From positions 1-62,507 of IMG/VR virus record IMGVR_UViG_3300036800_000162: DNA of 62,507 nt. One strand, 5' to 3'. The stretch is from a virus (taxonomy: Duplodnaviria > Caudoviricetes). How positions within the stretch are numbered: position 1 is the stretch's first letter; the number at the start of each line of letters is the position of its first letter. The translations under genes were made by a program, and so were the position numbers. Shown in pieces: positions 1 to 62,507 of the stretch. A model generated the notes under the pieces. The model saw nothing but the letters and a program-made list of their open reading frames with translations, was not told the origin of the DNA and searched no databases.

Positions 1-131
1 TTAGTTAGTTACTGTATAGCGTGTATAATTACTTGATGTGTATGCACTAGCAGTGCGTGATGATACCGTTGGTGACTTCTTCGGTGGCCGGGTTGACGGT
101 GCCCGCGGCGCACGACACGCCCACCGCCGCC
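1..131. repeat. Terminal direct repeat (left copy), probably an assembly overlap of a circular genome
   Basis: 1-131 matches 62377-62507; 6-131 is exact and position 5 is the only mismatch. Confidence 0.95.
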
Positions 132-1240
132 CCAACGGCATATCCGGTAGCCGACGCCACTCCAGCGCCCGTGACGCTCCAGACGGCGCCGAACTTCTCC
201 CAGTATCCCGTGGCGGTCCCGAGACTCCAATCGATACCGTTGGCGACTGTAAATACACCCCCTCCCGCTCCCTGCGCGCCGATCATCGTTCCGTTCGTCG
301 CGACAGGAAAGTTACCGCCGGATCTGCCAAACTCGAAGCCTATCTTAAAGCCGGCGGTGCCGGATGGTGCGTACTGGTTGTTGATCGTGAGGGCTACGTC
401 GTCCATCGACCCCTGAACGCCGGTCGTTGGAGTTCCGGCAACGGATTGCAGGTCTACGATCTGTAATCCCACACGGTCTAGGGATGTCGAGCCAGGATAT
501 TCTCCGGTGTCTATCTCCTCGCCCACTGGGCCAATTGATGTGATTGCAGCAGAAATCGTCGCGATTGCGTTCATTCCGAAGCACGAACTGCCGCCGCCGC
601 CGCCCACGTTCGAGTCTGTCGCGGCCATGTTGCAGCGGCCAGTCAGGCCGGTGTATCCCTGGGAGATGGTGTTTCCTGTCGTTGCGTTTATCAGCAAATC
701 GAACGTCCCGGCGATACGGTCGCCAATGACTCCCGCTCCACCGGCAATCAGGTTCTCGGTGAAGCCCGCGCCATTGTTCGGGTTATTCGAGCCATTGTCG
801 GTTTGCTGCAAGAACGCGCCGAAAGAGGCGGTACTGGTGGCCGTTGTGCCGCTAAATGTCGCATTCTGGAACAGCGGGGCATGCCCATTGGCGAGCGCGC
901 CACTGCCCCAGGTGCCCCCAGGGAGCACGACGGCGGCGGTGTTCAGGGGGCCGGTCATGGAGCCGCCAGCGAGCGGGAGATCCAGGCTTGCGCCGCCCGT
1001 CAGCGTGCCGACCAGACCGGCGCCGAACGTCACCAATCCCGTATAGGCGCCGCCTGTGGTGGGCACGCCGTTTGAGGCGATCTGATTTACGGTCGTCTGC
1101 TTGGAGACACCACCCTGCACAATGTAAACCGACTCGCCGCCCGACAATGGCGTGCTGGCCGGCGTCATGTTGGTAAGAAGCTGCGCGTGCGCCGCCGCCG
1201 CGACCAGCAGCGCACACAGAAAGATGGCTACCTTGACCAC
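47..1240 (-). CDS. Tail-fibre/adhesin-like protein with N-terminal signal peptide
   Basis: GTG at 1240 gives VVKVAIFLCALLVAAAAHAQ; G/T/N/A-rich; shares a GTLTG.ASL.L.L.GG..TG segment with 59304..61319. Confidence 0.65.
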   Translation of the reverse strand: MVKVAIFLCALLVAAAAHAQLLTNMTPASTPLSGGESVYIVQGGVSKQTTVNQIASNGVPTTGGAYTGLVTFGAGLVGTLTGGASLDLPLAGGSMTGPLNTAAVVLPGGTWGSGALANGHAPLFQNATFSGTTATSTASFGAFLQQTDNGSNNPNNGAGFTENLIAGGAGVIGDRIAGTFDLLINATTGNTISQGYTGLTGRCNMAATDSNVGGGGGSSCFGMNAIATISAAITSIGPVGEEIDTGEYPGSTSLDRVGLQIVDLQSVAGTPTTGVQGSMDDVALTINNQYAPSGTAGFKIGFEFGRSGGNFPVATNGTMIGAQGAGGGVFTVANGIDWSLGTATGYWEKFGAVWSVTGAGVASATGYAVGAAVGVSCAAGTVNPATEEVTNGIITHC

Positions 1241-1581
1241 AGAGCACCTGGCGTGCTGGTCAGGACCGGACAAGACGTTTTCTGCGCAAGCAGTAACTCG
1301 TGGTAGGCCGGCCTGATTGACGTATTGAAGTATTGCGCTGGATCGCGTTGCAGCGGGAATTGCTGCGCCACGCTTTGCGGCACACCGATGAACGTCTCCG
1401 GCGCGCCGTTCGCCGCGAATACTGTGAGCATGCCGCTTGGCACGCCGGGCGGCGGGGCGAGATCGTACAGCATGAACGATAACGGCGGCGGCAGCGAAGC
1501 TGAATATGATGCGTTCGAGCCGGGGCAGGTCTGCGCCAGCGCTGGCGCAACAAGCAGCAACAGGGCAAAAAGTGGTTTCAT
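1228..1581 (-). CDS. KTSC-domain protein with signal peptide
   Basis: ATG 1581 overlaps upstream TGA; MKPLFALLLLVAPALAQ leader; KTSC-like FIGVPQSVAQQF...PAQYFNTSIRPAY. Confidence 0.6.
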   Translation of the reverse strand: MKPLFALLLLVAPALAQTCPGSNASYSASLPPPLSFMLYDLAPPPGVPSGMLTVFAANGAPETFIGVPQSVAQQFPLQRDPAQYFNTSIRPAYHELLLAQKTSCPVLTSTPGALWSR

Positions 1582-2051
1582 GAGGAAACCGGGACGCCGG
1601 ACCACACCGCCGTCCACGCCCCGTTGGAATTGACGGTACACAAACAACCAGTCCCCGCCCCCGATCCCTCGCCGGTATTCCGCCCGTTCGTCGCATAGGC
1701 GACCTGGCCCTGGTTGGCAGACGTGACAGTGGGCAGTCCCGCCACAGTGAAAGCGGGCGTCGGATACAGGCTCGCGGCGCGCAGCCACGCACCTTCGCCA
1801 GCCGCGCCTGGCGGCACGATGACGGTGCGCGCGTTGTCCGTGTAGCTGCCGGCCGCCCAATAGAAGATCCCCGCGCCGCCGTCGCCAGCCGCGGTCAGGC
1901 CCGGCAGCGTCACCGACATGCCGGCGATGCCGATGAAACTGCGCAGGATCGCGGCGGTCTGGCCGGTCTGCACGAACGCATTGAGGTTGGCGTCCAGCAG
2001 CGCGCCGACCCCATTGGCGGAGACGGCGTTCTTCGGGCCGGGACCGCTCAT
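1578..2051 (-). CDS. Tail-associated protein, paralogous to the N-terminus of the 2048..3478 fibre
   Basis: LRSFIGIAGMSVTLPG..GDGGAGIFYW..GAWLR vs LRAFVGISNMCVMLTG..DDGEAGFFGW..GAWVR; ATGA coupling. Confidence 0.65.
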   Translation of the reverse strand: MSGPGPKNAVSANGVGALLDANLNAFVQTGQTAAILRSFIGIAGMSVTLPGLTAAGDGGAGIFYWAAGSYTDNARTVIVPPGAAGEGAWLRAASLYPTPAFTVAGLPTVTSANQGQVAYATNGRNTGEGSGAGTGCLCTVNSNGAWTAVWSGVPVSS

Positions 2052-3478
2052 GCGGCGCGCGCCTTCAGAGCGGCAATCTCGTCGTCCTGTTCCATGACAA
2101 TGCGCCACAGCACGGCCAGCATCTGCATGGGCGACAGGTGCAGCATCCCCTTATCGTCCGGCACCACCCCGCCAAACGGCACGCCGGCCTCAGCAAACGC
2201 CGCCTTGATAGCCGCGGCATCGAAGCCCCAGAGGTCATCACCGGTGAACCGGCCACCATCCGGCGCGTCGCGCCAGCCGTGCATGATCGGTGCCGCGGTA
2301 TGGAGCAGCGCCGATCTGACCGCTGGCGCTGGGCGGATGTTCGTCTTGGCGCGCGGGTCAGAGGTCTGGATCGTGCCGTTGACCGCCCAAACGAACGTCC
2401 AGCGGTTGGCGCTATCGCCGCAGGAATAGAGGTTGTCCGTCAGTGGGGCGGTATTGCTGCCCAGGAAGACACCAGCAGCGCCCTCGCCGGCAAAGAAGTT
2501 GTTGGAACTGTCCAGCCGCACGAGATTGAGGTCGGCGGTGTTGCCGGCGTTCCGCGACGCGATAGCCTGCTCGTTGCCGATGCGCAGGGGAATGGTCGTG
2601 CCGGACGGCGCGACCATGCTGATCGTGTCGATACCGTAGGTGTGCGTGCCCTGAATGTCGAGTGAGAGCGTGCTAACACCGAGGTCCTGGAACGACGCCT
2701 GCGCCACCGAGCCGTTGGTGATGACGATCCCGCGGTTCCAGATCGGGTGCGTCCCGAGACCGGAGATCGTCAGCGCGCCCGTCGAGCGGAACGCGCCGGC
2801 GCCAGTGATCGCCAGACCATACCCGACCGGAGCGGATAACCCCGCCGCACCAGGTGTATCGCCCGTGTCGGCGTTGTTGTTGTTGTAGTCTAGCTCGTAA
2901 CCATAGGCGTCTACCGAGCCGGCGCCAGGATCGATGGTGGTGACCGTGTTATAGGCCCATCCGGCGGTAGCGCCAGCCTGGACCACCATTCCGGCATAGA
3001 GCGTGACGTCGCCGCCATTCGGCAACCCGCCGCTGGCAACCCCGGTGGTCATGCCGAGGTTCACCAAGTACTCGCGGGTCGTGTTGCTGATCGCGTTGCC
3101 CTGCACAGAGAGCGATGACAACGTGGGGAGTTCATTGCCGGTCGGCAGCACGGAGAGCGCTTGCGTGCCGTTGACCAGCAGGGAGCCGAAGGCTTGGGTC
3201 AGGCGAACCCACGCGCCCTGCACCAGACCGTTCGGACGGATGATGTTGAGGCCGTCATCGGGCGCGGTTGACGTGGGCGACCAGCCGAAGAACCCTGCTT
3301 CGCCGTCGTCAAACGCAGTATCGCCGGTCAGCATTACGCACATATTCGATATGCCAACGAAGGCGCGCAGGTTTGCGACCAGCGAACCGCATTGCATCAG
3401 GCCATTCAGATAGGCGTCACTGATGACCGCAGTACCGTTGGCCTGCACCTGCAACGACGGTGGGAGATTGCCGCTCAT
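2048..3478 (-). CDS. Tail fibre/spike with C-terminal intramolecular chaperone (peptidase S74-like)
   Basis: NRWTFVWAVNGTIQTSDPRAKTNI motif and C-terminal coiled coil. Confidence 0.8.
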   Translation of the reverse strand: MSGNLPPSLQVQANGTAVISDAYLNGLMQCGSLVANLRAFVGISNMCVMLTGDTAFDDGEAGFFGWSPTSTAPDDGLNIIRPNGLVQGAWVRLTQAFGSLLVNGTQALSVLPTGNELPTLSSLSVQGNAISNTTREYLVNLGMTTGVASGGLPNGGDVTLYAGMVVQAGATAGWAYNTVTTIDPGAGSVDAYGYELDYNNNNADTGDTPGAAGLSAPVGYGLAITGAGAFRSTGALTISGLGTHPIWNRGIVITNGSVAQASFQDLGVSTLSLDIQGTHTYGIDTISMVAPSGTTIPLRIGNEQAIASRNAGNTADLNLVRLDSSNNFFAGEGAAGVFLGSNTAPLTDNLYSCGDSANRWTFVWAVNGTIQTSDPRAKTNIRPAPAVRSALLHTAAPIMHGWRDAPDGGRFTGDDLWGFDAAAIKAAFAEAGVPFGGVVPDDKGMLHLSPMQMLAVLWRIVMEQDDEIAALKARAA

Positions 3479-3490
3479 GGCGCGCCAGAC

Positions 3491-3526
3491 TACGCGGCGG
3501 CGATACCGATTTCCCGGTGTATCTAT
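3491..3526 (-). promoter_or_regulatory. Repeated upstream motif (candidate late promoter), copy 1
   Basis: Similar to 62341..62377 with one indel; both precede minus-strand tail genes. Confidence 0.4.
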
Positions 3527-3546
3527 CTACGAGTTTATGGACCTGC

Positions 3547-3699
3547 CTAGGCCCGGCGGCTGCGGCCTTTGCTGCGCTTGCTCGCGCGCTGCTGCCGGTA
3601 TGCTGCGGCGATCGCTTGTTTCTGCGGATGACCGCTTCGCACCATCTCGGCGATGTTGGCCGAGCGCGTGGCTTTCGACTTGCCTCTACGCAGCGGCAT
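3547..3699 (-). CDS. Small basic protein
   Basis: MPLRRGKSKATRSANIAEMVRSGHPQKQAIAAAY; type commonly seen in phage virion operons. Confidence 0.7.
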   Translation of the reverse strand: MPLRRGKSKATRSANIAEMVRSGHPQKQAIAAAYRQQRASKRSKGRSRRA

Positions 3700-4162
3700 G
3701 CGGCTTCTCCACCCGCGGCGACCGCTCAAGGGCCACCAACGGCAGCACGATCAGCACGGCATAGGCCGCCAGCACCCCGTCCGCCTGATAGGTTCCGGTG
3801 CGCAGCGCCAGCAGCGCCAGGACAAAGCCGCCAGCGACCGCCAGCAGCAGCAGAAAGCGGATCGCCAGCAAGGTCGCCACAGCATGCAGCGCGGCGTGCA
3901 GCCCCATCGTGCGGGCAACGATCACCGCTTCGGCGGCGGCGCGCACGGCGGTCTGTGCCACCGCCTGATGCGCCACGGCCATCTCCTCGCGCACCGCGCC
4001 GCGGATCGCCTCAAGCGGGATCGGGGGAGTCGGCAGCGGCGTCGGCGGCGGCTGCATCGTCGGGATCGAGGCTGGGGCGGTCCTCGCCGTTGGACCGAGG
4101 GGCACCACGGCCTCGCGCACCGTGGTAGGCTGCCAGGGACTGTTCAAATTCTGAGGTTCCAT
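3686..4162 (-). CDS. Membrane protein (2-3 TM)
   Basis: Hydrophobic C-terminal half; same strand as the operon. Confidence 0.55.
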   Translation of the reverse strand: MEPQNLNSPWQPTTVREAVVPLGPTARTAPASIPTMQPPPTPLPTPPIPLEAIRGAVREEMAVAHQAVAQTAVRAAAEAVIVARTMGLHAALHAVATLLAIRFLLLLAVAGGFVLALLALRTGTYQADGVLAAYAVLIVLPLVALERSPRVEKPHAAA

Positions 4163-4349
4163 CAGGTGGGGTGAGTCCTTGTTGGCGTTCGATAAACTTC
4201 ATACCCAACTCTGCCGCGCGCACTCGATCTAAAATGTCAGGCGTCACGACCGAGCCGTCTGGCAATTTACGGCGACGGCGGGCGTCCCGCACCACCCCGT
4301 GCACAAGGATTTTCAGGTCATCGAGCAGCGGGCGCTTCGGCGGTCTCAC
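4011..4349 (-). CDS. Hypothetical protein
   Basis: GTG 4349 overlaps the TGA of the upstream gene. Confidence 0.5.
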   Translation of the reverse strand: MRPPKRPLLDDLKILVHGVVRDARRRRKLPDGSVVTPDILDRVRAAELGMKFIERQQGLTPPDGTSEFEQSLAAYHGARGRGAPRSNGEDRPSLDPDDAAAADAAADSPDPA

Positions 4350-6520
4350 GGCTGCATACTCCGCGCGATCGGGCTTGGCGGAAAGGGCGAAGTCGGCCCG
4401 CTCGGCAAGGGCGGCGCTGTCGGCATGACTTGCGTTGCGCGCGGCGTGACGGTCGGCACATAGTCGGGATCGGTCAAAATCCGCGCCACCGCCGCGTTCA
4501 GATCGTTGCTCGGCTTCAGGCCAAGATACTTCGCCAGCCGCACCGCAGACCGCAACGTCGCCATATAGGAGCCGGACAAGGCATGCAGCGCACCGTGCGC
4601 AACGTGCATACCCATCTCCGTCTTGTTGGCAGCGTCCTGCGTTGCGCGCGCCACCGTCTGTGAATTGCCGTAGATCATCTGCCGTGTATCGAACATCAGC
4701 CGTTCCAGCGCCACCGAGTCGATGAAGTCCTGCGCCGCCGCCTCTGTCGGGAACACCGCGCGCAACTGCCCCTCGCGCCACAGGCTGTTGATCACGGCCT
4801 TGGACTCATCGCCGCTGAACGCGGTGCTTTCGATCCTCTGAACCACGCTGTCGGCGACGCCGATGCGCAGGAACTCCCGGTCAGACGGCGCCATGCCGGC
4901 CACGGCGTCGGCCAGTTCCTCCGGGGTTTGACTGGCAAACTTCCGCCCGAGATTAACGGCGTCGATGCTCGCGGCGTGGCTGGTCCATGACGCACGCGCC
5001 TGATTGTAGATTGGATTAAGACGATCAGTTTCCGAAAGCAACCCTCGCCGCAACTGATCGACGGATCGGCCAAGTTGATTGAGCCGCCCATGTTCGTCGC
5101 GGTTCGCGGCAATGATCCCGTCCATCCCGCGCTTCGCGGCGTCCAGCAAGCGCATGTTTGGCACCTTGTTCACCACCGGATTGCCATCCTCGCCGATTAG
5201 AATATTGCCAGAAGCGTCGGTTTGGACGGCATATTCAGTCGGGTCGAAGCGTTTCCCCGCAGCGTCAGCTTCATTGCGGATGATCCGAAGACCAGGACCA
5301 ATGCCACGCCGGACATCGGGGTTCCGCATCAGCCGCTCAATGGTCGGACTCCAGACGGCGCCCGGTGCATTCGTGACGATGTCGTGCGCAGCGGCGTCGG
5401 ATACTTCCTGCGTCAATCGCTGATCCGCGACCGCTGCCGCAAGGCGCTGCTTGGCCGCGGTGACATCCTGCTGCGCGGCGCGGAACGCCGCTGGTGCGTT
5501 ATCTGCGGTGTGTGGATCGGCGCTGTTGATGTCGGTTATGGCACCAGCGGAACGCTTCTGCGCATCCTCGACGACCTTGCTCGCCGCCTCCACATCCAGC
5601 GTCGCCTTCCGCGCCGCCGCCGCAAATTGCTGCGCAAGCGGCGCGATGCTACCGCCCTCGAACGCTTTTTCATAGAGCGGGCCGCCGACCGTCGATTGCG
5701 CTTGCCACAAACCCTCCACCGTGCGGCGCGCGCTCGGCCCCTGCGCCAGATCGCGCGCCACGTCGGTGTGCAGCCGCGCGCCGGTCGCCTTGTCCCGCGG
5801 TTCATAGAACTGCCGCATGATGGTCGAGGCATCGCCTTCAGGATGCCGCGCGACAGTGCCCGCCAACCCGCGCACGTTCGGCCCGGCGACATCAGCGATG
5901 GTCAAGGGTTTGCCCAACGCGCGACCCCTGGCCAGGCGATCCGCGAGATCGGCCGGAGTCTGCCCGCTGGCGCCAATGTCGGTGGTGAGTTTCTTGTTAA
6001 GCAGGCCGGCTGCCTGACGGTCCGCCTGGGCGGTGCGGCCCGCCTGGCGCGCAACCGTCGCCGCGTCAGCCCGCGTCAGCCCGCCGATCGGCGTCTCTGG
6101 CGGTGGCGCAGATGGGGTGCGGGCCGCCTGCGATAACCCGCCGAACGTCAGGAATGCCGCCTGCTCATCGGGTGACAGGCCGCGCATCTTCTCAGGTGTC
6201 AGCGGGCCGGTGATGCGCTCCCAGAAATCAGCAAGCCCGCGCGCCGGCATGCGGATTGCCTCAGAGAAGCCCGGCGACCAGTCGAGGCTGCCGGTTTGCA
6301 GGTTCTTCCGATACGGCAGCACGCTGCCATAGGCGTAGCCGGCCTCATCGCGCGGGAATGCCGTGTCCGGGTTCTGAATGCTGCGGTATGACAAATCAGG
6401 CGGCGACGCTCCCTCTGGTCGGGATGGCGCATCGGTCGGCGCATGCGCGACGACGGCCCACGGGTTCGACTGCGCCGGCTTGCTGCTGACGACGGCCCAC
6501 GGATCGCTCCCCGACATCAA
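4346..6520 (-). CDS. Internal virion/DNA ejection protein (large)
   Basis: 724 aa, Ala-rich and helical, repeated PWAVV at N-terminus; last of three ejection-type genes. Confidence 0.65.
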   Translation of the reverse strand: MMSGSDPWAVVSSKPAQSNPWAVVAHAPTDAPSRPEGASPPDLSYRSIQNPDTAFPRDEAGYAYGSVLPYRKNLQTGSLDWSPGFSEAIRMPARGLADFWERITGPLTPEKMRGLSPDEQAAFLTFGGLSQAARTPSAPPPETPIGGLTRADAATVARQAGRTAQADRQAAGLLNKKLTTDIGASGQTPADLADRLARGRALGKPLTIADVAGPNVRGLAGTVARHPEGDASTIMRQFYEPRDKATGARLHTDVARDLAQGPSARRTVEGLWQAQSTVGGPLYEKAFEGGSIAPLAQQFAAAARKATLDVEAASKVVEDAQKRSAGAITDINSADPHTADNAPAAFRAAQQDVTAAKQRLAAAVADQRLTQEVSDAAAHDIVTNAPGAVWSPTIERLMRNPDVRRGIGPGLRIIRNEADAAGKRFDPTEYAVQTDASGNILIGEDGNPVVNKVPNMRLLDAAKRGMDGIIAANRDEHGRLNQLGRSVDQLRRGLLSETDRLNPIYNQARASWTSHAASIDAVNLGRKFASQTPEELADAVAGMAPSDREFLRIGVADSVVQRIESTAFSGDESKAVINSLWREGQLRAVFPTEAAAQDFIDSVALERLMFDTRQMIYGNSQTVARATQDAANKTEMGMHVAHGALHALSGSYMATLRSAVRLAKYLGLKPSNDLNAAVARILTDPDYVPTVTPRATQVMPTAPPLPSGPTSPFPPSPIARSMQP

Positions 6521-8793
6521 CGCACCTGCCGCGGCTGCCCATCGGCATCTTTGGTCCAGACCTGTCCGTTGGCGAATGTGGTCTCGTGGCCGACCTGAAG
6601 CTGCGCCGCCGCCGCGGCAGGGAGTGACTCCTGCGACGCGTCGGCCTCACCGCCGCCACCGCGCAACCGCTGCTGCACCATGCCGATCTGCTGCCTGTAG
6701 GAGTCAATCTTGAACCCCATCCCCTGCTTCATTACGTCAACGATCGCCGGGATCTGTTCGCTGGTGGCACCGGATGGAATGAGGGACAGCGCCTGCGCGC
6801 GCGAGGCGTCGGATGACGCGGCGACCGAACCGGTGCCGCCGGACAGCACCTTGGCATACTCATCGAGGCCGCTGATGAGCGCTGTCATGTATTGGGGCAC
6901 CCGCACGTCGCCGAACTGTGTCTCTCCGGTTCGCGCCCAGCGGGTGAGAAGTTGCGAGTTCAGCGGCTCCGGCGTTGTTGGTACCAGCCTGACCGCCAAG
7001 TCCAGTTCCTGCTTGGTCGAACGCTCATAGGACTCGGCGGTGTCCTTCTGTTTGGTCAGTTGCGTCAGCGATGTGGTGTCGGCCTTGTAGCCGGCTACCC
7101 GCTCCGCCGCATCGCCGTCGTCGGGATAGAGTTCCGCCTCACGGTTCTCGATCGCGTCCTTGTCGGCCTGCGCGCCGAACCCTGGCGGCAACTGATGCGT
7201 GGTATGATAGAAGCGCGCGGCCTTATCGAGCGCGGGACCGGTCAGGCCAGACTTCGGCGCGGCGCTGTTCCGGCCGGCGGCACCAGCCGCCGCGGCGGCG
7301 GTTTTCTGTTCGTTGGCAACATCGAGGACCATCTGATCCCGTTCTGGCTTGGTCAGCGGTCGGCCGAGTTCCTTTTCCTTCGTTGCGACCCTGGCATCCA
7401 CGACGCCCCTCATGGCATCCTGTGTATACTGGCTGCCGGTCGGGTTCTCGATCTTCAGCACCGTGCCGGCCGGCGAGGCCATTTGCAGCGCCATCTGGTA
7501 GGCTTGCTCTTTCTCCGCGATCACATCCGGCGGGTCGTGGCGCACCCGCGCCGCCTGCAAATCCTGCGCGGCAAGCTGCACCTGCGTGGCGCGCTCGTAT
7601 TGCAGCGATGTGAGTTTCAGCTTGTACAGCGCCTCGGCGCCGCCGGACGCGTAGGCGAGGGCACCTTGGATGTCGCCCTGCTGCACCAGGCCAAGCATCG
7701 CCTGGTCGTTCAGCGCGGCGGCGTTCGCCGCCAGTTCCGCCTTGGCAGTCTCCGGCGCCTGCGCGTAGCGCCTCATCGCCTGTTCGTAGAGCGAGATGCG
7801 CAACTCCGTCGCCTTCAGCATCGCGTCGTTCGCCGCTTTCCAGCGGTCGAACTCATCCTTGGCGCGCACACGGTCGCCCTGGTTGAACGCGTCCTGCACG
7901 CCGGCCGCCGCGTTCAGCGCCGTGGTGACGGGCGTATGCGTCAAGAGGCCGCCGACCGCAGCAATCGCCATCGCGACGCTGCCCCACGACTGCGCTGGCG
8001 GGGTCTGCTGCACCTGCGGCGGCGGTTCGGCCAGCTTCTCGATCGCCGCGCGGACCCCCTTCAGATCCTCACTGGCCTCGGTTTTGGCGCCGAACATCTC
8101 CTCCTGCATGTCGCGGAAGATGTTTTGTGGCGGGAACGGCATCTCCGGCATGGCGGCGCCAGTCTGATCGCCGGAGACACCCGAGACCGCACCAGTCGCA
8201 TGCACATATTGCCGCGTCTCGGGCGGCAGGTGCGCGGCGAAATCCTCATTGCTGATCTTGCCGGCGCGCGGATCGCCGACCTGCTTCAGCAGCCGATCGA
8301 CGGTGCCCGCGCCGGCATAGTAGGCCGCATCCGCGAGCATCTTGTTGCCGGCGTATTGGCGGAACAGCATGCCATGCACCGCGTTGCCGACCTGCTTGTT
8401 GTAGCCTTCATCGTTTTGCAGGCGCAGAAAATCGACGTTCGGAATATATTGAAACGCCGTGCTCGGCCGGACCTGCGTCACACCGACTGGCGCGTTCCAC
8501 TCCTCCGGAGTGCCCTTGAACTGCGGCGGGATGAGCGGAGTATCGCCTTGGCCGAACTGGCGGTTGCCGCTTTCGACGCTGGTAGCAACGCCAGGATCGC
8601 CCGTGGCCGGCGCCGGAAGCGGCCCCGTGACCCCTTGCGGGGGTGCGGCCGCGCCGGCCATTGCGGGCGCTGGCGCAGCGGCAGGGGCGGGCGTGGCAAC
8701 TGGCGATGCAGCAGACGCACGCAGCCGCTGCATGACATCAGCCATCGAGTCTCCCGGCATCGGCTGACTGAGCACCTCGGCGAGCGATGGCAT
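6517..8793 (-). CDS. Ejection protein with lytic transglycosylase (SLT) domain
   Basis: SLT motifs VESGN, GVTQVRPSTA, AAYYAGAG. Confidence 0.75.
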   Translation of the reverse strand: MPSLAEVLSQPMPGDSMADVMQRLRASAASPVATPAPAAAPAPAMAGAAAPPQGVTGPLPAPATGDPGVATSVESGNRQFGQGDTPLIPPQFKGTPEEWNAPVGVTQVRPSTAFQYIPNVDFLRLQNDEGYNKQVGNAVHGMLFRQYAGNKMLADAAYYAGAGTVDRLLKQVGDPRAGKISNEDFAAHLPPETRQYVHATGAVSGVSGDQTGAAMPEMPFPPQNIFRDMQEEMFGAKTEASEDLKGVRAAIEKLAEPPPQVQQTPPAQSWGSVAMAIAAVGGLLTHTPVTTALNAAAGVQDAFNQGDRVRAKDEFDRWKAANDAMLKATELRISLYEQAMRRYAQAPETAKAELAANAAALNDQAMLGLVQQGDIQGALAYASGGAEALYKLKLTSLQYERATQVQLAAQDLQAARVRHDPPDVIAEKEQAYQMALQMASPAGTVLKIENPTGSQYTQDAMRGVVDARVATKEKELGRPLTKPERDQMVLDVANEQKTAAAAAGAAGRNSAAPKSGLTGPALDKAARFYHTTHQLPPGFGAQADKDAIENREAELYPDDGDAAERVAGYKADTTSLTQLTKQKDTAESYERSTKQELDLAVRLVPTTPEPLNSQLLTRWARTGETQFGDVRVPQYMTALISGLDEYAKVLSGGTGSVAASSDASRAQALSLIPSGATSEQIPAIVDVMKQGMGFKIDSYRQQIGMVQQRLRGGGGEADASQESLPAAAAAQLQVGHETTFANGQVWTKDADGQPRQVR

Positions 8794-8796
8794 CGG

Positions 8797-10356
8797 TTAC
8801 CCGGTCAGTTGCAGCACCCGCGGCTGCCCGGCGGCGCTGATCGCAAAGTTGCCGATGGCCTGGCCGAGTTGGGCGTTCTGCTGCAACGCCACGTTCATTA
8901 GCTGGCCGTACAGTTGCGAGGACAATTGCGTCTCATTAACGCCCTGTTGCAGTAGGTTCATTGCGATGTTCGCGCCCTGCGTCGCCGCCGTCTGATCGAT
9001 ATTCGAGAGATCCTGCTGCATCGCGCTCGTGTCGCCGCCGGTCTGCGCGTAGCGCGAGCGGATCGCCGCCTTGGCCTGATTGGCCGCTTGGGTGATCGAC
9101 TGCTGCACCCCAGCCGGCAGGGTACCGGATTGCAGGTAGCTCTGTAGCTGCTGACCCTGCGCCGACAATTGGCTGGCCTCGGATGACAGCGCGGCCTGCC
9201 CGGCAACCGGCGTGCTGCCCTTCAGCAGATCCAGGCCGATGCCGCCGAGCGCGGCGACCGGCGCCAGCGACTTCAGCGTAGAGCCGAAGCCGCCGCCCAG
9301 CCCGCTACCGCTTGCGTCGGCGGGCGTTGCGGGGATTGTCGGGGTCGCGCTCAATGCGTTAACGGCCTGATCATAGCCGGTGTCGCCGGGCGACGTGATG
9401 GCCCCCGTGGTTGGACTGACGACAGGCGATCCTTCCGCGATCGGTGCCGGCGGGGGCAGAATGTAATTGCCGCCAGCGCCGACCAGATCGGCATTGTTAC
9501 CGAGGCCGAGTGAGCGGGCGAGATTGCCGATCGAGTCCGATGCGCTGGGAGGCGCAGACGCTGGCCCACCAATGGTGCTCGGGTCAGCGCCAGTTGGTGC
9601 CGCGGCACTGGCATCGCCCGCGGTGCTGGCGAATAAATTGAGGTTGCCGCCAAGCAACCCGCTGCTGCCGCCTCCGAGTCCGCCGCTTGCGGCTGCCCCA
9701 CTCCCAGCAGCAGCGCCGCCACCACCGAGCGCGCCGCCAGCCACGCTGTTGGGGTCGAGGCCGCCCGTGCTGCCGGCCCCCGTCACTGCGCCGGGCGGGC
9801 CAAGCAGATCCGGCAATCCCGGAGTGCCAGGATCAGCCAGCGTCAGGCCGCCCGATGGCACGGCACCCGCAGGCGCCGCTGCGCCGGCCGCGCCAGCACC
9901 GGTCCCTACGTCGCCGCCCGCAGATGGTGCCGCCGCACCACCAGCCCCACCCGTCCCGCCGGCCCCAGCAATCAGTCCGCTCGCCAGACCGCCCGCGCCG
10001 CCGGTCAGCGCGCCGGTCAGCGGCGAGGTGCCGGTGATCGCGCCACCGACCGCGCCAGCGCCAGCGCCGGCCAGCACGTCACCGCCAACCGTGCCGAGAC
10101 CGGTAGCGCTACCAAGAGCCGGGCCTAGTCCGCCGACAGCGCCGCCGGTCAGGCCGCCGAGCAACGCGTCTCGGCCCACATTGCCGCCAGTGATCGCGCC
10201 AAGCAGCGCACCACCGCCAGCGCCCTCCAGGCCGCCAGCGATTGCCGGAGCAATGGTCGCCGCAAAGGCTGAATCAACCCCGACCGCTACCAGCGCGTCG
10301 CCGACCCCCTCCACGATCGCTGATGCGACTGCTGCAATGGCTGCGCCGATGCCCAT
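8797..10356 (-). CDS. Gly/Ala-rich DNA transfer/ejection (pilot) protein
   Basis: Hydrophobic glycine-zipper N-terminus, Q-rich C-terminus; follows the GNAT gene. Confidence 0.65.
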   Translation of the reverse strand: MGIGAAIAAVASAIVEGVGDALVAVGVDSAFAATIAPAIAGGLEGAGGGALLGAITGGNVGRDALLGGLTGGAVGGLGPALGSATGLGTVGGDVLAGAGAGAVGGAITGTSPLTGALTGGAGGLASGLIAGAGGTGGAGGAAAPSAGGDVGTGAGAAGAAAPAGAVPSGGLTLADPGTPGLPDLLGPPGAVTGAGSTGGLDPNSVAGGALGGGGAAAGSGAAASGGLGGGSSGLLGGNLNLFASTAGDASAAAPTGADPSTIGGPASAPPSASDSIGNLARSLGLGNNADLVGAGGNYILPPPAPIAEGSPVVSPTTGAITSPGDTGYDQAVNALSATPTIPATPADASGSGLGGGFGSTLKSLAPVAALGGIGLDLLKGSTPVAGQAALSSEASQLSAQGQQLQSYLQSGTLPAGVQQSITQAANQAKAAIRSRYAQTGGDTSAMQQDLSNIDQTAATQGANIAMNLLQQGVNETQLSSQLYGQLMNVALQQNAQLGQAIGNFAISAAGQPRVLQLTG

Positions 10357-10363
10357 GTCAGTC

Positions 10364-10834
10364 TCACAATGCCTTCACGTAAGCGATTTCGGTTGCAACG
10401 TGCCCAAGCCGCTCCAGCACCTTGCCGGCGCCTGGTATGTGCGCCTCGGTGGTGGTGTGCATAAACTTGGCGCCATCCTCACGTAGACACTGCTCGGCGA
10501 ACCCGAACAGGCCGAGCGCGGTGAACACCGAGCGGTGCTCTGGCGCTATGTAGAAGGTATCTCCCGTGGCCCAGCACGTTGTGCGATAGTGCAGGTGCGG
10601 CGCGACGAAATACTGCGCGTAACCGACCGCTTGGCCGTCATGGCACGCAACGAAGGTGCGCAGCAGACCCGCCTGTTCGAGTTTGTGGTACTGCGCGATA
10701 TCGATATCGAGCGGCATGTCGCCCTGCATGATGCCGGCTTCCTGCCAGTGCCGCACAGGCAGGTCGTTGAACCGCTCGCCCATGAACGCGTGCAGATCGG
10801 CGAACGACCAGCGGCGGAAGCTGTAGGCGCTCAT
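10364..10834 (-). CDS. GNAT-fold acetyltransferase-like virion-operon protein
   Basis: VGYAQYFVAPHLHY...DTFYIAPEHR...GKVLERLG; ATG 10834 coupled to upstream stop. Confidence 0.75.
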   Translation of the reverse strand: MSAYSFRRWSFADLHAFMGERFNDLPVRHWQEAGIMQGDMPLDIDIAQYHKLEQAGLLRTFVACHDGQAVGYAQYFVAPHLHYRTTCWATGDTFYIAPEHRSVFTALGLFGFAEQCLREDGAKFMHTTTEAHIPGAGKVLERLGHVATEIAYVKAL

Positions 10835-11382
10835 GGCGGCGCGCCGAGATCGGCCATCAGGTTCGCCAGCGGTGTTGATCGCGCGGCCAAGCCCTGCATC
10901 ACAGCGGGCATGTCGCATTGCAGGTTCTGTTCCGACAACATCTCCCACCGCGCATAATCAGCGGGCGCGCCGAGACAGGCTTGGTGTAGCTGGTCGCACA
11001 CCTCGAAATGGCGCAGCCCGTCAAACGTCACGACAAGGTCCGCGCGGGCGCGAAGGTCGGGATCACGCATCGCCGCGGCATAGCCGCGCAGCACGTTGGT
11101 GAACGCCGCGCTGCGGATGCCGGCGCGGGCGAAGCTGCTGACGACCTGATCCACCGGGCGGTGGATGAGGATCAGCCGCAGGTCCGGCACGCGCGCGACC
11201 ACGCCACGCCACACGGCGCCCAGCATGGTGTCCACCGCGCCCCGCTCGATCGCGAAAAACCCGTCGAGATCGTCCGCACACGTCATGTCCATGAAGATGT
11301 CGTGCGGCACGCCGAGGAACTGCGCGGTCCAAAAGGTCCGCGAGCGCGGCAGGCCCACCACCAGGAACGGCGTTTGCGGCAC
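10831..11382 (-). CDS. Sulfotransferase-like P-loop protein
   Basis: FLVVGLPRSRTFW (5'-PSB-like) and LIHRPVDQVVSSF (3'-PB-like). Confidence 0.6.
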   Translation of the reverse strand: MPQTPFLVVGLPRSRTFWTAQFLGVPHDIFMDMTCADDLDGFFAIERGAVDTMLGAVWRGVVARVPDLRLILIHRPVDQVVSSFARAGIRSAAFTNVLRGYAAAMRDPDLRARADLVVTFDGLRHFEVCDQLHQACLGAPADYARWEMLSEQNLQCDMPAVMQGLAARSTPLANLMADLGAPP

Positions 11383-11501
11383 GCAACTGATCCACGACAG
11401 GTCAGCACCTATAAAGCGCCAGCCGGCGGATTGCGCGATGCGAAAAGCCGGTTGTTTGCGGACGGTAATTGTGTTACCAGAACATCAGCCAGGAGGTTCC
11501 C

Positions 11502-11795
11502 ATGCGCCGAGTTCCGCTGTCCGTCAGTGCCTTGCTGCTGCTCGCCGGCTGCGGCGCGGCGCGCTACCACGAAGTCGGCGCGGCCGACATGACCTGGGGC
11601 GGCGCCAACTGGTCATGCGGCCACGCGATGTATGCCGCTTACCCGATCAGCAATGCCAGCTTCCTTGCGGGCTTTGTTGGCGGCGCGGCGGGTGGCGCGC
11701 TGGTCGGGCTGGCTGACGGTTCTGGCACAACAGCGCAACGCGTTGCGGTCTACCGCGCCTGCATGCTGCGGCATGGCTGGCAGCAGAACGGCTGA
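11502..11795 (+). CDS. Lipoprotein (opposite-strand moron)
   Basis: AGGAGG RBS; lipobox LLLAGC; glycine zipper; C-terminal YRACMLRHGW. Confidence 0.75.
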   Translation: MRRVPLSVSALLLLAGCGAARYHEVGAADMTWGGANWSCGHAMYAAYPISNASFLAGFVGGAAGGALVGLADGSGTTAQRVAVYRACMLRHGWQQNG

Positions 11796-12134
11796 CTACG
11801 GCCCGATCTTCAGCGTCTGGCACGCCTGGAGGAGTTCGTTGTAGTTCAGCCAGATCCAGGCTGCCAACTGGTTCGGATCGCGGAAATCAGTATGCAGCAA
11901 GTCATTGCTCTGCAAGCCGAGCACGCCGGTAAAGTCGATGTGGGCTTGTTGATTGTTATCGAGCCAAGTATCCAGGTCTTTGGGCGGGATCGGGTCTAGC
12001 TGATATTCAGGCAGTATAATGCTTTTCTGCGTCGCGATTGCCTGGCGTATCTGATTATTGCAGTCGTAGTTGTTGTATGACCAGATCGACCAGTCTTGCG
12101 CGTTGTGCGGGATGTTCAGCAATGCCGCGAGCAA
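11796..12134 (-). CDS. Virion-operon hypothetical protein
   Basis: 112-aa ORF with protein-like composition in the operon. Confidence 0.65.
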   Translation of the reverse strand: MLAALLNIPHNAQDWSIWSYNNYDCNNQIRQAIATQKSIILPEYQLDPIPPKDLDTWLDNNQQAHIDFTGVLGLQSNDLLHTDFRDPNQLAAWIWLNYNELLQACQTLKIGP

Positions 12135-12137
12135 CGA

Positions 12138-12380
12138 TCAGCCGCCTTTCCGCATCGCTGTCTGCATGTCAAGCCACGCGCAACCGAGCATCCCCGCCAT
12201 TTCCATCCCGTGGGTCACTCCGGCGGTAAGCGCTGACCATTTGCCGCCAGGTCTGGTGACGACGGCGACCATAGAAAGAAGATCGCCCCTCTCCGCATCA
12301 GCAAGCATCTCGCGCAGGAGCGAAATCGTATTTTCCTGCGCTGGCGATCGTGCAATCTCCAGCCTGACGGGGTTATTCAT
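12138..12380 (-). CDS. Hypothetical protein
   Basis: ATGA coupling; GGAGG RBS. Confidence 0.55.
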   Translation of the reverse strand: MNNPVRLEIARSPAQENTISLLREMLADAERGDLLSMVAVVTRPGGKWSALTAGVTHGMEMAGMLGCAWLDMQTAMRKGG

Positions 12381-12652
12381 CGCGGCCTCCGGCGTATATG
12401 CCCGGCTACCGCCACCCGCCCGCGCGGCACATACGGCGTCGCGCCGACGATCTCATCCTCGATCGGTTGCAGCGCCTCCGGCTTGGGTAGGGGATCGCCG
12501 TTCCAAACGCGCCCGTCCGCCATATCCCAGCGAAACTGGCTGCCGTCGCCGCCCCGGCCGTTCACGACGGTGCCGTTCGGCGTCTGCGCGATCATCCCGT
12601 TTGGATTTTCGCCCCCGCCCAGCAGCTTCGATAGATCACTCGGTAGCGCCAT
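12377..12652 (-). CDS. Hypothetical protein
   Basis: AGGAG RBS directly after the nozzle gene. Confidence 0.55.
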   Translation of the reverse strand: MALPSDLSKLLGGGENPNGMIAQTPNGTVVNGRGGDGSQFRWDMADGRVWNGDPLPKPEALQPIEDEIVGATPYVPRGRVAVAGHIRRRPR

Positions 12653-12661
12653 GTCAGTCTC

Positions 12662-15223
12662 CTACGCGATGGCCGTTTGTTCGAGATACCCGACGGTAAT
12701 GTTCCGTAGAACGAAGTCCGGGCTGGACGACGCCATGGTCAACCCAACCCCGACCGCCGGCACCTGCGGCATGCCGGCGCCGACACCGCACGCATAGACC
12801 GCACCCTGGCCGCGCGGCGCCACGAAGCTAAGCGGTGCGGCGAAAGGATACGAGCCTGACGGACAGGAAGCCAGCGCCTGCGTCACGCTGTTCACCACCG
12901 GCACGGCCAGGCCGTCCGCATCGATGCTGCCGCTGAAACTGAGACCGCCCTGGCCGGACGACAGATCCTCTGCGTCGATATAGAGCGAGTGCGTCATCTT
13001 GATCGTGAACGACTGGTTGCCGCCGAACTGCTTGCTGGCGACTACTTTGACCAGAGAGGCCGATGGGCGGTTCAGCAGCGGATACAGGCTCGCACCATCG
13101 GTGCCCCACGCTTGCGGGTTCGAGTTGATCTCCTGCGTGCCGATATAGGTCAACGCCGGCCCTTGCGAGACGACAAACGGTTCCGTTCCATCCCAACCAA
13201 GCATCACGTTGCGCGGCTTGAATGTGAACGGATCGGTGATGGTGATCAGCAGCAGATACACCAGTTGCGTATAGACATTCGCCACCGCCGCGGTCGGCGT
13301 CAGCGCGCCAGCGGTCGGCGGCAGCACCGCATTGGTGAACAGCCGGTCGAGCTTCTTGCTGACCTTGCGCACCGAGCCGCCATAGAGACCGTAAATGCCG
13401 AGCGCGTTGGCGAACAGGATGGTGTTGGAGAAGTCCTGCGCCGTGTCGCGCCAGGAGCTACCGATCTGCGGGTCGGTGTTCTGATAGCTGAACGTGGTGG
13501 TGGTCGGCGAGCCGCCGGTCTGCACATTGCTGATGACGCTGGCCGACGAGTCGCCGATCGCATAGAGGAAGTTGCTGGTCTGGCGCAGGAACGTGTACTG
13601 CGCGCGCAGGTAGCGGTCGGTGTTGGTGAAGATATCGCCGCCATCCGAGGTGGCGAAATCGGTCTGCGACTGCGGCGCGCTGACAAAGAATGTGCCGCCG
13701 TTGTTCTGCTTACCTTGCTGGTTCGGGTAGCTGATCCAGGCGCGCGCCTGATAGGTCTCGATCGAGGTGCCGGAGACGCCGAACGGCATCAGTTGCAGGA
13801 TCGCCGCCGCCGCGTTGTTCACGCCAGTCTCGACTTCGACGGCTGGCGCGCTGGTGTAGCCCGAGCCGCCGTTGGTCATGGTCACCGCGGTGATCGCGCC
13901 GCTGGTGATCGTCAAGGTGCCCGCCGCACCCGTGCCGTCGCCGCCCACGAAGGTGATCGTCGGCGTGCCGGTCAGGTTGGTGCCGCCGTCCACGATGGTC
14001 ACCGAGCCAACCGATCCGCCAGTCACCGAGGCGACCACCGCGGCACCCGAGCCAGCCGGCAGCGTGACGGTGGGCGCGACGGTATAACCGGTGCCGCCCG
14101 CGATCAGCGTTGTCGCGGCGACGACGCCGGACGCGTTCACGGTATAGGTCGCCTGTGCGCCAGACCCCGGCCCGCTGAACGCCAGCGGATAGGTGCCGGG
14201 CACATAGCCCGAGCCGCCGCTCGCGATCGCCAGCGCCGTCACCGCGCCAGCCGCCACCGTCGCCGTGATCGCGGCGCCGGAACCGGGGATCGGGAAGCCG
14301 ACAGCCGGGGTCGAGGTATAACCCGAGCCGCCGTTGGTCAGTGAGATGCCGGTGATCGCGCCGCCTGACGTGGTGAACGTCCCGGCCGCGCCCGTGCCGC
14401 CACCGCCCGTAAAACTGAGCGGGAACGTGCCAGTGGGGAAGCCGGAGCCGGCGGCAACCAAGGTGAGAAAGTCGATCACCCCGGAAGTCGCCAGCACCGC
14501 CTCCAGGATCGGCGTGTCATCCGAGCCGCCGCCGGAGAACGCGACCTGCACGATTTGGCCTGGCAGATAGCCGCTGCCGGGGTTGTCTACGGTGATCGCG
14601 ACGACCGAACCGTCAGCGACCACGGGGGTGAGTACGACACCCGAGCCGGTGCCGCCATACACGGTGTAGCTCGGCACGCTGGTGTAGCCGCTGCCGCCAT
14701 CCGTGATCTGGCCTACGGTGACCGGCGCAATGCCGCCCGCCGCGTAGAGCAGCGTACCATCCCAGATCCAGTAGTCGTTCTGCGTGTTGTGGTTGGCGAT
14801 CAGCAGATATTGCGTGCCGGACTGGCAGCATGTCGGCAACTGCCCGTTGGCCGCATTGTAGAACGTGAGCGCCGTGCTGCTGATCGTGGTCTGTGCGGCG
14901 GACGGATAGGCGACCTGCACCGCCGTGCCATCGGACAGGAACACCGCGACGTAGACCTGCGCGCCAATGTTGAACCAGAAGAACGACACGATCGTGGTGC
15001 CGCTTGACGCCGTGTAGAATGCGGCGCCGGCATCCCACAGCGTGCGCAGGTAGCCGTCGCCGATGCGGAGGTAGTTCTCTAACCAGAAGAACTCCTTGTC
15101 ATCGATCGCCGGGCGTGATGCGGATTGATTGAGGCCGGCGAACGGAAACGATGACCACGCCTTGAAGCCTTGCGGCAGCCCCATGCGCTGCTGTGCGGCA
15201 CCCGATGCGTTGCGTCCTGACAT
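12662..15223 (-). CDS. Tail nozzle/tubular protein B-like with inserted GSGY repeats
   Basis: 853 aa after the adaptor; FAGLN start and GIYGLYGGSVRKVSKKLD segment; central GGSGYT..P.V.F.GG.G.GA repeats. Confidence 0.65.
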   Translation of the reverse strand: MSGRNASGAAQQRMGLPQGFKAWSSFPFAGLNQSASRPAIDDKEFFWLENYLRIGDGYLRTLWDAGAAFYTASSGTTIVSFFWFNIGAQVYVAVFLSDGTAVQVAYPSAAQTTISSTALTFYNAANGQLPTCCQSGTQYLLIANHNTQNDYWIWDGTLLYAAGGIAPVTVGQITDGGSGYTSVPSYTVYGGTGSGVVLTPVVADGSVVAITVDNPGSGYLPGQIVQVAFSGGGSDDTPILEAVLATSGVIDFLTLVAAGSGFPTGTFPLSFTGGGGTGAAGTFTTSGGAITGISLTNGGSGYTSTPAVGFPIPGSGAAITATVAAGAVTALAIASGGSGYVPGTYPLAFSGPGSGAQATYTVNASGVVAATTLIAGGTGYTVAPTVTLPAGSGAAVVASVTGGSVGSVTIVDGGTNLTGTPTITFVGGDGTGAAGTLTITSGAITAVTMTNGGSGYTSAPAVEVETGVNNAAAAILQLMPFGVSGTSIETYQARAWISYPNQQGKQNNGGTFFVSAPQSQTDFATSDGGDIFTNTDRYLRAQYTFLRQTSNFLYAIGDSSASVISNVQTGGSPTTTTFSYQNTDPQIGSSWRDTAQDFSNTILFANALGIYGLYGGSVRKVSKKLDRLFTNAVLPPTAGALTPTAAVANVYTQLVYLLLITITDPFTFKPRNVMLGWDGTEPFVVSQGPALTYIGTQEINSNPQAWGTDGASLYPLLNRPSASLVKVVASKQFGGNQSFTIKMTHSLYIDAEDLSSGQGGLSFSGSIDADGLAVPVVNSVTQALASCPSGSYPFAAPLSFVAPRGQGAVYACGVGAGMPQVPAVGVGLTMASSSPDFVLRNITVGYLEQTAIA

Positions 15224-15226
15224 AGA

Positions 15227-16000
15227 CTACCACTCGGTCCAGTCCGCATAATAATCGGACACTCGCGCGCGAGCGCTCGACGCCGAGACGGTGGTGATCT
15301 GTTTGTAGTATTCGCCCTGGAGCACGCTCGCAGCTTCATATTGGTTCGACGCGAGTTTCCCAAGATACGCTGCCCAATAAGCAACGCACCGCTGATGGTT
15401 CTCCGGCAGAGCCTCGAAATCATCGTTGGTGTAAAGCGGCAGAGGAATGCAGAAACAATCCCATTCCATTTCGTTAACGTTGCTCGGCGCGGGCCACAGC
15501 CAAATGCGGCCATTCTGCCCGGTGCCGGTGTCGGACCACACAAACGGATAGCTGAACACGCCGATGTTGTAAGACCGCGCGTAGGCTTGCAGGTTATCCC
15601 ACGGCATCCAATTCTGCACCGGCCGGATCGCCCCGCCCCACGACACCGCCACATCAAACACGTCGATCACCTGGCCGTAGCCGCGGTATTGCTGCTGCAC
15701 GTATTCGTTCGCCAGCGCGTAGGCATACACTTCCTGCCCGGCGATTGTGTTGAAGCCGCAGGTCGGCGGCAGTCCCGCGACAGCACCGCCCGGCACCGCC
15801 GAGCCTGCTTGTGCTGCCGCGCCGAACGGCGCTTGGCCGGCGACGAGTGCGCGCAGACACCCGGTGTCCTGCGCCACCTGGTTGCGCGCGCCGTTGATCC
15901 AGCGGTTTAGTTGGAACAACCCCGTAAAGAGATTGCTCTGGTCGTGCAAAAGTGCGGCTGTGTCGATCTGGTAATCTTGTAGGGACACGGCGCCCCGCAA
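15227..16000 (-). CDS. Head-tail adaptor/tail tubular protein A-like
   Basis: LNRWINGARNQV...IWLWPAP...LPENHQRCVAYWAAY pattern; position. Confidence 0.65.
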   Translation of the reverse strand: MRGAVSLQDYQIDTAALLHDQSNLFTGLFQLNRWINGARNQVAQDTGCLRALVAGQAPFGAAAQAGSAVPGGAVAGLPPTCGFNTIAGQEVYAYALANEYVQQQYRGYGQVIDVFDVAVSWGGAIRPVQNWMPWDNLQAYARSYNIGVFSYPFVWSDTGTGQNGRIWLWPAPSNVNEMEWDCFCIPLPLYTNDDFEALPENHQRCVAYWAAYLGKLASNQYEAASVLQGEYYKQITTVSASSARARVSDYYADWTEW

Positions 16001-16006
16001 TCGACC

Positions 16007-17113
16007 TTACGCTGGGGAAATAAACGACGTGTCAACAAACCCGCCCATAGTGAGCGCCAGCACCCCAACCGTGCTTGGGCCTGCCGCGGCAGCCGGGTTC
16101 GCGTTGAACAACGGCGTCGGCACACCGCGATAGACACCGCCATCGACAATCACGCCGCCGATCACGAAGCCTCCGGTCGAGTTGGTCGGCACCCAGATCA
16201 CCGCCTGGCGCGTGCGCACCAGCAAATCCTGAATGTCCGGGTTGGTGTAGGCCGGGCCGCTCACCAACGCCGGGCCTGCGGCAGACAGGATGGCAAAGCC
16301 GGAGTTGCCATAGCCGGCACCCGCCGTGGTCACCGCATAGGTCGTGATGCCCCAGTTCATCAGCGCGGTCGCCGCGGCCGAGCCGGAACCGAACGACAAG
16401 CTCGGCACGGTGCCCGAGGTGATTGGGTTGCCGTGATCGACGCACAGCACCGCAGCTACCGTGCCGGCCCCGGTGAGAACGGCGGTCGCCGTCGCGCCGG
16501 AGCCGGTGGCGTCGCGCGGGTCGTTCACCAGATAGACCAACGGCGTGCCGCCACTATAGCCGGCACCCTCATTGGTCATGGTGATCGATGACACCACCCC
16601 AGCCGTCAGTGTCGCATAGGCGGTCGCACACACCCCGCCAGCCGGCGGCGGCGCAATCCAGACGAACGGCGGATAGGTGTAGTTGGTGCCGCCGAACGCC
16701 ACCGAGACGCTGGACACCAGCGGGCCGAGCACCGCCTGCCACTTCGACGCGCCCGCCGAAGCGATCACCGTTGGCGGCGTTGTGTAGGCCGAGCCGGCCG
16801 TCGTCACGGTCGCGCCAACCGCGCAGCCGGACTGGTTGGCGAGCCGGTAATTCACACCATCGGAATAGGAAAACCGCATGGCGTTGCTGTCGTCGCCGAC
16901 GCCGCGCCAGATCCCGGTGACGGGGTCAAGCATCTGCAACACGGTGTAGCGGCCAAGCTTGGCGTTCAACCACCCAGCGTTGCCGGTGCCTTGGCCGGGC
17001 TGCTGCGGGTTCAGGTTCGAGTTGAACACATAGGTCTCGCCAGCCTGCAAGGTCAGCGTGTTCGGCTGCCCGTAAGTGTTCAGCGGCTGACCCGATCCTC
17101 CGAAGAGTCGCAC
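16007..17113 (-). CDS. Structural protein, paralog 2 (GxGY repeats)
   Basis: Collinear with 17126..18181; shares DHGNPITSGTVP.L.FGSG. Confidence 0.7.
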   Translation of the reverse strand: MRLFGGSGQPLNTYGQPNTLTLQAGETYVFNSNLNPQQPGQGTGNAGWLNAKLGRYTVLQMLDPVTGIWRGVGDDSNAMRFSYSDGVNYRLANQSGCAVGATVTTAGSAYTTPPTVIASAGASKWQAVLGPLVSSVSVAFGGTNYTYPPFVWIAPPPAGGVCATAYATLTAGVVSSITMTNEGAGYSGGTPLVYLVNDPRDATGSGATATAVLTGAGTVAAVLCVDHGNPITSGTVPSLSFGSGSAAATALMNWGITTYAVTTAGAGYGNSGFAILSAAGPALVSGPAYTNPDIQDLLVRTRQAVIWVPTNSTGGFVIGGVIVDGGVYRGVPTPLFNANPAAAAGPSTVGVLALTMGGFVDTSFISPA

Positions 17114-17125
17114 GGTCGTGGTTCC

Positions 17126-18181
17126 TTACTGCTGCGCTGGCATGAGAAAGATCGTCGCGTTCACGCCGCCCATGGTGAGCGCCAGCACCCCCGTGGTGCT
17201 CGGCGGCTGTGCGGCGTAGATCGCCGGGGTCGGAATGCCTTGGTAATGGCCGCTGTCGATGATGGCGGCGACCGACGCCAGGCCGCCTGACGAATTGGTC
17301 GTAAGGTCGATCTTCGCCTCGCGCCAACGCGACATGCCCGTCGAAGAGAAGCCGCCGAGATACGCAGGCGTCGCGCTCACATAGCCGCCGGCAGCGGTTG
17401 CCGTGGCGGCGCCCGCACTGGAGGTATAGCCGGCACCGGCCGTAGTGACGCTGACGCTGCGCACTGCCCAATCCATCACCGCCGTGGCTGCCGCTGCGCC
17501 GGAGCCGAACGCGAGCGTCGGCACCGTGCCCGAGGTAATGGGGTTGCCGTGGTCGTTGCAGACCGCCGCAGTGATCGTGCCGGCGCCGGTCAGCGCCAGG
17601 GCGACCTGTCCGTTATAGCCGGTGATGTCGCGCCAGTCGTTCAGCACCTCGGTGTTCGGCGGCGCCAGGTAGCCGGCGCCCTGATCGGTGATGGTGACGG
17701 CCGAGATGGTGCCGTTGGCGATGGTGATGGTGCCGGCCGCCTGCACACCAGGCTGCGGCGGCTGCTCGATCCAAAGGATCGGCGGATAGGTGTAGCCGCT
17801 GCCGGCCACGGCAATCACCGCGGCCGTCGAGATCGCGCCGCCGACGATGGCGGTCCACAGTGACCCGCCGGCCGAGGCGGTGACCGCAGGCGGCGTGGCC
17901 GTGGCGTAGCCTGACCCCGCCGTCGTCACCGAAGCGGCAACGACACAGCCGGAGGTGTTGGCGATGCGCGTTGTGCGGCCGTCGAAGTAATGCAGCTTCA
18001 GCGCGCGCGCGTCGTCGCCCGAGAAGCGCCAGATATTGGCGATCGGATCGAACCGCTGGACGTTTGACTGGCTGCTCGGCTTGTACCAATACCACCCGGC
18101 GGCCGGCATGAACGTCTGCCCCGGCGCCAGGGCAAGCTCCGGCGAGGCAACCCGTGGCGCGGCATCCCAGAACAGGGCCAT
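17126..18181 (-). CDS. Structural (decoration-like) protein, paralog 1
   Basis: Directly after the major capsid gene; paralog of 16007..17113. Confidence 0.7.
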   Translation of the reverse strand: MALFWDAAPRVASPELALAPGQTFMPAAGWYWYKPSSQSNVQRFDPIANIWRFSGDDARALKLHYFDGRTTRIANTSGCVVAASVTTAGSGYATATPPAVTASAGGSLWTAIVGGAISTAAVIAVAGSGYTYPPILWIEQPPQPGVQAAGTITIANGTISAVTITDQGAGYLAPPNTEVLNDWRDITGYNGQVALALTGAGTITAAVCNDHGNPITSGTVPTLAFGSGAAAATAVMDWAVRSVSVTTAGAGYTSSAGAATATAAGGYVSATPAYLGGFSSTGMSRWREAKIDLTTNSSGGLASVAAIIDSGHYQGIPTPAIYAAQPPSTTGVLALTMGGVNATIFLMPAQQ

Positions 18182-18193
18182 CGGCGCGGCCTG

Positions 18194-19255
18194 TTACAGC
18201 ACCGCAGGCGGGCCTGGCGTATTCGGCCAGGCGGCCCCGGTGATGCCGGTCACCCAAGCGCCGGACGACGGCTTGGCACACACGAGATCCAGACAGGTGA
18301 TCAGCACACCGATGTCGGCGATCTGCCCCTGCGGGATGGCGGATTGGAACCCGGAGAAAACGAACGGCGCCGCCTCGGATAGATACATCGCAACGTAGCG
18401 GCTGTTGCCGTAGAACGCCTGCCCGCGCGGGCAGAACGGGTCCGGAAAGATCGGTGTATCGAGCACGCGGATCGCGCGGAACCCGGCGTTGACCACATCG
18501 CCCTTGCCGTAGCGCGAGCGCGGCGTGGTCTGGAACATCTCCAGGCTCATGAAATCCTGCATGAGCGTGGTCCAGTCGGCCGGGTTCATCACGCCCCAAT
18601 CGGGCGACTCGCCGCCGGCCCCGGTCATGATGCGGGTGAGCAAGGTGGCGGTGCCGGTGCGCGAGGATACCGACGCCTGGCCGCCCATATTCGGGTAGTA
18701 CTGGCCCTGCCAGTATGGGTTGGTGCGCGGGATGCCGCCATAGGACTGCGTGTTGGTGCCGTTGTCGTACGCCTGCGACAAGCTGTCCATCGCCAGCGGG
18801 TTCGACGCGTTGTTGGCATAGAGGTTCTGCGCCAGCGCCTGCTTGATCACCACGGCGGCGTCGGATGTCACCGCGCGCAGCTTCGGAATGATCACCTCGG
18901 ACGACTGGACGATCGCCTCCATCCCGAAGAAGCCGATCGGCACCATGCCGAGCTTCAGGTTGAACTGCGCGTCCTGGATCGCCGCCTCATCCTCCGGCAT
19001 CGGGAAGTCGCCAGCGAACGAACCCCAGTTGAACGACACGAACGACGCGCCTTGCACCGGGATCGTGATCTGCGAGACACCACCACGCGCGCGCTGGGCG
19101 TTACCCAAAAACAACGACAACAGGGGATGCGCCTGGTAGATCTGAGTGTACACACTCGGAATGACCGCCCGCCGGGTGATCGCGGACAACTGCTGACCGA
19201 GCGGACCACCCGGTACGATCCCGGAATAAGCCGGCCCCGTAAGGGTGCCAGACAT
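18194..19255 (-). CDS. Major capsid protein
   Basis: ~353 aa after the scaffold; ITRRAVIPSVYTQIYQAHPLL, YGGIPRT..WQ, PIFPDPFCP patterns. Confidence 0.8.
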   Translation of the reverse strand: MSGTLTGPAYSGIVPGGPLGQQLSAITRRAVIPSVYTQIYQAHPLLSLFLGNAQRARGGVSQITIPVQGASFVSFNWGSFAGDFPMPEDEAAIQDAQFNLKLGMVPIGFFGMEAIVQSSEVIIPKLRAVTSDAAVVIKQALAQNLYANNASNPLAMDSLSQAYDNGTNTQSYGGIPRTNPYWQGQYYPNMGGQASVSSRTGTATLLTRIMTGAGGESPDWGVMNPADWTTLMQDFMSLEMFQTTPRSRYGKGDVVNAGFRAIRVLDTPIFPDPFCPRGQAFYGNSRYVAMYLSEAAPFVFSGFQSAIPQGQIADIGVLITCLDLVCAKPSSGAWVTGITGAAWPNTPGPPAVL

Positions 19256-20103
19256 CAACGTTCTCCGTATGTGGGTGGCGCGTCAACTGCGTCACAGCGA
19301 AAGCGCGGGGTGTGAAGTAGAAAGTCAGTAGCTTCCCGACTCTCAAGCGGCATCAACCGATACCCCTCGTCGGCCGCTATTGCCGGATATTCGTTCAGCA
19401 GTTTGATCGCCGCCCGCACCTTGTCAGCCACACGCTGGCCGCTCGGCTGATAACGCGACCATAGTTCGAGATTGGCCGGATCGTTGTTTAGCCTGTCGCC
19501 ATCTAGGTGGTGGATCTGTTCACCAACTCGTAGCGGCCGTCCCAACTCCCGTTCCATCACGATGCGATGCTCAAACTCATATCCCGATGCGAGCTTGATT
19601 TTCCGGTATCCTGCGTCAGTGACGCTGCCGTCACCCATCTTCGCACGCAGCAAATCCGCACCGCCAGGATCGCCGATCTTCTGTTGGCGTCGATAATGTG
19701 TGATGCAAAACCCGCCGCCGCGCGCCGGCTTATCGCAATCATCCACCGCACAACGCACACCAGTAATAGCGCGCGGCGCGACGCCCACAGCGCCAACGGC
19801 TCCGTACAGATTTACGCGTTGGTAGTGTAGGTTGCAGTGACCCTTGGCGTATGACTTGCGGGAACAACCTTCAATTCCACACAACCCGACATCACGCTCC
19901 GGTATCGCCGACACTGGAAACCGTGCGCGCAGGTGTTCATCGCAGAGTCCCTTAGCGCGCGTCGTTGCAGAGCACCCAAATGCCCGGCAGGTTGTGCGGC
20001 ACTGATCGCAATAGACTTGCGGCCCATTGGTAGACGGCACAAAGCCATCGCCACATAGGCGACAGACTTTCTCCGTCCGGTAGTTGCGCCGCATCCCGAC
20101 CAT
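19255..20103 (-). CDS. HNH endonuclease with repeated Cys/His zinc modules
   Basis: EHRIVMERELGRPL..IHHLDGDRLNNDPANLELW; three CxxxxC..GxCxxH repeats; TGATG overlaps at both ends. Confidence 0.85.
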   Translation of the reverse strand: MVGMRRNYRTEKVCRLCGDGFVPSTNGPQVYCDQCRTTCRAFGCSATTRAKGLCDEHLRARFPVSAIPERDVGLCGIEGCSRKSYAKGHCNLHYQRVNLYGAVGAVGVAPRAITGVRCAVDDCDKPARGGGFCITHYRRQQKIGDPGGADLLRAKMGDGSVTDAGYRKIKLASGYEFEHRIVMERELGRPLRVGEQIHHLDGDRLNNDPANLELWSRYQPSGQRVADKVRAAIKLLNEYPAIAADEGYRLMPLESREATDFLLHTPRFRCDAVDAPPTYGER

Positions 20104-20702
20104 CAGCCGCTCACCGGCATCTCGGCGAGCACCTGATTTACAGTGTCAGTGAAAAAGGCGTCCGGGTCCTCATGAAGCTGCCGCCACACCTCATCCTGCT
20201 TGGTGGTACCGAACATGTCGGCCTTGTTGTCGCTGAACAGCCGATTGTTGGCGGATGATGGCGGCGACTTCGGCAGCGACTCCCGGTAGAGCAGCGCGGC
20301 GGCTTCCGGATCGGCGAGTTGGCGGTCCTGCATGGTTTTCACCACGTTCGCCATCGCCTCATCGGTGAACTTGAACCGGTCCTGCACCTCGCCCAACTGC
20401 GCGCGCAGCCGCGTCTCGGCCGACTTGGTCTCCGCCGCAGTACGGTAGTCGTTGAACGCCGTCTCCAGCCCGGTCAGCTTCTGCTCGATCTCGGCGCGCT
20501 GGGCGCGGGCTTCGGTGACGATCGGATGCTCGTCGGGGATCTGGATCGCCGGGCGGAGTTCCTTCGCCTTGCGGCGAACCTGCGCGCCAACGTCCGGCGC
20601 ATTCCAGATCTGATCGAACAGTTGCAGCATCTCGCGCTGCGCCTGATAGTCGCGCGCGTTGACCTGCATGAAGCCGTCGCCGCCAGGCTGCGGGTCCGGC
20701 AT
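20103..20702 (-). CDS. Scaffolding-like protein
   Basis: Acidic coiled coil upstream of the capsid gene. Confidence 0.6.
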   Translation of the reverse strand: MPDPQPGGDGFMQVNARDYQAQREMLQLFDQIWNAPDVGAQVRRKAKELRPAIQIPDEHPIVTEARAQRAEIEQKLTGLETAFNDYRTAAETKSAETRLRAQLGEVQDRFKFTDEAMANVVKTMQDRQLADPEAAALLYRESLPKSPPSSANNRLFSDNKADMFGTTKQDEVWRQLHEDPDAFFTDTVNQVLAEMPVSG

Positions 20703-20878
20703 TACTCAGACTTCCCCATCGCGCCGCCGACGTGCTTGATCGCCATGGTGCCGTCCTGCACGGACGACGGCATGCCGGCCGCATTGGCGCCGATGGAGGT
20801 CTTGTCCATCGGCACACGTTGCATGATAGGATCTTCCGCCTTCGTATCGTTCAGGTATGGTCCAGGGAAGCGCGACAT
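20702..20878 (-). CDS. 58-aa hypothetical protein (absent from the ORF track)
   Basis: MSRFPGPYLNDTKAEDPIMQRVPMDKTSIG...; GGAAAGG RBS; TAATG coupling to the scaffold gene. Confidence 0.65.
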   Translation of the reverse strand: MSRFPGPYLNDTKAEDPIMQRVPMDKTSIGANAAGMPSSVQDGTMAIKHVGGAMGKSE

Positions 20879-20895
20879 CGTATCTTTCCTTTCCG

Positions 20896-21330
20896 TTACG
20901 CGGCCATCGGCATGGCGCCAGCGGCAGCGCCGCCCGGCATCGGGGGTGCGCCACCAGCGCCTTCGGCGCCGCCGAGTGCGGGGGGTTGCGGAGGCTGTTG
21001 CTGCCCGCCCATGCCGGCGAGCGCTGCATTCGGTGCGGCGGCCTTCAGCCGCTGCATCATCTGCAACAGGCTCTGTAGTTTCATCTGCGGATTATCCTGC
21101 GCCTCGTTCATGTGCGCGCCGATCTTCTTGACCGAGTCGAGCACCGCGTTGTGCAGTTCAGTCCCCATTGGGATGGACGGCAGCGCGCGTTGGAGCGCTT
21201 CCAGCGCCGTCTTCACATCGGACAGCCCGCCGGTCGCGTTGCCAGGATTGCCATGCGGCGCGACCGCCGGCCCCGCATTCGGTGGAGCCGGCGACAGCGT
21301 CGGGGGAAGGGCGCCACCGAAAGGCGGCAT
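20896..21330 (-). CDS. Pro/Gly/Ala-rich head-module protein
   Basis: PPNAGP..P.GNPG..ALPSIPMGTELH; in the head operon. Confidence 0.65.
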   Translation of the reverse strand: MPPFGGALPPTLSPAPPNAGPAVAPHGNPGNATGGLSDVKTALEALQRALPSIPMGTELHNAVLDSVKKIGAHMNEAQDNPQMKLQSLLQMMQRLKAAAPNAALAGMGGQQQPPQPPALGGAEGAGGAPPMPGGAAAGAMPMAA

Positions 21331-21393
21331 GGGGGTCCAGTCCCTTCTATCGCCCCGCCCGGTCTGCGTTCGCTCAACCGAACGGGGTCAGCG

Positions 21394-21432
21394 TTAGCGC
21401 CGGGAGCGCTTGCTGTGTCTGCGGAACCGCAT
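21394..21432 (-). CDS. 12-aa Arg-rich peptide MRFRRHSKRSRR
   Basis: AAGGAG RBS 6 nt before the ATG; first ORF of the head operon. Confidence 0.55.
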   Translation of the reverse strand: MRFRRHSKRSRR

Positions 21433-21479
21433 CGTTTGCTCCTTGTTGCTGCCGAGACACGGTGTATCGGCGGGGCGGA

Positions 21480-21610
21480 GGCTGATGACCGGTCAAGTCG
21501 ATGTCAAGCATTACGACAGCGTTCGTCTAATAATAGTTTACGGATTTACCGTGCTACAACTAATAGGTATTAGCACGTTTCTACGGTTCCCTGCGATGTT
21601 ACTGTGCGTC
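21480..21610. promoter_or_regulatory. AT-rich divergent promoter region between the head operon and the portal
   Basis: AT-rich; inverted repeats CGTGCTA/TAGCACG (21550-21577) and CTAATA/TATTAG. Confidence 0.55.
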
Positions 21611-23422
21611 ATGTTCATCCCACGCAGCAAGATCGCCAGATGGGCCGCCGAGATCATCCAGGCATGCACACCGGATCTGGAGGAGCGCATCCAGCGCGGC
21701 GCGCTCTACCGCAACCTCTATCTGACCGGCGATGAGAACGGCAATCCCGCGACCTATGCCAAAACCTTCGCCTATATCGACAACCTTGCGAGCTTCCTGT
21801 TCAGCCCGTTGGAGTTGCGTTACCTGATCAGGTTCCATGGCGGCGGCAATCTTACCGAGCGCGCGATGGGCCGGGCCTCCGCCGCCGTGCTGCACGACCT
21901 GATGACCGATGCCGGCGTCTACGCGACGCTGTCGGACTGCGTCGAGTGGTCGCTGGTCAAAGGCAAGACGTTCTGCAAGCTGAATTGGGAGGGTGACGGC
22001 TTCGCACCCTACATGATCCAGCCGGAGTTCCTCGGCGTGCTGCGCCCGGATGTGACCGATCTTGGCCGGCAAGAGGCGTTCGTCCACACGACCTATTACA
22101 CGCCATCCGAGTTCGCCTCGGCGTTCCGCGAGTTGCCGAACCTCGGGCAGTTGATGCGTGACATCACCAAGCGCGGCAGCCGCGGGCGGCCGGACCAGCG
22201 GCCGGATCGCTCCAACGCGCTGAAACAGATCGTACTGGGTGGGCTGAACCCGTTTCTGCAAGCCGGCCAGTCGCCGTCCACCGCAACCAGCCGCGGCATC
22301 GTCAACTGGCTGGGCGGCCCGCAGGCCAACTGGGATGCCAAGGTCATGGCGCAACTGCTGCGCCTTGACGAACTCTGGGTGAAAGATAGCGCCACCGACG
22401 ATTGGGCGACGTTCCAAATGGTCGGCGACGTGCTGGTGACCGGCGGCGAGATCATCCGCAACGCCTTCGCCGATATGTTCGATCCGGACAATCAAATGCG
22501 ACGGCTGCCGGATCAGTTCCGCAAGCGGAACCCGCTGTCCGGCCTGCATCCGTTTGTCGAGTTCTGCCCCAACCGGCTGGATGGGTATTTTTGGGGTCGT
22601 TCCGAGATCTGCAATGTCGGCGTGCTGCAAATGCAGATCAACGCGCGGCTGAACGGCATCGCCCGGTTGCTGCGGCGCGAGGAAAAGCCACCCAAGTATT
22701 TCGCTGGTGGCATGGGCATCACCCAGCAGAAGTTCTCGGCGATGGACAAGCCGGGCGGGTTCTTCACCGATCCGACGCCGAACGCCAAGATGCAAGACGT
22801 GTACCCGAAGGTGCCGGAGGGATTGTGGCAGAGCTTGCACGAGTACGATCAGATGTTCGACGCCATGGCTGGGCTGCCGCCCGTGCTGCAAGGCCGCGGC
22901 GAGTCCGGCGTGCGCGCGCAGGGCCACGCCGAGACGCTGACCCGCAACGCCTCGCCCCGGTTCAAGGATCGCGCCCTGTCGATCGAGCGATCGGTCACCG
23001 AGGTTGGTGCGCTGGGCCTGGCGCTGCTGCGCGCCATGAACAATGAGACGGTGGTGACCTGGCTGAAGCCGGAGACGCAGAATGTCGTCGCGCAGATGAA
23101 GCCGGACGACCCGACCTTGGAGCCGCCCGCACCGGGGATGCACCAGTTTCCGTTTCGCTTCTCCCACATCCCCGATCACGCCAAGGTGGTGGTGGACAGC
23201 CATTCGTCCAGCCCGGCGTTCAGCTACGAGTTCCGCAGCCTGATCTTCGACATGGTCAAGGCCGGCATGATGACGCCGGAGGAAGCCGTCGAGCACCTGC
23301 ACCCGGCCGGCGAGGACGACATGGTCGCCGACATCGAACGCCGCGAGATCCAGCAGGCGCAACTGATCAAGCAGCACCCGGAGTTGCTGGCCTCCATCAT
23401 GGGTGGTAAGAAACACAGGTGA
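21611..23422 (+). CDS. Portal protein
   Basis: ~603 aa; LASFLFSP, HPFVEFCPN..GYFWGRSE, LQGRGESGVRA patterns typical of podovirus-type portals. Confidence 0.8.
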   Translation: MFIPRSKIARWAAEIIQACTPDLEERIQRGALYRNLYLTGDENGNPATYAKTFAYIDNLASFLFSPLELRYLIRFHGGGNLTERAMGRASAAVLHDLMTDAGVYATLSDCVEWSLVKGKTFCKLNWEGDGFAPYMIQPEFLGVLRPDVTDLGRQEAFVHTTYYTPSEFASAFRELPNLGQLMRDITKRGSRGRPDQRPDRSNALKQIVLGGLNPFLQAGQSPSTATSRGIVNWLGGPQANWDAKVMAQLLRLDELWVKDSATDDWATFQMVGDVLVTGGEIIRNAFADMFDPDNQMRRLPDQFRKRNPLSGLHPFVEFCPNRLDGYFWGRSEICNVGVLQMQINARLNGIARLLRREEKPPKYFAGGMGITQQKFSAMDKPGGFFTDPTPNAKMQDVYPKVPEGLWQSLHEYDQMFDAMAGLPPVLQGRGESGVRAQGHAETLTRNASPRFKDRALSIERSVTEVGALGLALLRAMNNETVVTWLKPETQNVVAQMKPDDPTLEPPAPGMHQFPFRFSHIPDHAKVVVDSHSSSPAFSYEFRSLIFDMVKAGMMTPEEAVEHLHPAGEDDMVADIERREIQQAQLIKQHPELLASIMGGKKHR

Positions 23423-23439
23423 TTGCCGGGAGGGCAACT

Positions 23440-23658
23440 ATGGGAGACGATCAAAACGATATCGCTGCGCTAGAGGCGATCCACGCGAGGCTGCGCGCCA
23501 CGCACGATGAAGTCCTCGATCTGGTCTACTCAGAGAGCGCGTTGCATACCATGTCCACCGATACGGCTGCGGCGCTCGGCTATGCAGTCGGCTGCATCAG
23601 CAAGGCGAAGGCGCTGCTTGGCCGCGATATTGACGACCGCAAACGCCACGCTCTATAG
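23440..23658 (+). CDS. Hypothetical protein
   Basis: GGAGG RBS. Confidence 0.5.
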   Translation: MGDDQNDIAALEAIHARLRATHDEVLDLVYSESALHTMSTDTAAALGYAVGCISKAKALLGRDIDDRKRHAL

Positions 23659-23688
23659 TTGCCCTCAAGGCAACCGCGGAGACCAGAT

Positions 23689-23913
23689 ATGGCGCGCAAG
23701 GCGGCACTTAAGCGTCAGGCAGCGCCGCGGCAGAACACCAAACCGCGGCCACAGCCGTTGCTGCGTTGCTGGCTGCGACGTCGCACGCGATGCCTCGGCG
23801 AGTGCCAGTATCTGCTTCCAAGGCGGGAGTGCATGTATGAGCTACTACAGGCTGATCGTGATGCGGCTAAAGGACATGCGGCGCGTGCATCCGGAGATGG
23901 ACGCGAGCCGTAA
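23689..23913 (+). CDS. Hypothetical protein
   Basis: GGAG RBS; overlaps the next gene. Confidence 0.35.
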   Translation: MARKAALKRQAAPRQNTKPRPQPLLRCWLRRRTRCLGECQYLLPRRECMYELLQADRDAAKGHAARASGDGREP

Positions 23914-24088
23914 CTGCCAGTGCTGCAATGAGACGGTCGGCATCTATCCATCGGGGCGGCGCATCCTACAGCGCCATCCCGACAGTGACATCGTGTGCAG
24001 CCACTGCGTGTCGCGGGATGACGTGCGCCGCGCGAAACCCGCGCCTGGCGCGTTGGCCGAGCGCGGACAGTCGGTTTCGCGTCAGTGA
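23837..24088 (+). CDS. Zinc-finger hypothetical protein
   Basis: CQCC...CSHC; coupled to the next gene. Confidence 0.5.
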   Translation: MSYYRLIVMRLKDMRRVHPEMDASRNCQCCNETVGIYPSGRRILQRHPDSDIVCSHCVSRDDVRRAKPAPGALAERGQSVSRQ

Positions 24089-24285
24089 TGCCTCTGATTT
24101 GCCCGTGCTGCGGCCAACCAGCGACGCCGCGCAAGACACCGATCACTGCGGACGAATGCGAGGTCGGTTACCGCCTGATGCTGCGCCGCGGCCTGAACCG
24201 AGATACGCTCCTCGCCGAGTACGGCGCCACGCTCGATCAGCTTGCGCCCGGTATGACCGATTGGCTGCGGATGCAACCGCCATGA
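24085..24285 (+). CDS. Hypothetical protein (CPCCG)
   Basis: Translational coupling at both ends. Confidence 0.5.
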   Translation: MMPLICPCCGQPATPRKTPITADECEVGYRLMLRRGLNRDTLLAEYGATLDQLAPGMTDWLRMQPP

Positions 24286-24554
24286 TGCAGCCGCTCCAGA
24301 CGATCCTGGTATTCACTGCGGGGGTTATCCGAACACTGAACCGGCGACTACACGCCCGCCAGCGCGCGATTGACATGCGTATCCTCTGGCCGGCGTGCAT
24401 TGAACGGGCACCGAACCTTGATCTCGCGCTGACAATATTCCGCATTCATTGCTACCAGGACCCGGCGTGGCTGGAACTCGGCGAGGCTACCATCAACGAA
24501 ATGCTCGACCGTCTTGAGGTCGCTAACCGCTCCGCACCCCATCCCCCGCAATGA
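24282..24554 (+). CDS. Hypothetical protein
   Basis: ATGA coupling. Confidence 0.5.
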   Translation: MMQPLQTILVFTAGVIRTLNRRLHARQRAIDMRILWPACIERAPNLDLALTIFRIHCYQDPAWLELGEATINEMLDRLEVANRSAPHPPQ

Positions 24555-25041
24555 TATGCACGGGCGCGCTGTCCTTGCGTGCGTGCTGGATCGCCACCGG
24601 GTTCACCGTGTCGCGCGTGTTGAACCGGCCACTGACCGCTGCCTGCATGACCGCGCGTGGGGGCAGATCGAAGATCCCACCGCGCTGCTGACGTTGCTGT
24701 CTCGGCCGGGCGAACATATTATCCGCCATCGCCTGCAAGCGCGGTGGCAGTTTGGGCGCCATCGTCTCGCCCTCGCGTACGTCACTGCGCAGATCGGTCA
24801 TTTGGTGGTCGGTCATTACGATCTCCGCAGTCTGGTCCACCGCGCGGACTCGCAGTGACCCGACCACGGCGGGCGCGACCTGTGAGACGTAATCGAATTT
24901 CTTGCGCCGCGCCTTGCGCTTGCAGGTCGGGCACGGCGGGTCCGGCAGCAGATCGAGCGCCGCTTCGTCCGGCACCTTCACGACCCCCTTGTAGCGGGTG
25001 CCGCAGATCGTGCAGCGGATGGTGAGTTGAAACCGGGTCAT
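24523..25041 (-). CDS. Zn-ribbon (FmdB-like) protein
   Basis: CTICG...CPTC; MTDLRSDVREGE..APKL. Confidence 0.65.
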   Translation of the reverse strand: MTRFQLTIRCTICGTRYKGVVKVPDEAALDLLPDPPCPTCKRKARRKKFDYVSQVAPAVVGSLRVRAVDQTAEIVMTDHQMTDLRSDVREGETMAPKLPPRLQAMADNMFARPRQQRQQRGGIFDLPPRAVMQAAVSGRFNTRDTVNPVAIQHARKDSAPVHIIAGDGVRSG

Positions 25042-25249
25042 CTGCCCTCATGGGGTTTGACGGTGGTGACGCCAAAAACCGTCGTGGCGACGGAACACAG
25101 ACCGCCGTTGGCGGCGCGGCACCCTGCGCTGCAACCGCATAGACCGTTCGAGACGCAGAGACTCAAATCTACGAACGGTTACCAGACGGCCATTCTGCCA
25201 TTTGCCATAGGATATCCAGCGCCATGACTCGGTAACTATCACCCGTATG

Positions 25250-25483
25250 TCACCCTTCCAACCCCATCTCGGCGATGATCTCCTCGATGCGCTGGTTCAG
25301 CGCGGACAGGTCACTCATATCCACACCGAAGCGTGGCGGATATAGCATCGGCAAGGTCTCGCGGCGCACTTCCTTGCCGTCATGCGCAACGACGATGGCC
25401 CACTGTCGCGGCTCATCATCGCCTGATGGCATCAGCGCCTGGAACCTGTAGCCGCCGAGAAAGAACTCACCGTGCCGCGTCAT
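25250..25483 (-). CDS. Hypothetical protein
   Basis: GAGGAG RBS. Confidence 0.55.
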   Translation of the reverse strand: MTRHGEFFLGGYRFQALMPSGDDEPRQWAIVVAHDGKEVRRETLPMLYPPRFGVDMSDLSALNQRIEEIIAEMGLEG

Positions 25484-25485
25484 AC

Positions 25486-25899
25486 TCACTCCTCCCCCAG
25501 CAGCGAGAACCGCTCGACGCGCGGCGGCTGCGCCAGCGCCTGGCGATCGTTCTGATGGGCCTTCGCAATCGCGTTGATATAGCTCTCCACCGGCACGACG
25601 GCGACCGGCTTGGCGGCAATGTCGCGCCCCAGGATCGCGCCGCCGCGCCCGCGTGCCTGGATCTGGAACGCTTCGTGCGGCACCGGCCACACCTCCACCC
25701 AACCCTCCCGCGGGCACCAATAGAGCGGCTGGCCGCGCTGCGCACGCTCTGCGCCGGTCATCGCGTCAAGCCAGGCCGGCAAGCAGCGCATCAGCGGCGT
25801 GCGGCAGCGGACGCCCTTGCCGGTCGCATGCACCACCGCCAGCATCGCCACCGCGTCCGGGGGCAGATCGAGACGGGTCTGGCCGGCCGGCAGGATCAT
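25486..25899 (-). CDS. Hypothetical protein (adaptor-like VEVWPVP segment)
   Basis: ATGA coupling. Confidence 0.5.
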   Translation of the reverse strand: MILPAGQTRLDLPPDAVAMLAVVHATGKGVRCRTPLMRCLPAWLDAMTGAERAQRGQPLYWCPREGWVEVWPVPHEAFQIQARGRGGAILGRDIAAKPVAVVPVESYINAIAKAHQNDRQALAQPPRVERFSLLGEE

Positions 25900-26231
25900 G
25901 CGGCCACCTTCCCCGCCGGCATCGCCTCGCGCCAGGCCACCGGGACGAACCCGACCGCGCGCCGGTTCAGCACCGCAGCCCAGTAGCTGCGCACCTGCCA
26001 GCCGCGCACCTGCCACACCTTCACCCGCGTGGTCCGCCAGTAGGCCAGGGTTCCGTTAGGATCAATGACAGGATCGTCCGACAGATAGAGCGACCGGTTG
26101 GTGGGCGCGCTCGCCATGCCGTGCCAACCGGGCGGTAATTGTTGCGTCTCCGCGAGGGGCACCGCCAAATCGGGAAGTGCCGCTAAATCAAGCTCTTGCG
26201 GTGGCGATGCTTCCTCTTGCGTGACCGCCAT
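25896..26231 (-). CDS. Hypothetical protein
   Basis: WHGMASAP..., PVAWRE motifs. Confidence 0.45.
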   Translation of the reverse strand: MAVTQEEASPPQELDLAALPDLAVPLAETQQLPPGWHGMASAPTNRSLYLSDDPVIDPNGTLAYWRTTRVKVWQVRGWQVRSYWAAVLNRRAVGFVPVAWREAMPAGKVAA

Positions 26232-26271
26232 CCGCGGCGCGCCGCGCAGCGGCGGCATGGCCGGAACGGGA

Positions 26272-26622
26272 TCAGGTCTGCGGTTCATCGAGGCCGTGCT
26301 CCTCACGCCAAGCCTGGTCCGGCGACGGGTCGGTATAGGCCGTCGCATCAGGGTCGGTCGGGGTGATCACCGCCTCGACCGCCTGCTGATCCCGCATCTC
26401 CAACGCCTCCCGCGCCAGGGTCACGTAGCATGTCCACATCGGGACAATGTCCAATGTCGGCACCAGCGTGGCGGTCCCGTTTGGCACCGAGATGCTGGCC
26501 GCCTCATACGGCACCACCGGCTGATTGGGCGAGTAGTAGTTGGTGCATAGCTTGCGCGCCAGCGCCTGCACGCGCGGCTCGACGTTGTGCCACCACGGCG
26601 TCGGCTGGGTGATGTTGCTCAT
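26272..26622 (-). CDS. Hypothetical protein
   Basis: AAGGAG RBS; ATGA coupling. Confidence 0.6.
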   Translation of the reverse strand: MSNITQPTPWWHNVEPRVQALARKLCTNYYSPNQPVVPYEAASISVPNGTATLVPTLDIVPMWTCYVTLAREALEMRDQQAVEAVITPTDPDATAYTDPSPDQAWREEHGLDEPQT

Positions 26623-26846
26623 GTCGGCTCCTTCGACTGACGTTCCATGGCCTGGTGACAGATGCGGCCGAGCAACAGCAGGCGCCGGCCATGCTCATCG
26701 ATGAACCTGGCTAGTTCCATGACCGGAACCAAGTTCTCGTAATCATCATCGACTGGCGCCTCTTGCGCCATATCCAGCAGCCGCTCGAAATCATCGAGCA
26801 TCACGCCGTCCGGCAACCGCTCCTGCGCGATATTGTCGTTGCTCAT
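26619..26846 (-). CDS. Hypothetical protein
   Basis: Coupled to the terminase stop. Confidence 0.55.
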   Translation of the reverse strand: MSNDNIAQERLPDGVMLDDFERLLDMAQEAPVDDDYENLVPVMELARFIDEHGRRLLLLGRICHQAMERQSKEPT

Positions 26847-28738
26847 GCCAAACCACGCTCCTCCATCCAGCGCTGCGCTGCGCCGGCTTCTTCGACCTGC
26901 CCGGCCTCGACCTGGCGTAGATACTGCTGCACGATCTGGTCCACCATATTGCCAGCCGGCCTGACGCCGGCTTCGCGCCACTCGCACGCGGCATAGGTCG
27001 CGCCCAGCATCAGCAGCGGGCCGCGCTCCTGCTGCACCCAACTGGTGTTGGCGAGACAGGCGGCGAATGTCCGATCGTCCTTGGCGCCGTTCGGTGCCTC
27101 GATCGACATGCCGTCCTGCACCACGATCTGCATCTCCTCCAACAGCGGCTTGGAGTTGATCACCAGCATTTCGTTGACGTGGCTGTCGCGGAACTCATTG
27201 AAGATGAACCGCTTGTTGTCGCCCGTCGTCAGGAAATTGGTCACATAGCCGGCCGAGGCCGGGTTATCCGGCCGGCGATACAGGTGATAGCGCGCATTGT
27301 CGAGGAAGTCCTCCAGGTCGCGTCCGTGGGCACCCCGCTTGGCGCGATAGACATCGCCGCGCAGGATCTCGCGCAGGTGGTCAAACTCTACCAGCACGGC
27401 CTTGCCATAGCCGCCGGAAAGCTCGATGTTGATGGTGCAGTTCTGATAGATGCCGGCGAGATAGGCCAGCACCCACGCCGCCTGGCGGGTCTCGGCGATG
27501 TTGTCGGCATACTCGGCAACCTGCACCAGCTTGTCGGCATAACATCTCCATACCGAAACGGCATGCCGGTCATTTTTCTCATCACTCCCGCCGGCCGGAT
27601 CGCAGCCAAGCACGTAGCGGCCGTCCGGGTGCGGCGGCACCCACATGCGCAACTGCACCTCATGCTGGCGCAGCACGTCGCCCGCCAGGTTCTCCACCCC
27701 GGCCGCCCAGAAGTCGTTGCCAAGCCAGAAGCGATACCCCTGATAGGCCACCCCCTCGCGCTCGATCCGCTCGTAGTCATGGGCGATGCGGCGCAGTTGG
27801 AAATAGGACTGCCCCGACATGACGAAGGCGTCTTCCTCGATCCAGGGTTGGTTCTGGTTCAGGGATGACTCGGTCTGGTGGTCCTTGCTGGCGCGCCAGC
27901 GGTGCCAGGCCAGTTGCTCCGGTGTTATCTCCCAGCCGTAGCGTTCCTTGACGACCTTGATCCGCGTCCGCTCGCGGTCATCCGGCTCGGCGAGGCCCCA
28001 GATGGCGAATAGCGGGCTGCTCCGCTTGATGCTGTTGGCTTCCTTGGCCCACCAGCCGACAAAGATGCAGCGGTTGGTGAACACGTCACCACGCGCGGCG
28101 AGCCAGCGCTGGCGCCAGTGATTGAAGCCCTTGGCCGTGCTTTCGTATACATAGAGGCGGTCGGGATTCTGTTCCGACATCGCCTCCTCGAAGTTGGTCA
28201 ACCCCTCCGGACTGCCGTAGTTCGCCACCTCGGTCAGCAGCACCAGGGAGAAACCCGACGACTCGCCCCACGCCACCTTGGTGCCGGACGTGCCGGCGAC
28301 CAGGAAGTTTAGTTGCGAGCCGTTACTGAACGCCATGAAGTACTTGTTGTCGCCGCCCTTTTTGATGGCGAAGGCGGCGCCGAAATACTTCAGCGGGATC
28401 GATGCGATGAGGTTGCGGATCTGCTCGCGGAAGTCATCCCGCGTCTTCTCCTGATCGACCACCAGCGCACCCTTCATGCCGGGGTGCAGCGCCAGCCAGA
28501 ACAGCGCGATGATGACGAAGATCGTTGTGCTGCCTAACTGACGCGACTTCAGCACGTAGAACCGGCGGATGCCCTCATCCATGCCGGCGGTTAGCTCCTC
28601 TAAAATACGCTGCTGCGAGCGCCAGAGCTTGATCTTGATGCCAGCCTCGCCGGGGGCGGCCGTCTCCTCGCGCGAGACGATGCGGAGGTTGTCAATAAAA
28701 CGTAACAGTAATGGGCGCCACTTTGGCGCGCTTGGCAT
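26843..28738 (-). CDS. terL: Terminase large subunit
   Basis: VLKSRQLGSTT Walker A, LLTEVA Walker B, ESTAKG coupling motif, YVLGCDPAGG nuclease, C-terminal KDDR. Confidence 0.92.
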   Translation of the reverse strand: MPSAPKWRPLLLRFIDNLRIVSREETAAPGEAGIKIKLWRSQQRILEELTAGMDEGIRRFYVLKSRQLGSTTIFVIIALFWLALHPGMKGALVVDQEKTRDDFREQIRNLIASIPLKYFGAAFAIKKGGDNKYFMAFSNGSQLNFLVAGTSGTKVAWGESSGFSLVLLTEVANYGSPEGLTNFEEAMSEQNPDRLYVYESTAKGFNHWRQRWLAARGDVFTNRCIFVGWWAKEANSIKRSSPLFAIWGLAEPDDRERTRIKVVKERYGWEITPEQLAWHRWRASKDHQTESSLNQNQPWIEEDAFVMSGQSYFQLRRIAHDYERIEREGVAYQGYRFWLGNDFWAAGVENLAGDVLRQHEVQLRMWVPPHPDGRYVLGCDPAGGSDEKNDRHAVSVWRCYADKLVQVAEYADNIAETRQAAWVLAYLAGIYQNCTINIELSGGYGKAVLVEFDHLREILRGDVYRAKRGAHGRDLEDFLDNARYHLYRRPDNPASAGYVTNFLTTGDNKRFIFNEFRDSHVNEMLVINSKPLLEEMQIVVQDGMSIEAPNGAKDDRTFAACLANTSWVQQERGPLLMLGATYAACEWREAGVRPAGNMVDQIVQQYLRQVEAGQVEEAGAAQRWMEERGLA

Positions 28739-29021
28739 CAGGCGGTCATGCTCATACGGCGCTATCCTGGCCGGCGATAGGTCGGGTCATAGCGGAATTG
28801 CCTCCCGCCGATCGGCGTGCGTTTGGCGTCGCGGTCCTCGGCACGCATCCATTCCAGTGCCGGGTGACGCTCCATCATGCGGATCGTGCGCTCGCACGTC
28901 GCCTGCACCTGCTCCGGCGTCAGCAGTCCAAGCGAGGTGTCGATCAAGCCGTCCCACTCCATAGGCGGTAGCGGCGAGCGGCGGCGCGTTTTCATTGTTC
29001 GCATCACGACCTCGACATACC

Positions 29022-29419
29022 ATGCCCACATGGACGACGACGCACCCGCCTGGCTCGGCTGGGCGTCAGGCAAGAACGCCTGGCACTTTCAGCGACGCTT
29101 GTGGGAGCGCTACGGACTGGTGCTGCAATTCGGCGCGTATTCAGAGATCCAGCGGTCAATCCGCAGCGGCGCCTGCCACCACATCGCGCGCGGCAAGCGT
29201 GATCACGTCTGGTTCGTGCCACTGCAAGGCCACATCATCGCCGTGGTCGCCGAGCCAATGACGTGCCGGCTGATCACGGTCCTGCCGCGTGACCTGCTGC
29301 AAGGCCGCTGCGTTAGGATCGCGGCGACCGCGCACGACAAGCCAAAGTCACCAGCAGAGCGTGTGTGGGATGACGCCACCGCGCGGCGGGACAGCGTCAC
29401 GGTGACAGCCGGGCAGTGA
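29022..29419 (+). CDS. Hypothetical protein
   Basis: HFQRRLWERYG...LITVLP; ends at a GC hairpin; start approximate. Confidence 0.5.
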
Positions 29420-29427
29420 ACGGTGGA

Positions 29428-29450
29428 CGCGGGGCATTGCCTACCCCGCG
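29428..29450. terminator. GC hairpin between convergent transcripts
   Basis: CGCGGGG-cattgccta-CCCCGCG; no clear U-tract. Confidence 0.4.
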
Positions 29451-29457
29451 CCCGATG

Positions 29458-29530
29458 TTTGGGTCGCCGGATTCGAACCAGCGACACCCAGATTACAATT
29501 CTGGTGCTCTACCAACTGAGCTAGACCCTT
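29458..29530 (-). tRNA. tRNA-Thr(UGU)-like with defective acceptor stem
   Basis: AAGGGTC TA GCTC-AGTTGGTA-GAGC A CCAGA-ATTGTAA-TCTGG GTGTC GCTGG-TTCGAAT-CCGGC GACCCAA A; A1.A72 and A2.A71 mismatches, A32, no CCA. Confidence 0.75.
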
Positions 29531-29548
29531 GGTTGCACACTGGGTTTC

Positions 29549-29669
29549 GCTGACGTGACACCTCATGCTGATCCGCACGCACGCCCACTGTGCTACGCTC
29601 CATCAGGGATGATGGCTGGAGCGGCCGGATTTGAACCGGCGTCTTGCGGTCTCGGGATGCCGTCGCAGC
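29549..29669 (-). ncRNA. Circularly permuted tRNA mimic (YrlA/Y-RNA-like)
   Basis: 5' stem, CCGCA, T-arm GCCGG-TTCAAAT-CCGGC, acceptor CGCTCCA/TGGAGCG closed by a 14-nt loop, D-arm GCAC/GTGC, TGCGG, 3' stem. Confidence 0.75.
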
Positions 29670-29697
29670 TAGTTCCAGATACGCATTTATAAAGCTA

Positions 29698-29755
29698 CAG
29701 GGCAAGACGCTGAAGCTGGCGCCTGAAGCTGACGATAAGGCTGAAGCTGGCCCTG
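29698..29755 (-). repeat. Stem-closed loop with three CAGCTTCAG repeats
   Basis: + strand ctgaagctg at 29710, 29723 and 29741; closing stem CAGGGC/GCCCTG. Confidence 0.8.
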
Positions 29756-29763
29756 GGGGCGGA

Positions 29764-29838
29764 TGGAGCCGCGGGCACGGAATTGAACCGGCATCAACCA
29801 CTGACAAGGTGGCTGCTCTAGCATTGAGCTACCGCGGC
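29764..29838 (-). tRNA. tRNA-Thr(UGU)-like, atypical
   Basis: GCCGCGG TA GCTC-AATGCTA-GAGC A GCCAC-CTTGTCA-GTGGT TGAT GCCGG-TTCAATT-CCGTGC CCGCGGC T CCA; no D-loop GG, C37, bulged T-stem. Confidence 0.75.
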
Positions 29839-29844
29839 AAACTC

Positions 29845-30609
29845 TTAGGCGACGATGCCATCATGCAGATACTCGAACAGCACCTTGCCGATCTGGCGCT
29901 TCTCGACCTCCGTGTTGTTGGCCCGCTGGCGCGCCCGCTTGACCGCACGCAGCAGCCGGTCAACGCGTTCCAACAACGCGCTTTTCTGCGCCGTGGTGAT
30001 CATGCCGCTGCGCCGCGTGGTGGCGATGCGTGCGATCGGGGCATCTTCCTGGATCGCCTGCACCTGCGCCGGGTGTTCCTTGGTCGCCTCGGCCATGATG
30101 ATCGGCTTGACCAGCCGCTTGGTGCGAAACGTCACATCCGGATCGCGCGCGCGATACACGCCGCCCCCAGTGCGGGCGTCGGCGTCCAACTCCCACACCG
30201 GACCTGGCGCCAGTGTCGGGATCGCCAGATATACCTCGCGCAACTCGGCCAGCTTGGCCTCCATCCCGAGCAACACAGCCCCCGGCACATTCTCGGCCAG
30301 CACACACTCGCCGACGACGATGTCGGCGACCGCCTTCTGGTTGGTCGCCTCGCGCTGCAAGAACGCGTCCAACGCCCGCACGTTCGGCCCGGCGTTGTAC
30401 AGCAGCTTGTCGAACACCGTAGTCACCATCGCGCTGGTCTCGGTGGTGTCCAGCTTGCGGTCATCCTCGGCGAAATACGTGACCGTCTTGACCGTTTCGA
30501 TGAAGTGCTCATCCTTCTTACCGAAGGTGCGCACCGTCTCCTCATTGGTCCGCCTCGCCGTGGTCTGCAAGCCGCTCTCCACGGCCAGCACTTCATGCAG
30601 CTTGGGCAT
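29845..30609 (-). CDS. Conserved helical protein (DUF7873-like, from memory) heading the ncRNA array
   Basis: KLHEVLAVE, NQKAVADIVV..VP..LLGME.KL, IPTLAP..W, EATKEHPAQVQ, AVKRARQRANNTEV. Confidence 0.7.
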   Translation of the reverse strand: MPKLHEVLAVESGLQTTARRTNEETVRTFGKKDEHFIETVKTVTYFAEDDRKLDTTETSAMVTTVFDKLLYNAGPNVRALDAFLQREATNQKAVADIVVGECVLAENVPGAVLLGMEAKLAELREVYLAIPTLAPGPVWELDADARTGGGVYRARDPDVTFRTKRLVKPIIMAEATKEHPAQVQAIQEDAPIARIATTRRSGMITTAQKSALLERVDRLLRAVKRARQRANNTEVEKRQIGKVLFEYLHDGIVA

Positions 30610-30640
30610 GGCGCGATCTCTCAATTGCCTTCACGGCAAC

Positions 30641-32056
30641 CTACATACTTGCGCCGCCGGCAGTGTCAACCCCCGCCGCCCACAACGCAAGGTCCGCAGT
30701 CACTTGCGTGATCACCGGCTGCCAGGCGCCGAGCGCCGGCTGGCGGTAGATCGTCATCGCCGGATACCACACCGTGCTCGTGCCGGCATTCAGCCAGCGC
30801 CAGCACCCGTTGGCCCGCGCCAGCAGCCAGGTCGGCACACCGAGGCTGGCCGCAAGATGCGCCACTGCGGTATCCACCGTGATCACCAGGTCAAGGCCGG
30901 CGACGACGCAGGCCGTGTCATACCAATCGTTGCACCCCCACTGTGTTAGATCCTCTTGCTGAAGCGAGATCCACGGCACCACGTCGGTGAGCGGGGCGAT
31001 CATCTCGCGAGAGATGCTGCGGCGCAGGTCGTCGGCGTGCGCCATCGGGTCATGCGCACGCGCGCCGCCGTGCCAGCATAGGCCGAGCCTGGCGCCGAGC
31101 CGGCGCGGCGCAACATGATATTCGGCCGGCGGCGGACGGGTCTCCAACGTCGTGGCGAACACCGCCGGCAGGCTCATCAGCGTGGTGACGATGTCATAAC
31201 CAGCCGCGTCTGCGGCGCTGCCGACGTGGGCCTCTGCCGCGGCCAGCAGACGCACCAGCGACTCCTGCGTCTCGACATGCACCACGGCGGCTAGTTGCTG
31301 CACCAGCGGAATATACCGGGCGAACTGGATGGTGTCGCCATAGCCTTGTTCCGAGCGCAGCAGCACGCGCTTGCCGCGCAGGCCCTCCGGCTGGCCGCAC
31401 CAGATCCGCGGCGGGACGTAATCCCACGGCGCGCCGAACGGCGGATGGCGCAGCACCGCCTGGCGCCGCTGCCATCCTTCCGTCCACCGACCGCCGCGCA
31501 ACAGGGTGAAACCGAGGCCCATCTCGGCCTCGGTGAACGCCGGGTCGATCTCCAACGCGCGGCGATATTCGTTCTCGGCCGAGGCGTCATTGCCGAACAG
31601 ACTAAGGCCGGTGCCGTAACCACACCGCACCTCGGCGTCCTTCGGCGCCAGCGCGGCGGCGTAGCCGTAGAGTGCCAGGCCAAGGGCGAAATGTTCGGTC
31701 AACAGACAGACATGCGCGAGCCGCACCAGCGCCTTGGTGCAGTTGGGATTGAGCGCCAGGCAGCGTTCGTAGCAAGCCGCCGCCGGCTCGAACTGCCCCA
31801 GCTTATGGTGGCAGAAGCCTTGGTTGTAATGCGCAGAGTAATCGAGCGGGCGGATGGTTCCGGCGGTTTTCAGCAAGCCGATCGCTGGTTCCCACTGGTG
31901 CTGCTTCATGTGCCAGTAGGCCGAGACCGACAGCAAGTCGAAGCGATCGGTATCACCGACACCGGCCAGCATATCCAGCAGATCACGCGAGGTAACGATG
32001 TCGCCGCGCGTGATCAGGTCATACGCGTCACGGACACTCCGGCTCGCCTCCGTCAC
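30641..32056 (-). CDS. TPR-repeat glycosyltransferase (GT9-like)
   Basis: TPRs, then SEQGYGDTIQFARY, LDLVITVDTAVAHLAASLGVP, WRW...WYP. Confidence 0.85.
   Translation of the reverse strand: MTEASRSVRDAYDLITRGDIVTSRDLLDMLAGVGDTDRFDLLSVSAYWHMKQHQWEPAIGLLKTAGTIRPLDYSAHYNQGFCHHKLGQFEPAAACYERCLALNPNCTKALVRLAHVCLLTEHFALGLALYGYAAALAPKDAEVRCGYGTGLSLFGNDASAENEYRRALEIDPAFTEAEMGLGFTLLRGGRWTEGWQRRQAVLRHPPFGAPWDYVPPRIWCGQPEGLRGKRVLLRSEQGYGDTIQFARYIPLVQQLAAVVHVETQESLVRLLAAAEAHVGSAADAAGYDIVTTLMSLPAVFATTLETRPPPAEYHVAPRRLGARLGLCWHGGARAHDPMAHADDLRRSISREMIAPLTDVVPWISLQQEDLTQWGCNDWYDTACVVAGLDLVITVDTAVAHLAASLGVPTWLLARANGCWRWLNAGTSTVWYPAMTIYRQPALGAWQPVITQVTADLALWAAGVDTAGGASM
30642..30669 (-). promoter_or_regulatory. 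Candidate sigma70 promoter for the protein+ncRNA locus
   Basis: TTGACA-16 nt-TATGTA about 33 nt upstream of ATG 30609. Confidence 0.4.
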
Positions 32057-32406
32057 TGCGGACGCAGCATCTTGCTGCTGCCCGGCATGATCTGTTGGCC
32101 GGCGAGCGCCAACCCCAGCACCGGATCGTTGCGCACCGTGGTCTGCAACCGCTGCTGCGCGCGCGCCTCGATCACGGCGATGTCAGACTTGGCGTCGAGA
32201 TCGCGCGCCAGATCGAACACTTGCGGCACGATCAGCCGCGCGCGCGGCACGCTGACGTGCTGGCCGTAGTCGTCCACCAGATCCACCGTGGTGCCGGCCT
32301 GCGCGTTGCGCAACCCCTCCAACGTTGCCAGCGCCTTGTCGGCGTTCTGGTAGCGCAGGCCCAACGGGTTCGGCAGACCCTCGACATGGAGCATCAGAAT
32401 GTGCAT
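32053..32406 (-). CDS. Hypothetical protein
   Basis: AGGAG RBS; GTGA coupling. Confidence 0.6.
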   Translation of the reverse strand: MHILMLHVEGLPNPLGLRYQNADKALATLEGLRNAQAGTTVDLVDDYGQHVSVPRARLIVPQVFDLARDLDAKSDIAVIEARAQQRLQTTVRNDPVLGLALAGQQIMPGSSKMLRPQ

Positions 32407-32417
32407 TGCTTCTCCTG

Positions 32418-32825
32418 TTATTTCGGCGACGGCGGGAACTCCCCCCGCCTGATCCGCCGCTTCAGGTCATACGCCGTCGTGCGGCAGATGCCGTAGCGAC
32501 CGGTTACCACCCGCACCGATTCACCGCAGCGGAAGTCCTCGGCGGCCCGCGCCATGATGTCGGCGTCGATCGGCGGCCTTCCTTCGGGGTTCTTCACCGC
32601 CGTCATGGCGCGAAACACCGCCTCGGCGAGCGCGCGCGGCGCGGCGCACTGCGCAAGCGCCGCCTCGGCCGCCGCAGCACCGGTCTCCAACATCGCGCGT
32701 GAGAGGTGCATTACCCCGCAGCGAACGACCGGATGAGGCTGCGACCTGACATCATCGCACCGTCCGGCGCACTGGACGCACGCGATATCCGTGGCTCTCC
32801 AACCCGTTGCAGACGCGCTCGCCAA
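32418..32825 (-). CDS. HTH protein (start uncertain)
   Basis: C-terminal GESVRVVTGRYGICRTTAY. Confidence 0.45.
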   Translation of the reverse strand: MASASATGWRATDIACVQCAGRCDDVRSQPHPVVRCGVMHLSRAMLETGAAAAEAALAQCAAPRALAEAVFRAMTAVKNPEGRPPIDADIMARAAEDFRCGESVRVVTGRYGICRTTAYDLKRRIRRGEFPPSPK

Positions 32826-33060
32826 TGGCGTGGATCAGCGTTAGCAGGGCGAGACCGAGGATAAAAAGGAACACTCCAAGCCCCATCCCGAGCGGCCAAG
32901 GGCAACCGTTCGGTCCGCCCCCCGCCGCGCGATCCAGCCATACGGCAAACGAATAATCGGCGTAGACCAGCGGAATGCCGATGCCGAAGAACACCACCAG
33001 ACCCGCAACGGTCTCGGTGATCTCGCGGCGCGGCTCACGCAGAATGTTGGCTAGTGACAT
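32752..33060 (-). CDS. Membrane protein
   Basis: GGAGG RBS; two hydrophobic segments. Confidence 0.6.
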   Translation of the reverse strand: MSLANILREPRREITETVAGLVVFFGIGIPLVYADYSFAVWLDRAAGGGPNGCPWPLGMGLGVFLFILGLALLTLIHAIGERVCNGLESHGYRVRPVRRTVR

Positions 33061-33072
33061 GGACGCCTCCGT

Positions 33073-33372
33073 TCAGCGCACGCTTATCGGCTCGACTGTG
33101 TAAGCCGTGAGCGGCCGGTTCGGCTGCCCATCCGCCCGTAACGGACGCACGGCGCTCTGCTGTTGCCAGCACTTCATCGCCGCCTCGAAACTATCGAACG
33201 GCATGGCCTGACGGTGATCTTCGGTGAAGGCGATATAGCCTTGGCCGCCATAGGCGTTCGGATCGTAGAAGCGCAACCAGCGCGAGCGCACCCGCCCCGC
33301 GGCGATATCAGCGATATGCGCCGCCGTGTCGTGCGTCGGCTGCGGCGTCAGGACCTTCAGTATCCACACCAT
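33073..33372 (-). CDS. Hypothetical protein
   Basis: GGAGG RBS; RADGQPNRPLTAYTV. Confidence 0.6.
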   Translation of the reverse strand: MVWILKVLTPQPTHDTAAHIADIAAGRVRSRWLRFYDPNAYGGQGYIAFTEDHRQAMPFDSFEAAMKCWQQQSAVRPLRADGQPNRPLTAYTVEPISVR

Positions 33373-33477
33373 ACACGCCTCCCGTCAGTGCGATGAAGGG
33401 ACATGTGCGTAGCTCCCGTCAGTACTGAGTGCGAAAACTACACCGAAAATGTCCGCGTTGGCAACTCGCGCCGCCCC

Positions 33478-33744
33478 TCACTCGGGCGGAACGTCACCGG
33501 GCAGCGTCACACGCGTTGGCTGGAATACCGCCCGATTGATCGCCATGAAGCCCTTCTCGATGTCGGTTCGGCCGATCGCCAGCCAGCGCGGATCGCAGGT
33601 TCCGGACTGCGCGAGGCTGTCCAACTGGCGCAGGACGCTCTCCTCCAGGCGCTTGTTGGCGTTCACCAGATCAACCGCTGCGGCGCTCTGCGGCGTGTAA
33701 CCTGCGACTGGCAGGCCGGTGTGCGGTCGTTCATTCACGGGCAT
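33478..33744 (-). CDS. acb2: Acb2-like anti-CBASS cyclic-nucleotide sponge
   Basis: VAGY..S....LVN..K and RWLAIGRTDIEKGFMAINRAVFQP match the Acb2 signature. Confidence 0.75.
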   Translation of the reverse strand: MPVNERPHTGLPVAGYTPQSAAAVDLVNANKRLEESVLRQLDSLAQSGTCDPRWLAIGRTDIEKGFMAINRAVFQPTRVTLPGDVPPE

Positions 33745-34522
33745 GGGAAGTCTCCAAGTAGCGCTTGGCGCGGATGATCTCGGTGTTCTGAGCGCCGAGG
33801 TGACGGATGGAGGACACTGGAATGCCAGACGCGAGTTGCTGCATTAGCCGTTGTGTCCGGTCGCTATAGGGACGGCCTACCTTTGATTTGCTGGCGGCCA
33901 AGCGGCGAGTAAGCGCTTCCGCCAACGGCCACCCAATCCGAAGCCGTGAGGCGACTAACTTATGCTTGACACCCTTCTCGCGCGTAACGTCGAGCAGCTT
34001 TCTGCGCTCGCCTTGCCATTCAACCCACACGGTATCACGACGGTTGGCGCGTTGCTCACCGTCCGTTGCCCATATGCAATTGGCAGGCCCGTAGTTCCCA
34101 TTTACGTCGCGTCGCTCGATCGAGTGCTTGGCGGATGGACGCTCGCCCATGTCGGCTAGAAACACCGCGAAGTCCTGCCACCGGTCGCACACCGTGATGC
34201 CGCGGCCACCGTAATTCTTCCAGTTAGAAGATACCTGATACTTACACCTGGCACGCATCGCCTGCCACGACGACCACGTCAGGCGATGGACCTTGGACGG
34301 TAGAAGCGGATTGGGTTGCGCCAAATCCGTCGCATCGCGGTGATTACGCCAGCTACAAAAGCGTCGGCGCCCAGCGTGCAACTTATCCCCATTCACCTCG
34401 ACCTCTCGACCGCATGCACAGCGACAGTCCCACCACACATGCCGCTCCCGTCTGGCCGAGCGGGCGGTTACTGTGAGCAATCCGAACGTCTGACCTATCA
34501 GGTCGATCGGGTAGGGTGGCAT
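33731..34522 (-). CDS. HNH-type homing endonuclease
   Basis: DLIGQTFGLLTV, WDCRCACG, YGGRGITVCDRW, SIERRDVNGNYGPANCIWAT. Confidence 0.85.
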   Translation of the reverse strand: MPPYPIDLIGQTFGLLTVTARSARRERHVWWDCRCACGREVEVNGDKLHAGRRRFCSWRNHRDATDLAQPNPLLPSKVHRLTWSSWQAMRARCKYQVSSNWKNYGGRGITVCDRWQDFAVFLADMGERPSAKHSIERRDVNGNYGPANCIWATDGEQRANRRDTVWVEWQGERRKLLDVTREKGVKHKLVASRLRIGWPLAEALTRRLAASKSKVGRPYSDRTQRLMQQLASGIPVSSIRHLGAQNTEIIRAKRYLETSHARE

Positions 34523-34844
34523 ACGGCTGCACCTCGTTCTGTAACTTCCTCCCCCTTCCCAAAAAAGCATGCGGAGGTGGCACTCGACCGACCAGGACCG
34601 CGTCCCGACGCCTGCCGCCGGGCGGGCGCTGGCGGGCGGCCAGCGGCGCGGCGCAGGGAGGGGCGGGCGGCGGCCAGGGGAGGGGGGTGGCACCTCGCAC
34701 TAGGGCGTAAGGTGCGTGGATCATGGCAACGCGTTGATATCGCTGTGCTTTATCGCTTGGTTACCGGGCTGTGCCATGCCCCGTGCCATGTGGATCGGTG
34801 CAGCCTCGCCACGTCGCTGCGAACGAACGACCGCTAGCCGGTGG

Positions 34845-35330
34845 TCAATCGGTGAAGGGTACAACGGGAGGGGGAAGGGAGCGACGCCGCGTGCGTGTAG
34901 CGTGTCTCCCCTGCCCGAGCATGAAGGCCGGCGGCACATCCCCCTCCGCCTGTAGCGGGATGCGGAGCGACGGGGCATCGCCATCCTGCACAGCCGCAGC
35001 GGCCAGGCGGCGCTTGCTCTGCTTGACGGCGGACATATGGCGGACCTGCTGCCGCTGCGCGTCGTGTCGCTTGGTGCAGCGCGCATGCTCCGCATCCAGG
35101 GCTGGCAGGATCACAGCGAACGCAGCGGTAAGCTGCTCTTTCATGTCGCGCAGCCGAGGAACAGGCACGCGCGCGAGCGAAGCGAGCGTTATTTCATCGG
35201 CAGGCAACGGCACGCATCCGCTACGCCAGTAAGCTACCGCAAGCTGACATGCCACGCGATAGAACGCGCCATTAGCAGTTACAAGGGGTTGCGCGTCCCA
35301 GATACACCAATGTGGCAACGGGAAGCGCAT
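34845..35330 (-). CDS. DUF1376/YdaU-like protein
   Basis: GAFYRVACQLAVAYW..PLPADEITLASLAR. Confidence 0.5.
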   Translation of the reverse strand: MRFPLPHWCIWDAQPLVTANGAFYRVACQLAVAYWRSGCVPLPADEITLASLARVPVPRLRDMKEQLTAAFAVILPALDAEHARCTKRHDAQRQQVRHMSAVKQSKRRLAAAAVQDGDAPSLRIPLQAEGDVPPAFMLGQGRHATRTRRRSLPPPVVPFTD

Positions 35331-35361
35331 GCGGCCTACCTCGCAAAGAGAATTGTAACAT

Positions 35362-35406
35362 AACGCAGATTATGCGTTGACAGGGGGAACGGCTATCGGA
35401 TAGGTA
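35362..35406 (+). promoter_or_regulatory. Candidate early promoter with overlapping palindrome
   Basis: TTGACA at 35377, TAGGTA at 35401; AACGCA-GATTA-TGCGTT overlaps the -35. Confidence 0.45.
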
Positions 35407-35456
35407 CCACGTCAGGCGGGCGATGGCACGCCAGAACAGAGCAAAGGGCTTGCACC

Positions 35457-35801
35457 ATGGAAATCGATTACAACACATGCAGCATGGACGACGTTATCCG
35501 CCGCTCCATCCTGTTGCACCCGTTGCTATTCGCCAGCGCGATGCGCGACGTGTCGCGCATTCATCAGCACGCGGCCGGAACCTTATCCTACCGCGACACG
35601 GAAGCGAAGCGCATCGCGATACGCATGTGCGACGACGCATGCAACGTAGCCAACGCGATTGACGGTATCGACCATGCTGGTATTGGCACAGATCCGGCCG
35701 GATGGTCGTTCAGCGCGCGCATTATGGCGTTTTCCGCCGCAGCGCGGCTGAATTGCCTGTCGTTCGCCAACGCCCAATACATCGCAGCGCGGGAGGGTTG
35801 A
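35457..35801 (+). CDS. Hypothetical early protein
   Basis: Repeated RBS-hairpin motif upstream. Confidence 0.6.
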   Translation: MEIDYNTCSMDDVIRRSILLHPLLFASAMRDVSRIHQHAAGTLSYRDTEAKRIAIRMCDDACNVANAIDGIDHAGIGTDPAGWSFSARIMAFSAAARLNCLSFANAQYIAAREG

Positions 35802-35804
35802 ACC

Positions 35805-36215
35805 ATGGAAATCGACATCACGCGTTTTTTTCGCGAGGCTGACGCGTTCGAGTTCTCCGCCAGCGCTGCCGAACGTGGACAGAATGTCGCCCGCGAGACG
35901 TGGTTAAACGCCAAACGCGAAGCCGCCAACAACCCACTACTGACAACGGAGGAACAGCTTGACGCACTGCGCGACGACGTTCGCGGTTATGGCGCATGGT
36001 CGTGCGAGGAAATCGACGGATGGTCCACAACTGAGTGCAACGCGCTATTCGTGCAATTGGTAAGCGGCGCGATGCGCGAGTTAGAGAAGTTATGTATGCG
36101 TGACGATGGCGAGATAGATTGGCGTAGGGCCGAGCACCTATCGTCCGAGGGCCGCATCGCTGGCGTCCTCTATCGTGGCGATGATGGACGCGTGTATTAC
36201 TACCTCGGAACCTAA
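35805..36215 (+). CDS. Hypothetical early protein
   Basis: GGAGG RBS. Confidence 0.7.
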   Translation: MEIDITRFFREADAFEFSASAAERGQNVARETWLNAKREAANNPLLTTEEQLDALRDDVRGYGAWSCEEIDGWSTTECNALFVQLVSGAMRELEKLCMRDDGEIDWRRAEHLSSEGRIAGVLYRGDDGRVYYYLGT

Positions 36216-36270
36216 CCAATAGGCCAGCGACGCCACGCGCGCCGCTAGTCCCTTGGTTCGGTAATCAAGG
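36211..36270 (+). repeat. Structured intergenic element, copy 1
   Basis: CCTAACCA...CCTTGGTTCGGTAATCAAGG. Confidence 0.7.
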
Positions 36271-36316
36271 TTGGCGGGCACGGGTCTGCCAGATACACAA
36301 GCGAAAGGCTTGCACG

Positions 36317-37237
36317 ATGGCACGAGACACAACGGAACGACGCGACATCTATCAGGAGATCACTGACAAAGTGATCGCCGCAATCGAGCAAGGCGCGGGC
36401 ACGTGGGAAATGCCATGGATCGCCGCAGCGCGGGCTGGCAACGCCATGAACGCGACCACCGGGAAAGCGTATCGCGGGATCAACATTATATCCCTCGGTA
36501 TGACCGCAGCGGGTTGCGGCTACGAACGGAACCATTGGGCAAGCTATCAGCAGTGGACCACGGCGGGCGCGCAGGTGCGCAAGGGAGAGCGCGGCGCGCT
36601 GGTGGTCTATTACGGTTCGACGACTGTGCGCGACCCTAGCGCACCATCCGGTGACGATGACAGCGAGCGCACAGTGCGCTTTCTGAAACACTCGCACGTT
36701 TTCAACGTGGCGCAGGTCGATAACGCCAAACCGGCGCCCGCTGGACAGCGGCCGAACCTTGCGGAACGTATCGCCGCAGCGGAGCAATTCGCGACCGCAT
36801 CGGGCGCTACCATCCGCTACGGGTTCGACCGCGCGTTCTACCAGCCGGGATCGGACTACATCGCGATGCCTGACTTTGACCAATTCCGCGGCACCGATGG
36901 GCGCGACGCAACCGAGGCGGCCTATGGCACGCTGTTCCACGAATTGACACATTGGACGGCGGCACCATCGCGCTGCAACCGGAACCTTACCGGCCGGTTC
37001 GGCGATGAAGCCTATGCGGCGGAGGAACTGATTGCAGAGATGGGCGCGGCGTTCGTGTGCGGCGCGTTGCAGATCACGCCAGAGTTCCGGCGCGACCACG
37101 CGGCCTACATCGCCAATTGGTTGCGGGTCCTAAAGAATGACAAGCGGGCGATCTTCACGGCCGCAAGCAAGGCAAGCGATGCAGTGGACTACCTATCCAA
37201 ACTGGCAGACGCGCCCGCGCAGCAGGTCGCAGCCTAA
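36317..37237 (+). CDS. ardC: ArdC antirestriction/ssDNA-binding protein
   Basis: IYQEITDKVI..W.MPW, TGKAYRGIN, GAQVRKGE, VFNVAQ, HELTHWT, YAAEELIAE, HAAYIANWL. Confidence 0.92.
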   Translation: MARDTTERRDIYQEITDKVIAAIEQGAGTWEMPWIAAARAGNAMNATTGKAYRGINIISLGMTAAGCGYERNHWASYQQWTTAGAQVRKGERGALVVYYGSTTVRDPSAPSGDDDSERTVRFLKHSHVFNVAQVDNAKPAPAGQRPNLAERIAAAEQFATASGATIRYGFDRAFYQPGSDYIAMPDFDQFRGTDGRDATEAAYGTLFHELTHWTAAPSRCNRNLTGRFGDEAYAAEELIAEMGAAFVCGALQITPEFRRDHAAYIANWLRVLKNDKRAIFTAASKASDAVDYLSKLADAPAQQVAA

Positions 37238-37291
37238 CCAGGAGGGCGGTAGCGCGCTCGCGCGCTACCTCTCCCATGGTTCGGATCATGG
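37233..37291 (+). repeat. Structured intergenic element, copy 2
   Basis: CCTAACCA...CCATGGTTCGGATCATGG. Confidence 0.7.
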
Positions 37292-37333
37292 TGGCGCGGC
37301 GCAGTGTCGTGCCAATCGAGCGAGGGGCTTGAG

Positions 37334-37570
37334 ATGCCTATATTCAAGACGACGGTCAGCGTAACGGTTTACTTTCAAGCAAAGAACAAGACCGAGGCGC
37401 GGCGCGAGATAAACGACGCGACATTAGCGCAAATCGCGCAAGAGATCACAGATGGCTTATGGATCGGCGGGAACCACACCAGCACAGCAGTAGAACGCGT
37501 GCCGCCTGACGCAGTCGCGTTTGAGTTGCAGGCGATCGGGAACGATGGGGATTTCTTCAATCTCATCTAA
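37334..37570 (+). CDS. Hypothetical protein
   Basis: RBS-hairpin motif upstream. Confidence 0.6.
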   Translation: MPIFKTTVSVTVYFQAKNKTEARREINDATLAQIAQEITDGLWIGGNHTSTAVERVPPDAVAFELQAIGNDGDFFNLI

Positions 37571-37625
37571 CTGCACACCATTGCCGCGTGGGCACCCGGC
37601 GGAAGAGCGAAAGGCTTGGCGTGAC

Positions 37626-37787
37626 ATGGCGCAATTCTTGAACCACTACGAATGTCCGCGCTGCGGCAACGAATGGTCGGACGAATGGTCCTGCCAGGTT
37701 GACGATGATTGCCCGACGTGCGGTTGCCGCCACCGCGCCGGACCACGACGACCTGCGAGTGACGCACAATACGCGTTGACACCATGA
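37626..37787 (+). CDS. Small Zn-ribbon protein
   Basis: NHYECPRCG.EWSDEWSC..DDDCPTCG. Confidence 0.6.
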   Translation: MAQFLNHYECPRCGNEWSDEWSCQVDDDCPTCGCRHRAGPRRPASDAQYALTP

Positions 37788-37855
37788 CGCGACGCGAGTA
37801 GAACAATCACACGGGGCGGGCATGGGGCCTGCCCCAACGGAGCGGATGGCTTGAC

Positions 37856-38227
37856 ATGGGCGCACAATGGGAAACGGTTTGGGAGTTCCGCACGGCACGC
37901 TTTGCCGTCACGCTTGCCGTTGCACCGGAGGATAACGATCCGGCCGGGCATTTCGAGGACGCTGACGACGTTACGTTCGCGCGCGAGGGCGGCTGGCACT
38001 GGTTCATGGCGCGGGTGCGGGTCGCGTTCATTGATGCGGATAACCCCAAGAACTGGGCGATGACACGTGAGCGCGTTTTGGGCGAGGATTATCTAGGCGC
38101 GTGCAGCTACCACGGCTGGGCTGACTTCAAGTCGGGCGGATACTTCCGCGATATGGTCAGCGAAGCGATTACCGAGGCGCGCGGGTCGCTGGCGCGCATG
38201 TGCGCTTCCGTGAAGGCGGAGGTGTGA
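37856..38227 (+). CDS. Hypothetical protein
   Basis: DYLGACSY...YFRDMVSEAI; RBS-hairpin motif upstream. Confidence 0.65.
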   Translation: MGAQWETVWEFRTARFAVTLAVAPEDNDPAGHFEDADDVTFAREGGWHWFMARVRVAFIDADNPKNWAMTRERVLGEDYLGACSYHGWADFKSGGYFRDMVSEAITEARGSLARMCASVKAEV

Positions 38228-38232
38228 CATAC

Positions 38233-38448
38233 ATGTGCATTTACAAGGTGACGCACCCCATGCGCCGTAAGCCAATCGGCAAGATGCATATGACATTAGC
38301 ACAAGCGAAACGCGCAGCATTGCGTGCTGCCAAGCGACCCGATCTTGGTTTTGCGCACGTCGAACACTGGCGCGACGGCTGCCGCTTTACCGTGTTCTAC
38401 GACGGCACAGTTGCTGGCTGTGGCGGAATGGGTTCTAGGACCCCCTAA
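38233..38448 (+). CDS. Hypothetical protein
   Basis: GGAGG RBS; stop lies inside element copy 3. Confidence 0.5.
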   Translation: MCIYKVTHPMRRKPIGKMHMTLAQAKRAALRAAKRPDLGFAHVEHWRDGCRFTVFYDGTVAGCGGMGSRTP

Positions 38449-38502
38449 CCATGAGGCAAGGGGCGTCACACGATGCCGCTTGTCCCTTGGTTTGGACCAA
38501 GG
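38444..38502 (+). repeat. Structured intergenic element, copy 3
   Basis: CCTAACCA...CCTTGGTTTGGACCAAGG. Confidence 0.7.
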
Positions 38503-38548
38503 CGCGTGGCTCGGGCCGCGCGTAACCGAGCAACGGGAGACTTGAGTT

Positions 38549-39037
38549 ATGGGCACACGTAGCGACATCATCGTAGAGCGCACCAATGGCACATGGGCGC
38601 GCGTCTATTGCCGCTGGGATGGTTATCCCCGGCATCACGGGCCGATCCTGCGCGACCACTACAGTACGCAAACGCTGGCGGAGGCACTGGTCGCGAGCGG
38701 CGATATGTCTTCGCTCGCCGAGCGTTGCGACAAGCCGCATGGACATACATTCGACCACCCGATTGACGGCTATTGCACCTACTACGGCCGCGACTGCGGC
38801 GAGACTGGCACTGCGCCGACTGTCGGCCGAACGCTTAAATCCGTCTGGCCGAAGGATACCGCAACGGAATACACCTACGTCTTCCGCAAGGAAGGCGGGT
38901 GGTACGTCGGTGATACTAATAAAGGCGAGGCTTCGCTGATGACGATTGACGATGCGTTAGCCGGGATCAACACGCCAGAACCGCACGTTAAGGCGTTCGG
39001 CCTGAACTTCGTGATCGGCAAGCGCAAGACCACGTAA
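38549..39037 (+). CDS. Conserved phage protein (MGTRS...YC.WDGYP family)
   Basis: MGTRSDI..VYCRWDGYP..GDMSSL..YGRD.GE..EYTYVF. Confidence 0.75.
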   Translation: MGTRSDIIVERTNGTWARVYCRWDGYPRHHGPILRDHYSTQTLAEALVASGDMSSLAERCDKPHGHTFDHPIDGYCTYYGRDCGETGTAPTVGRTLKSVWPKDTATEYTYVFRKEGGWYVGDTNKGEASLMTIDDALAGINTPEPHVKAFGLNFVIGKRKTT

Positions 39038-39096
39038 CGTCACACCACCGGCCGGGCGATTGCGCCCGGCCATCACCCGAGCAACGGAGGCTTGAT

Positions 39097-39336
39097 ATGG
39101 CTACCTACACCGTAACCCGCAATCACTGGTGCGTAGTGATCGACCACGGTTTCGCCGGAAACCCATTCCGCTTCACCGCGCGCGACGCCTGCACCTGGAA
39201 CTATCCGCAAGGCGTCCTGGTGTCCGCAGCAACGGCGCGCGAAGCACGGGAAGTGCTGGCAATCGAGCCGGTCTCGCTCGATTGGACTGTCAAACCACGC
39301 GAGCGCCAGATCGTTCCGATCGCGCGGGAGGGATGA
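39097..39336 (+). CDS. Hypothetical protein
   Basis: GGAGG RBS. Confidence 0.55.
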   Translation: MATYTVTRNHWCVVIDHGFAGNPFRFTARDACTWNYPQGVLVSAATAREAREVLAIEPVSLDWTVKPRERQIVPIAREG

Positions 39337-39339
39337 ACG

Positions 39340-39672
39340 ATGGTCACCACCACACCACGCTGGCGCATGAACCACTACGCCAGCACGAGCGGCAACGTCA
39401 CGCGCCACATCGTCACCATCACCACCGCGGACCACACGCGAACGATCTGCGAGCTTGAGAACGTCTATCGCCACGCCGCGCAAGGCGACAACCACGACGC
39501 GCGCCTGACCGAGACGCTGGCGCACGGTAAGCTGATCGCGGCGGCACCCGCGCTGCTGGTGGCGCTGTGCGGGTTGGTCGATTGTGTGGCGATCGGGCGC
39601 GAGGATGATGACGATGCGTATCTAGACGCGCTCGCAGCGGCAATCAACACGCTCGCAATGACAGGGGAGTGA
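39340..39672 (+). CDS. Hypothetical protein
   Basis: LIAAAPALL motif common in phage early genes. Confidence 0.6.
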   Translation: MVTTTPRWRMNHYASTSGNVTRHIVTITTADHTRTICELENVYRHAAQGDNHDARLTETLAHGKLIAAAPALLVALCGLVDCVAIGREDDDDAYLDALAAAINTLAMTGE

Positions 39673-39673
39673 C

Positions 39674-39844
39674 ATGCTCGCAATAGCCGGCGGCATCATA
39701 CTTGCCGCGTTCCTGATCTGGCTGATACTGAGCGTCGTTTACTTTGTTATCGTGATGATCGCCCAAGCCAACCCGTTCGGCATCCTCGCCAGCATCCTCG
39801 CGGCGCTGATGACACTGGCGCTGCTCGGTTGCGTGTTCGGCTGA
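39674..39844 (+). CDS. 56-aa two-TM membrane protein (absent from the ORF track)
   Basis: MLAIAGGIILAAFLIWLILSVVYFVIV...; GGGGAG RBS. Confidence 0.55.
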   Translation: MLAIAGGIILAAFLIWLILSVVYFVIVMIAQANPFGILASILAALMTLALLGCVFG

Positions 39845-39848
39845 CCGC

Positions 39849-40079
39849 ATGACGCCAATTAGGCTACGCGAGATCCTGAACGCCTTCCGGTGGAGCTACA
39901 CCTCCGCCGCGGAGGCGCTTGGGGTGACGCGCCACACCATCCGGCGCAGCGCAACCGGCGCGCAGCGACTGCCGGATGGGCTGGCGGACGGGCTGGAACG
40001 GCTGCACACGACGTTGCAGGAAGTGAGAGATAGCAACCCGCATGGACCAATTAGTTACGCGCCCGACGATGACTGCTGA
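39849..40079 (+). CDS. HTH protein
   Basis: WSYTSAAEALGVTRHTIRR. Confidence 0.65.
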   Translation: MTPIRLREILNAFRWSYTSAAEALGVTRHTIRRSATGAQRLPDGLADGLERLHTTLQEVRDSNPHGPISYAPDDDC

Positions 40080-40314
40080 ACGCTACCGCGAGTGCGAGCG
40101 CGTGCTCGGCTGGAAACACCGCACGATGGCGAAGCGGCTGCGCATCGATACCAACGCGCCGCGGCGCTGGGCGCTGGACCTGGAACCGGTGCCGGCGGTG
40201 ATTGCTGCATGGTTGGAACAGATCACCAGCGCGATCGAGGCGAACCCCCCGCCAAGCACGCCGCGTGCCAGGGTGGCAATTAGCGCACCTTCGCCCTCTG
40301 CCTGTCAACCCTGA
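40069..40314 (+). CDS. HTH protein similar to the preceding gene
   Basis: LGWKHRTMAKRLRIDTNAPRRW..PVP. Confidence 0.6.
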   Translation: MTAERYRECERVLGWKHRTMAKRLRIDTNAPRRWALDLEPVPAVIAAWLEQITSAIEANPPPSTPRARVAISAPSPSACQP

Positions 40315-40531
40315 TCGAGCGCGGCCTGCAATTCGCGCCGGACGGTCGCGGCTAACACATCTAACACGGCCAGCCGGGCGTTCATTTCGCTTTTATGAGA
40401 AATATGATGCCGGCCGGAAAACTCTGGCCGATCGGCCGCACGCCGCACCCGCCCGCGCTCGCTATCCAGCAGCCGCGCCAGCACCGTTGCTTCGCCCTGA
40501 CCAACGATCAACACCACAAGGCGCGGTTCGG

Positions 40532-40735
40532 TCACGGCGGTTGGGCCGACTTGCTGCCACACCGCACCGATATCACCACCACAAGCGGCGGTTGATGGAG
40601 CGCCAACATCTCCTCCATCGCGTCGCGGTCGCGCACCATATCGACCAACTCGTGGTAGCGAAACTCCGCCTCATCCCACACGCGCAGCGTGCAGAACGTG
40701 GCCGAATTGCCGAGGATGTCGCTGGTGCGGCTCAT
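40532..40735 (-). CDS. Hypothetical protein
   Basis: ATGA coupling. Confidence 0.4.
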   Translation of the reverse strand: MSRTSDILGNSATFCTLRVWDEAEFRYHELVDMVRDRDAMEEMLALHQPPLVVVISVRCGSKSAQPP

Positions 40736-41376
40736 AGCGCAGCGCTGACGCGCGGTCCGGCATGCAGCACATGCCGCCGTGCGGAGGCTGCAAGGGGGTC
40801 TGAGCGGGTTTTAGAAGTCGGCTGGTCATAATGACCGTCAAGGATTTCCAAGCCGCTGGCGGCCCCTCTGAGCGCCCGCAAACGGCAACAGCGATATTGC
40901 GCAACGAACCCGTCCATCGATCCGCCCAACGCGAGCCAGAGCACCGCCTGGCGCTGCCACGGCGTCAGGCCGTCGAGCGCCTGCCTGGCGCGCTGCCAGG
41001 CGCCCACCTGGCGATCGGCCATCACGGCGCGCGCCCACGGCGCGGCGTGGATCGGGGCGGCAGCCGCAGCAGCCGGCAGCCGCGGCACGGCGGCTTCGAG
41101 GTCGCCGCGCAGTTGCTCGCAGGCCATCGCCTGGCGGATCGTCAGCGCGCCCGACGCGAGCAAGGCGAGCACCGGGTCAACCCGGCGCGCGCGGCGCACG
41201 CTGCGCCGCGGGCAGTCCGGATCGGCCACCACCTCGGCGATCACGCCCGTCATGCCGCCGAAAGTTGCCTTGTGGGCAACTCGCTTTCCGCGTCGTGGGT
41301 GCGCCATCGGGGGGTTTCCTGGACTGTGCGTGCGCGGAATTGCCACGGCGGCGAGCGGCGGCGCAAGCGCAATCAC
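40732..41376 (-). CDS. Putative late-gene regulator-like protein
   Basis: Near the end of the replication operon; helical C-terminus GLEILDGHY; start uncertain (41376 or 41307). Confidence 0.45.
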   Translation of the reverse strand: MIALAPPLAAVAIPRTHSPGNPPMAHPRRGKRVAHKATFGGMTGVIAEVVADPDCPRRSVRRARRVDPVLALLASGALTIRQAMACEQLRGDLEAAVPRLPAAAAAAPIHAAPWARAVMADRQVGAWQRARQALDGLTPWQRQAVLWLALGGSMDGFVAQYRCCRLRALRGAASGLEILDGHYDQPTSKTRSDPLAASARRHVLHAGPRVSAAL

Positions 41377-41831
41377 ACCACCTGCCAGCCGGTCTCGCCC
41401 GCCGCCTCGATCGCCGCCCACGCCTTCGGCGAGCGCTGCCGGATCAGGCTCGCGGTGTGCGCCCGGTAGTCGCGCGGCTTGCCGGCTTCGACGGCGAAAT
41501 CCACCTCGGGCTGGAAGCCGTTGGCGCGCAGTTTGCGCCAATGCGCCAGCCACACGCGATCCATCGCCGAGAGGCCGTCCGTTGCGGTGTCGGCAATCGC
41601 TGGCGGGAGGTGTTCGCCCCACCAGGCGGTTAGCGCGCCGCGCACCGTGGCGTAGTTCGGGCACCCGTGCGTCGCTTGCCGGGCGACGTGGTCGAGGCTG
41701 CCGGCGGTGAACGCCGCGTCCGGCAGATCGCCGAGCAGCGGCAGCATGGCCGCGAGCGCCGCGGCGGCTTCGGTCGGGTGCGACGGCGCGGCCAGCTTTG
41801 CCAGCATCGCGAGCCAAACGTTTCGGGTCAA
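41373..41831 (-). CDS. Replication-associated protein (loader-like position)
   Basis: TTG overlaps the initiator stop; DLPDAAFT..SL..VA..PNYA. Confidence 0.5.
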   Translation of the reverse strand: MTRNVWLAMLAKLAAPSHPTEAAAALAAMLPLLGDLPDAAFTAGSLDHVARQATHGCPNYATVRGALTAWWGEHLPPAIADTATDGLSAMDRVWLAHWRKLRANGFQPEVDFAVEAGKPRDYRAHTASLIRQRSPKAWAAIEAAGETGWQVV

Positions 41832-42775
41832 TGCAGCAGCCCTCCCAGCGGATTGTCGAGGTCGTCCGGATCGACGCCCACGGCGCGCAGCACGGCGGCG
41901 TCGGGATGCTCCGGCAGGTCGTCCAGCCAGCGCTCGCCGTTCAGCCACGTCGCTGGATGCGGAACAAATTGCTGGCGGCGGAATACGCCAGCGGCGTGCT
42001 GGCGTTCCAACGCGGCCAGGATCGCGCCGAGCGAGGTGCGCCGCAGCGCATGCGCGAACGCACGCCGCGCGTGGCCCTTGCCGACGCGGCGCGGGTAGCT
42101 CGCCCAGAACCGGTCGAACGCCGGATCGTCGTCCGGCGCTTTCGTTTGGGAGAGTGAACGTAGTGAACTCTCCCTTTTCTTTCTTTTACTGTCCCTGTCC
42201 CTGTCCCTGTCCCTTGGATGCAGTGACAGGTCTGTCACAGTCACTGTTACATCGGTTGTCGCAGAGGTTGTTACAGGCTCTGTTACAGGCTCTGTTACAG
42301 AGGTTGTGACAGACGCCATGACGCCGCCATCAGGGGAACCGCTACCGTTCAGTAGTTTGGCGCGTTTCTGTTGTTTTGCGCGGCGCGCAGCTTCAGTGCG
42401 TTCGCGTTGCGCAACCTTTCTCTGCCATACCTCCAGAACGATCTCGGCGACAACCGGGTGATAGTAGCGGCCGTCGTTACATTGTATCCAGCTACGTAGG
42501 ACAGTACTGCTTACCTTCGTCCAAATTTTTATATTACACTGCGCCGCGTCGGCGAGCAGCATTTCATCGTCCTCCAGGCTGCCTGCGGGGGCACCGTGCC
42601 AGGCGTGAGTCCAGAGGTTGATGAGGTAGAATCCGATGGCCGGATTGCGCCGTGCGTAGGCCCATGCCTTGGACTGTTTCAGCCTGGCGATGTAGAGCGG
42701 CATGAAGGCGAAATCCGTCAGATCTACCTCGGCCCGGACCAGCGGCGGCGGCCTTTGGTCGGGATGATCCGTCAT
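41828..42775 (-). CDS. Replication initiator (DUF1376 N-terminus, replisome-organiser C-terminus)
   Basis: FMPLYIARL..PAGSLEDDE..DGRYYHPVVAE; FDRFWASYPRRVGK..HPATWLNGERWLD. Confidence 0.8.
   Translation of the reverse strand: MTDHPDQRPPPLVRAEVDLTDFAFMPLYIARLKQSKAWAYARRNPAIGFYLINLWTHAWHGAPAGSLEDDEMLLADAAQCNIKIWTKVSSTVLRSWIQCNDGRYYHPVVAEIVLEVWQRKVAQRERTEAARRAKQQKRAKLLNGSGSPDGGVMASVTTSVTEPVTEPVTTSATTDVTVTVTDLSLHPRDRDRDRDSKRKKRESSLRSLSQTKAPDDDPAFDRFWASYPRRVGKGHARRAFAHALRRTSLGAILAALERQHAAGVFRRQQFVPHPATWLNGERWLDDLPEHPDAAVLRAVGVDPDDLDNPLGGLLH
42189..42312. repeat. Iteron-like repeats (probable origin) inside the initiator gene
   Basis: (CTGTCC)x4 at 42189-42212; about seven 12-bp TGTtACAG-type units at 42233-42312; adjacent T-rich tract. 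Confidence 0.7.
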
Positions 42776-43056
42776 GCCGTGCGGCTCCCGTCGTGCAGCG
42801 TCACCACCCGGCGGCGCCCAGCGCGGCCTGCCCGGTTGCCGATGGCGGCAACGAAGCCGGCGGCCAGCAACACCGCGAAGGCGTCGGCCACGTAAGCCTC
42901 GGAACGCCCGATCCGCTGGGCGATCGTGCCGCTGGTCGGCAGCGGCAGACCCTCACGGGCGCATACCTCGATGCCGCGCAGCACCCGCTCTAGCACGGCC
43001 GGCGATACGTCGTGACCGGAGCGCCCGAAGCCGGCGAACACGTTGCGCGGCTTCAC
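42772..43056 (-). CDS. Winged-HTH protein
   Basis: PLPTSGTIAQRIGRS..LLAAGFV; GTG start. Confidence 0.55.
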   Translation of the reverse strand: MKPRNVFAGFGRSGHDVSPAVLERVLRGIEVCAREGLPLPTSGTIAQRIGRSEAYVADAFAVLLAAGFVAAIGNRAGRAGRRRVVTLHDGSRTA

Positions 43057-43130
43057 TGATGTGGTTCCACATGGAGCAATGTTTGTGTATCTATCACTCG
43101 CCGTTCCTCCCCTGTCTTGTTGGACTGGCG

Positions 43131-43544
43131 CTACAGCCGGGTGATGCCGGCGCGCGGGATGCACCAGCAATCCAGACAGGCCAGCGTCGTCGCCGCGTCG
43201 CGCGCGACGCCAACCCGGCCTCCGGCGCCCAATACCGCAGCGATCACCGCGCGCTGGGATTGTGACAGCACGCCTGCCCCAGTCTTGATCTCGATGAAGC
43301 CTGCGAGTCCGCCGCACAGGACGAACAGGTCGGGAATGCCGGCGACGATGCCGCGGCCAACCCGCGCGCCTGGCGCGCCGCCGGCATAGGCCGCGTGATC
43401 GATCGCATACCAGACGACGCCGTGCCGCGAGAGCCGGCCGGGTAGCGCCAGTTCGAGCGTCAGGACATCGGCGATCTGCCGCGCCAGCGAATGCTCCGGA
43501 ACCACGGGTGCCGCTTGCCGCACCTGTTGGAGCGCGCGGCGCAT
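43131..43544 (-). CDS. VRR-NUC-like nuclease
   Basis: EHSLARQI, GIVAGIPDL, FIEIKT..GVLSQSQ. Confidence 0.8.
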   Translation of the reverse strand: MRRALQQVRQAAPVVPEHSLARQIADVLTLELALPGRLSRHGVVWYAIDHAAYAGGAPGARVGRGIVAGIPDLFVLCGGLAGFIEIKTGAGVLSQSQRAVIAAVLGAGGRVGVARDAATTLACLDCWCIPRAGITRL

Positions 43545-43548
43545 GACC

Positions 43549-43965
43549 TCACGCCGCGGCGGAACGCAGCAGCGGGGAACCGGTCTCCAGATCCTCCAGG
43601 GTCAGCGCGTAGCCGCTCTGGCGCGCGATCCGCAGCACCGCCGGCCAGTGCCGCGGGGGGATGCCGTCCGTCAGCCAGTGCGAGATGCGGGTGAAATCGA
43701 CGCCGATCTCATCGGCCAGCGCGCGTTGCGTGCCGAACGTGGCGGCGACCAGGTCGAATGCGCGCTCGGCTGGACCCGCAAGCTGCGCCTCGGTGATGCC
43801 AGCGCCAGCCCGATCGGTGGTGCGGAGGACTCGCGCCCAGAACTCCCGCGGGATGCCCTCCGTGCGCCAGCGCGCGACCGTGGCTGGCGCGCGGCGAAAT
43901 TTACGCGCCAGCGCCGCCGACCCGGATCGGGCGGCCAGGTCGCCGATGATCCGGGCGTGGTCCAT
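43549..43965 (-). CDS. Cro-like protein with tandem duplicated HTH
   Basis: Two repeats of G..ALA.......W.T(E/D)GIP...W..VLR; divergent from cI. Confidence 0.75.
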   Translation of the reverse strand: MDHARIIGDLAARSGSAALARKFRRAPATVARWRTEGIPREFWARVLRTTDRAGAGITEAQLAGPAERAFDLVAATFGTQRALADEIGVDFTRISHWLTDGIPPRHWPAVLRIARQSGYALTLEDLETGSPLLRSAAA

Positions 43966-43971
43966 GCCGCG

Positions 43972-44001
43972 AGCTTAAATTGCCATTAAGGCAATCGTCA
44001 A
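43972..44001 (-). promoter_or_regulatory. cro promoter with operator TTGCC-N5-GGCAA in the spacer
   Basis: TTGACG..TAAGCT ends 6 nt before the ATG; AATTGCCATTAAGGCAA at 43978-43994. Confidence 0.65.
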
Positions 44002-44095
44002 GCGATGTGGACTAATAGTCGGCCTTGCCAGCGTAGGCTGAACAGCCTTATATGGTTGCGGTTGCCGCAACTGGAAATAGAAGGAAATCCGCCAT

Positions 44096-44491
44096 ATGCC
44101 ACGCCGCACTGCCAGCCAAGACACGCTGCGCGCTGTCGGACAGCGGTTGATGTGGCTACGTGAGGCGTTCGGGCATACTCAGGTTGAATGGGCGGACTCC
44201 TTGGGCGTGACAAACCAGGTTATCAACCGGTGGGAAGCCGGCCAACGCTTGCCACACCTCGACATCGTCGCGACGATCATCCGCGAGACTCGCGCGTCCG
44301 CCGATTATGTGTTTCTCGGCCTGCTGACGGTTGAGATGGACCCTGAATTGCGGCAGTATCTGCTGCGCCATCACCGCGCTGACCTGAAGGTCGCGCGGAC
44401 GCTCGCAGAGCATGGTCGCGAAACTTCCGAAAGCCGGCCAGCACACGCTCGCCGTACGAAACAAATACCGCGTGCCGCGGTATCTCTATAG
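44096..44491 (+). CDS. XRE-family repressor (cI-like)
   Basis: GQRLMWLRE..TQVEWADSLGV..INRWEAG..SADYVFLG. Confidence 0.85.
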   Translation: MPRRTASQDTLRAVGQRLMWLREAFGHTQVEWADSLGVTNQVINRWEAGQRLPHLDIVATIIRETRASADYVFLGLLTVEMDPELRQYLLRHHRADLKVARTLAEHGRETSESRPAHARRTKQIPRAAVSL

Positions 44492-44643
44492 CCGGCGACC
44501 TTCCCATCAGCGTCCCTTTGTTACCAGCCGGTGATATCACCCGGTTGTAATGCCGCGCCCTCTACCCGCTGGCAACTGTGAACCGCGCGTTAATCCAGCG
44601 TCCGGGCGGACGGGCCAAAATACCCCTTGCGCGCCGCTCTAGG

Positions 44644-44660
44644 AATTGCCATTAAGGCAA
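44644..44660. promoter_or_regulatory. Second operator copy
   Basis: Identical 17-mer AATTGCCATTAAGGCAA upstream of the rightward operon. Confidence 0.7.
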
Positions 44661-44717
44661 CTCCGCTGCGGCCTGCCTCACTGTGCCGCCGCGAGCCATA
44701 GCGAGGGGAAGCGCGGC

Positions 44718-45266
44718 ATGGCCGACACGCATGATATCGCAACAACGCCGCCAAGCGCGTGGCAGATCGAGCGCACGCTGGCCGCATGGCACCAAGCCAA
44801 GGATGCGCTCGCCGCTGACGTGACGCTGGCGGCCGATGAGAACGCCATCGCCGAGGCGCTAGGCGCGGACCCCGCCACCCTGACGGCGGATGACCTGCTG
44901 GAACGCCTGGTCAATGCAACGGTGTGGGCCGAGATGCGCACCGCCGAGGCGAAGGGGCTGGCGGCGGTAATGGCCGAGCGCAAGCAGCGCTACGAACGCC
45001 GTGCCGAGGTGATGCGCGACACGCTGCTGCAACTCATGCAGACGCTGCAACGCAAGCACTTCGACGCACGGCTGGCGCGCGCGTCGCTGGCGCGCGCCGC
45101 CGCCAGCGTCGTGGTGCTGGACGCAGCGCAGGTGCCGGCGGAATACGCCGAGACAGAGCGGAAGCTGAAACGACGCGAGATCCTGGCCGATCTGAAGCAT
45201 GGCGTGGTGATCGACGGCGTGACGCTCGCCGAGGGCGGCGTGACCCTGCAACTCCGCGCGCGGTGA
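44718..45266 (+). CDS. Siphovirus Gp157-family protein
   Basis: Coiled coil, then VVVLD..VPAEY..ILADLK.G.VIDG.TL. Confidence 0.75.
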   Translation: MADTHDIATTPPSAWQIERTLAAWHQAKDALAADVTLAADENAIAEALGADPATLTADDLLERLVNATVWAEMRTAEAKGLAAVMAERKQRYERRAEVMRDTLLQLMQTLQRKHFDARLARASLARAAASVVVLDAAQVPAEYAETERKLKRREILADLKHGVVIDGVTLAEGGVTLQLRAR

Positions 45267-45270
45267 TCTC

Positions 45271-45465
45271 ATGGACGCATTCGGTGGCGCCGCAGTCGGC
45301 ATTATTCTCGGCGCGGCGGCTGCGGCACCCTATGCTTTCCGGCGTGAGTTATTTTCCGTCTCTAGCGCGTTGGTGACTATCACCAATTACCAACTGTCGA
45401 TGTGTCTTCTGTATGAGTTCTTTATAGGCGTCGCATCTGCGCTGCTTATACTCAATCTAGACTGA
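45271..45465 (+). CDS. Small low-GC hydrophobic protein
   Basis: 64 aa; AT-richer than its flanks. Confidence 0.35.
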   Translation: MDAFGGAAVGIILGAAAAAPYAFRRELFSVSSALVTITNYQLSMCLLYEFFIGVASALLILNLD

Positions 45466-45466
45466 T

Positions 45467-46318
45467 ATGACTGCCTACTACAATGAGAATGACCCGTATA
45501 ATGTCCAGTGGCTCCGGAACCTCATCGCCGCAGGGATCATCGCGCCAGGCGAGGTTGACGCGCGCAGTATCGCCACCGTTCACTCCGATGACCTGCGTGG
45601 CTACGAGCAGTGTCACTTCTTCGCTGGTATCGGTGGCTGGTCCTTCGCGCTGCGCCGTGCCGGATGGTCCGACGCTCGACCTGTTTGGACAGGCAGTTGC
45701 CCATGTCAGCCGTTCTCGGTCGCGGGCCGGCATGGCGGCTTTGAAGATCCGCGCCACTTGTGGCCCGTTTGGCGAGGACTCATCGCCCAGCGGCGCCCTG
45801 CAACGATTTTTGGAGAGCAGGTTGCAAGCGCGGCTCGGTGGATCACCCTTGTGCATGGTGACCTGGAAGCGCTGGGTTACGCCGTGGGGTGCCTTCCAAT
45901 CGAGGCCGCATGCGCGGGTGCCGATCATCTCAGGGATCGCTATTGGTTTGTGGCCAACGCCAACGGCGAGCGACCACAAGTCGCGGTCGGCGAGTCCGGC
46001 GACGCTGGCGCGCAATGCGCGTCCACTGCGGGAGTTGGTGTACGCGTTCTGGCCGACCCTCCGGGCATCGGATGGGGAGAAGGGTGGACCGAACCAGAGC
46101 TTCGGCGGTGGGGGCCAGCCGCTGCCGTCTGGAGTATCGACGGCTGCCAGATCATCGAATGCCCCGATGGAAAATGGCGCCGGCTCCCTCCACCCCGAGT
46201 TCGCTGGCTGGGAACTCGGCTACCCGCCCGCATACCTCGCGTGCGCGCCTTCGGCAACGCCATCGACCCGCGCCCGGCGGCGCAGTTCATAGCGGCATAC
46301 ATGGAGTACCAACCCTGA
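45467..46318 (+). CDS. DNA cytosine-5 methyltransferase, large subunit
   Basis: FFAGIGG (I), GSCPCQPFS (IV), GEQV (VI), HLRDRYWFVA (VIII), FGNAI (X). Confidence 0.88.
   Translation: MTAYYNENDPYNVQWLRNLIAAGIIAPGEVDARSIATVHSDDLRGYEQCHFFAGIGGWSFALRRAGWSDARPVWTGSCPCQPFSVAGRHGGFEDPRHLWPVWRGLIAQRRPATIFGEQVASAARWITLVHGDLEALGYAVGCLPIEAACAGADHLRDRYWFVANANGERPQVAVGESGDAGAQCASTAGVGVRVLADPPGIGWGEGWTEPELRRWGPAAAVWSIDGCQIIECPDGKWRRLPPPRVRWLGTRLPARIPRVRAFGNAIDPRPAAQFIAAYMEYQP
45483..46292 (+). CDS. Overlapping alternative-frame methyltransferase subunit (start uncertain)
   Basis: WPTPTASD/WPTLRASD repeats and motif IX-like LHPEFAGWELGYP. Confidence 0.65.
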   Translation: MRMTRIMSSGSGTSSPQGSSRQARLTRAVSPPFTPMTCVATSSVTSSLVSVAGPSRCAVPDGPTLDLFGQAVAHVSRSRSRAGMAALKIRATCGPFGEDSSPSGALQRFLESRLQARLGGSPLCMVTWKRWVTPWGAFQSRPHARVPIISGIAIGLWPTPTASDHKSRSASPATLARNARPLRELVYAFWPTLRASDGEKGGPNQSFGGGGQPLPSGVSTAARSSNAPMENGAGSLHPEFAGWELGYPPAYLACAPSATPSTRARRRSS

Positions 46319-47559
46319 TGGCCTACGCCCCCATGACTGTCGCCCCGCGACACACCAAGCCCCACCAGTTCAGCGGCAGCGAAGTCGCTTGGCGCACGCT
46401 ATGCGATCTCTACCCGTCTGCGGAAAGCGTGGAGGTGGTGCTGGCGGTGCTCGACTACTGCGCCATGCGCAAGTTGGACCCGTACAAAAAGCCTGTCCAC
46501 ATCGTGCCGATGTACAACAGCCGCGTGCGCCGCAAGGTGCAGGTGGTCATGCCCGGCATCAATGAGATCGAGACCACCGCGCACCGCACCGGCAAGTGGG
46601 CCGGCATGGACCCGCCGGAATGGGGCAAGCTGGTCGAGCGCACGTTCCGCGGTCAGGTGGAGGATGAGCAGACCGGCGAGCGCCGGGCCGGCAGCGTGAC
46701 CCTGCAATTCCCGCTGTCGTGCCGCGTCACCGTCTACAAGATGGTGGACGGTGCGCGACACGCATTCACAGAGGAATTGTTCTGGGAGGAAAGCTACGGG
46801 CGCGCTGGGTTCCGCAGCGAAGTGCCGAACGCGCGCTGGCAGCAGGCGCCGCGGCAGATGTTACACAAGTGCACCAAAGCCAGTGTGCTGCGTGCCACCT
46901 TCCCGGAGGAAGGGTTCGGCTACGCCGCGGAGGAGATGGAGGACCGGGAGGTCGAGGCCGGCATGACCATCGATGGCGTCGCGGGGCGCGAGGCGGCCAA
47001 CCCGCCCGCCGAGAGACCTGCGGAGCGGATTGAAAACGCGGCCGATCCCGCCGCGCCACCCGCGCGCAAGACCTGGGCCGTGCTGGTGGACGAGATCGAG
47101 GCTGCGTTCGCGGGCGCGGACAGCCGCGCGGCGATCGACCGCGTACTCGCCAGCGATGCGGTGCAGAAAGTGCTGGATCAGGCCAGCGCCAACGTGCGCG
47201 AGCGTCTGGACCGCGTGGTCTCGGCTGCGCTGCGACGCTTTCCCGAGAGCGTTGATGCACCCACCGACGCGCCGGAGGCGGACGCACCGCCCTCTGAGCC
47301 GGCATCAGAGCCGGCCGCAACGGAGGACTACCGCATTGCCACGCCGACGATGTCATACACCTTCGCGGAGCCGATCAGTTGGCTGGGCAAATGGGATGAA
47401 CTGATCGCGGCGCATCGCGAGCAACCAAACGACCTGCGCGCGCTGCACACGATGAACGCCGCGCACTTACGCCAGGTGGCGGATGCCGATCTCGCGTCCG
47501 AGATGGAGGTGCAGCAGAAGATCGCGCGCGCGCTGCGAACCGCCGATGGGAGGCGCTGA
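46318..47559 (+). CDS. bet: RecT/Bet-like single-strand annealing recombinase
   Basis: LDPYKKPVHIVPM, W..APRQMLHKCTKASVLRATFPE..YAAEEM; TGATG coupling. Confidence 0.85.
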   Translation: MAYAPMTVAPRHTKPHQFSGSEVAWRTLCDLYPSAESVEVVLAVLDYCAMRKLDPYKKPVHIVPMYNSRVRRKVQVVMPGINEIETTAHRTGKWAGMDPPEWGKLVERTFRGQVEDEQTGERRAGSVTLQFPLSCRVTVYKMVDGARHAFTEELFWEESYGRAGFRSEVPNARWQQAPRQMLHKCTKASVLRATFPEEGFGYAAEEMEDREVEAGMTIDGVAGREAANPPAERPAERIENAADPAAPPARKTWAVLVDEIEAAFAGADSRAAIDRVLASDAVQKVLDQASANVRERLDRVVSAALRRFPESVDAPTDAPEADAPPSEPASEPAATEDYRIATPTMSYTFAEPISWLGKWDELIAAHREQPNDLRALHTMNAAHLRQVADADLASEMEVQQKIARALRTADGRR

Positions 47560-47563
47560 TGCC

Positions 47564-47950
47564 ATGGCAATTATCCAACTCGATGCCACGTTGGTAACAT
47601 GCCAGGCCGAGATCACCGCCAAGGTTGGTGATCTATTGCTGGTTTATGGCGACCATTGCCTCGGCGTCTATCACGGCGTTACCAAGTGGCCGGCGGATGT
47701 ATCCAAGGCGCCGATCAACGGATGGGCGAAACCGTTCACCGATTTCACCGACCACGACGTGTTGGCGGCGCTCAAGAGCGGTCCAAAGAACTCTATGCAG
47801 ATCGGCGATCACATGCGCCTGCCCCGCAACGACACCAGATCGCGCGCCCACGTCAGCCACTATGTGCGGCAACCGGCTGGGCGCGGCGTCATCCGTCCGC
47901 GACCCGGCACCGTGCGCAATCATGTGTATGAACTGGCACCCGCGCCATGA
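47564..47950 (+). CDS. Hypothetical protein (possible wHTH)
   Basis: Operon context. Confidence 0.5.
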   Translation: MAIIQLDATLVTCQAEITAKVGDLLLVYGDHCLGVYHGVTKWPADVSKAPINGWAKPFTDFTDHDVLAALKSGPKNSMQIGDHMRLPRNDTRSRAHVSHYVRQPAGRGVIRPRPGTVRNHVYELAPAP

Positions 47951-48201
47951 ACGACAGCGACAAGATGACGCCGCAGGACTATGCGGCCGGCGTTTTCGAG
48001 GCCAGCTTTGAGGTCGCTGAACTCGCTTGCCGCATCGCCGAAGCGATCACGCAATCGCGTCGCCCAGATGGCATGACCGGTGCCGAAGCGTTGGCTGGTC
48101 TGAGCGACGAAACCCGCACCGACATGCTGCGCGCGGCGGATCGCGCCATGGAATACTTTAGGGAACGCGTCACTGCCTCGGTGCGCCATGCCAGACACTG
48201 A
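47947..48201 (+). CDS. Hypothetical protein
   Basis: ATGA coupling. Confidence 0.55.
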   Translation: MNDSDKMTPQDYAAGVFEASFEVAELACRIAEAITQSRRPDGMTGAEALAGLSDETRTDMLRAADRAMEYFRERVTASVRHARH

Positions 48202-48382
48202 ACGACGGTCTCCGGTTGCCCAACCATCGGTCACATGGGCGCAGGACTGCATGCGCTGGCACGGTCGTGTGCTGACCGGCAAGTTCGCGCACTGGTGTTT
48301 CGATAGTGACTGCTTGCCGGTCGATGACACGGTCGCGGAGTTTGCGGCCTGCACCTGCTATAAGGTCGGGGAGCGCGGATGA
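48188..48382 (+). CDS. Cys/His-rich hypothetical protein
   Basis: HWCFDSDCLPVD..CTC. Confidence 0.5.
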   Translation: MPDTERRSPVAQPSVTWAQDCMRWHGRVLTGKFAHWCFDSDCLPVDDTVAEFAACTCYKVGERG

Positions 48383-48582
48383 GCGGGTTAGTGCCGGTCA
48401 GCCTCGACGCGCAAATTGACGAAGTGCAGCGCGAATGCGAACGGCGGCGTGACGTCTATGGCCGTCTCGCGCGGCACGGCCAGATGAACCAACGCTCGGC
48501 GTGGCGGCGGATCGACGTGATGGCTGCGGTGCTGGACACGTTGCGCAACCTTCGGGCGTTGCAGGAGATCGACCGTGCCTGA
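48379..48582 (+). CDS. Hypothetical protein
   Basis: QIDEVQRE..RR.VY..M.AVL.TL. Confidence 0.6.
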   Translation: MSGLVPVSLDAQIDEVQRECERRRDVYGRLARHGQMNQRSAWRRIDVMAAVLDTLRNLRALQEIDRA

Positions 48583-48877
48583 TGATGCGACTGACCTTCT
48601 GACGCCAACCAAGATCCTGGAATACGCGCAGTCGATAGTGGCGTGGCTCACCATGCACGCGTGCTCGCCACCCGATGGCAGTGCGGTATTAAGCGTGGCG
48701 CTGGGCATCTGGATCGAGGGCATGACGGCCGTGGTCGCGAGGGATAATCAAGCGGAATGCCGCGCCGACTGTGTTGCGAACGCGGCAGCGTGTATCGTGC
48801 GGATCGCCGAAATCACGCATGCCGCACGTGCCGCCCGCGAAGCTGCAACAGGAGACGATCGTGATACGCGACATTGA
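48575..48877 (+). CDS. Hypothetical protein
   Basis: AGGAG RBS. Confidence 0.45.
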   Translation: MPDDATDLLTPTKILEYAQSIVAWLTMHACSPPDGSAVLSVALGIWIEGMTAVVARDNQAECRADCVANAAACIVRIAEITHAARAAREAATGDDRDTRH

Positions 48878-49115
48878 GTCCCGCGTGATCCGCAACATGC
48901 TGCGCCAGATGGCAGCGCTGCCGAGCGATGACGCGCGCGAGCGCGTGGCGCAATACATCTGGGCACGCCGCTTTCTGCCATGGTCTCCCACCTTAACGGA
49001 AGCGGAGAAGCGCCATCAGGTGCCAGACCACGACAGCACCGGCGATCTGCTGGCCGGGGTGGACCAGACACAGCCGACGCCTGACGCGCGGGAGCCGATC
49101 GTTGCCGCTCATTAA
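48861..49115 (+). CDS. Hypothetical protein
   Basis: AGGAG RBS. Confidence 0.45.
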   Translation: MIRDIESRVIRNMLRQMAALPSDDARERVAQYIWARRFLPWSPTLTEAEKRHQVPDHDSTGDLLAGVDQTQPTPDAREPIVAAH

Positions 49116-49128
49116 GATCGATGCCGGT

Positions 49129-49374
49129 ATGACAGATATGCTGCTGCACGCGCGTGAGGTGCAGCGCATCACCGGCATCGCGCCGCGCACGCTGCGCCAG
49201 AAGGTGCGCGACAAGCAGTTCCCACCGCCGCGGCGGTTGGGCGTCAACGCCATCGCCTGGTCGGCCGTGGCGATCAACCGGTGGTACGACGCCCTGCCGG
49301 AGAAGCAGCCTGGCGACAGCAAACGGCGGCGGCGGTGGCAAAAAGCGCCAGAGATGGAGGCAACCCATGTCTGA
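49129..49374 (+). CDS. alpA: AlpA-family excisionase/regulator
   Basis: EVQRITGIAPRTL..FPPPRRLG.NAIAW..AINRW. Confidence 0.85.
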   Translation: MTDMLLHAREVQRITGIAPRTLRQKVRDKQFPPPRRLGVNAIAWSAVAINRWYDALPEKQPGDSKRRRRWQKAPEMEATHV

Positions 49375-50023
49375 ATTACTAACATTGCGCGAGTCGGTCG
49401 CGATGCCAGCGCGGATTGCCGCGCTGCCGCGCGACCATAGAGGGTTCCCCGTGCCTTATTTTGTGCAATGGCAGAACGGTGAGCCGGTCTTCCCGGCGTT
49501 CGATCCGGTGCGCTTCAAGCGCTGCGTGGAGCGGCAGTTCTGTTGGGTCTGCGGTCAACCGCTCGGCCGCATGATGGCGTTCACAATCGGCCCCATGTGC
49601 GTGATCAACCGCGTCACGGCCGAGCCGCCAGCGCATGCCGAGTGCGCGCATTACAGCGTGCAGGTCTGTCCGTTTCTGACCACGCCGAAGATGGGGCGGG
49701 TGCCGGCGCACAAGGTGCATGACGACGGTGTGCAGGCTCCTGGTGGCATCATGGTGCCGGGCAACCCCGGCGGGGCGGTGGTGTGGATCTGCCGCACCTA
49801 TCGTGTGGAGCAGACCGCGACCGGCCCGATCATTCGTATCGGCGATCCGATCGGCGGCGTCGAATGGTGGATCAGGGGCCAGCGGGCCGCGCCGGACGCG
49901 GCGGCGGCGCTGTTCGATAGCGCCGCCCGGCGACTGCGGCTCCTCGCGCTCGAACACGACGGCCTTGAGGCGCTCCCTGCGGTGGAGCGGCAAATCCGGC
50001 TTGCGGAGGGCTTGCTGCCGTGA
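49367..50023 (+). CDS. Cys/His-rich conserved phage protein
   Basis: RGFPVPYF, CWVCGQPL, EPPAHAECA..CPFL. Confidence 0.7.
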   Translation: MSELLTLRESVAMPARIAALPRDHRGFPVPYFVQWQNGEPVFPAFDPVRFKRCVERQFCWVCGQPLGRMMAFTIGPMCVINRVTAEPPAHAECAHYSVQVCPFLTTPKMGRVPAHKVHDDGVQAPGGIMVPGNPGGAVVWICRTYRVEQTATGPIIRIGDPIGGVEWWIRGQRAAPDAAAALFDSAARRLRLLALEHDGLEALPAVERQIRLAEGLLP

Positions 50024-50628
50024 CGCATGACGATTCTGAGGCGGAGCAGATCAGGCGGTGCCGCGAGGCGGAGCAGATCCGGCAGTGGTGGGAGGTGGAA
50101 GGGCTTTCGGCCCCCGAGATTGCACAGCGGCTGCGATGCACAAAGGAGTCGGTAACCGGGCGGGTGCGGCGCATGAAGTTGCAGCCTCACGGCCCGTCGG
50201 TATTCGTGCAGCGGCACAAGGTTGTGGACTGGGAACAGGTTGCCGCCATGCGCGTTAAAGGCGCGGATTGGCACCAGGTCGCAGCCGTGTTCGGCCTCAA
50301 TACATCAACACTGCGCCACCGCCGTGACATCTATGAAGCAGAGGGCGGTCTATTGTTGTCGCCGGCCGCGCGGCTCAATTCCCATCCGGCGCCGCAAATC
50401 GTCCACGAGCCGGCGCCGCGCACTCCCGTGCCATGCGCGGCGCGGCGCGGCGCACGGCCATTGGCGGATATGTGCCAATGGCCGCTATCAGAGGGCCGGC
50501 CCTGGCGGTTCTGCGATGACCCCGAGGTGGCGGCCGGCACCCCGTTCTGCGCCGCCCACGCGGCACTCGCCTACCAACCCACCAGGCCGCTCACAGTGGG
50601 GGCGTTGGGCGGCGCGGCGCGAGTCTGA
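50020..50628 (+). CDS. GcrA-like regulator
   Basis: GLSAPEIA..SVTGRVRR HTH; C-terminal CQWP..RFC..PFCAAH..AYQP. Confidence 0.75.
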   Translation: MTHDDSEAEQIRRCREAEQIRQWWEVEGLSAPEIAQRLRCTKESVTGRVRRMKLQPHGPSVFVQRHKVVDWEQVAAMRVKGADWHQVAAVFGLNTSTLRHRRDIYEAEGGLLLSPAARLNSHPAPQIVHEPAPRTPVPCAARRGARPLADMCQWPLSEGRPWRFCDDPEVAAGTPFCAAHAALAYQPTRPLTVGALGGAARV

Positions 50629-50668
50629 TGCGCTTGCCCTCACGGCAACTATGCCGTAGCCTGCCGCA

Positions 50669-50944
50669 ATGCTTAGCCGTCGCATCACCGCAGCGGAAGC
50701 CCTTAGAGTCCAGCAAGACGCCATAGCCAATGGTGATCTGCTGATCTGGACGGTCTGCGACCACCCGACCGATGCGCCGGAATGGGTCACGGCGCGACCA
50801 TATTCAGTAAGGAATTGCGGAGCGTTGGACTGCGTCCTGGCCGCGGCAACACGCGATGAGGTGCGCACCATGCTGCCTATCGGCCTTTCGCGACTGGAGC
50901 GTGACCCGGCGGACGACCCGGTAATTGTTGAGGTGTGGCTGTGA
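50669..50944 (+). CDS. Hypothetical protein
   Basis: WTV.DHP.D.P..R.P.DDPVIVEVWL. Confidence 0.65.
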   Translation: MLSRRITAAEALRVQQDAIANGDLLIWTVCDHPTDAPEWVTARPYSVRNCGALDCVLAAATRDEVRTMLPIGLSRLERDPADDPVIVEVWL

Positions 50945-51675
50945 GATTGACATCGGACACAAAGCTACAATTCGAGGATAACGATCTCGAACGGATCGGC
51001 GATATGCTCGCCCGGTCGCTGGCGCGTGCCTTGGTCAGCGCAGTCAGGACGCTGGCGCGCGATCCGATCCTGGGAGCGTTTCTCGGCCGGGCCGCCGCTG
51101 ACCAGCCAGCTACGCCAGCCCGCGAGGCAGCGCAGGAGCCTCTGCCGGATGCAGCTAGGCCACCAGCCATCCCAGAGCCGGCCGTCACAGCGCCGCCGGA
51201 GCCGGTCTCACAGCGCTATGCGGAGCAACCGTACTCGCTGGGTGCCAGGGCGGCGATCAGACCGCTCGACCTCGCCGCGCGCCAGCCGGAAGCCGTGCCA
51301 GCGCACCCCGCCCCACGGCCTCGCCCTGCGGAAACGCCCGCCACAAAAGCGCCCCGCCGGTCGTTGCGGCAGGTCTGCAAGACGGTGGCAAAACGGCCTG
51401 GCGGATATATCACCACGGATGACGCGGTGGAGATCCTGGCTGGCGTGCGGCCGGATAGCGCCGGGCAGATGATATTCCAGTGGATCTGGGCGGGTGAGAT
51501 TGCGGCGGTGATCGTCGCCGAGTTTCGCGGTAAGCCGACAAAAGGCCTGCCGGGACGGCTGATGGTGGATCGGAAATCCGTGATCGCACGGAACACGCAA
51601 CGCCTCGCCAATCGCGCAGTCGCACCGCGGCTACGGCAGACGGCGACAAAAGTTGATCAGCATGTGGCGGCATAG
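50935..51675 (+). CDS. Hypothetical protein with C-terminal HTH-like region
   Basis: Pro-rich linker; YITTDDAVEIL..IFQWI. Confidence 0.5.
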   Translation: MAVRLTSDTKLQFEDNDLERIGDMLARSLARALVSAVRTLARDPILGAFLGRAAADQPATPAREAAQEPLPDAARPPAIPEPAVTAPPEPVSQRYAEQPYSLGARAAIRPLDLAARQPEAVPAHPAPRPRPAETPATKAPRRSLRQVCKTVAKRPGGYITTDDAVEILAGVRPDSAGQMIFQWIWAGEIAAVIVAEFRGKPTKGLPGRLMVDRKSVIARNTQRLANRAVAPRLRQTATKVDQHVAA

Positions 51676-51758
51676 CGGAACTGGTAGACGCTGCGGGACT
51701 GTGAATCCCGTGGGTGCCCCAAAGGCGCTTGGGGGTTCGAGTCCCCCTGCCGCTGCCA
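51666..51758 (+). tRNA. Long-variable-arm tRNA with GUG (His) anticodon and Leu/Ser-like body
   Basis: GGCGGCA TA GCG-GAACTGGTAGA-CGC T GCGGGA-CTGTGAA-TCCCGT GGGTGCC-CCAAA-GGCGCTT GGGGG-TTCGAGT-CCCCC TGCCGCT G CCA. Confidence 0.8.
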
Positions 51759-51796
51759 CATTGAAGTGTCGCCAAGTGTGCTGACAGGGGAGGCCG

Positions 51797-52081
51797 ATGG
51801 GTGCTGCCCATAGCGACTGGATGCCGATAACGACCGTCATCGTCGGCGCCGCCACCGTCGCGGCCAACGGCGTGCTTGCGCACCTAAATTTGCGAAGGTC
51901 CCGCAAACTTCTCGCTGAGTACGAGCAGGTCGCCGTATTGCGGCAGCTATTGACGAAACTCGCGGTAGATAGCTTGCGGCGCCAGAACCAACCGATTTGG
52001 TCGTATTGGGCTGGCGCGCTCGGCACGCTGCGCGTGGAGGTGACAACGGGACCCAAGGCGTTGGAGGACGACGATGAGTGA
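51797..52081 (+). CDS. Hypothetical membrane-anchored protein
   Basis: GGAGG RBS; N-terminal hydrophobic stretch. Confidence 0.5.
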   Translation: MGAAHSDWMPITTVIVGAATVAANGVLAHLNLRRSRKLLAEYEQVAVLRQLLTKLAVDSLRRQNQPIWSYWAGALGTLRVEVTTGPKALEDDDE

Positions 52082-52376
52082 TGTTCACCGAGCGTCATTC
52101 CAACCTTTCGTATGGCATGATGGTGGCATCACAGAGACTGCCGGCACGATGCGGATCAGTATCCGCGAACTTAGGAATGTCGCATTATACCGGCGCCGCC
52201 GCTGCGGCGGGCGCAGGCGAGGTCTGGTGGCATCACGCTACGCACGCGAGACGGCACGGATTAAGCTCGTATGCCGCATCGAGGCCGCACGCAGGTGGCT
52301 GCCGGGCAATCCCCTGCTGGTGTATTGGATGGCGCGCGAGGATGCGTTCATGGCCGCTCGACAGGCGAGGCGTTGA
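52074..52376 (+). CDS. Hypothetical protein
   Basis: GGAGG RBS; coupling. Confidence 0.4.
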   Translation: MSDVHRASFQPFVWHDGGITETAGTMRISIRELRNVALYRRRRCGGRRRGLVASRYARETARIKLVCRIEAARRWLPGNPLLVYWMAREDAFMAARQARR

Positions 52377-52561
52377 TGCCTGACGAATGGCGGGAAGGTT
52401 ATGCGCGGGGGTTGCGGGCTGGCGCGTTGGCAGCCGAGCTAACGGCGCGCGGTTACGCTGATAACCACGGGAGCAAGGATGCCGTTGCCGCACTGACCAT
52501 GCTGGCAAGGATGTTGCGAGAATGGTCCGATGATGTACAGAACGGTCTGCCCGATGATTGA
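52376..52561 (+). CDS. Hypothetical protein
   Basis: TGATG coupling. Confidence 0.45.
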   Translation: MPDEWREGYARGLRAGALAAELTARGYADNHGSKDAVAALTMLARMLREWSDDVQNGLPDD

Positions 52562-52823
52562 CCATCTGCCGGACGAAGCGCTGCGCGCGCTCAACCGTGG
52601 GGCTTGCCCCGACTGCAAGAGCGACGGCCCACTATTGGATGGGCCGCGCGGCGGGGTTGCGCAGGACATCGCCTGTGCGGTCTGCGGTGCGGAGTTCAAC
52701 ATAGTCGAACACGGAAGCGTGCTGATTTCGGCGCGCCGCAACGGTGAACGCGGCAAGCCAAACCACACGAGGTTGCGTGAAGTTTATGGTATCGTGCTGC
52801 CGGGGGACGCGAATCATGGGTGA
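52554..52823 (+). CDS. Zn-ribbon protein
   Basis: CPDC..GPRGG..CAVCGAEFN. Confidence 0.6.
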   Translation: MIDHLPDEALRALNRGACPDCKSDGPLLDGPRGGVAQDIACAVCGAEFNIVEHGSVLISARRNGERGKPNHTRLREVYGIVLPGDANHG

Positions 52824-53046
52824 CAGTCTATCACTCCGGATTATCGAGATCATCCGCGCCACCCAGCCTGCGGTGCTGCCGGCCAGCGTCGTGCTGGACG
52901 CCGCAGAACAGAAGGTTACGCTCTATCCGTCGCGGGTTCCCAGCCCTGCGACGATGGCGTTGATTGGCAACATTGTGCCGGGGTTCGCCGTAGCGATCGC
53001 GACGGACCCGCTGCTGGTGCCCGCCGACCCGCCGCTGCCGTTCTGA
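52816..53046 (+). CDS. Hypothetical protein
   Basis: Overlapping start and stop. Confidence 0.45.
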   Translation: MGDSLSLRIIEIIRATQPAVLPASVVLDAAEQKVTLYPSRVPSPATMALIGNIVPGFAVAIATDPLLVPADPPLPF

Positions 53047-53243
53047 TGGCGGACGTGCTGGTGCGTGTGGTGTCGTCCTGGTTCGTCGCCGGCCTGATCG
53101 TGCGCGAAGACCGCTGCATCCACGCCGCACCGATCCTGCGCCACTTCATCGGCCTCGACGCTGCGGCTATCCGCCGGATCGTCGCCAAGGATGGTTGGCG
53201 CGCCAGCATCGTGCTGCCGCAGCAAGCGGAGATAAGGCGATGA
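53046..53243 (+). CDS. Hypothetical protein
   Basis: FVAGL..AAPILR..GW. Confidence 0.55.
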   Translation: MADVLVRVVSSWFVAGLIVREDRCIHAAPILRHFIGLDAAAIRRIVAKDGWRASIVLPQQAEIRR

Positions 53244-53539
53244 CGAAGGCCAACAGCAAATTGGGCGCCAACACCAAACGCCTGTATCTGGCGGCGCAAA
53301 CGGCGTTCGTAATTACACATCCTGTGTGGCGCGATGATCCTCTGGCGGCGAGCAGGATCGTTGCCACCTACCTAAAAGCTGTCCACCGCACCCGAGGACC
53401 GCGCGCGGTCCTGTTCCATCTCTCCGCCATTGCGCGCCTCTACCGAGAGGGCGGCATCTCGCTAGATACGAAAGTGCGAGAGATCGCCGCGGTGACCGCT
53501 CGGGCAAGAAATTCCATGGCACAAGCCAGGGCACGTTAG
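53240..53539 (+). CDS. Stand-alone tyrosine-recombinase N-terminal (core-binding)-like protein
   Basis: ANTKRLY..VATYL..LSAIARLYREGG resembles Cre/Xer-type N-domains. Confidence 0.4.
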   Translation: MTKANSKLGANTKRLYLAAQTAFVITHPVWRDDPLAASRIVATYLKAVHRTRGPRAVLFHLSAIARLYREGGISLDTKVREIAAVTARARNSMAQARAR

Positions 53540-53758
53540 CCGAAAACCGTATAAACACCAAGACTTTCAGGCACTTGCGGCGCTCCTCGCATCTTTGTGG
53601 TGAACATAAGCCAAGCGGCATGATGCGGCAACCAGCGGCTTACCCCCTTGCAATCGCTCGGCTCCCTCGGTAGAACGGTTGCCGTGATGGCAACTGGCGG
53701 CAACCGGCGGCGAGCGAAATGGGGCACCGCCCGGGGCACTGGTTACCAGCACGGCAAC
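53516..53758. mobile_element. Candidate attP region
   Basis: Paired GGCAC repeats 12 bp apart on both sides (53516/53528 and 53721/53733); several GGCAAC; mostly non-coding, upstream of the integrase. Confidence 0.45.
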
Positions 53759-53775
53759 ACCACGGGAGACATCCG

Positions 53776-54090
53776 ATGCCGTTCGACGCTCACCCCACGC
53801 ACCCAGACCCCACGCCACAAGATCTCGCCGACCTGCTGCGTGACCACGCGCGCTGGCCGGCCGGGTTCCGGTGGAACTACAGCACCCGCAAAACCTGCGC
53901 CATCGAGCTTTGCCGCTTGGTATGGGGCGAGGTTGCGTTCGCCCGCTTCCTTGCTTCAATTCCCAACGCGTTTGCATGTGTTGGGTGGCGCCTTGACATT
54001 CCCCTCAAGGAAGTCACCCCGGAAGATGTCGCGGACTACATTGAGGCATCCGTGGCAACCGCAACCCGCGCTGCGAGGCGCAGGCCGTGA
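53776..54090 (+). CDS. Hypothetical protein
   Basis: GGGAG RBS; GTGA coupling to the integrase. Confidence 0.55.
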   Translation: MPFDAHPTHPDPTPQDLADLLRDHARWPAGFRWNYSTRKTCAIELCRLVWGEVAFARFLASIPNAFACVGWRLDIPLKEVTPEDVADYIEASVATATRAARRRP

Positions 54091-55421
54091 CAGACGCGCG
54101 GAAGTCAAAGGGCCTCACGACCGCGGCGATCCGCGACGCGAAGCCGGCGGACAGGCCATACAAGCTCGCCGACGCCCGCTCGCTCTATCTCTACATCACG
54201 CCAGCGGGCAACAAGGTCTGGCGGTTCCGCTACATCTACCAAGGCCGCGAGCGCACGCTGGTGTTCGGCCCATGGCCGGACATCAGCCTGGCGCAAGCGC
54301 GCGAGGCGCTGACTGCGGCCAAGGCGCTGCTGCGCCAGGGCCGCGATCCGATCATTGAGAAGCGGCTGGCCGCACCGATCGCTGATGGCGGCGCGGCAAG
54401 CGGCGAGACGTTCCGCTTCTGGGCGCAGGATTGGCAGCGCGTCAAGGCGCCGCACTGGACGGCGCGCTACGCCAAGGTGGTCGGCCAGCAGATGGTCAAC
54501 TACGTTTACAAGGACTTAGGCGATCTTCCTATCGCGCGGATCAAGGCAAAAACCATCCTGCCGGTCATCCGCGCGATCGAGCCTGGGGCGCCATGGACTG
54601 CGCTGGCGGTGCGCCAGCACATCTCGTGCGTGTTCCAACATGCCGCAGCGCCGATGGAGTTGGAATACGACCCGGCGGCGCTGCTGGCGGCAAGTTGTGT
54701 GCAGCCGGTGGCGCAGCCCCACCCGGCGGCAGAGACGCTGCCCGACGCCCGCGGCGTGCTGGCGGCGGTCGAGGCGGTCACCACCGTGCATCCCGTGACG
54801 CTGCTGGCGCACCGCCTGCTGGTGCTGACGATGCTGCGCACGGCGGAGCTACGCGGCGCGCGCTGGGCGGAGTTCTCTGGCCTCGGCGGCGACGCGCCGC
54901 TCTGGACCATCCCGGCGGCGCGCATGAAGGGCAAGAAACACCACAAGCGCGTGCATGTCGTGCCGCTGTCACCGCAAGCGGTCGAGGTGCTGACGGTGGC
55001 GCGCACGCTGCACCGCGACCAGACATGGGTCTTCCCCGGCCCCAAGCAGCGGCAGGACGCGCACGGCCAGGCGGCGCAGCCGATCAGTGAGGTGGCGTTC
55101 AGCACCCTGCTGCGCGTCGCCGCGCTGCCGGTGCCGCATGTGCCGCACGGCTGGCGGGCCAGCTTCTCGACGGTGATGAACGACCGGTATCCCGAAGATC
55201 GCGCGGTGATCGATGCCATGCTGGCGCATAAGGGCGGCGGCAACACCGCTGGCGTCAGCGCGGTCGAGGGCCGCTACAACCGCGCGCAGCATCACGACCG
55301 GCGGCGCATGCTCGCCTGCGCGTGGGCCGATCTGATCTTGGCGGACGCGGCGGATGCCTGGTCGCTGGCCGGCCTGACGCCGCCCGCCGCCACGATCGTA
55401 CCGCTGGTCAACGCGGCGTAG
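54087..55421 (+). CDS. int: P4-type tyrosine integrase
   Basis: Arm domain YKLAD..LYL..G.K.WRFRY..G.WP.ISLAQAR; catalytic LRTAELR, MK, HGWR, LAH, RYN. Confidence 0.93.
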   Translation: MTDARKSKGLTTAAIRDAKPADRPYKLADARSLYLYITPAGNKVWRFRYIYQGRERTLVFGPWPDISLAQAREALTAAKALLRQGRDPIIEKRLAAPIADGGAASGETFRFWAQDWQRVKAPHWTARYAKVVGQQMVNYVYKDLGDLPIARIKAKTILPVIRAIEPGAPWTALAVRQHISCVFQHAAAPMELEYDPAALLAASCVQPVAQPHPAAETLPDARGVLAAVEAVTTVHPVTLLAHRLLVLTMLRTAELRGARWAEFSGLGGDAPLWTIPAARMKGKKHHKRVHVVPLSPQAVEVLTVARTLHRDQTWVFPGPKQRQDAHGQAAQPISEVAFSTLLRVAALPVPHVPHGWRASFSTVMNDRYPEDRAVIDAMLAHKGGGNTAGVSAVEGRYNRAQHHDRRRMLACAWADLILADAADAWSLAGLTPPAATIVPLVNAA

Positions 55422-55430
55422 GGGGGGGCC

Positions 55431-55706
55431 ATGTGGCTGCCAAACGATATCATCGCGGCTGTCGATCGTCTCGCCCGCATCACCTACATCAATGTAGGCG
55501 ACACCAAGTTGTGGAACGCACAGCGCGCCGAGGGCGAGTTGCGGCTGCTGACGGGATGGGCGTGGACCGCACGCAACGGCAGCGCGCACCGCCAGGGCTT
55601 CAAGACGCGAACGGTGGCGTATCGCGACGCGTATTATGAACTGATCCGCCGGTCGGTGGCGCCACCGGTTGCTGGCGCGCGCCGCAGGCTGGGGGTGGTC
55701 GCATGA
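55431..55706 (+). CDS. Hypothetical protein
   Basis: Operon context. Confidence 0.5.
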   Translation: MWLPNDIIAAVDRLARITYINVGDTKLWNAQRAEGELRLLTGWAWTARNGSAHRQGFKTRTVAYRDAYYELIRRSVAPPVAGARRRLGVVA

Positions 55707-56215
55707 GCGCCAAGCCGCGCGCGGGCGCCGGCAACAGCAAGCGAGGAGTCACCCCGGCGCAGCTTGCGGCCAACGGCCACATTGCCGCGCGGTTGCGCGA
55801 GCGGATGAAGGCCCTCGGAATGACTGCTGGTGATCTTAATGTCCGACTTGGGAGGTCGCCCGGCCACACTACAGCGTACGGATGGATCGGGGGAAGCAAC
55901 GCGCCAGTCCCCGCTACCCGCGAGAAGATCAGCCAAATACTCGGCATCCCGATCGCCGATCTGACGCCCCGCAGCGGCAAGGGCAAAACGGCGGTTGCCG
56001 TGGCGCGACCACCGCCGGCCCCGTCACCTCCGGCCCCACCGCGCCAGGCGCTGGCCGAGGTGCTGGCGTTCACCGTCGCCGCGGACGGCTCCGCGCGGCT
56101 GCGGCTGGACATCACCATGGCTGGCGGCACGGCGCTGGCGCTGCTGCACAAACTGATGGAACTCGACCTGATACCGAAACCGGAGACACCGCATGACCAC
56201 CGACCCGACGCGTGA
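55703..56215 (+). CDS. XRE-HTH protein
   Basis: RLRERMKALGMTAGDL..YGWIGG..P..KISQILGI. Confidence 0.65.
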   Translation: MSAKPRAGAGNSKRGVTPAQLAANGHIAARLRERMKALGMTAGDLNVRLGRSPGHTTAYGWIGGSNAPVPATREKISQILGIPIADLTPRSGKGKTAVAVARPPPAPSPPAPPRQALAEVLAFTVAADGSARLRLDITMAGGTALALLHKLMELDLIPKPETPHDHRPDA

Positions 56216-56756
56216 GCCGCCAACCCCGTCGCTGGATGCGTGGTGGGAGAGCAATTTACGCCTTGCCGAAATGGCCCTGGCGGGTGGAGAAGCGATGTAT
56301 CTCCGCATCCTGATGCTCGACTATGCCGGCACGACGACTGAGATCCTGCCGGTATTGACGCAGGACGACAGGCATGGGCGCGACCGGCTGCGCGCCGTCG
56401 TCACGCTGGCCGCCATTGCTGCGGACACGCAAGCGCTCTGTTCAATCGGCGTCGGCGGCAGGGATCAACCATCAGATCGCGAGCGGCCCGCCGATGCGCC
56501 GCTGTTGATTATCGAACAGACCGAACGCGGATCGGCCGGCACGCATCACCGGGTGTGCGTGCGCCCGATCTTCCGCGACAGCGCGAACCGGGTCCTCGGC
56601 CTCGGCGCCGAGGTTAACGATCCAGCGTATCGGTCCCTGCTGCGCGGGATGCTGGCGGACGATCGGCCTTCGCAAGACGCCCGCGATCAAGCCGCGCAGG
56701 TGCTTCACATCCTCACGGGCGCGGCTCCGGTTGTGCCGCCACGGACGCTGCACTGA
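56193..56756 (+). CDS. Hypothetical protein
   Basis: GGAG RBS; last rightward gene of the operon. Confidence 0.5.
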   Translation: MTTDPTREPPTPSLDAWWESNLRLAEMALAGGEAMYLRILMLDYAGTTTEILPVLTQDDRHGRDRLRAVVTLAAIAADTQALCSIGVGGRDQPSDRERPADAPLLIIEQTERGSAGTHHRVCVRPIFRDSANRVLGLGAEVNDPAYRSLLRGMLADDRPSQDARDQAAQVLHILTGAAPVVPPRTLH

Positions 56757-56963
56757 TCAGGCTGCGGCCCCGCCCTGCACCGCAGCCTGAAGCGCGGCGC
56801 TCGCGGTGGCCTCGGCGGCGTCGATCTGGGCCTGTTGCGCTGCCGTGGGCGCGCCGCCACTGTTGAACAGCGCCACCTCCGCCTGCGCGGCCGAGATGAT
56901 CTCCGGGACGACGGTGATGCCGGCTTCCAGAAGCTGAAGCACGATCGGCACGAGTGTGAGCAT
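56757..56963 (-). CDS. Small hydrophobic protein (lysis cluster)
   Basis: AGGAG RBS. Confidence 0.6.
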   Translation of the reverse strand: MLTLVPIVLQLLEAGITVVPEIISAAQAEVALFNSGGAPTAAQQAQIDAAEATASAALQAAVQGGAAA

Positions 56964-56972
56964 GGTGATCTC

Positions 56973-57326
56973 CTAACTGCTGGGCGCCGCTGGGGCGGCT
57001 GGGAACGCCGCCTGAAGCGCCGCCAGCGCAGCGGTTAAGGTGGTGAGGTCGGGGTTGCCGCCGGCCGCCAGCACCGCCTCGGCGGCCTTGTAGGCGTTGT
57101 GCGCGGCGAGCGCGTCGGCCTTGATGGTGGTGACCGTACTCACCTGGCTGCACGTCACCCCGTCTACGCCGCCGCTCGGCGGGCATTGCGGCTTGGTGAC
57201 ATAGACCAGCGCCAACTGCTCCGCCGTGGTCAGCGCCGTGCCGGCCGCCGCGACACTTACCGCAGGCGACGTGCTGGCGCAGCCGGCGAGCGCCAGCAAC
57301 AGCGGGCCAAAGGGCGGGACTCGCAT
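56973..57326 (-). CDS. Lipoprotein (lysis cluster)
   Basis: MRVPPFGPLLLALAGC lipobox; TGATG coupling. Confidence 0.7.
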   Translation of the reverse strand: MRVPPFGPLLLALAGCASTSPAVSVAAAGTALTTAEQLALVYVTKPQCPPSGGVDGVTCSQVSTVTTIKADALAAHNAYKAAEAVLAAGGNPDLTTLTAALAALQAAFPAAPAAPSS

Positions 57327-57670
57327 CAGGCGGCCCCGCCGCTGGGCACGGTCGGATCGGCCGCCGCCATCTTGCCGAGCGCCGCCTCGATCGCAGTGAC
57401 CACCGACAAGCCATCGGCAACGGGCATGCCGTGCGCCGTCAGCACGCTGCTGACGAAAGACTCGGCCGTCGCGAACAGCGCCTGAAGCGCCGGGTTGGCG
57501 GCCTCCCACTTGGACACGCTGGTCTCGATCGCCAGGAGCTTGTGATAGACCAGCCCGGCGCCGTGCTCGACGGCGGTGAAGAAATTATCCAGGTTCCACA
57601 TGGTGGGCGCCGGCCCTGGATCTGTCGCAGTCCCGGCGGCCGGCGGCGATGGGTTGGCGTTGTCACTCAT
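57326..57670 (-). CDS. Hypothetical protein (lysis cluster)
   Basis: ATGA coupling. Confidence 0.55.
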   Translation of the reverse strand: MSDNANPSPPAAGTATDPGPAPTMWNLDNFFTAVEHGAGLVYHKLLAIETSVSKWEAANPALQALFATAESFVSSVLTAHGMPVADGLSVVTAIEAALGKMAAADPTVPSGGAA

Positions 57671-57948
57671 GGCAGAGGTCTCCGGTCAGTGGTGTGATAG
57701 AGGTCGGATCGGTTCTCGGCGCACGCGCGCAGCCGCACCGCGTTGATCAGTGCGCTCGCGTAGGCTTGGTTTCCCCATCGCGCAATAGCCGCGACGGTGC
57801 GCGGGGCGGGGGGTGGCTGCGGCGGCATGACGGGCGACTGACAGTGCCGCGGCAGGGCGGGTATGGCGAATGCCGGCGGCGCTGGCGGCGGCGCACCGTT
57901 GCCGCAGGCGGCGAACAGCGCCACCAAGATCAGCGCCAGGCACCTCAT
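57667..57948 (-). CDS. Pro-rich lipoprotein, o-spanin-like
   Basis: LVALFAAC lipobox; Pro-rich; additional Cys. Confidence 0.6.
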   Translation of the reverse strand: MRCLALILVALFAACGNGAPPPAPPAFAIPALPRHCQSPVMPPQPPPAPRTVAAIARWGNQAYASALINAVRLRACAENRSDLYHTTDRRPLP

Positions 57949-58397
57949 CGGCGCACGCCGAGCGACTGGTGTGACGCCTGGTCGATCGCATCGAGGCGCG
58001 AGCGCATGCCGATCACATCGCGTTCGATCTCCAAGAGGCGGGCATCCTGTTGCTGAAGCCGGTTATCAATGGAGATCTGCCAGCGTTCCAGCGCATCGAG
58101 ATGCGCCTTCTGATCCGGCAGCGGTGCCGTGCGGGTGTTCAGGTCAGCAAGACCGGCCTGGCAGGTCGCGCGGGCGTCGGCGATGTTGGCCTGCAACTGC
58201 GTATAGACATCGGTCATCCGGTTGTTCGTTTCATGCTGCGCGGCGCTCTGCTGCGTGACGCTGCCGATCACCCAATAGGCCGCCGAGCCGACCGCCAGCA
58301 GGGCCGCCAGCGCCAAGGTCAGGATCTGCCACACCGTTTGGCGATCCGCGCCGTTGCGCCGCCACGGACGCTCGCGGTCGCCATTAGCCTCGCCCAT
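57945..58397 (-). CDS. Single-TM coiled-coil protein (holin or i-spanin-like)
   Basis: One TM followed by a long coiled coil; upstream of the Pro-rich lipoprotein. Confidence 0.55.
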   Translation of the reverse strand: MGEANGDRERPWRRNGADRQTVWQILTLALAALLAVGSAAYWVIGSVTQQSAAQHETNNRMTDVYTQLQANIADARATCQAGLADLNTRTAPLPDQKAHLDALERWQISIDNRLQQQDARLLEIERDVIGMRSRLDAIDQASHQSLGVRR

Positions 58398-58479
58398 TGA
58401 TAGCCCTGCCGGCAGCCGCTACCACTTGGTGCCCACGCATCACGCTGACCGGCAGGGACCGGAGAGGGAGCGCTTGAGG

Positions 58480-59007
58480 ATGGATGCTATCAACATGACG
58501 CCACCCCGCGAGCAGCCAGGAGAGGAACAGCCAGACTACAAGCCGCCACGCGAGACCGTCGCGTTGATCGCCGAGTTTCTGTCGCTCACGTTCCACCTTG
58601 ATGCTACGCCGCACCAGGAACTTGCCGCCGCGCGGCAACGGAAAATCGAAGTTCTGCGCACGCTCATGTGCGCGCCAAGCAGCGCCACCGCTGAGTCGCT
58701 GCATCGCGAGGTGGCGGACCTGGACGCCGCCGAGAGGCGATTGAAGGCCGATGCGCAGGCTATGCGCGCCGATCTGATCCGCACCAACCAGCTTGCCTTG
58801 CGCCTTGCCATGGAACTGCCGATCGCTCTCTGGCGCGCCGTCGCTCACGGCGCGGCCAGCCCGAACGTCGAAGGCCGGTATGCCGCGGTGGACGCCGTGC
58901 GTGACGCCTTGGGCAGCTTCGGGCAGATCACGGGGGCGGAGTACTTCTGGGCGGCGCCTGGGGTTGGGGTTGCGCAGGCTGGCCCGCCGCCGCCCCATTC
59001 ACCTTGA
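58480..59007 (+). CDS. Hypothetical protein (opposite strand)
   Basis: GGGAG/GAGG RBS; coiled coil. Confidence 0.45.
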   Translation: MDAINMTPPREQPGEEQPDYKPPRETVALIAEFLSLTFHLDATPHQELAAARQRKIEVLRTLMCAPSSATAESLHREVADLDAAERRLKADAQAMRADLIRTNQLALRLAMELPIALWRAVAHGAASPNVEGRYAAVDAVRDALGSFGQITGAEYFWAAPGVGVAQAGPPPPHSP

Positions 59008-59290
59008 CGGTGCCGCGCGCGATCTCGCGGCCGAGCTTGCGACGCTGCTGACGACTGAGGTTCTGGCCGCCATCCGCCGCCGCACCTTCCACGGTTGGGT
59101 CGAGCGGTGCGGCCACCGGCTGCTGCGCCTGGCCGTTCGGCGCCACACCGCGCGCCAGGCGCTCGCGTTCCTGCGCCGCGATCTCGCCGAACCACACCTT
59201 GCGCAGCATGATCAACTCGGACAGCGACCCCTGGTTGTTCAGGTAGTTGCTGGTGGCCTGGATCAGATCGTCGGTCAGCGTGTAGGGCAC
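58928..59290 (-). CDS. Hypothetical protein after the tail fibre
   Basis: GTG start 14 nt after the fibre stop. Confidence 0.5.
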   Translation of the reverse strand: MPYTLTDDLIQATSNYLNNQGSLSELIMLRKVWFGEIAAQERERLARGVAPNGQAQQPVAAPLDPTVEGAAADGGQNLSRQQRRKLGREIARGTVKVNGAAAGQPAQPQPQAPPRSTPPP

Positions 59291-59303
59291 TGTGTATTTC
59301 CCA

Positions 59304-61319
59304 TCAGAAGCAGGGGATGTAGCGGACGACGCCGCCGTTGTCGGTGAGCGTCAACCATTTCTGCACCGTCGTGTTCGCCCCAGCCGGGCCGAGCGCCGTC
59401 AGGGTAACCGTCGTGGTGCCGTTAGCGGTCCACTGGCCGGCCCCGGAGATGGTCAGCGCCGACGCGCCGTTGCCGATATTGGCGACGGTCAACAGGCCCG
59501 TGGTGCCGCCGGTCAGCGTCACTGACCCCGAGGTCGAACCCTCCAACACGAGCGTCGCGCCGTACGTCGATGCCGTCCCCAGCGTGAGCAACCCGCTGGG
59601 CATTACCAGCGCCACGCTTCCCGCCGTGCTGATGCTGGTGCCGGTGATCGCGCCAATGCCGTTGGCGCCGATGAACAGCGTATTACTGGCGTTGGCAGGG
59701 TCGTACTTCGTAGATCCGGCGTTGATCCAAATATTCGACCCGCCTGTGGTAAGGCCCGTCTGCCCGGTCTCGAAACCGATGAGGATAGAGCCAGTGCCGG
59801 TTGTCAGCGCCCCGCCGACCGCGTAACCAAAGCCGCAGTTGTCGGTGCCGCTGGTGATCCCAACGAAAACGGAGACTCCGAAAGCGGAGTTGAACGCCGC
59901 CGTCGAGTTCGCGGCGCCTTTCAAGACCGAGCTACCAAAGCCAGTATTACCAGCGCCGCTGGTCAGGTTCTGGCCCGCGTTGTTACCGACCATCGTCATC
60001 GCGACGGTGGCATTCTGTGCAGCAGAGTTGCCGATCGCGATGACGCCGCTGGCACTGATGTTCTTTTGCAGGACCGTGCGGCCGATGCCGATGCAGTCGT
60101 TTGCCGTCGTCATCACATTGCCGCTGTTCTGGCCTGCGACAAAGTTTCCAATGCCAGTCGTCAGTGCCCAGAGGTTGGTCGCGCCAAAGCTGATGTTGTT
60201 GGCCGCGGTCGTCATCTGCAAACCGAGCATATTCTGGTAGCCGATTGCGACGTTCTCGGTGTAGCTCGAACTGCACACGCCGATCGTGACGATTTCGGTG
60301 GCGGCACCGGACGAACTGCCGGTGATGACGTATGTCATGTTCGCAGGGATGGCCGCGCCGAGGCCGATCGCGCTGGTTTCAATTGTGACGGTCGGGATTT
60401 GATTGCTAAGCACTTCGGCGGTGAACCAGGCCGCCAGCGTGGCGTTGGCGTTGATCGCAACGGCGAGCGCCGCAGCCTGCGTCTGAAGCGTCGTGCCGCC
60501 GGTCGCGGCCGGCGTACTGACCGTGATCGGCGAGCCGGTGAGTTGCGTGGATGTGAACGTCGCCGAAATCACATCACCGGTGGTGATCGTGCCCGAAAGC
60601 TGAATGCTCTGATTATTCCCAAGCAACGCCTGGTAGCCGATCGCGACGCAGCCATATCCCATATAGTTCCGGTTGGCGTTCTGGCCGACGCCAACCGATT
60701 GCAGGATACCGGACGTGTTGCGAAAACAGTCGTTGCCTGTGCCGGTCCATTGATAGCCGTTGGACTCCTGTGATCCGACCGACTGTCCGATCGCCGTGAT
60801 CCCGAAGCCCTGCACACCAACGGTCGATGTGAGCCAGGAGCACACGTTGTTGCCGACAAAGACGTTCTCCGTGCCGATCGTGGTCCACGCGGTCGTCGGT
60901 CCCCACCCGGCGCCCATACCGCCCGCGTTGGCGCCGAGCGCGATCGGGCTGCCAAGATTGCTGGCGGTAAAAACCGAAAGGATCGGCGTGGCGCCGTCGT
61001 TGAACGTCGCGGTCGTGCCGATGCTGCTGTTCGAGGTGACGGCGCCGGTCAGCGCGCCTCCCGTCAGCAGCAGGTTCAGCGATGCGGCGCCAGTCAGCGT
61101 ACCGGTGATGCCGCCACTGAAAGTCTGCGCCGCCGTCCAGGTGTTGGCGTTGCCAAGCGCGAGACCGATGGTTCCGCTGCTGGTGATCGGCCCGCCGCTC
61201 AATGTCGCGTCGGTGCCGACGCTGGTGACCGTGCCGCTGCCGCTGCCGCCGCTGCCGATCAGCGGATTGCCGGCGATCCCCGTGCCGCCATTGCCGATGA
61301 TGCTGCCGAGATAGGCCAT
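59304..61319 (-). CDS. Tail fibre with YadA/Hep-Hag-like beta-roll repeats
   Basis: Repeated N(V/T)xxGxxA..TTG units; GTVTSVG..LSGGPITSSGTI; C-terminal YIPCF. Confidence 0.8.
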   Translation of the reverse strand: MAYLGSIIGNGGTGIAGNPLIGSGGSGSGTVTSVGTDATLSGGPITSSGTIGLALGNANTWTAAQTFSGGITGTLTGAASLNLLLTGGALTGAVTSNSSIGTTATFNDGATPILSVFTASNLGSPIALGANAGGMGAGWGPTTAWTTIGTENVFVGNNVCSWLTSTVGVQGFGITAIGQSVGSQESNGYQWTGTGNDCFRNTSGILQSVGVGQNANRNYMGYGCVAIGYQALLGNNQSIQLSGTITTGDVISATFTSTQLTGSPITVSTPAATGGTTLQTQAAALAVAINANATLAAWFTAEVLSNQIPTVTIETSAIGLGAAIPANMTYVITGSSSGAATEIVTIGVCSSSYTENVAIGYQNMLGLQMTTAANNISFGATNLWALTTGIGNFVAGQNSGNVMTTANDCIGIGRTVLQKNISASGVIAIGNSAAQNATVAMTMVGNNAGQNLTSGAGNTGFGSSVLKGAANSTAAFNSAFGVSVFVGITSGTDNCGFGYAVGGALTTGTGSILIGFETGQTGLTTGGSNIWINAGSTKYDPANASNTLFIGANGIGAITGTSISTAGSVALVMPSGLLTLGTASTYGATLVLEGSTSGSVTLTGGTTGLLTVANIGNGASALTISGAGQWTANGTTTVTLTALGPAGANTTVQKWLTLTDNGGVVRYIPCF

Positions 61320-61320
61320 C

Positions 61321-61683
61321 TCACGCGCCGAAATTTGCGAGTTGGCAGAACTGGAATGTCAGCGTGCCGCTGCTATAGATCGTGATGTTCGCGCGGATCG
61401 CGCGCACCACGGCGCCAAGCGTGTTCACCGCCGACGCGGTCAGCGCACTCATGTTGGTCACCGGCAGCCACAGACCGTTGGCCGCCACGTAGTTCTGCAC
61501 CAGCGCGTCATCGCCGCTGACCTCGATGTTGTAAGTCAGTGATGCGCCACTCGACAGTTGCACCAGGATGCCCGGCTCCAGGTAACCGCCCGAGAAGAAC
61601 CCCGCCTGCGCGGGCGGCAGCACCTGGATCGGCGCGCCCGCGCCCAGCGCGCTGAGCTTCTGCGTCGTCGTTATGATCGACAT
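61321..61683 (-). CDS. Small beta-rich virion protein
   Basis: AAGGAG RBS; TYNIEVS..RAIRANIT..GTLT. Confidence 0.65.
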   Translation of the reverse strand: MSIITTTQKLSALGAGAPIQVLPPAQAGFFSGGYLEPGILVQLSSGASLTYNIEVSGDDALVQNYVAANGLWLPVTNMSALTASAVNTLGAVVRAIRANITIYSSGTLTFQFCQLANFGA

Positions 61684-61693
61684 GCGCGCTCCT

Positions 61694-62338
61694 TCATGGC
61701 ATCCACTTGCAGGCGAACGCCTGGCTGGTGGTGGCGCCCCAAATCGCGATTGCGTCGGTCGGGCAGGACGTGCCGTTGATGGAATAGCTGCCGCCGCTGG
61801 CGGTGAGGGGGATGCCGGCCGTCGCCGATGGGATGCCGACGCCGGTTGGATCGGTGCGGCGCGGGCGGATCATCACGTAGGGCGGGGCGAGATAGCCGCT
61901 GCCGCCAGCCGTCACGGTGATCGAATTGATCTGAAGGCCGCCGAGTGTGCTGGTGCCCATCACGGCGATGCCGCGGGCGGCATTGAACGGGGCCGGCCAG
62001 CCCGGCATGGTGGCACCGAATGTGGTGGGATCGTTGCTGGCGCCGCCGCCAAGGAACTCGATGTCAGGCGCCGCCTTGAAGCCGAAGCCGGCATCCGGCA
62101 CGCTGACGCTCGACACCGTGCCGCCGGTCAGCGTGGCGACGCCCGGCAGCACGCCGAATTGCACCACCAGCACGCCCGTGGAATTGTTGACGATCACCAG
62201 ATGCGAGCAGCTTTTGCGCTGCGGCAGCAATAGTTGCGCGGTGCCTCCGGCGGCGATCGTTCCGGACGCGTCGAAATAGAAATCCTGCTGGGTTTGGTCG
62301 CGCGAGCCGACGAGTTGCAAAACACACCTCGGCGGCAC
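61694..62338 (-). CDS. Virion protein with GxG(Y/F) repeats
   Basis: DASGTIAAGGTAQLLL; GGSGYLAPP; WGATTSQAF; start uncertain. Confidence 0.65.
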   Translation of the reverse strand: MPPRCVLQLVGSRDQTQQDFYFDASGTIAAGGTAQLLLPQRKSCSHLVIVNNSTGVLVVQFGVLPGVATLTGGTVSSVSVPDAGFGFKAAPDIEFLGGGASNDPTTFGATMPGWPAPFNAARGIAVMGTSTLGGLQINSITVTAGGSGYLAPPYVMIRPRRTDPTGVGIPSATAGIPLTASGGSYSINGTSCPTDAIAIWGATTSQAFACKWMP

Positions 62339-62340
62339 CT

Positions 62341-62377
62341 TATGGAGCGCCGATGCCGGTTTCTACGGTGTGTTTAT
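62341..62377 (-). promoter_or_regulatory. Repeated upstream motif (candidate late promoter), copy 2
   Basis: Similar to 3491..3526; in an AT-rich intergenic gap. Confidence 0.4.
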
Positions 62378-62507
62378 TAGGTAGTTACTGTATAGCGTGT
62401 ATAATTACTTGATGTGTATGCACTAGCAGTGCGTGATGATACCGTTGGTGACTTCTTCGGTGGCCGGGTTGACGGTGCCCGCGGCGCACGACACGCCCAC
62501 CGCCGCC
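62377..62507. repeat. Terminal direct repeat (right copy)
   Basis: Matches 1-131. Confidence 0.95.

What the first reader, a model, noticed from the sequence alone, without database searches (positions are those of the whole stretch)
29428..30669. Candidate undescribed ribonucleoprotein system: one protein gene followed by a tRNA-punctuated ncRNA array
Seen, on the minus strand in order: candidate TTGACA promoter; a 254-aa helical protein; 6 nt after its stop an atypical tRNA(UGU); a stem-closed loop of three CAGCUUCAG repeats; a circularly permuted tRNA mimic; a second tRNA(UGU) with a broken acceptor stem; a GC hairpin. From memory (unverified) the protein resembles the functionally unknown DUF7873 family. 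Inference: the two flanking tRNA-like elements look unfit for decoding and may serve as RNase P/RNase Z punctuation that releases the two inner RNAs. The protein would then bind the repeat RNA, either as an RNA-antitoxin/scaffold pair or as a module countering host tRNA-targeting defence or hijacking RNA repair.
Basis: partly seen in the sequence, partly recalled or inferred. Interest (0 to 1): 0.92.

Follow-up and report, generated by a model that had tools for sequence, protein, structure and literature searches.

The report
Phage tRNA-mimic RNA partnered with DUF7873
This phage carries a gene of unknown function followed by a folded RNA built around a back-to-front tRNA look-alike, a gene-RNA pair that recurs in many unrelated phages and probably forms an undescribed RNA-protein particle.

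Summary
The window is a complete 62.5-kb phage record. On the minus strand the 254-aa protein is a full-length DUF7873 (Pfam E 1e-70). Six bases after its stop come an atypical tRNA(UGU), a stem-closed loop with three CAGCUUCAG copies, a circularly permuted tRNA-like element, a second tRNA(UGU) with a 5-bp acceptor stem, and a GC hairpin. Only the promoter is weak.

The pairing is general. A covariance model of the permuted element scores at least 47 bits just downstream of DUF7873, on the same strand, in 54 of 57 viral loci and 15 of 17 independent metagenome-bin loci. It is the best hit in 5 of 5 whole phage genomes. No other neighbouring gene is conserved.

The RNA resembles YrlA Y RNAs but stays below Rfam's threshold. 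It lacks the Ro-binding motif seen beside Rsr in one of these phages, and it usually occurs without any Ro60 gene. The repeats are tandem hexamers and recur across the family. DUF7873 has no known fold and is predicted to form a homodimer.

Best reading: a non-Ro RNA-protein particle processed by tRNA enzymes. Binding, processing and function are inferred. This scan noted the same pair in at least 209 other genomes. I found no paper describing it.

The parts
30664..30669 (-). Exact TTGACA hexamer upstream of the gene; a possible -35 box only.
   Evidence: Read. The promoter scan found 0 sites in 29300-30800. A TTGAC(A/G) box is present upstream in L002, L011 and L012.
29845..30609 (-). DUF7873 protein gene, 254 aa plus stop.
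   Evidence: Pfam PF25283, E 1.2e-70. AF2 model pLDDT 86. Homodimer prediction 0.72 against control 0.00.
29764..29838 (-). Leading atypical tRNA-like element: anticodon UGU, C37, an extra U in the T stem, and an encoded CCA.
   Evidence: ARAGORN. Rfam tRNA 50.2 bits. Conserved with anticodon CGU in L002, L011 and L012.
29698..29755 (-). 5' domain: a 6-bp stem (CAGGGC/GCCCUG) closing a loop of tandem hexamers of the form YAGNNU. It includes three CAGCUUCAG copies at 29741-29749, 29723-29731 and 29710-29718.
   Evidence: Equivalent stem-closed repeat loops were read in other loci. Hexamer enrichment is shown.
29687..29697 (-). A further motif copy directly 3' of the stem. It is degenerate here; most relatives have a CAGCUUCAGG-type copy.
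   Evidence: conserved block in the alignment.
29650..29685 (-). 5' strand of the long interrupted outer helix, with the internal-loop side AACUA at 29670-29674.
   Evidence: Duplex prediction and constrained fold.
29571..29652 (-). Circularly permuted, anticodon-less tRNA-like core. Components: stem 29645-29649 with 29573-29577; T arm 29624-29640; acceptor 29617-29623 with 29596-29602; G-CCA 29613-29616; loop 29603-29612; D arm 29579-29593.
   Evidence: Model R1, 72.9 bits. Covariation of all 21 pairs. RNAalifold predicts the T, acceptor and D stems on its own.
29561..29572 (-). Conserved single-stranded motif copy just after the anticodon-like stem. The family pattern is U-N-A-R-N-N-U-N-A-R.
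   Evidence: Alignments.
29534..29560 (-). 3' strand of the outer helix, with the internal-loop side GAAAC at 29544-29548. It ends 4 nt before the trailing tRNA.
29457..29530 (-). Trailing tRNA-like element: anticodon UGU, 5-bp acceptor stem under two A-A mismatches, no CCA.
   Evidence: ARAGORN. Rfam 53 bits with 5 acceptor pairs. Its anticodon loop differs at 4 of 7 positions in the 98%-identity relative.
29426..29452 (-). GC-rich hairpin that closes the unit, without a T run.
   Evidence: Read. Conserved in L002. Not called by the terminator scan.

Best explanation
This is one copy of a widespread phage two-part module: the DUF7873 protein and a structured RNA of about 310 nt encoded just downstream on the same strand.

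The RNA has a 5' stem-closed loop filled with tandem hexamer repeats. A long interrupted helix with a conserved internal loop follows. At its tip sits a circularly permuted tRNA look-alike with T arm, 7-bp acceptor stem with N-CCA, and D arm, but no anticodon loop. In this phage's clade the RNA is bracketed by two tRNA-like elements.

I infer three steps. First, DUF7873, probably as a homodimer, binds the repeated hexamer motif to form a stable RNA-protein particle that needs no Ro60. Second, host tRNA enzymes process the RNA: RNase P cuts at the acceptor 5' strand and at the trailing tRNA, and 3' trimming or CCA addition finishes the acceptor 3' strand. The product would be a two-piece, CCA-ended tRNA mimic. 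Third, the tRNA-like head engages a host tRNA-binding factor during infection, as a decoy or an adaptor.

The gene-RNA linkage and the RNA fold are shown here. Binding, processing and function are inferred.
For: Linkage:
- R1 hits of at least 47 bits lie within 1 kb downstream, on the same strand, in 54 of 57 viral or phage sources with enough downstream DNA. Sixteen of those were not used to build the model.
- The same holds in 15 of 17 independent genome-bin loci.
- The best hit in 5 of 5 whole phage records is the one after DUF7873.
- Among 58 loci, no other protein cluster is shared by more than 4 loci, apart from antisense shadows of the gene itself.
- In an RNA-first scan, 8 of 16 true permuted elements had DUF7873 ending 157-253 nt upstream, against 0 of 62 tandem-tRNA matches.

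Fold:
- 91.5% of cells pair, against 58.7% when shuffled.
- 21 of 21 pairs show double changes.
- The covariation score is 0.845, against at most 0.20 for slid controls.
- RNAalifold independently finds the T, acceptor and D stems; 15 of its 16 pairs are compensated.

Processing hints:
- N-CCA follows the acceptor 3' strand in 34 of 42 elements.
- M. smegmatis YrlA, which also has a 7-bp acceptor stem, is cut by RNase P and receives CCA in vivo (PMC4201824, passages read).
- A tRNA starts 41-61 nt after the element in 22 of 54 loci.
- In the window the helix ends 4 nt before that tRNA.

Repeats:
- Adjacent AG..U.AG hexamer pairs number 69 observed, against 12.6 in shuffles and 9 in coding controls, over 42 loci.
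- The window has 3 against a mean of 0.24, and 0 of 200 shuffles reach 3.

Protein:
- The homodimer model scores 0.72, with the best of 3 controls at 0.00.
- That mark was reached by 20 of 30 proteins solved as pairs of one chain and by 1 of 23 solved as single chains.
- The runs agree in at least 96% of contacts, and the partner's pLDDT is at least 89.
Against: - No data on transcription, RNA ends or binding exist for this locus.
- 38 of the 54 positive viral loci were themselves used to train the model, and a 7/7 acceptor complementarity was a selection rule of my first finder.
- Exceptions: L050 scores 40 bits. L068 scores 32 bits. L059 has its hit 1.8 kb away. L070 has none. L081 has its hit upstream of the gene. 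L070 and L081 have truncated genes.
- The strict hexamer motif is absent (0 adjacent pairs) in 15 of 42 loci, which carry other repeat variants.
- In some loci a terminator-like hairpin separates gene and RNA, so they need not share a transcript.
- In the closest relative an extra ORF sits between gene and RNA.
- 7 of 16 permuted elements found RNA-first lie in records without DUF7873, so the tRNA-mimic core is not exclusive to this protein.
- My rigid test for a loop-E geometry failed: 2 of 42 loci.
- My naive search for the 5' stem did no better than shuffles.
- The protein shows no recognisable RNA-binding fold.
Confidence: 0.55

Rival explanations
1. DUF7873 is an enzyme (nuclease, ligase, modifier or repair factor) that acts on tRNAs or on this RNA. 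The adjacent RNA would be its substrate, guide or regulator rather than a stable partner.
For: The gene-RNA linkage is the same. The family has invariant polar residues, including H5, E6, E24, K31, N90, R124, H179, Q182, D189 and K224. The module sits inside phage tRNA clusters. The anticodon loop of the trailing tRNA changes fast between close relatives.
Against: No match to any enzyme family or fold. The repeated hexamers look more like multiple binding sites than a single substrate site.
Confidence: 0.2
2. The RNA is an ordinary YrlA-type Y RNA that uses the host's Ro60/Rsr. DUF7873 would be only an accessory or a bystander.
For: Rfam YrlA (RF02553) aligns end to end with relatives at 31-43 bits, with E as low as 1e-6 in a 33-kb search. 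The topology is the same. Rhizobium phage RHph_Y65 has both DUF7873 and Rsr.
Against: All scores fall below the gathering score of 69, and the window's own element is not reported even at E up to 10. In RHph_Y65, Rsr has its own upstream units, each with a GUUGCGA-type motif that the RNA after DUF7873 lacks. TROVE is absent from 4 of the 5 records tested, including the window. About 5% of bacterial genomes encode Ro60 (PMC4201824, passage).
Confidence: 0.07
3. A type III toxin-antitoxin-like pair: the repeat RNA would neutralise a toxic DUF7873.
For: A repeat-bearing RNA lies next to a small protein gene.
Against: No PADLOC hit. The units are 6 nt long and lie within a stem-closed loop of a larger structured RNA with a tRNA-like domain. 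This differs from the tandem units of about 36 nt upstream of the toxin gene in ToxIN, which I recall rather than tested. The module lies in tRNA clusters of lytic-type and jumbo phages.
Confidence: 0.05
4. A two-piece, tmRNA-like ribosome-rescue RNA.
For: The arrangement is permuted like two-piece tmRNA genes, with a CCA end. There are weak partial hits to beta_tmRNA over the T-arm and acceptor part.
Against: ARAGORN calls no tmRNA here. No Rfam tmRNA family hit appears in the window at E up to 1. Acceptor stems and discriminators vary with no fixed G3:U70. No reading frame through the repeats is conserved (read). Some loci carry a separate standard tmRNA (L042, L046).
Confidence: 0.03
5. A plain phage tRNA cluster with decayed tRNA genes, lying next to an unrelated gene by chance.
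For: Two elements are called as tRNAs. Tandem tRNA junctions can mimic the signature, scoring up to 45.7 bits.
Against: The acceptor strands of the permuted element pair with each other and covary. ARAGORN calls no tRNA over it. The adjacency to DUF7873 holds across hosts from Vibrio to Gordonia. 0 of 62 tandem-tRNA matches have DUF7873 in the locus.
Confidence: 0.03

Closest known systems
YrlA-class bacterial and phage Y RNAs with Ro60/Rsr (Rfam RF02553; Chen et al. 2014, PMC4201824)
   Same: The topology matches: the 5' and 3' ends pair in a long stem, and the tip is a tRNA-like module in the order T arm, acceptor stem-loop, D arm, with no anticodon loop. Rfam's model aligns over its full length with relatives. 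The M. smegmatis member also has a 7-bp acceptor stem, is cut by RNase P and gains CCA.
   Different: Scores are 31-43 bits against a gathering score of 69, and none is reported for the window itself. There is no Ro-binding GNCGAA-type motif and usually no Ro60 gene. The partner gene is the unrelated DUF7873. There is an added 5' hexamer-repeat domain and, often, a trailing tRNA at a fixed distance.
Two-piece (circularly permuted) tmRNA
   Same: The tRNA-like domain is encoded with its 3' half before its 5' half, with CCA. It is expected to be split by processing into two base-paired pieces.
   Different: There is no tag reading frame, no alanine identity pair, a true D stem, and no tmRNA call by ARAGORN or Rfam.
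Repeat-RNA-binding oligomers such as TRAP or HutP with NAG-triplet arrays (recalled, not tested)
   Same: Evenly spaced NAG-containing repeats could be read by a multimeric protein.
   Different: There is no sequence or fold relation to those proteins. Only a dimer was modelled here. Binding is untested.
tRNA-like 3'-end processing signals such as mascRNA of MALAT1 (PMC11693755; search listing only)
   Same: A tRNA-like element directly downstream could set the 3' end of the upstream RNA through RNase P cleavage.
   Different: That is a eukaryotic nuclear system. Here the idea rests only on the fixed spacing.

Membership tests
Pfam DUF7873 (PF25283) | Score above the curated cut-off over the full profile | tested here: met
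   238.5 bits against 27; profile positions 1-242 of 244.
YrlA (Rfam RF02553) | Covariance-model score at or above the gathering score of 69 bits | tested here: not met
   The window is not reported at E up to 1 or up to 10. Relatives score 31.3-43.3 bits.
YrlA / bacterial Y RNA | Encoded near, and bound by, a Ro60/Rsr (TROVE) protein | tested here: not met
   There is no TROVE match in the window's complete record, nor in 3 of the 4 other records tested. Binding itself cannot be tested here.
YrlA / bacterial Y RNA | GNCGAA-type Ro-binding motif near the 5' end | tested here: not met
   The Rsr-linked units of RHph_Y65 each carry a GUUGCGA-type motif. The RNA after DUF7873 in that phage, and the RNA in the window, show none at that place.
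YrlA / bacterial Y RNA | tRNA-like module in the order T arm, acceptor stem-loop, D arm, closed by a terminal stem | tested here: met
Canonical decoding tRNA (the two flanking elements) | 7-bp acceptor stem, purine at position 37, regular T stem, CCA end or the ability to gain one | tested here: inconclusive
   Both pass Rfam tRNA (50.2 and 53 bits). The leading one has C37 and an extra T-stem base. The trailing one has 5 acceptor pairs and no CCA. Its anticodon is UGU here and UAA in the 98%-identity relative. Charging cannot be tested here.
tmRNA (standard or permuted) | Detection by ARAGORN or by the Rfam tmRNA models, plus a tag reading frame | tested here: not met
   No tmRNA in the window. 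Relatives give only partial T-arm/acceptor hits of 12-25 bits against a gathering score of 84.
Known anti-phage defence or toxin-antitoxin proteins (PADLOC) | Profile match | tested here: not met
   0 families at E up to 0.1.

The most novel reading that the evidence does not exclude
DUF7873 and its RNA form a new class of phage ribonucleoprotein that is independent of Ro60. Protein dimers would line up on the hexamer array. The RNase P-split, CCA-ended tRNA mimic, together with a trailing tRNA-like element whose anticodon loop evolves fast, would act as bait or shield against host nucleases that cut tRNAs. This would be a widespread counter-defence organised around tRNA mimicry.
Probability: 0.2. 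Interest if true: 0.9.

Novelty: new variant of a known kind. Interest (0 to 1): 0.75.

Why it matters
DUF7873 is a large, uniform family. A profile search found 2379 representative clusters at E up to 0.001, and the 150 best-scoring hits (the only ones listed) are single-domain proteins of 244-278 aa. It occurs in cultured phages of Vibrio, Rhizobium, Gordonia, Klebsiella, Serratia, Arthrobacter, Ralstonia and cyanobacteria.

Tying the family to a defined structured RNA turns a protein of unknown function into a testable RNA-protein system. It also shows that tRNA-mimicking Y-like RNAs have at least one protein partner other than Ro60.

Because the module sits among phage tRNA genes, it bears on an open question: why phages carry tRNA clusters, and how they cope with host attacks on tRNAs. 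Several hosts are easy to grow, so binding, processing and knockout tests are possible straight away.

Tried and rejected
- Fold searches with the monomer model gave no clear match. Foldseek against PDB: best E 0.039. VIA wide: best Z 8.9, to a designed protein, which is within the noise range. BFVD: best E 0.0098.
- The PDB sequence profile search gave a best E of 0.37.
- PHROGs, NCBIfam and PADLOC gave 0 families.
- The ESM Atlas gave a best score of 0.80, which is chance level.
- Unconstrained MFE folding of the region is no better than shuffles, with z-scores of -0.68 and -0.05.
- My rigid AGUA/GAA loop-E test passed in only 2 of 42 loci. The internal loop is therefore described only as conserved in place.
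- A naive longest-stem search for the 5' stem scored 9.8 against 9.9 for shuffles. That stem rests on reading and on the constrained fold.
- MAFFT plus RNAalifold did not recover the outer helix because the flanks misalign.
- Sequencing runs: no RNA holder was listed. Three soil DNA runs hold the stretch or part of it, one of which may be its source.
- Literature: 'DUF7873' gave 0 papers. None of the papers listed for 'YrlA' plus phage, 'permuted tRNA' plus bacteriophage, 'Y RNA' plus Rsr plus phage plus tRNA-like, 'YrlA' since 2018 or tRNA mimic plus phage terms describes this pair.
- I read passages of PMC4201824.
- I read passages of PMC10690425.
- I rejected an attP or split-tRNA-gene origin because the two halves covary as one fold.


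Full report
**What the window is.** The window is a whole IMG/VR virus record of 62,507 bases, rated 100% complete. A large-terminase-like gene lies just downstream of the finding on the same strand; its only Pfam hit is Terminase_6C at 16.8 bits, below the 22.6 cut-off. A gene for a TPR protein with a weak glycosyltransferase-9-like stretch lies just upstream.

**The observation.** On the minus strand the ORF 30609-29845 encodes 254 aa. It matches Pfam DUF7873 end to end, E 1.2e-70. ARAGORN and Rfam call two tRNA-Thr(UGU) genes, at 29838-29764 and 29530-29457.
- The first starts 6 nt after the stop. It has C at position 37, an extra base in the T stem and an encoded CCA.
- The second pairs only 5 acceptor positions and lacks CCA.
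- Between them are three exact CAGCUUCAG copies. The window holds 6 in all against 0.43 expected, and 0 of 100 shuffles reach 6. The three lie inside a 6-bp stem.
- A tRNA written back to front follows: T arm, acceptor 3' strand, G-CCA, a 10-nt loop, acceptor 5' strand, D arm. Two 5-nt strands flank it and pair like an anticodon stem.
- A GC hairpin ends the unit.
- The exact TTGACA upstream is there, but the promoter scan finds no full site.

**Is it more than a local oddity?** DUF7873 relatives are abundant.
- The large protein collection holds 751 with E up to 0.001.
- A profile search finds 2379 clusters at 50% identity. The 150 listed are all 244-278 aa.
- 75 deposited phage genomes carry it, from Vibrio, Rhizobium, Gordonia, Klebsiella, Serratia, Arthrobacter, Ralstonia and cyanobacterial hosts.
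- In every annotated record I opened, the gene is followed by an unannotated gap or by tiny doubtful ORFs, often within a tRNA cluster.
- Reading those gaps showed the same permuted tRNA-like element each time.

**The covariance model.** I built a model (R1: 89 positions, 21 base pairs) from 38 such elements.
- On that alignment 91.5% of cells pair, against 58.7% when shuffled.
- All 21 pairs show compensatory double changes.
- The covariation score is 0.845, against at most 0.20 when partners are slid.
- One caveat: my first finder required full acceptor complementarity, so that helix's 100% pairing is partly by selection. The T, D and anticodon-like stems were not selected in that way.
- RNAalifold, given 26 longer sequences, predicted the T, acceptor and D stems unaided.

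**Association counts.**
- I searched 59 sources: the window plus 58 loci, 388 kb in total. R1 scores at least 47 bits within 1 kb downstream of DUF7873, on its strand, in 54 of the 57 with at least 300 nt of downstream DNA.
- Sixteen of those 54 were not in the training set. They include Gordonia phage Ronaldo, Ralstonia phage phiRSL1 and Arthrobacter phage Mimi.
- The misses are L050 (40 bits), L068 (32 bits) and L059 (57 bits, but 1.8 kb away).
- Tandem tRNA junctions give false hits of up to 45.7 bits, so the margin is narrow.
- In a separate set of 19 metagenome-bin loci, 15 of the 17 with downstream DNA are positive. The two misses have truncated genes.
- In five whole phage genomes the top R1 hit is always the one after DUF7873. 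The only other hit of at least 47 bits lies upstream of Rsr in RHph_Y65.
- Clustering all ORFs of 58 loci found no other conserved neighbour.

**The reverse test.** I scanned IMG/VR for a T-loop, CCA, D-arm pattern.
- 62 of the 80 are tandem-tRNA-like, and none of them has DUF7873.
- 18 have at least 6 of 7 complementary acceptor positions. Two of these are overlapped by tandem tRNAs.
- Of the remaining 16, 8 have DUF7873 ending 157-253 nt upstream. One more (L127) has the gene in its record; I did not check adjacency there.
- The other 7 lie in records without DUF7873 and without a clear TROVE gene. Two of those records are small fragments.
- So DUF7873 almost always has the RNA, but permuted tRNA mimics also occur in other, still unexplained, settings.

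**Relation to Y RNAs.** Rfam's YrlA model aligns over its full length with relatives, but at 31-43 bits against a gathering score of 69. It does not report the window's copy at all. TROVE/Rsr is absent from the window, from two related IMG/VR genomes and from Vibrio phage D517. The 87 phage records with TROVE and the 75 with DUF7873 overlap, by organism name, chiefly in Rhizobium phages: Rhizobium accounts for 10 of the 87 and 12 of the 75, with smaller shared counts for Vibrio and Gordonia.

One of those phages, RHph_Y65, gives an internal contrast. Upstream of its Rsr gene lie several units that each begin with a GUUGCGA-type motif, the Ro-binding type described by Chen et al. At least one of them carries a strong permuted element (60.1 bits). 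The RNA after DUF7873 in the same genome has no such motif and has AAACU-type repeats instead (PMC4201824 passages). The two proteins therefore each have their own RNA.

**Architecture beyond the core.**
- Across the family the stretch before the core holds a short stem (for example AGGGNC with GNCCCU, with many compensating variants).
- That stem closes a loop which opens with tandem hexamers, often YAGNNU. One more copy lies directly after the stem.
- Another copy lies just after the anticodon-like stem, where U and A positions are nearly invariant.
- Adjacent hexamer pairs are enriched: 69 observed, 12.6 in shuffles, 9 in coding controls, over 42 loci. 19 loci have two or more. 15 have none and use other variants.
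- The window's three 9-mers are thus part of a run of hexamers.
- The flanks of the core pair in a long interrupted helix in nearly every locus.
- In the window a constrained fold runs this helix from 29685 to 29534, 4 nt before the trailing tRNA, with a 5-by-5 internal loop (AACUA opposite GAAAC).
- Many loci have AGUA-type and GAA-type sequences at the same places, but my rigid geometric test failed. I do not claim a loop-E motif.

**The flanking tRNAs.**
- The leading tRNA is confined to the window's clade (WIN, L002, L011, L012). It keeps C37 and the T-stem irregularity, and its anticodon is UGU or CGU.
- A trailing tRNA is common. ARAGORN calls one starting 41-61 nt after the R1 match in 22 of the 54 positive loci. 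Unusual anticodons among them include UAU, UUA, AUA, AUU, AUG and AAC, and two are unassignable.
- In L011 and L012 the trailing element lacks a T arm (output).
- The window and L002 have proteins that are 98% identical. Their 424 aligned RNA columns differ at 16 places. Four of these lie in the 7-nt anticodon loop of the trailing tRNA and one in the leading anticodon. None lies in columns 160-300, which cover the helix and core.
- These elements are therefore unlikely to be ordinary decoders. The fixed spacing fits a role in defining the RNA's 3' end.

**The protein.**
- AF2 gives a confident mixed alpha/beta model (pLDDT 86) with no convincing structural relative.
- A homodimer prediction passes: score 0.72, with the best of 3 controls at 0.00. 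That mark was reached by 20 of 30 proteins solved as pairs of one chain and by 1 of 23 solved as single chains. The runs agree in at least 96% of contacts, and the partner's pLDDT is at least 89.
- The interface is very large, so the monomer model may not represent the true fold unit.

**How it most likely works.**
- Shown: a conserved gene-RNA pair and a conserved RNA fold with a tRNA-like head.
- Inferred: DUF7873 dimers bind the repeated motif.
- Inferred: RNase P and 3'-end enzymes cut the acceptor loop and the trailing tRNA junction. This draws on the analogy with M. smegmatis YrlA and is supported by N-CCA in 34 of 42 elements.
- Inferred: the tRNA-like head engages a host tRNA-binding factor.
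- The module's place in tRNA clusters and the fast-changing anticodon loops hint at a link with host attacks on tRNAs, but nothing here tests that.

**Novelty.** I found no paper describing DUF7873 or this pairing; the searches are listed under Tried and rejected. Earlier notes of this scan report the same DUF7873 and permuted-tRNA pair in at least 209 genomes, with the same closest known family. I looked at them only after reaching my own reading, and they agree with it. I file the finding as a new variant of a known kind: a YrlA-like tRNA-mimic RNA with a new, non-Ro partner and added domains.

Noticed in passing
window 51666-51758 (+): ARAGORN calls a 93-nt tRNA-His(GUG). Its sequence has a class II style D arm and a long variable arm, which is unusual for tRNA-His.
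   Followed up: partly
L117, L118, L129, L142, L152, L155, L163 (IMG/VR loci): These are permuted tRNA-like elements with a 7/7 acceptor stem and CCA, in phage records that have neither DUF7873 nor a clear TROVE gene. Several show a UACAGC-type motif about 40 nt upstream. L152 and L163 share a downstream ORF of about 470 aa. They may represent a further class of phage tRNA mimic.
   Followed up: partly
L007 4859-4936 and 5058-5155; L016 3398-3506 and 3554-3650; also L066, L067, L074, L077, L079, L080, L082: Some DUF7873 loci carry two permuted tRNA-like modules in tandem. In L007 and L016 one of the two has a class II type D arm.
   Followed up: partly
L009 380-1330 (Rhizobium phage RHph_Y65, upstream of its Rsr gene): A string of Y-RNA-like units, each starting with a GUUGCGA-type motif, some with permuted tRNA-like elements. 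This phage thus carries both an Rsr-type and a DUF7873-type RNA system about 5 kb apart.
   Followed up: partly
L002 3764-4000: In the closest relative (protein 98% identical) an extra small ORF lies between DUF7873 and the RNA array. It is absent from the window.
   Followed up: no
window 30641-32056 (-); L065 1064-2386: A TPR protein with a weak glycosyltransferase-9-like stretch lies just upstream of DUF7873 here. Gordonia phage Ronaldo has an annotated glycosyltransferase in the same place. ORF clustering did not show this neighbour to be conserved.
   Followed up: partly
L042 5005-5395; L046 5029-5376: Two DUF7873 loci also carry a standard tmRNA gene within 2 kb downstream.
   Followed up: no

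What the first reader, a model, noticed from the sequence alone, without database searches (positions are those of the whole stretch)
29698..29755. Three exact CAGCUUCAG repeats displayed in a stem-closed loop
Seen: three identical 9-mers separated by 9 and 4 nt inside a CAGGGC/GCCCTG stem, between the tRNA and the Y-like RNA. Inference: a multivalent protein-binding RNA, most simply for an oligomer of the upstream protein. It is conceptually like a type III antitoxin or CsrB-type sponge but does not match one I recognise.
Basis: partly seen in the sequence, partly recalled or inferred. Interest (0 to 1): 0.7.

Follow-up and report, generated by a model that had tools for sequence, protein, structure and literature searches.

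The report
Six-base repeat loop of phage tRNA-mimic RNA
The three repeats are real and form the front module of a widespread, apparently undescribed phage RNA that joins a loop of six-base repeats to a back-to-front tRNA look-alike and always follows a gene of unknown function, so the loop is most likely a docking strip for a multi-part protein.

Summary
Observation confirmed. On the minus strand, CAGGGC/GCCCUG (29755-29750 / 29703-29698) closes a 46-nt loop with three exact CAGCUUCAG copies, 9 and 4 nt apart.

The true unit is a hexamer, Y-A-G-N-N-U. The hairpin ("P1") is the 5' module of a conserved ncRNA that follows DUF7873 genes: P1, spacer, long stem, then a circularly permuted tRNA-like core with encoded NCCA.
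- My model of that core hits at >=45 bits downstream of the gene in 70 of 80 IMG/VR loci (23 were training rows), against 0 of 69 unrelated viral loci. It also hits 4 of 4 cultured phages tested.
- In 48 curated P1 loops, lag-6 identity is 0.438 against 0.268+-0.011, with no lag-3 signal. YAG pairs 6 nt apart number 64 against 3.8+-2.0.
- No reading frame ends consistently.

Best reading (about 0.45): a multivalent single-strand platform read by an oligomeric protein, most simply DUF7873, which is predicted to be a homodimer (0.72 against control 0.00). Binding is not shown.

It is not a member of Rfam YrlA, and the phage has no Ro60 gene. It is not a tmRNA either. I found no paper on it. This scan had already noted the same module in at least 44 other genomes.

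The parts
29845..30624 (-). DUF7873 gene. The ORF is called from TTG at 30624; the likely start is ATG at 30609, since the Pfam match and the Atlas record both begin at residue 6.
   Evidence: Pfam PF25283, E 1.3e-70, residues 6-254; Atlas note; 749 homologues at E<=1e-3
29764..29838 (-). tRNA-Thr(UGU)-like gene with encoded CCA, 6 nt after the DUF7873 stop. This is a clade-specific insert: it is present in L074, L075 and L076 but absent between gene and hairpin in most other loci.
   Evidence: ARAGORN; Rfam tRNA 50.2 bits; sequences
29698..29755 (-). P1 hairpin, the finding itself. The 6-bp stem CAGGGC/GCCCUG closes a 46-nt loop made of Y-A-G-N-N-U hexamers.
   Evidence: family alignment A3 and pair counts; periodicity
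29741..29749 (-). CAGCUUCAG copy 1; it starts directly after the 5' stem strand
29723..29731 (-). CAGCUUCAG copy 2
29710..29718 (-). CAGCUUCAG copy 3, shifted by one base relative to the hexamer register of copies 1 and 2
29686..29697 (-). Two more hexamer-like units (UAGCUU UAUAAA) directly after the stem. A unit in this place is seen in most relatives (ACAGCUUCAGG, UAGCUUUAG and similar).
29659..29672 (-). 5' strand of the long stem (P2) that closes the tRNA-like unit
   Evidence: RNAalifold on 13 sequences: 10 pairs, all with compensatory changes
29570..29652 (-). Circularly permuted tRNA-like core, in the order: anticodon-stem 3' strand, variable loop, T-arm, acceptor 3' strand, G-CCA, loop, acceptor 5' strand, D-arm, anticodon-stem 5' strand
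   Evidence: Model R1, 73.1 bits; covariation 92.5% paired, 20 of 21 pairs with double changes
29545..29559 (-). 3' strand of P2, ending in ..CAGCG-AAA; this 3' motif recurs in relatives
29457..29530 (-). tRNA-Thr(UGU) that ends the array. The same gene carries a UAA anticodon in the 97%-identical relative L074.
29425..29453 (-). GC-rich hairpin after the last tRNA. Relatives carry a hairpin here with a similar purine-rich loop. It was not called as a terminator by the scan.

Best explanation
The hairpin is the 5' module (P1) of a conserved phage non-coding RNA that is encoded directly downstream of DUF7873 genes. P1 is a short, GGG/CCC-rich stem that holds open a single-stranded loop. The loop is made of hexamers of the form Y-A-G-N-N-U, that is, a U-Y-A-G tetranucleotide repeated every six bases with two free spacer bases, and the register is fixed relative to the stem. 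The window has 7 such units in the loop plus 1-2 after the stem.

About 45-55 nt further on, a long stem closes a back-to-front tRNA look-alike. Its acceptor stem carries an encoded N-CCA followed by an A/U-rich leader. This suggests cutting by RNase P and a tRNA-like 3' end, as was shown for Mycobacterium smegmatis YrlA.

I infer that the hexamer array is a multivalent docking strip in which each repeat is read by one subunit or repeat of an oligomeric protein. The most likely reader is the co-encoded DUF7873 protein, which is predicted to be a homodimer and has an invariant arginine-rich helix. In that model the tRNA-like module engages tRNA-handling machinery, giving a Y-RNA-like ribonucleoprotein without Ro60.

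Shown: the anatomy, the periodicity, the conservation and the gene linkage.
For: (1) The repeats are real and non-random.
(2) Family-wide periodicity. In 48 curated P1 loops, lag-6 identity is 0.438, lag-12 0.372 and lag-18 0.341, against 0.267 +- 0.01 in shuffles. Lags 3, 9 and 15 are at or below background. YAG pairs at distance 6 number 64 against 3.8 +- 2.0, and at distance 12 they number 38 against 3.6; other distances give 2-6.
(3) Unfiltered test on all 70 loci: 36 of 70 reach p<=0.05, against 9 of 69 control segments taken inside the gene.
(4) Position profile: A at position 2 in 68%, U at position 6 in 64%, a pyrimidine at position 1 in 71%, G at position 3 in 46%; positions 4 and 5 are near-uniform (phase-fitted). 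A MAFFT alignment that was not phase-fitted shows the same register anchored to the stem.
(5) The stem covaries: 77% of cells paired, 13 double-change cells against 5.1 in shuffles, 0 of 500 shuffles as high.
(6) Linkage. The permuted tRNA-like core scores >=45 bits downstream of the DUF7873 gene in 70 of 80 loci (23 of those were training rows), against 0 of 69 unrelated viral loci, where the best hit is 21.7 bits. It is also found in Rhizobium, Klebsiella, Vibrio and Gordonia phages, 4 of 4 tested.
(7) DUF7873 self-association: the model supports binding but does not show it. The score is 0.72 and the best of 3 controls is 0.00. That mark was reached by 20 of 30 proteins solved as pairs of one chain and by 1 of 23 solved as single chains. 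The runs agree in >=98% of contacts and the partner pLDDT is >=88.
(8) K229, A231, Q233, R234, A235 and N236 are invariant, and R226 and R232 nearly so, in 22 homologues.
(9) The motif persists in phages of Proteobacteria and Actinobacteria. Its reader must therefore be phage-encoded or universal.
Against: No binding data of any kind exist, and the tools here cannot co-fold RNA with protein.
- A dimer does not by itself explain 7-9 repeats.
- No internal repeats were detectable in DUF7873.
- The protein fold matches nothing informative.
- The linkage to DUF7873 is partly by construction, because I only fetched loci that contain it.
- P1 stems are no more stable than stems found in shuffled sequence (11 of 70 at p<=0.05).
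- The 48 'curated' loops were chosen partly by eye, and 34 of 70 loci are not individually significant for period 6.
- Expression could not be checked.
Confidence: 0.45

Rival explanations
1. Same RNA module, but the hexamer array is read by a conserved host factor rather than by DUF7873. Candidates are the KH/S1 domains of trimeric PNPase (as in Ro60-Y RNA-PNPase particles), ribosomal protein S1, NusA or RNase E. P1 would then be the effector-tethering or decoy part, and DUF7873 would bind elsewhere, for instance on the long stem.
For: The U-Y-A-G core is kept in phages of very different hosts, as expected for a universal host reader. Y RNAs tether PNPase through a separate module (PMC4201824, passages read). 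A four-base motif is the size read by single KH-type domains (recalled, not tested). DUF7873 shows no internal repeats.
Against: No host factor was tested or can be named from the data. Hfq is an unlikely candidate because actinobacterial hosts lack it (recalled). DUF7873 is the only partner with any positional evidence.
Confidence: 0.2
2. The loop is an mRNA-like template. The RNA would be a tmRNA-like, two-piece, aminoacylatable molecule whose start-codon-less frame (AGN-NUY, alternating Ser/Arg/Lys and hydrophobic residues) is added to stalled nascent chains.
For: The topology equals a tmRNA opened between helix 2a and the tag frame: the order is frame, stem strand, T-arm, acceptor 3' strand, CCA. 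N-CCA plus a leader ending in U before the 5' acceptor strand is present in the 24 aligned units. One frame is open across the repeats and gives beta-strand-like peptides of median 16.5 residues. The single window/L074 difference inside the loop is synonymous in that frame. Weak Rfam hits to permuted and beta tmRNA models (11.9 and 10.4 bits) fall on the T-arm/acceptor part.
Against: There is no lag-3 periodicity. No frame has a consistently placed stop: the stop lies inside P1 in 34 of 48 loops for that frame and in 37 and 42 of 48 for the other two frames, and 2 of 48 loops run open into the tRNA-like core. The conserved Y at position 1 and A at position 2 would be third-codon positions in the two open frames, which coding does not explain. 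G3:U70, the alanine identity pair of tmRNA, is present in 0 of 24 units (pair 39-67). The D-arm and anticodon stem are canonical, unlike tmRNA. ARAGORN calls no tmRNA here.
Confidence: 0.08
3. The repeats have no sequence-specific reader. They would be slippage-generated low-complexity filler that keeps a flexible single-stranded spacer or loop of a given length, or they would pair with another RNA.
For: Exact copies in the window suggest recent duplication. The exact 9-mers are not conserved in the 74% relative. Loop length varies from about 45 to over 100 nt, with inserted hairpins or even a second tRNA-like unit.
Against: Slippage alone would homogenise all six positions, yet positions 4 and 5 are near-random while positions 1, 2, 3 and 6 are kept across distant phages. 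The register relative to the stem is conserved. Antisense copies of the hexamers are not enriched at the neighbouring gene start (11 against 8.8 +- 2.8), and the window has no cluster of complementary repeats.
Confidence: 0.1
4. A DNA-level site (iterons, a packaging or replication protein binding site) that merely lies between RNA genes, near the terminase gene.
For: Short direct repeats lie upstream of the large terminase gene (26843-28738).
Against: The motif is always on the sense strand of the RNA/DUF7873 unit: all high-scoring core hits are on the gene's strand in the 80 oriented loci. It sits at a fixed distance (about 43-56 nt) from the tRNA-like core and is enclosed by a covarying RNA stem. 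Neighbouring genes other than DUF7873 differ between loci, and in many it lies inside tRNA arrays, not near terminase. A 6-bp period does not match the DNA helical repeat.
Confidence: 0.03

Closest known systems
YrlA-class bacterial and phage Y RNAs bound by Ro60/Rsr (Rfam RF02553; Chen et al. 2014, PMC4201824, passages read), especially the M. smegmatis form
   Same: Both are non-coding RNAs encoded next to their protein partner on the same strand. Both have a tRNA-like module in the same permuted order (variable, T-arm, acceptor stem, D-arm) closed by a stem formed from the RNA's flanks. M. smegmatis YrlA has a 7-bp acceptor stem and is cut by RNase P and given CCA in vivo, which is what the encoded N-CCA and leader here predict. 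Both have a modular build with a separate protein-binding part.
   Different: No match to the RF02553 model: the best hit is 11.2 bits against a gathering score of 69, and it does not fall on the permuted unit. The complete 62.5-kb phage has no TROVE/Ro60 gene. The GNCGAA motif is absent from the RNA. The neighbour is DUF7873. The hexamer-repeat hairpin has no counterpart in the YrlA description I read.
TRAP-trp leader and HutP-hut mRNA recognition in Bacillus (recalled from memory: TRAP, an 11-mer ring, binds 11 (G/U)AG triplets separated by 2-3 nt; HutP, a hexamer, binds NAG triplets separated by 4 nt)
   Same: Both are single-stranded arrays of NAG-type triplets at a constant short spacing with free spacer bases. 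This is the signature of one repeat per subunit of an oligomer.
   Different: No TrpBP (PF02081) or HutP (PF09021) homologue is in the phage. The spacing here is strictly 6 and the conserved core is 4 bases (U-Y-A-G). There are 7-9 units held in a stem-closed loop, attached to a tRNA mimic. This is not an attenuator in an mRNA leader.
Two-piece (circularly permuted) tmRNA of alpha-proteobacteria, some beta-proteobacteria and cyanobacteria (recalled: Keiler et al. 2000)
   Same: Both have a permuted gene order in which the T-arm, acceptor 3' strand and CCA lie upstream of the acceptor 5' strand. Processing into two pieces is expected in both.
   Different: This RNA has a canonical D-arm and anticodon stem, no G3:U70 (0 of 24), no pseudoknots called, and no consistent tag frame. 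ARAGORN or Rfam find it only at 10-12 bits.
   Same: All are RNAs with several copies of a short protein-binding motif. ToxI is also encoded beside its protein partner.
   Different: CsrB displays GGA in many separate small hairpin loops, whereas here one large loop carries U-Y-A-G at a 6-nt pitch. ToxI repeats are about 36 nt, lie upstream of the toxin gene and are cut by it, whereas here the repeats are 6 nt and downstream. DUF7873 matches no toxin family.

Membership tests
YrlA / Y RNA (Rfam RF02553) | Scores at or above the family covariance model's gathering score (69 bits) | tested here: not met
   Best 11.2 bits, at 29506-29523 on a tRNA and not on the permuted unit. No YrlA row at E<=10 in the 651-nt scan.
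YrlA / Y RNA (Rfam RF02553) | Encoded near, and bound by, a Ro60/Rsr (TROVE) protein | tested here: not met
   PF05731 gives 0 matches in the whole record, which CheckV rates 100% complete. The control rang in Deinococcus and Bacteroides.
YrlA / Y RNA (Rfam RF02553) | tRNA-like module in the order V, T-arm, acceptor stem, D-arm, closed by the RNA's flanks | tested here: met
   Alignment A2 with covariation: 92.5% paired, 20 of 21 pairs with double changes, 0 of 500 shuffles as high. The T and acceptor pairing were required by my scanner; the D-arm only by a loose pattern; the anticodon stem not at all. RNAalifold finds the same helices plus the closing stem.
YrlA / Y RNA (Rfam RF02553) | GNCGAAN0-1G motif near the 5' end (PMC4201824) | tested here: not met
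   None of the 8 GNCGAA matches in the 3-kb locus falls inside the RNA. A different motif..AGCGAAA, sits on the 3' strand of the closing stem.
tmRNA (one-piece or permuted) | Detected by ARAGORN or Rfam tmRNA models | tested here: not met
   ARAGORN finds 3 tRNAs and no tmRNA. tmRNA_permuted scores 11.9 bits against 47, and beta_tmRNA 10.4 against 84.
tmRNA (one-piece or permuted) | G3:U70 alanine identity pair in the acceptor stem | tested here: not met
   0 of 24 aligned units have U:G at columns 39-67. The pair types seen are GC 10, CG 8, AU 4, UA 2.
tmRNA (one-piece or permuted) | Internal tag reading frame ending in a stop at a conserved place | tested here: not met
   None of the three frames ends consistently in 48 loops, and there is no lag-3 periodicity.
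TRAP / HutP type NAG-repeat RNA targets | NAG triplets at constant short spacing with unconstrained spacers | tested here: met
   YAG pairs at distance 6 number 64 against 3.8 +- 2.0, and at distance 12 they number 38 against 3.6. Positions 4 and 5 are near-uniform.
TRAP / HutP type NAG-repeat RNA targets | Cognate TRAP (PF02081) or HutP (PF09021) protein | tested here: not met
   0 matches in the phage record for either family. Controls rang in Bacillus subtilis. The host genome is unknown and was not searched.
Type III toxin-antitoxin (ToxIN-like) | Tandem repeats of about 36 nt upstream of an endoribonuclease toxin gene that cuts them | tested here: not met
   The repeats are 6-9 nt and lie downstream of the gene. 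The neighbour matches only DUF7873 in Pfam and nothing in PHROGs. PADLOC was not searched.
CsrB/RsmZ sponge | Many GGA motifs presented in small hairpin loops | tested here: not met
   The motif here is U-Y-A-G in one large loop. No Rfam CsrB/RsmZ hit.
DUF7873-linked hexamer + permuted-tRNA RNA (unnamed family defined here and in earlier notes of this scan) | Directly downstream of a DUF7873 gene on the same strand; a stem-closed hexamer loop; a permuted tRNA-like core 43-56 nt after the stem | tested here: met
   Pfam E 1.3e-70. P1 ends 47 nt before the core. The core scores 73.1 bits.

The most novel reading that the evidence does not exclude
The hexamer loop is the ruler of a new class of phage ribonucleoprotein. 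DUF7873 subunits would line up on U-Y-A-G repeats every six bases (TRAP-like reading, unrelated protein). They would sit on a two-piece, CCA-ended tRNA mimic that is made by RNase P, independently of Ro60. The particle would present a chargeable tRNA-like end to the host's translation or tRNA-surveillance machinery, for instance as a decoy or adaptor against tRNA-directed defences. This would be a third kind of tRNA-mimic particle beside tmRNA-SmpB and Y RNA-Ro60.
Probability: 0.3. Interest if true: 0.85.

Novelty: new variant of a known kind. Interest (0 to 1): 0.68.

Why it matters
Phage tRNA regions are usually read as plain tRNA supplies. Here a gene of unknown function and a structured RNA travel together in phages of Rhizobium, Vibrio, Klebsiella/Serratia, Ralstonia, Gordonia, Arthrobacter, Rhodococcus and cyanobacteria. 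In GenBank records the RNA is unannotated, covered by small hypothetical CDSs, or called a suppressor tRNA.

The hexamer loop is the most tractable handle on this particle. It gives a defined motif (U-Y-A-G at a pitch of six), a testable partner, and cultured non-pathogen systems in which to test it.

If the platform model holds, it extends the Y-RNA principle (a tRNA mimic plus a protein-docking module) to a Ro60-free family. It also adds a second, unrelated example of TRAP-like repeat reading.

Tried and rejected
Exact-pattern scan. A 17-mer pattern taken from the hairpin start was scanned over IMG/VR. It matched 70 stretches, but only 3 loci (2 contigs: L001/L048 and L002) have the hairpin; the other 67 are chance matches in unrelated sequence. 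The hairpin sequence itself is therefore clade-specific, and I switched to protein-anchored loci.

Protein clues for DUF7873. All of these were uninformative:
- PHROGs: none.
- NCBIfam: only a 0.17 E-value noise hit.
- Foldseek against PDB: nothing at E<=1e-3.
- VIA-align: best is 3kdq_A, Z 9.0, rmsd 7.8, 148 aligned, a protein of unknown function; the rest are helical-hairpin matches.
- Profile against PDB sequences: 0 at E<=10.
- ESM Atlas: only DUF7873 clusters.
- hhalign of four slices of the family alignment against each other: no internal repeat, all probabilities below 1%.

Reading frames. All three frames were translated across 48 loops and no frame terminates consistently. The tag-template idea was therefore demoted.

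Operator or antisense idea. Sense and antisense copies of each locus's own hexamers around the DUF7873 start were not above the permuted-locus control.

Stem stability. P1-zone stems score no better than stems in shuffled sequence (11 of 70 at p<=0.05; median 16 against 14.6). The case for the stem rests on position, conserved GGG/CCC and covariation only.

Promoter and terminator scan of 29350-30800. It found 0 promoter-like sites and no minus-strand terminator.

Neighbour conservation. The TPR/glycosyltransferase-9-like protein upstream (30641-32056) recurs only in L074, 1 of 84 loci by tblastn.

TRAP and HutP families are absent from the phage.

Sequencing runs. 3 DNA soil-metagenome runs were listed and no RNA holder was listed.

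Literature.
- 'DUF7873': 0 papers.
- 'permuted tRNA' plus phage: 9 papers, none on this by title or abstract listing.
- YrlA, tRNA-like, phage: 2 papers, of which I read passages of PMC4201824.
- tRNA-mimic terms: 14 papers. The 2026 preprint on three tRNA-mimic families was seen as abstract and outline only; it concerns skipping-rope, DUF2693-FD and salivarius-1 RNAs.
- Ro60 / Y RNA / phage terms: 2 papers.
- Supplementary tables of PMC4201824, which list phage YrlA hits, could not be seen and might include relatives.

Rows dropped. For some searches, 22 of 70 loci were left out: L074, L078, L079, L080, L087, L111, L114, L118, L120, L122, L123, L125, L126, L134-L139, L145, L148 and L150. The reasons were that the automatic stem call looked wrong by eye, that the loop held inserted tRNA-like units, or near-identity to the window (L074). 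One search used all 70. Several loci are duplicates of one another (L083=L084=L085, L107=L124, L132=L133, L139=L140).
Full report
OBSERVATION. On the minus strand the window reads: CAGGGC (29755-29750), CAGCUUCAG, 9 nt, CAGCUUCAG, 4 nt, CAGCUUCAG, 6 nt, GCCCUG (29703-29698). The 9-mer occurs 6 times in the 62,507-base window against 0.43 +- 0.62 expected, and none of 100 shuffles reaches 6. Three of the six copies are in this hairpin. Folded alone, the 69-nt stretch has an MFE of -20.1 kcal/mol and a z-score of -0.93, and 25 of 200 shuffles fold as well. The centroid keeps only the closing stem. The stem therefore probably holds an open loop, and thermodynamics alone does not single it out. 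The refinement is that the loop is a run of hexamers (CAGCUU CAGCCU UAUCGU CAGCUU CAGGCG, one extra C, CAGCUU CAGCGU), followed by two more hexamer-like units after the stem.

CONTEXT IN THE WINDOW. The record is a virus record rated 100% complete. On the minus strand the order is:
- a DUF7873 gene (29845-30624; Pfam PF25283, E 1.3e-70);
- a tRNA-Thr(UGU)-like gene with encoded CCA (29838-29764);
- the hairpin;
- a circularly permuted tRNA-like unit;
- a second tRNA-Thr(UGU) (29530-29457);
- a GC hairpin;
- further on, the large terminase gene (26843-28738).
Rfam at gathering thresholds finds only the three tRNAs. At E<=10 the region gives only weak tmRNA-type hits (10-12 bits) on the T-arm/acceptor part.

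RELATIVES. DUF7873 has 749 homologues at E<=1e-3. A profile-guided scan of IMG/VR confirmed 306 loci and kept the best 80, L074-L153.

By eye and with a simple scanner, most of these loci carry, 100-300 nt after the gene, a unit in this order: T-arm, 7-nt acceptor 3' strand, N-CCA, an A/U-rich loop that often ends in UAU, the complementary acceptor 5' strand, and a canonical D-arm.

I aligned 24 such units. The four helices are paired in 92.5% of cells, 20 of 21 pairs show changes on both sides, and 0 of 500 shuffles reach the observed score. A caveat applies: T-arm and acceptor pairing were required by the scanner. The anticodon-stem equivalent, which was not required, is paired in 70.8% of cells and all 5 of its pairs covary.

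The covariance model R1 scores >=45 bits downstream of the gene in 70 of the 80 loci. Of these, 23 were training rows, so 47 are independent.
- The ten misses are L077 and L131 (too little flank), L089 (the unit is interrupted), L122, L123, L136 and L138 (34-42 bits), L141 (its hit lies upstream of the gene), and L152 and L153.
- In 69 unrelated viral loci (578 kb), fetched by chance, the best hit is 21.7 bits.
- R1 also hits Rhizobium phage RHph_Y65 (65.3 bits), Klebsiella phage vB_KpM_FBKp24 (55.6), Vibrio phage D520 (50.8) and Gordonia phage Ronaldo (47.5). In those records the stretch is unannotated, covered by small hypothetical CDSs, or called 'tRNA-Sup-TTA'.
RNAalifold on 13 sequences independently predicts the T, acceptor and D helices plus a 10-pair closing stem with compensatory changes.

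THE HAIRPIN IN THE FAMILY. A stem that usually reads GGGNN.../...NNCCC ends 43-56 nt before the R1 hit in most loci. It encloses 45 to over 100 nt. The 5' part of the loop, and often the 3' part and the first bases after the stem, consist of hexamers.

In 48 curated loops (22 of 70 loci were dropped; they are listed under Tried and rejected), identity at lag 6 is 0.438, at lag 12 it is 0.372 and at lag 18 it is 0.341, against 0.267 +- 0.01 for shuffles. Lags 3, 9 and 15 are 0.251-0.259. YAG triplets 6 nt apart occur 64 times against 3.8 +- 2.0 (shuffle maximum 11), and 12 nt apart 38 times against 3.6. Distances 3-5 and 7-11 give 2-6 each.

With the phase fitted, the unit is Y (71%), A (68%), G (46%), N, N, U (64%). 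A MAFFT alignment of 14 modules, which was not phase-fitted, shows the same A and U columns every six positions, anchored to the stem.

On that alignment the 7-pair stem is paired in 77% of cells. It has 13 double-change cells against 5.1 in shuffles, with 0 of 500 shuffles as high, and it beats all slid registers. The rows were chosen by a stem finder, so this result leans towards the stem.

Two results count against over-reading.
- P1-zone stems are energetically no better than stems in shuffled sequence (11 of 70 at p<=0.05).
- On all 70 loci unfiltered, period 6 is individually significant in 36 (p<=0.05), against 9 of 69 control segments inside the gene.

The exact triple 9-mer is kept in L074 (97% protein identity), with one spacer change. 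It is not kept in L075 (74%), where only the first copy and the hexamer register survive.

CODING OR DOCKING? Two of the three frames are open across the repeats and give alternating peptides. The RNA's topology equals a tmRNA opened just before its tag frame. I therefore tested the template idea. The results:
- There is no lag-3 signal.
- No frame has a consistently placed stop.
- The conserved Y1 and A2 would be third-codon positions in the two open frames.
- G3:U70 is present in 0 of 24 units.
- ARAGORN calls no tmRNA.
The pattern is four read positions (U-Y-A-G across the unit boundary) plus two free positions at a fixed pitch. That is what a repeat-per-subunit protein site looks like. From memory, TRAP and HutP of Bacillus read NAG triplets in this way, but neither family is in the phage.

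WHO READS IT? DUF7873 is the only constant neighbour. The upstream TPR protein recurs in 1 of 84 loci. For two copies of DUF7873, the model supports binding but does not show it:
- The score is 0.72 and the best of 3 controls is 0.00.
- That mark was reached by 20 of 30 proteins solved as pairs of one chain and by 1 of 23 solved as single chains.
- The runs agree in >=98% of contacts and the partner pLDDT is >=88.
- My own alignment was used, so the calibration counts hold only roughly.
The family has an invariant basic stretch, K229-N236. However, the fold matches nothing informative, there are no internal repeats, and the hexamers do not recur at the gene's own start. The motif is kept in phages of Proteobacteria and Actinobacteria, which fits either a phage-encoded reader or a universal host reader. 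Expression could not be examined (see Tried and rejected).

COMPARISON. The closest known relatives are YrlA-type Y RNAs.
- Same: the permuted tRNA-like order and a neighbouring protein partner. [quoted passage not shown]
- Membership fails on the Rfam model (11.2 bits against 69), on Ro60 and on the GNCGAA motif.
It works like a Y RNA in build, but it is not a YrlA family member. The hexamer hairpin has no counterpart in what I read of that paper.

NOVELTY AND PRIOR NOTES. Five literature searches found nothing on this gene-RNA pair. The supplements of the YrlA paper could not be read. This scan's own index holds 50 notes in at least 44 other genomes that describe the same DUF7873 + hexamer + permuted-tRNA module, with follow-ups reaching a similar reading. 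I consulted these after my own analysis. One lead, that hexamers flank the protein's ribosome-binding site, was tested here and did not generalise. The finding is therefore a new member, in this window, of a family that appears undescribed in print. What this report adds is the six-base pitch, the four-base core, the fixed register relative to the stem, and the test against coding.

VERDICT. The element is real, conserved and of unknown function. It is best described as the repeat-docking module of a Ro60-independent, Y-RNA-like phage particle.

Noticed in passing
window 29457-29530 (-) and 29764-29838 (-); L001/L074: Between the window and a relative with 97% identical DUF7873, both flanking tRNAs differ in the anticodon loop. 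The downstream tRNA is UGU (Thr) here and UAA (Leu) there. The upstream one is UGU here and CGU there and in L075/L076. The upstream tRNA also has C at position 37.
   Followed up: partly
window 29425-29453 (-); same place in L075, L076, L083, L088, L095, L102, L107, L128: After the last tRNA of the array, many loci carry a GC-rich hairpin whose loop has a similar purine-rich sequence (GGAAGG..AUCC-like; UAGGCAAU in the window). It may be more than a terminator. The terminator scan did not call it.
   Followed up: no
L156 (Klebsiella phage vB_KpM_FBKp24) 2363-2438 and 2557-2657; L139/L140; L150: In some phages the hexamer loop itself contains a second permuted tRNA-like unit with a long-arm (class II-like) D region, so the RNA has two 'heads'. 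In FBKp24, part of the array is annotated as a suppressor tRNA (tRNA-Sup-TTA).
   Followed up: partly
L089 about 3265-3700: The RNA appears interrupted. The hexamer hairpin, T-arm, acceptor 3' strand and CCA are present, but a protein-coding stretch follows in place of the 5' acceptor strand and D-arm. R1 gives no hit there.
   Followed up: no
L112 5017-5407; L120 5029-5376: ARAGORN calls ordinary tmRNA genes about 1.7 kb downstream of the DUF7873 gene in two loci. Some of these phages therefore carry both a tmRNA and the DUF7873-linked RNA.
   Followed up: no
window 29845-30624 (-), protein residues 226-236: DUF7873 has an invariant basic stretch (K229, A231, Q233, R234, A235, N236; R226 and R232 nearly invariant) on a long helix. 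These residues are not among the predicted dimer contacts. It is a candidate nucleic-acid-binding surface.
   Followed up: partly
window 30641-32056 (-): Upstream of DUF7873 lies a 471-aa protein with TPR repeats and a weak glycosyltransferase-9 match (E 5e-4). Gordonia phage Ronaldo also has a glycosyltransferase directly upstream of its DUF7873 gene, but by tblastn the window's protein recurs only in L074.
   Followed up: partly
window 28877-29419 (+): A 180-codon plus-strand ORF between the RNA array and the terminase gene matches nothing in Pfam, PHROGs or NCBIfam. Its coding status is unknown.
   Followed up: no
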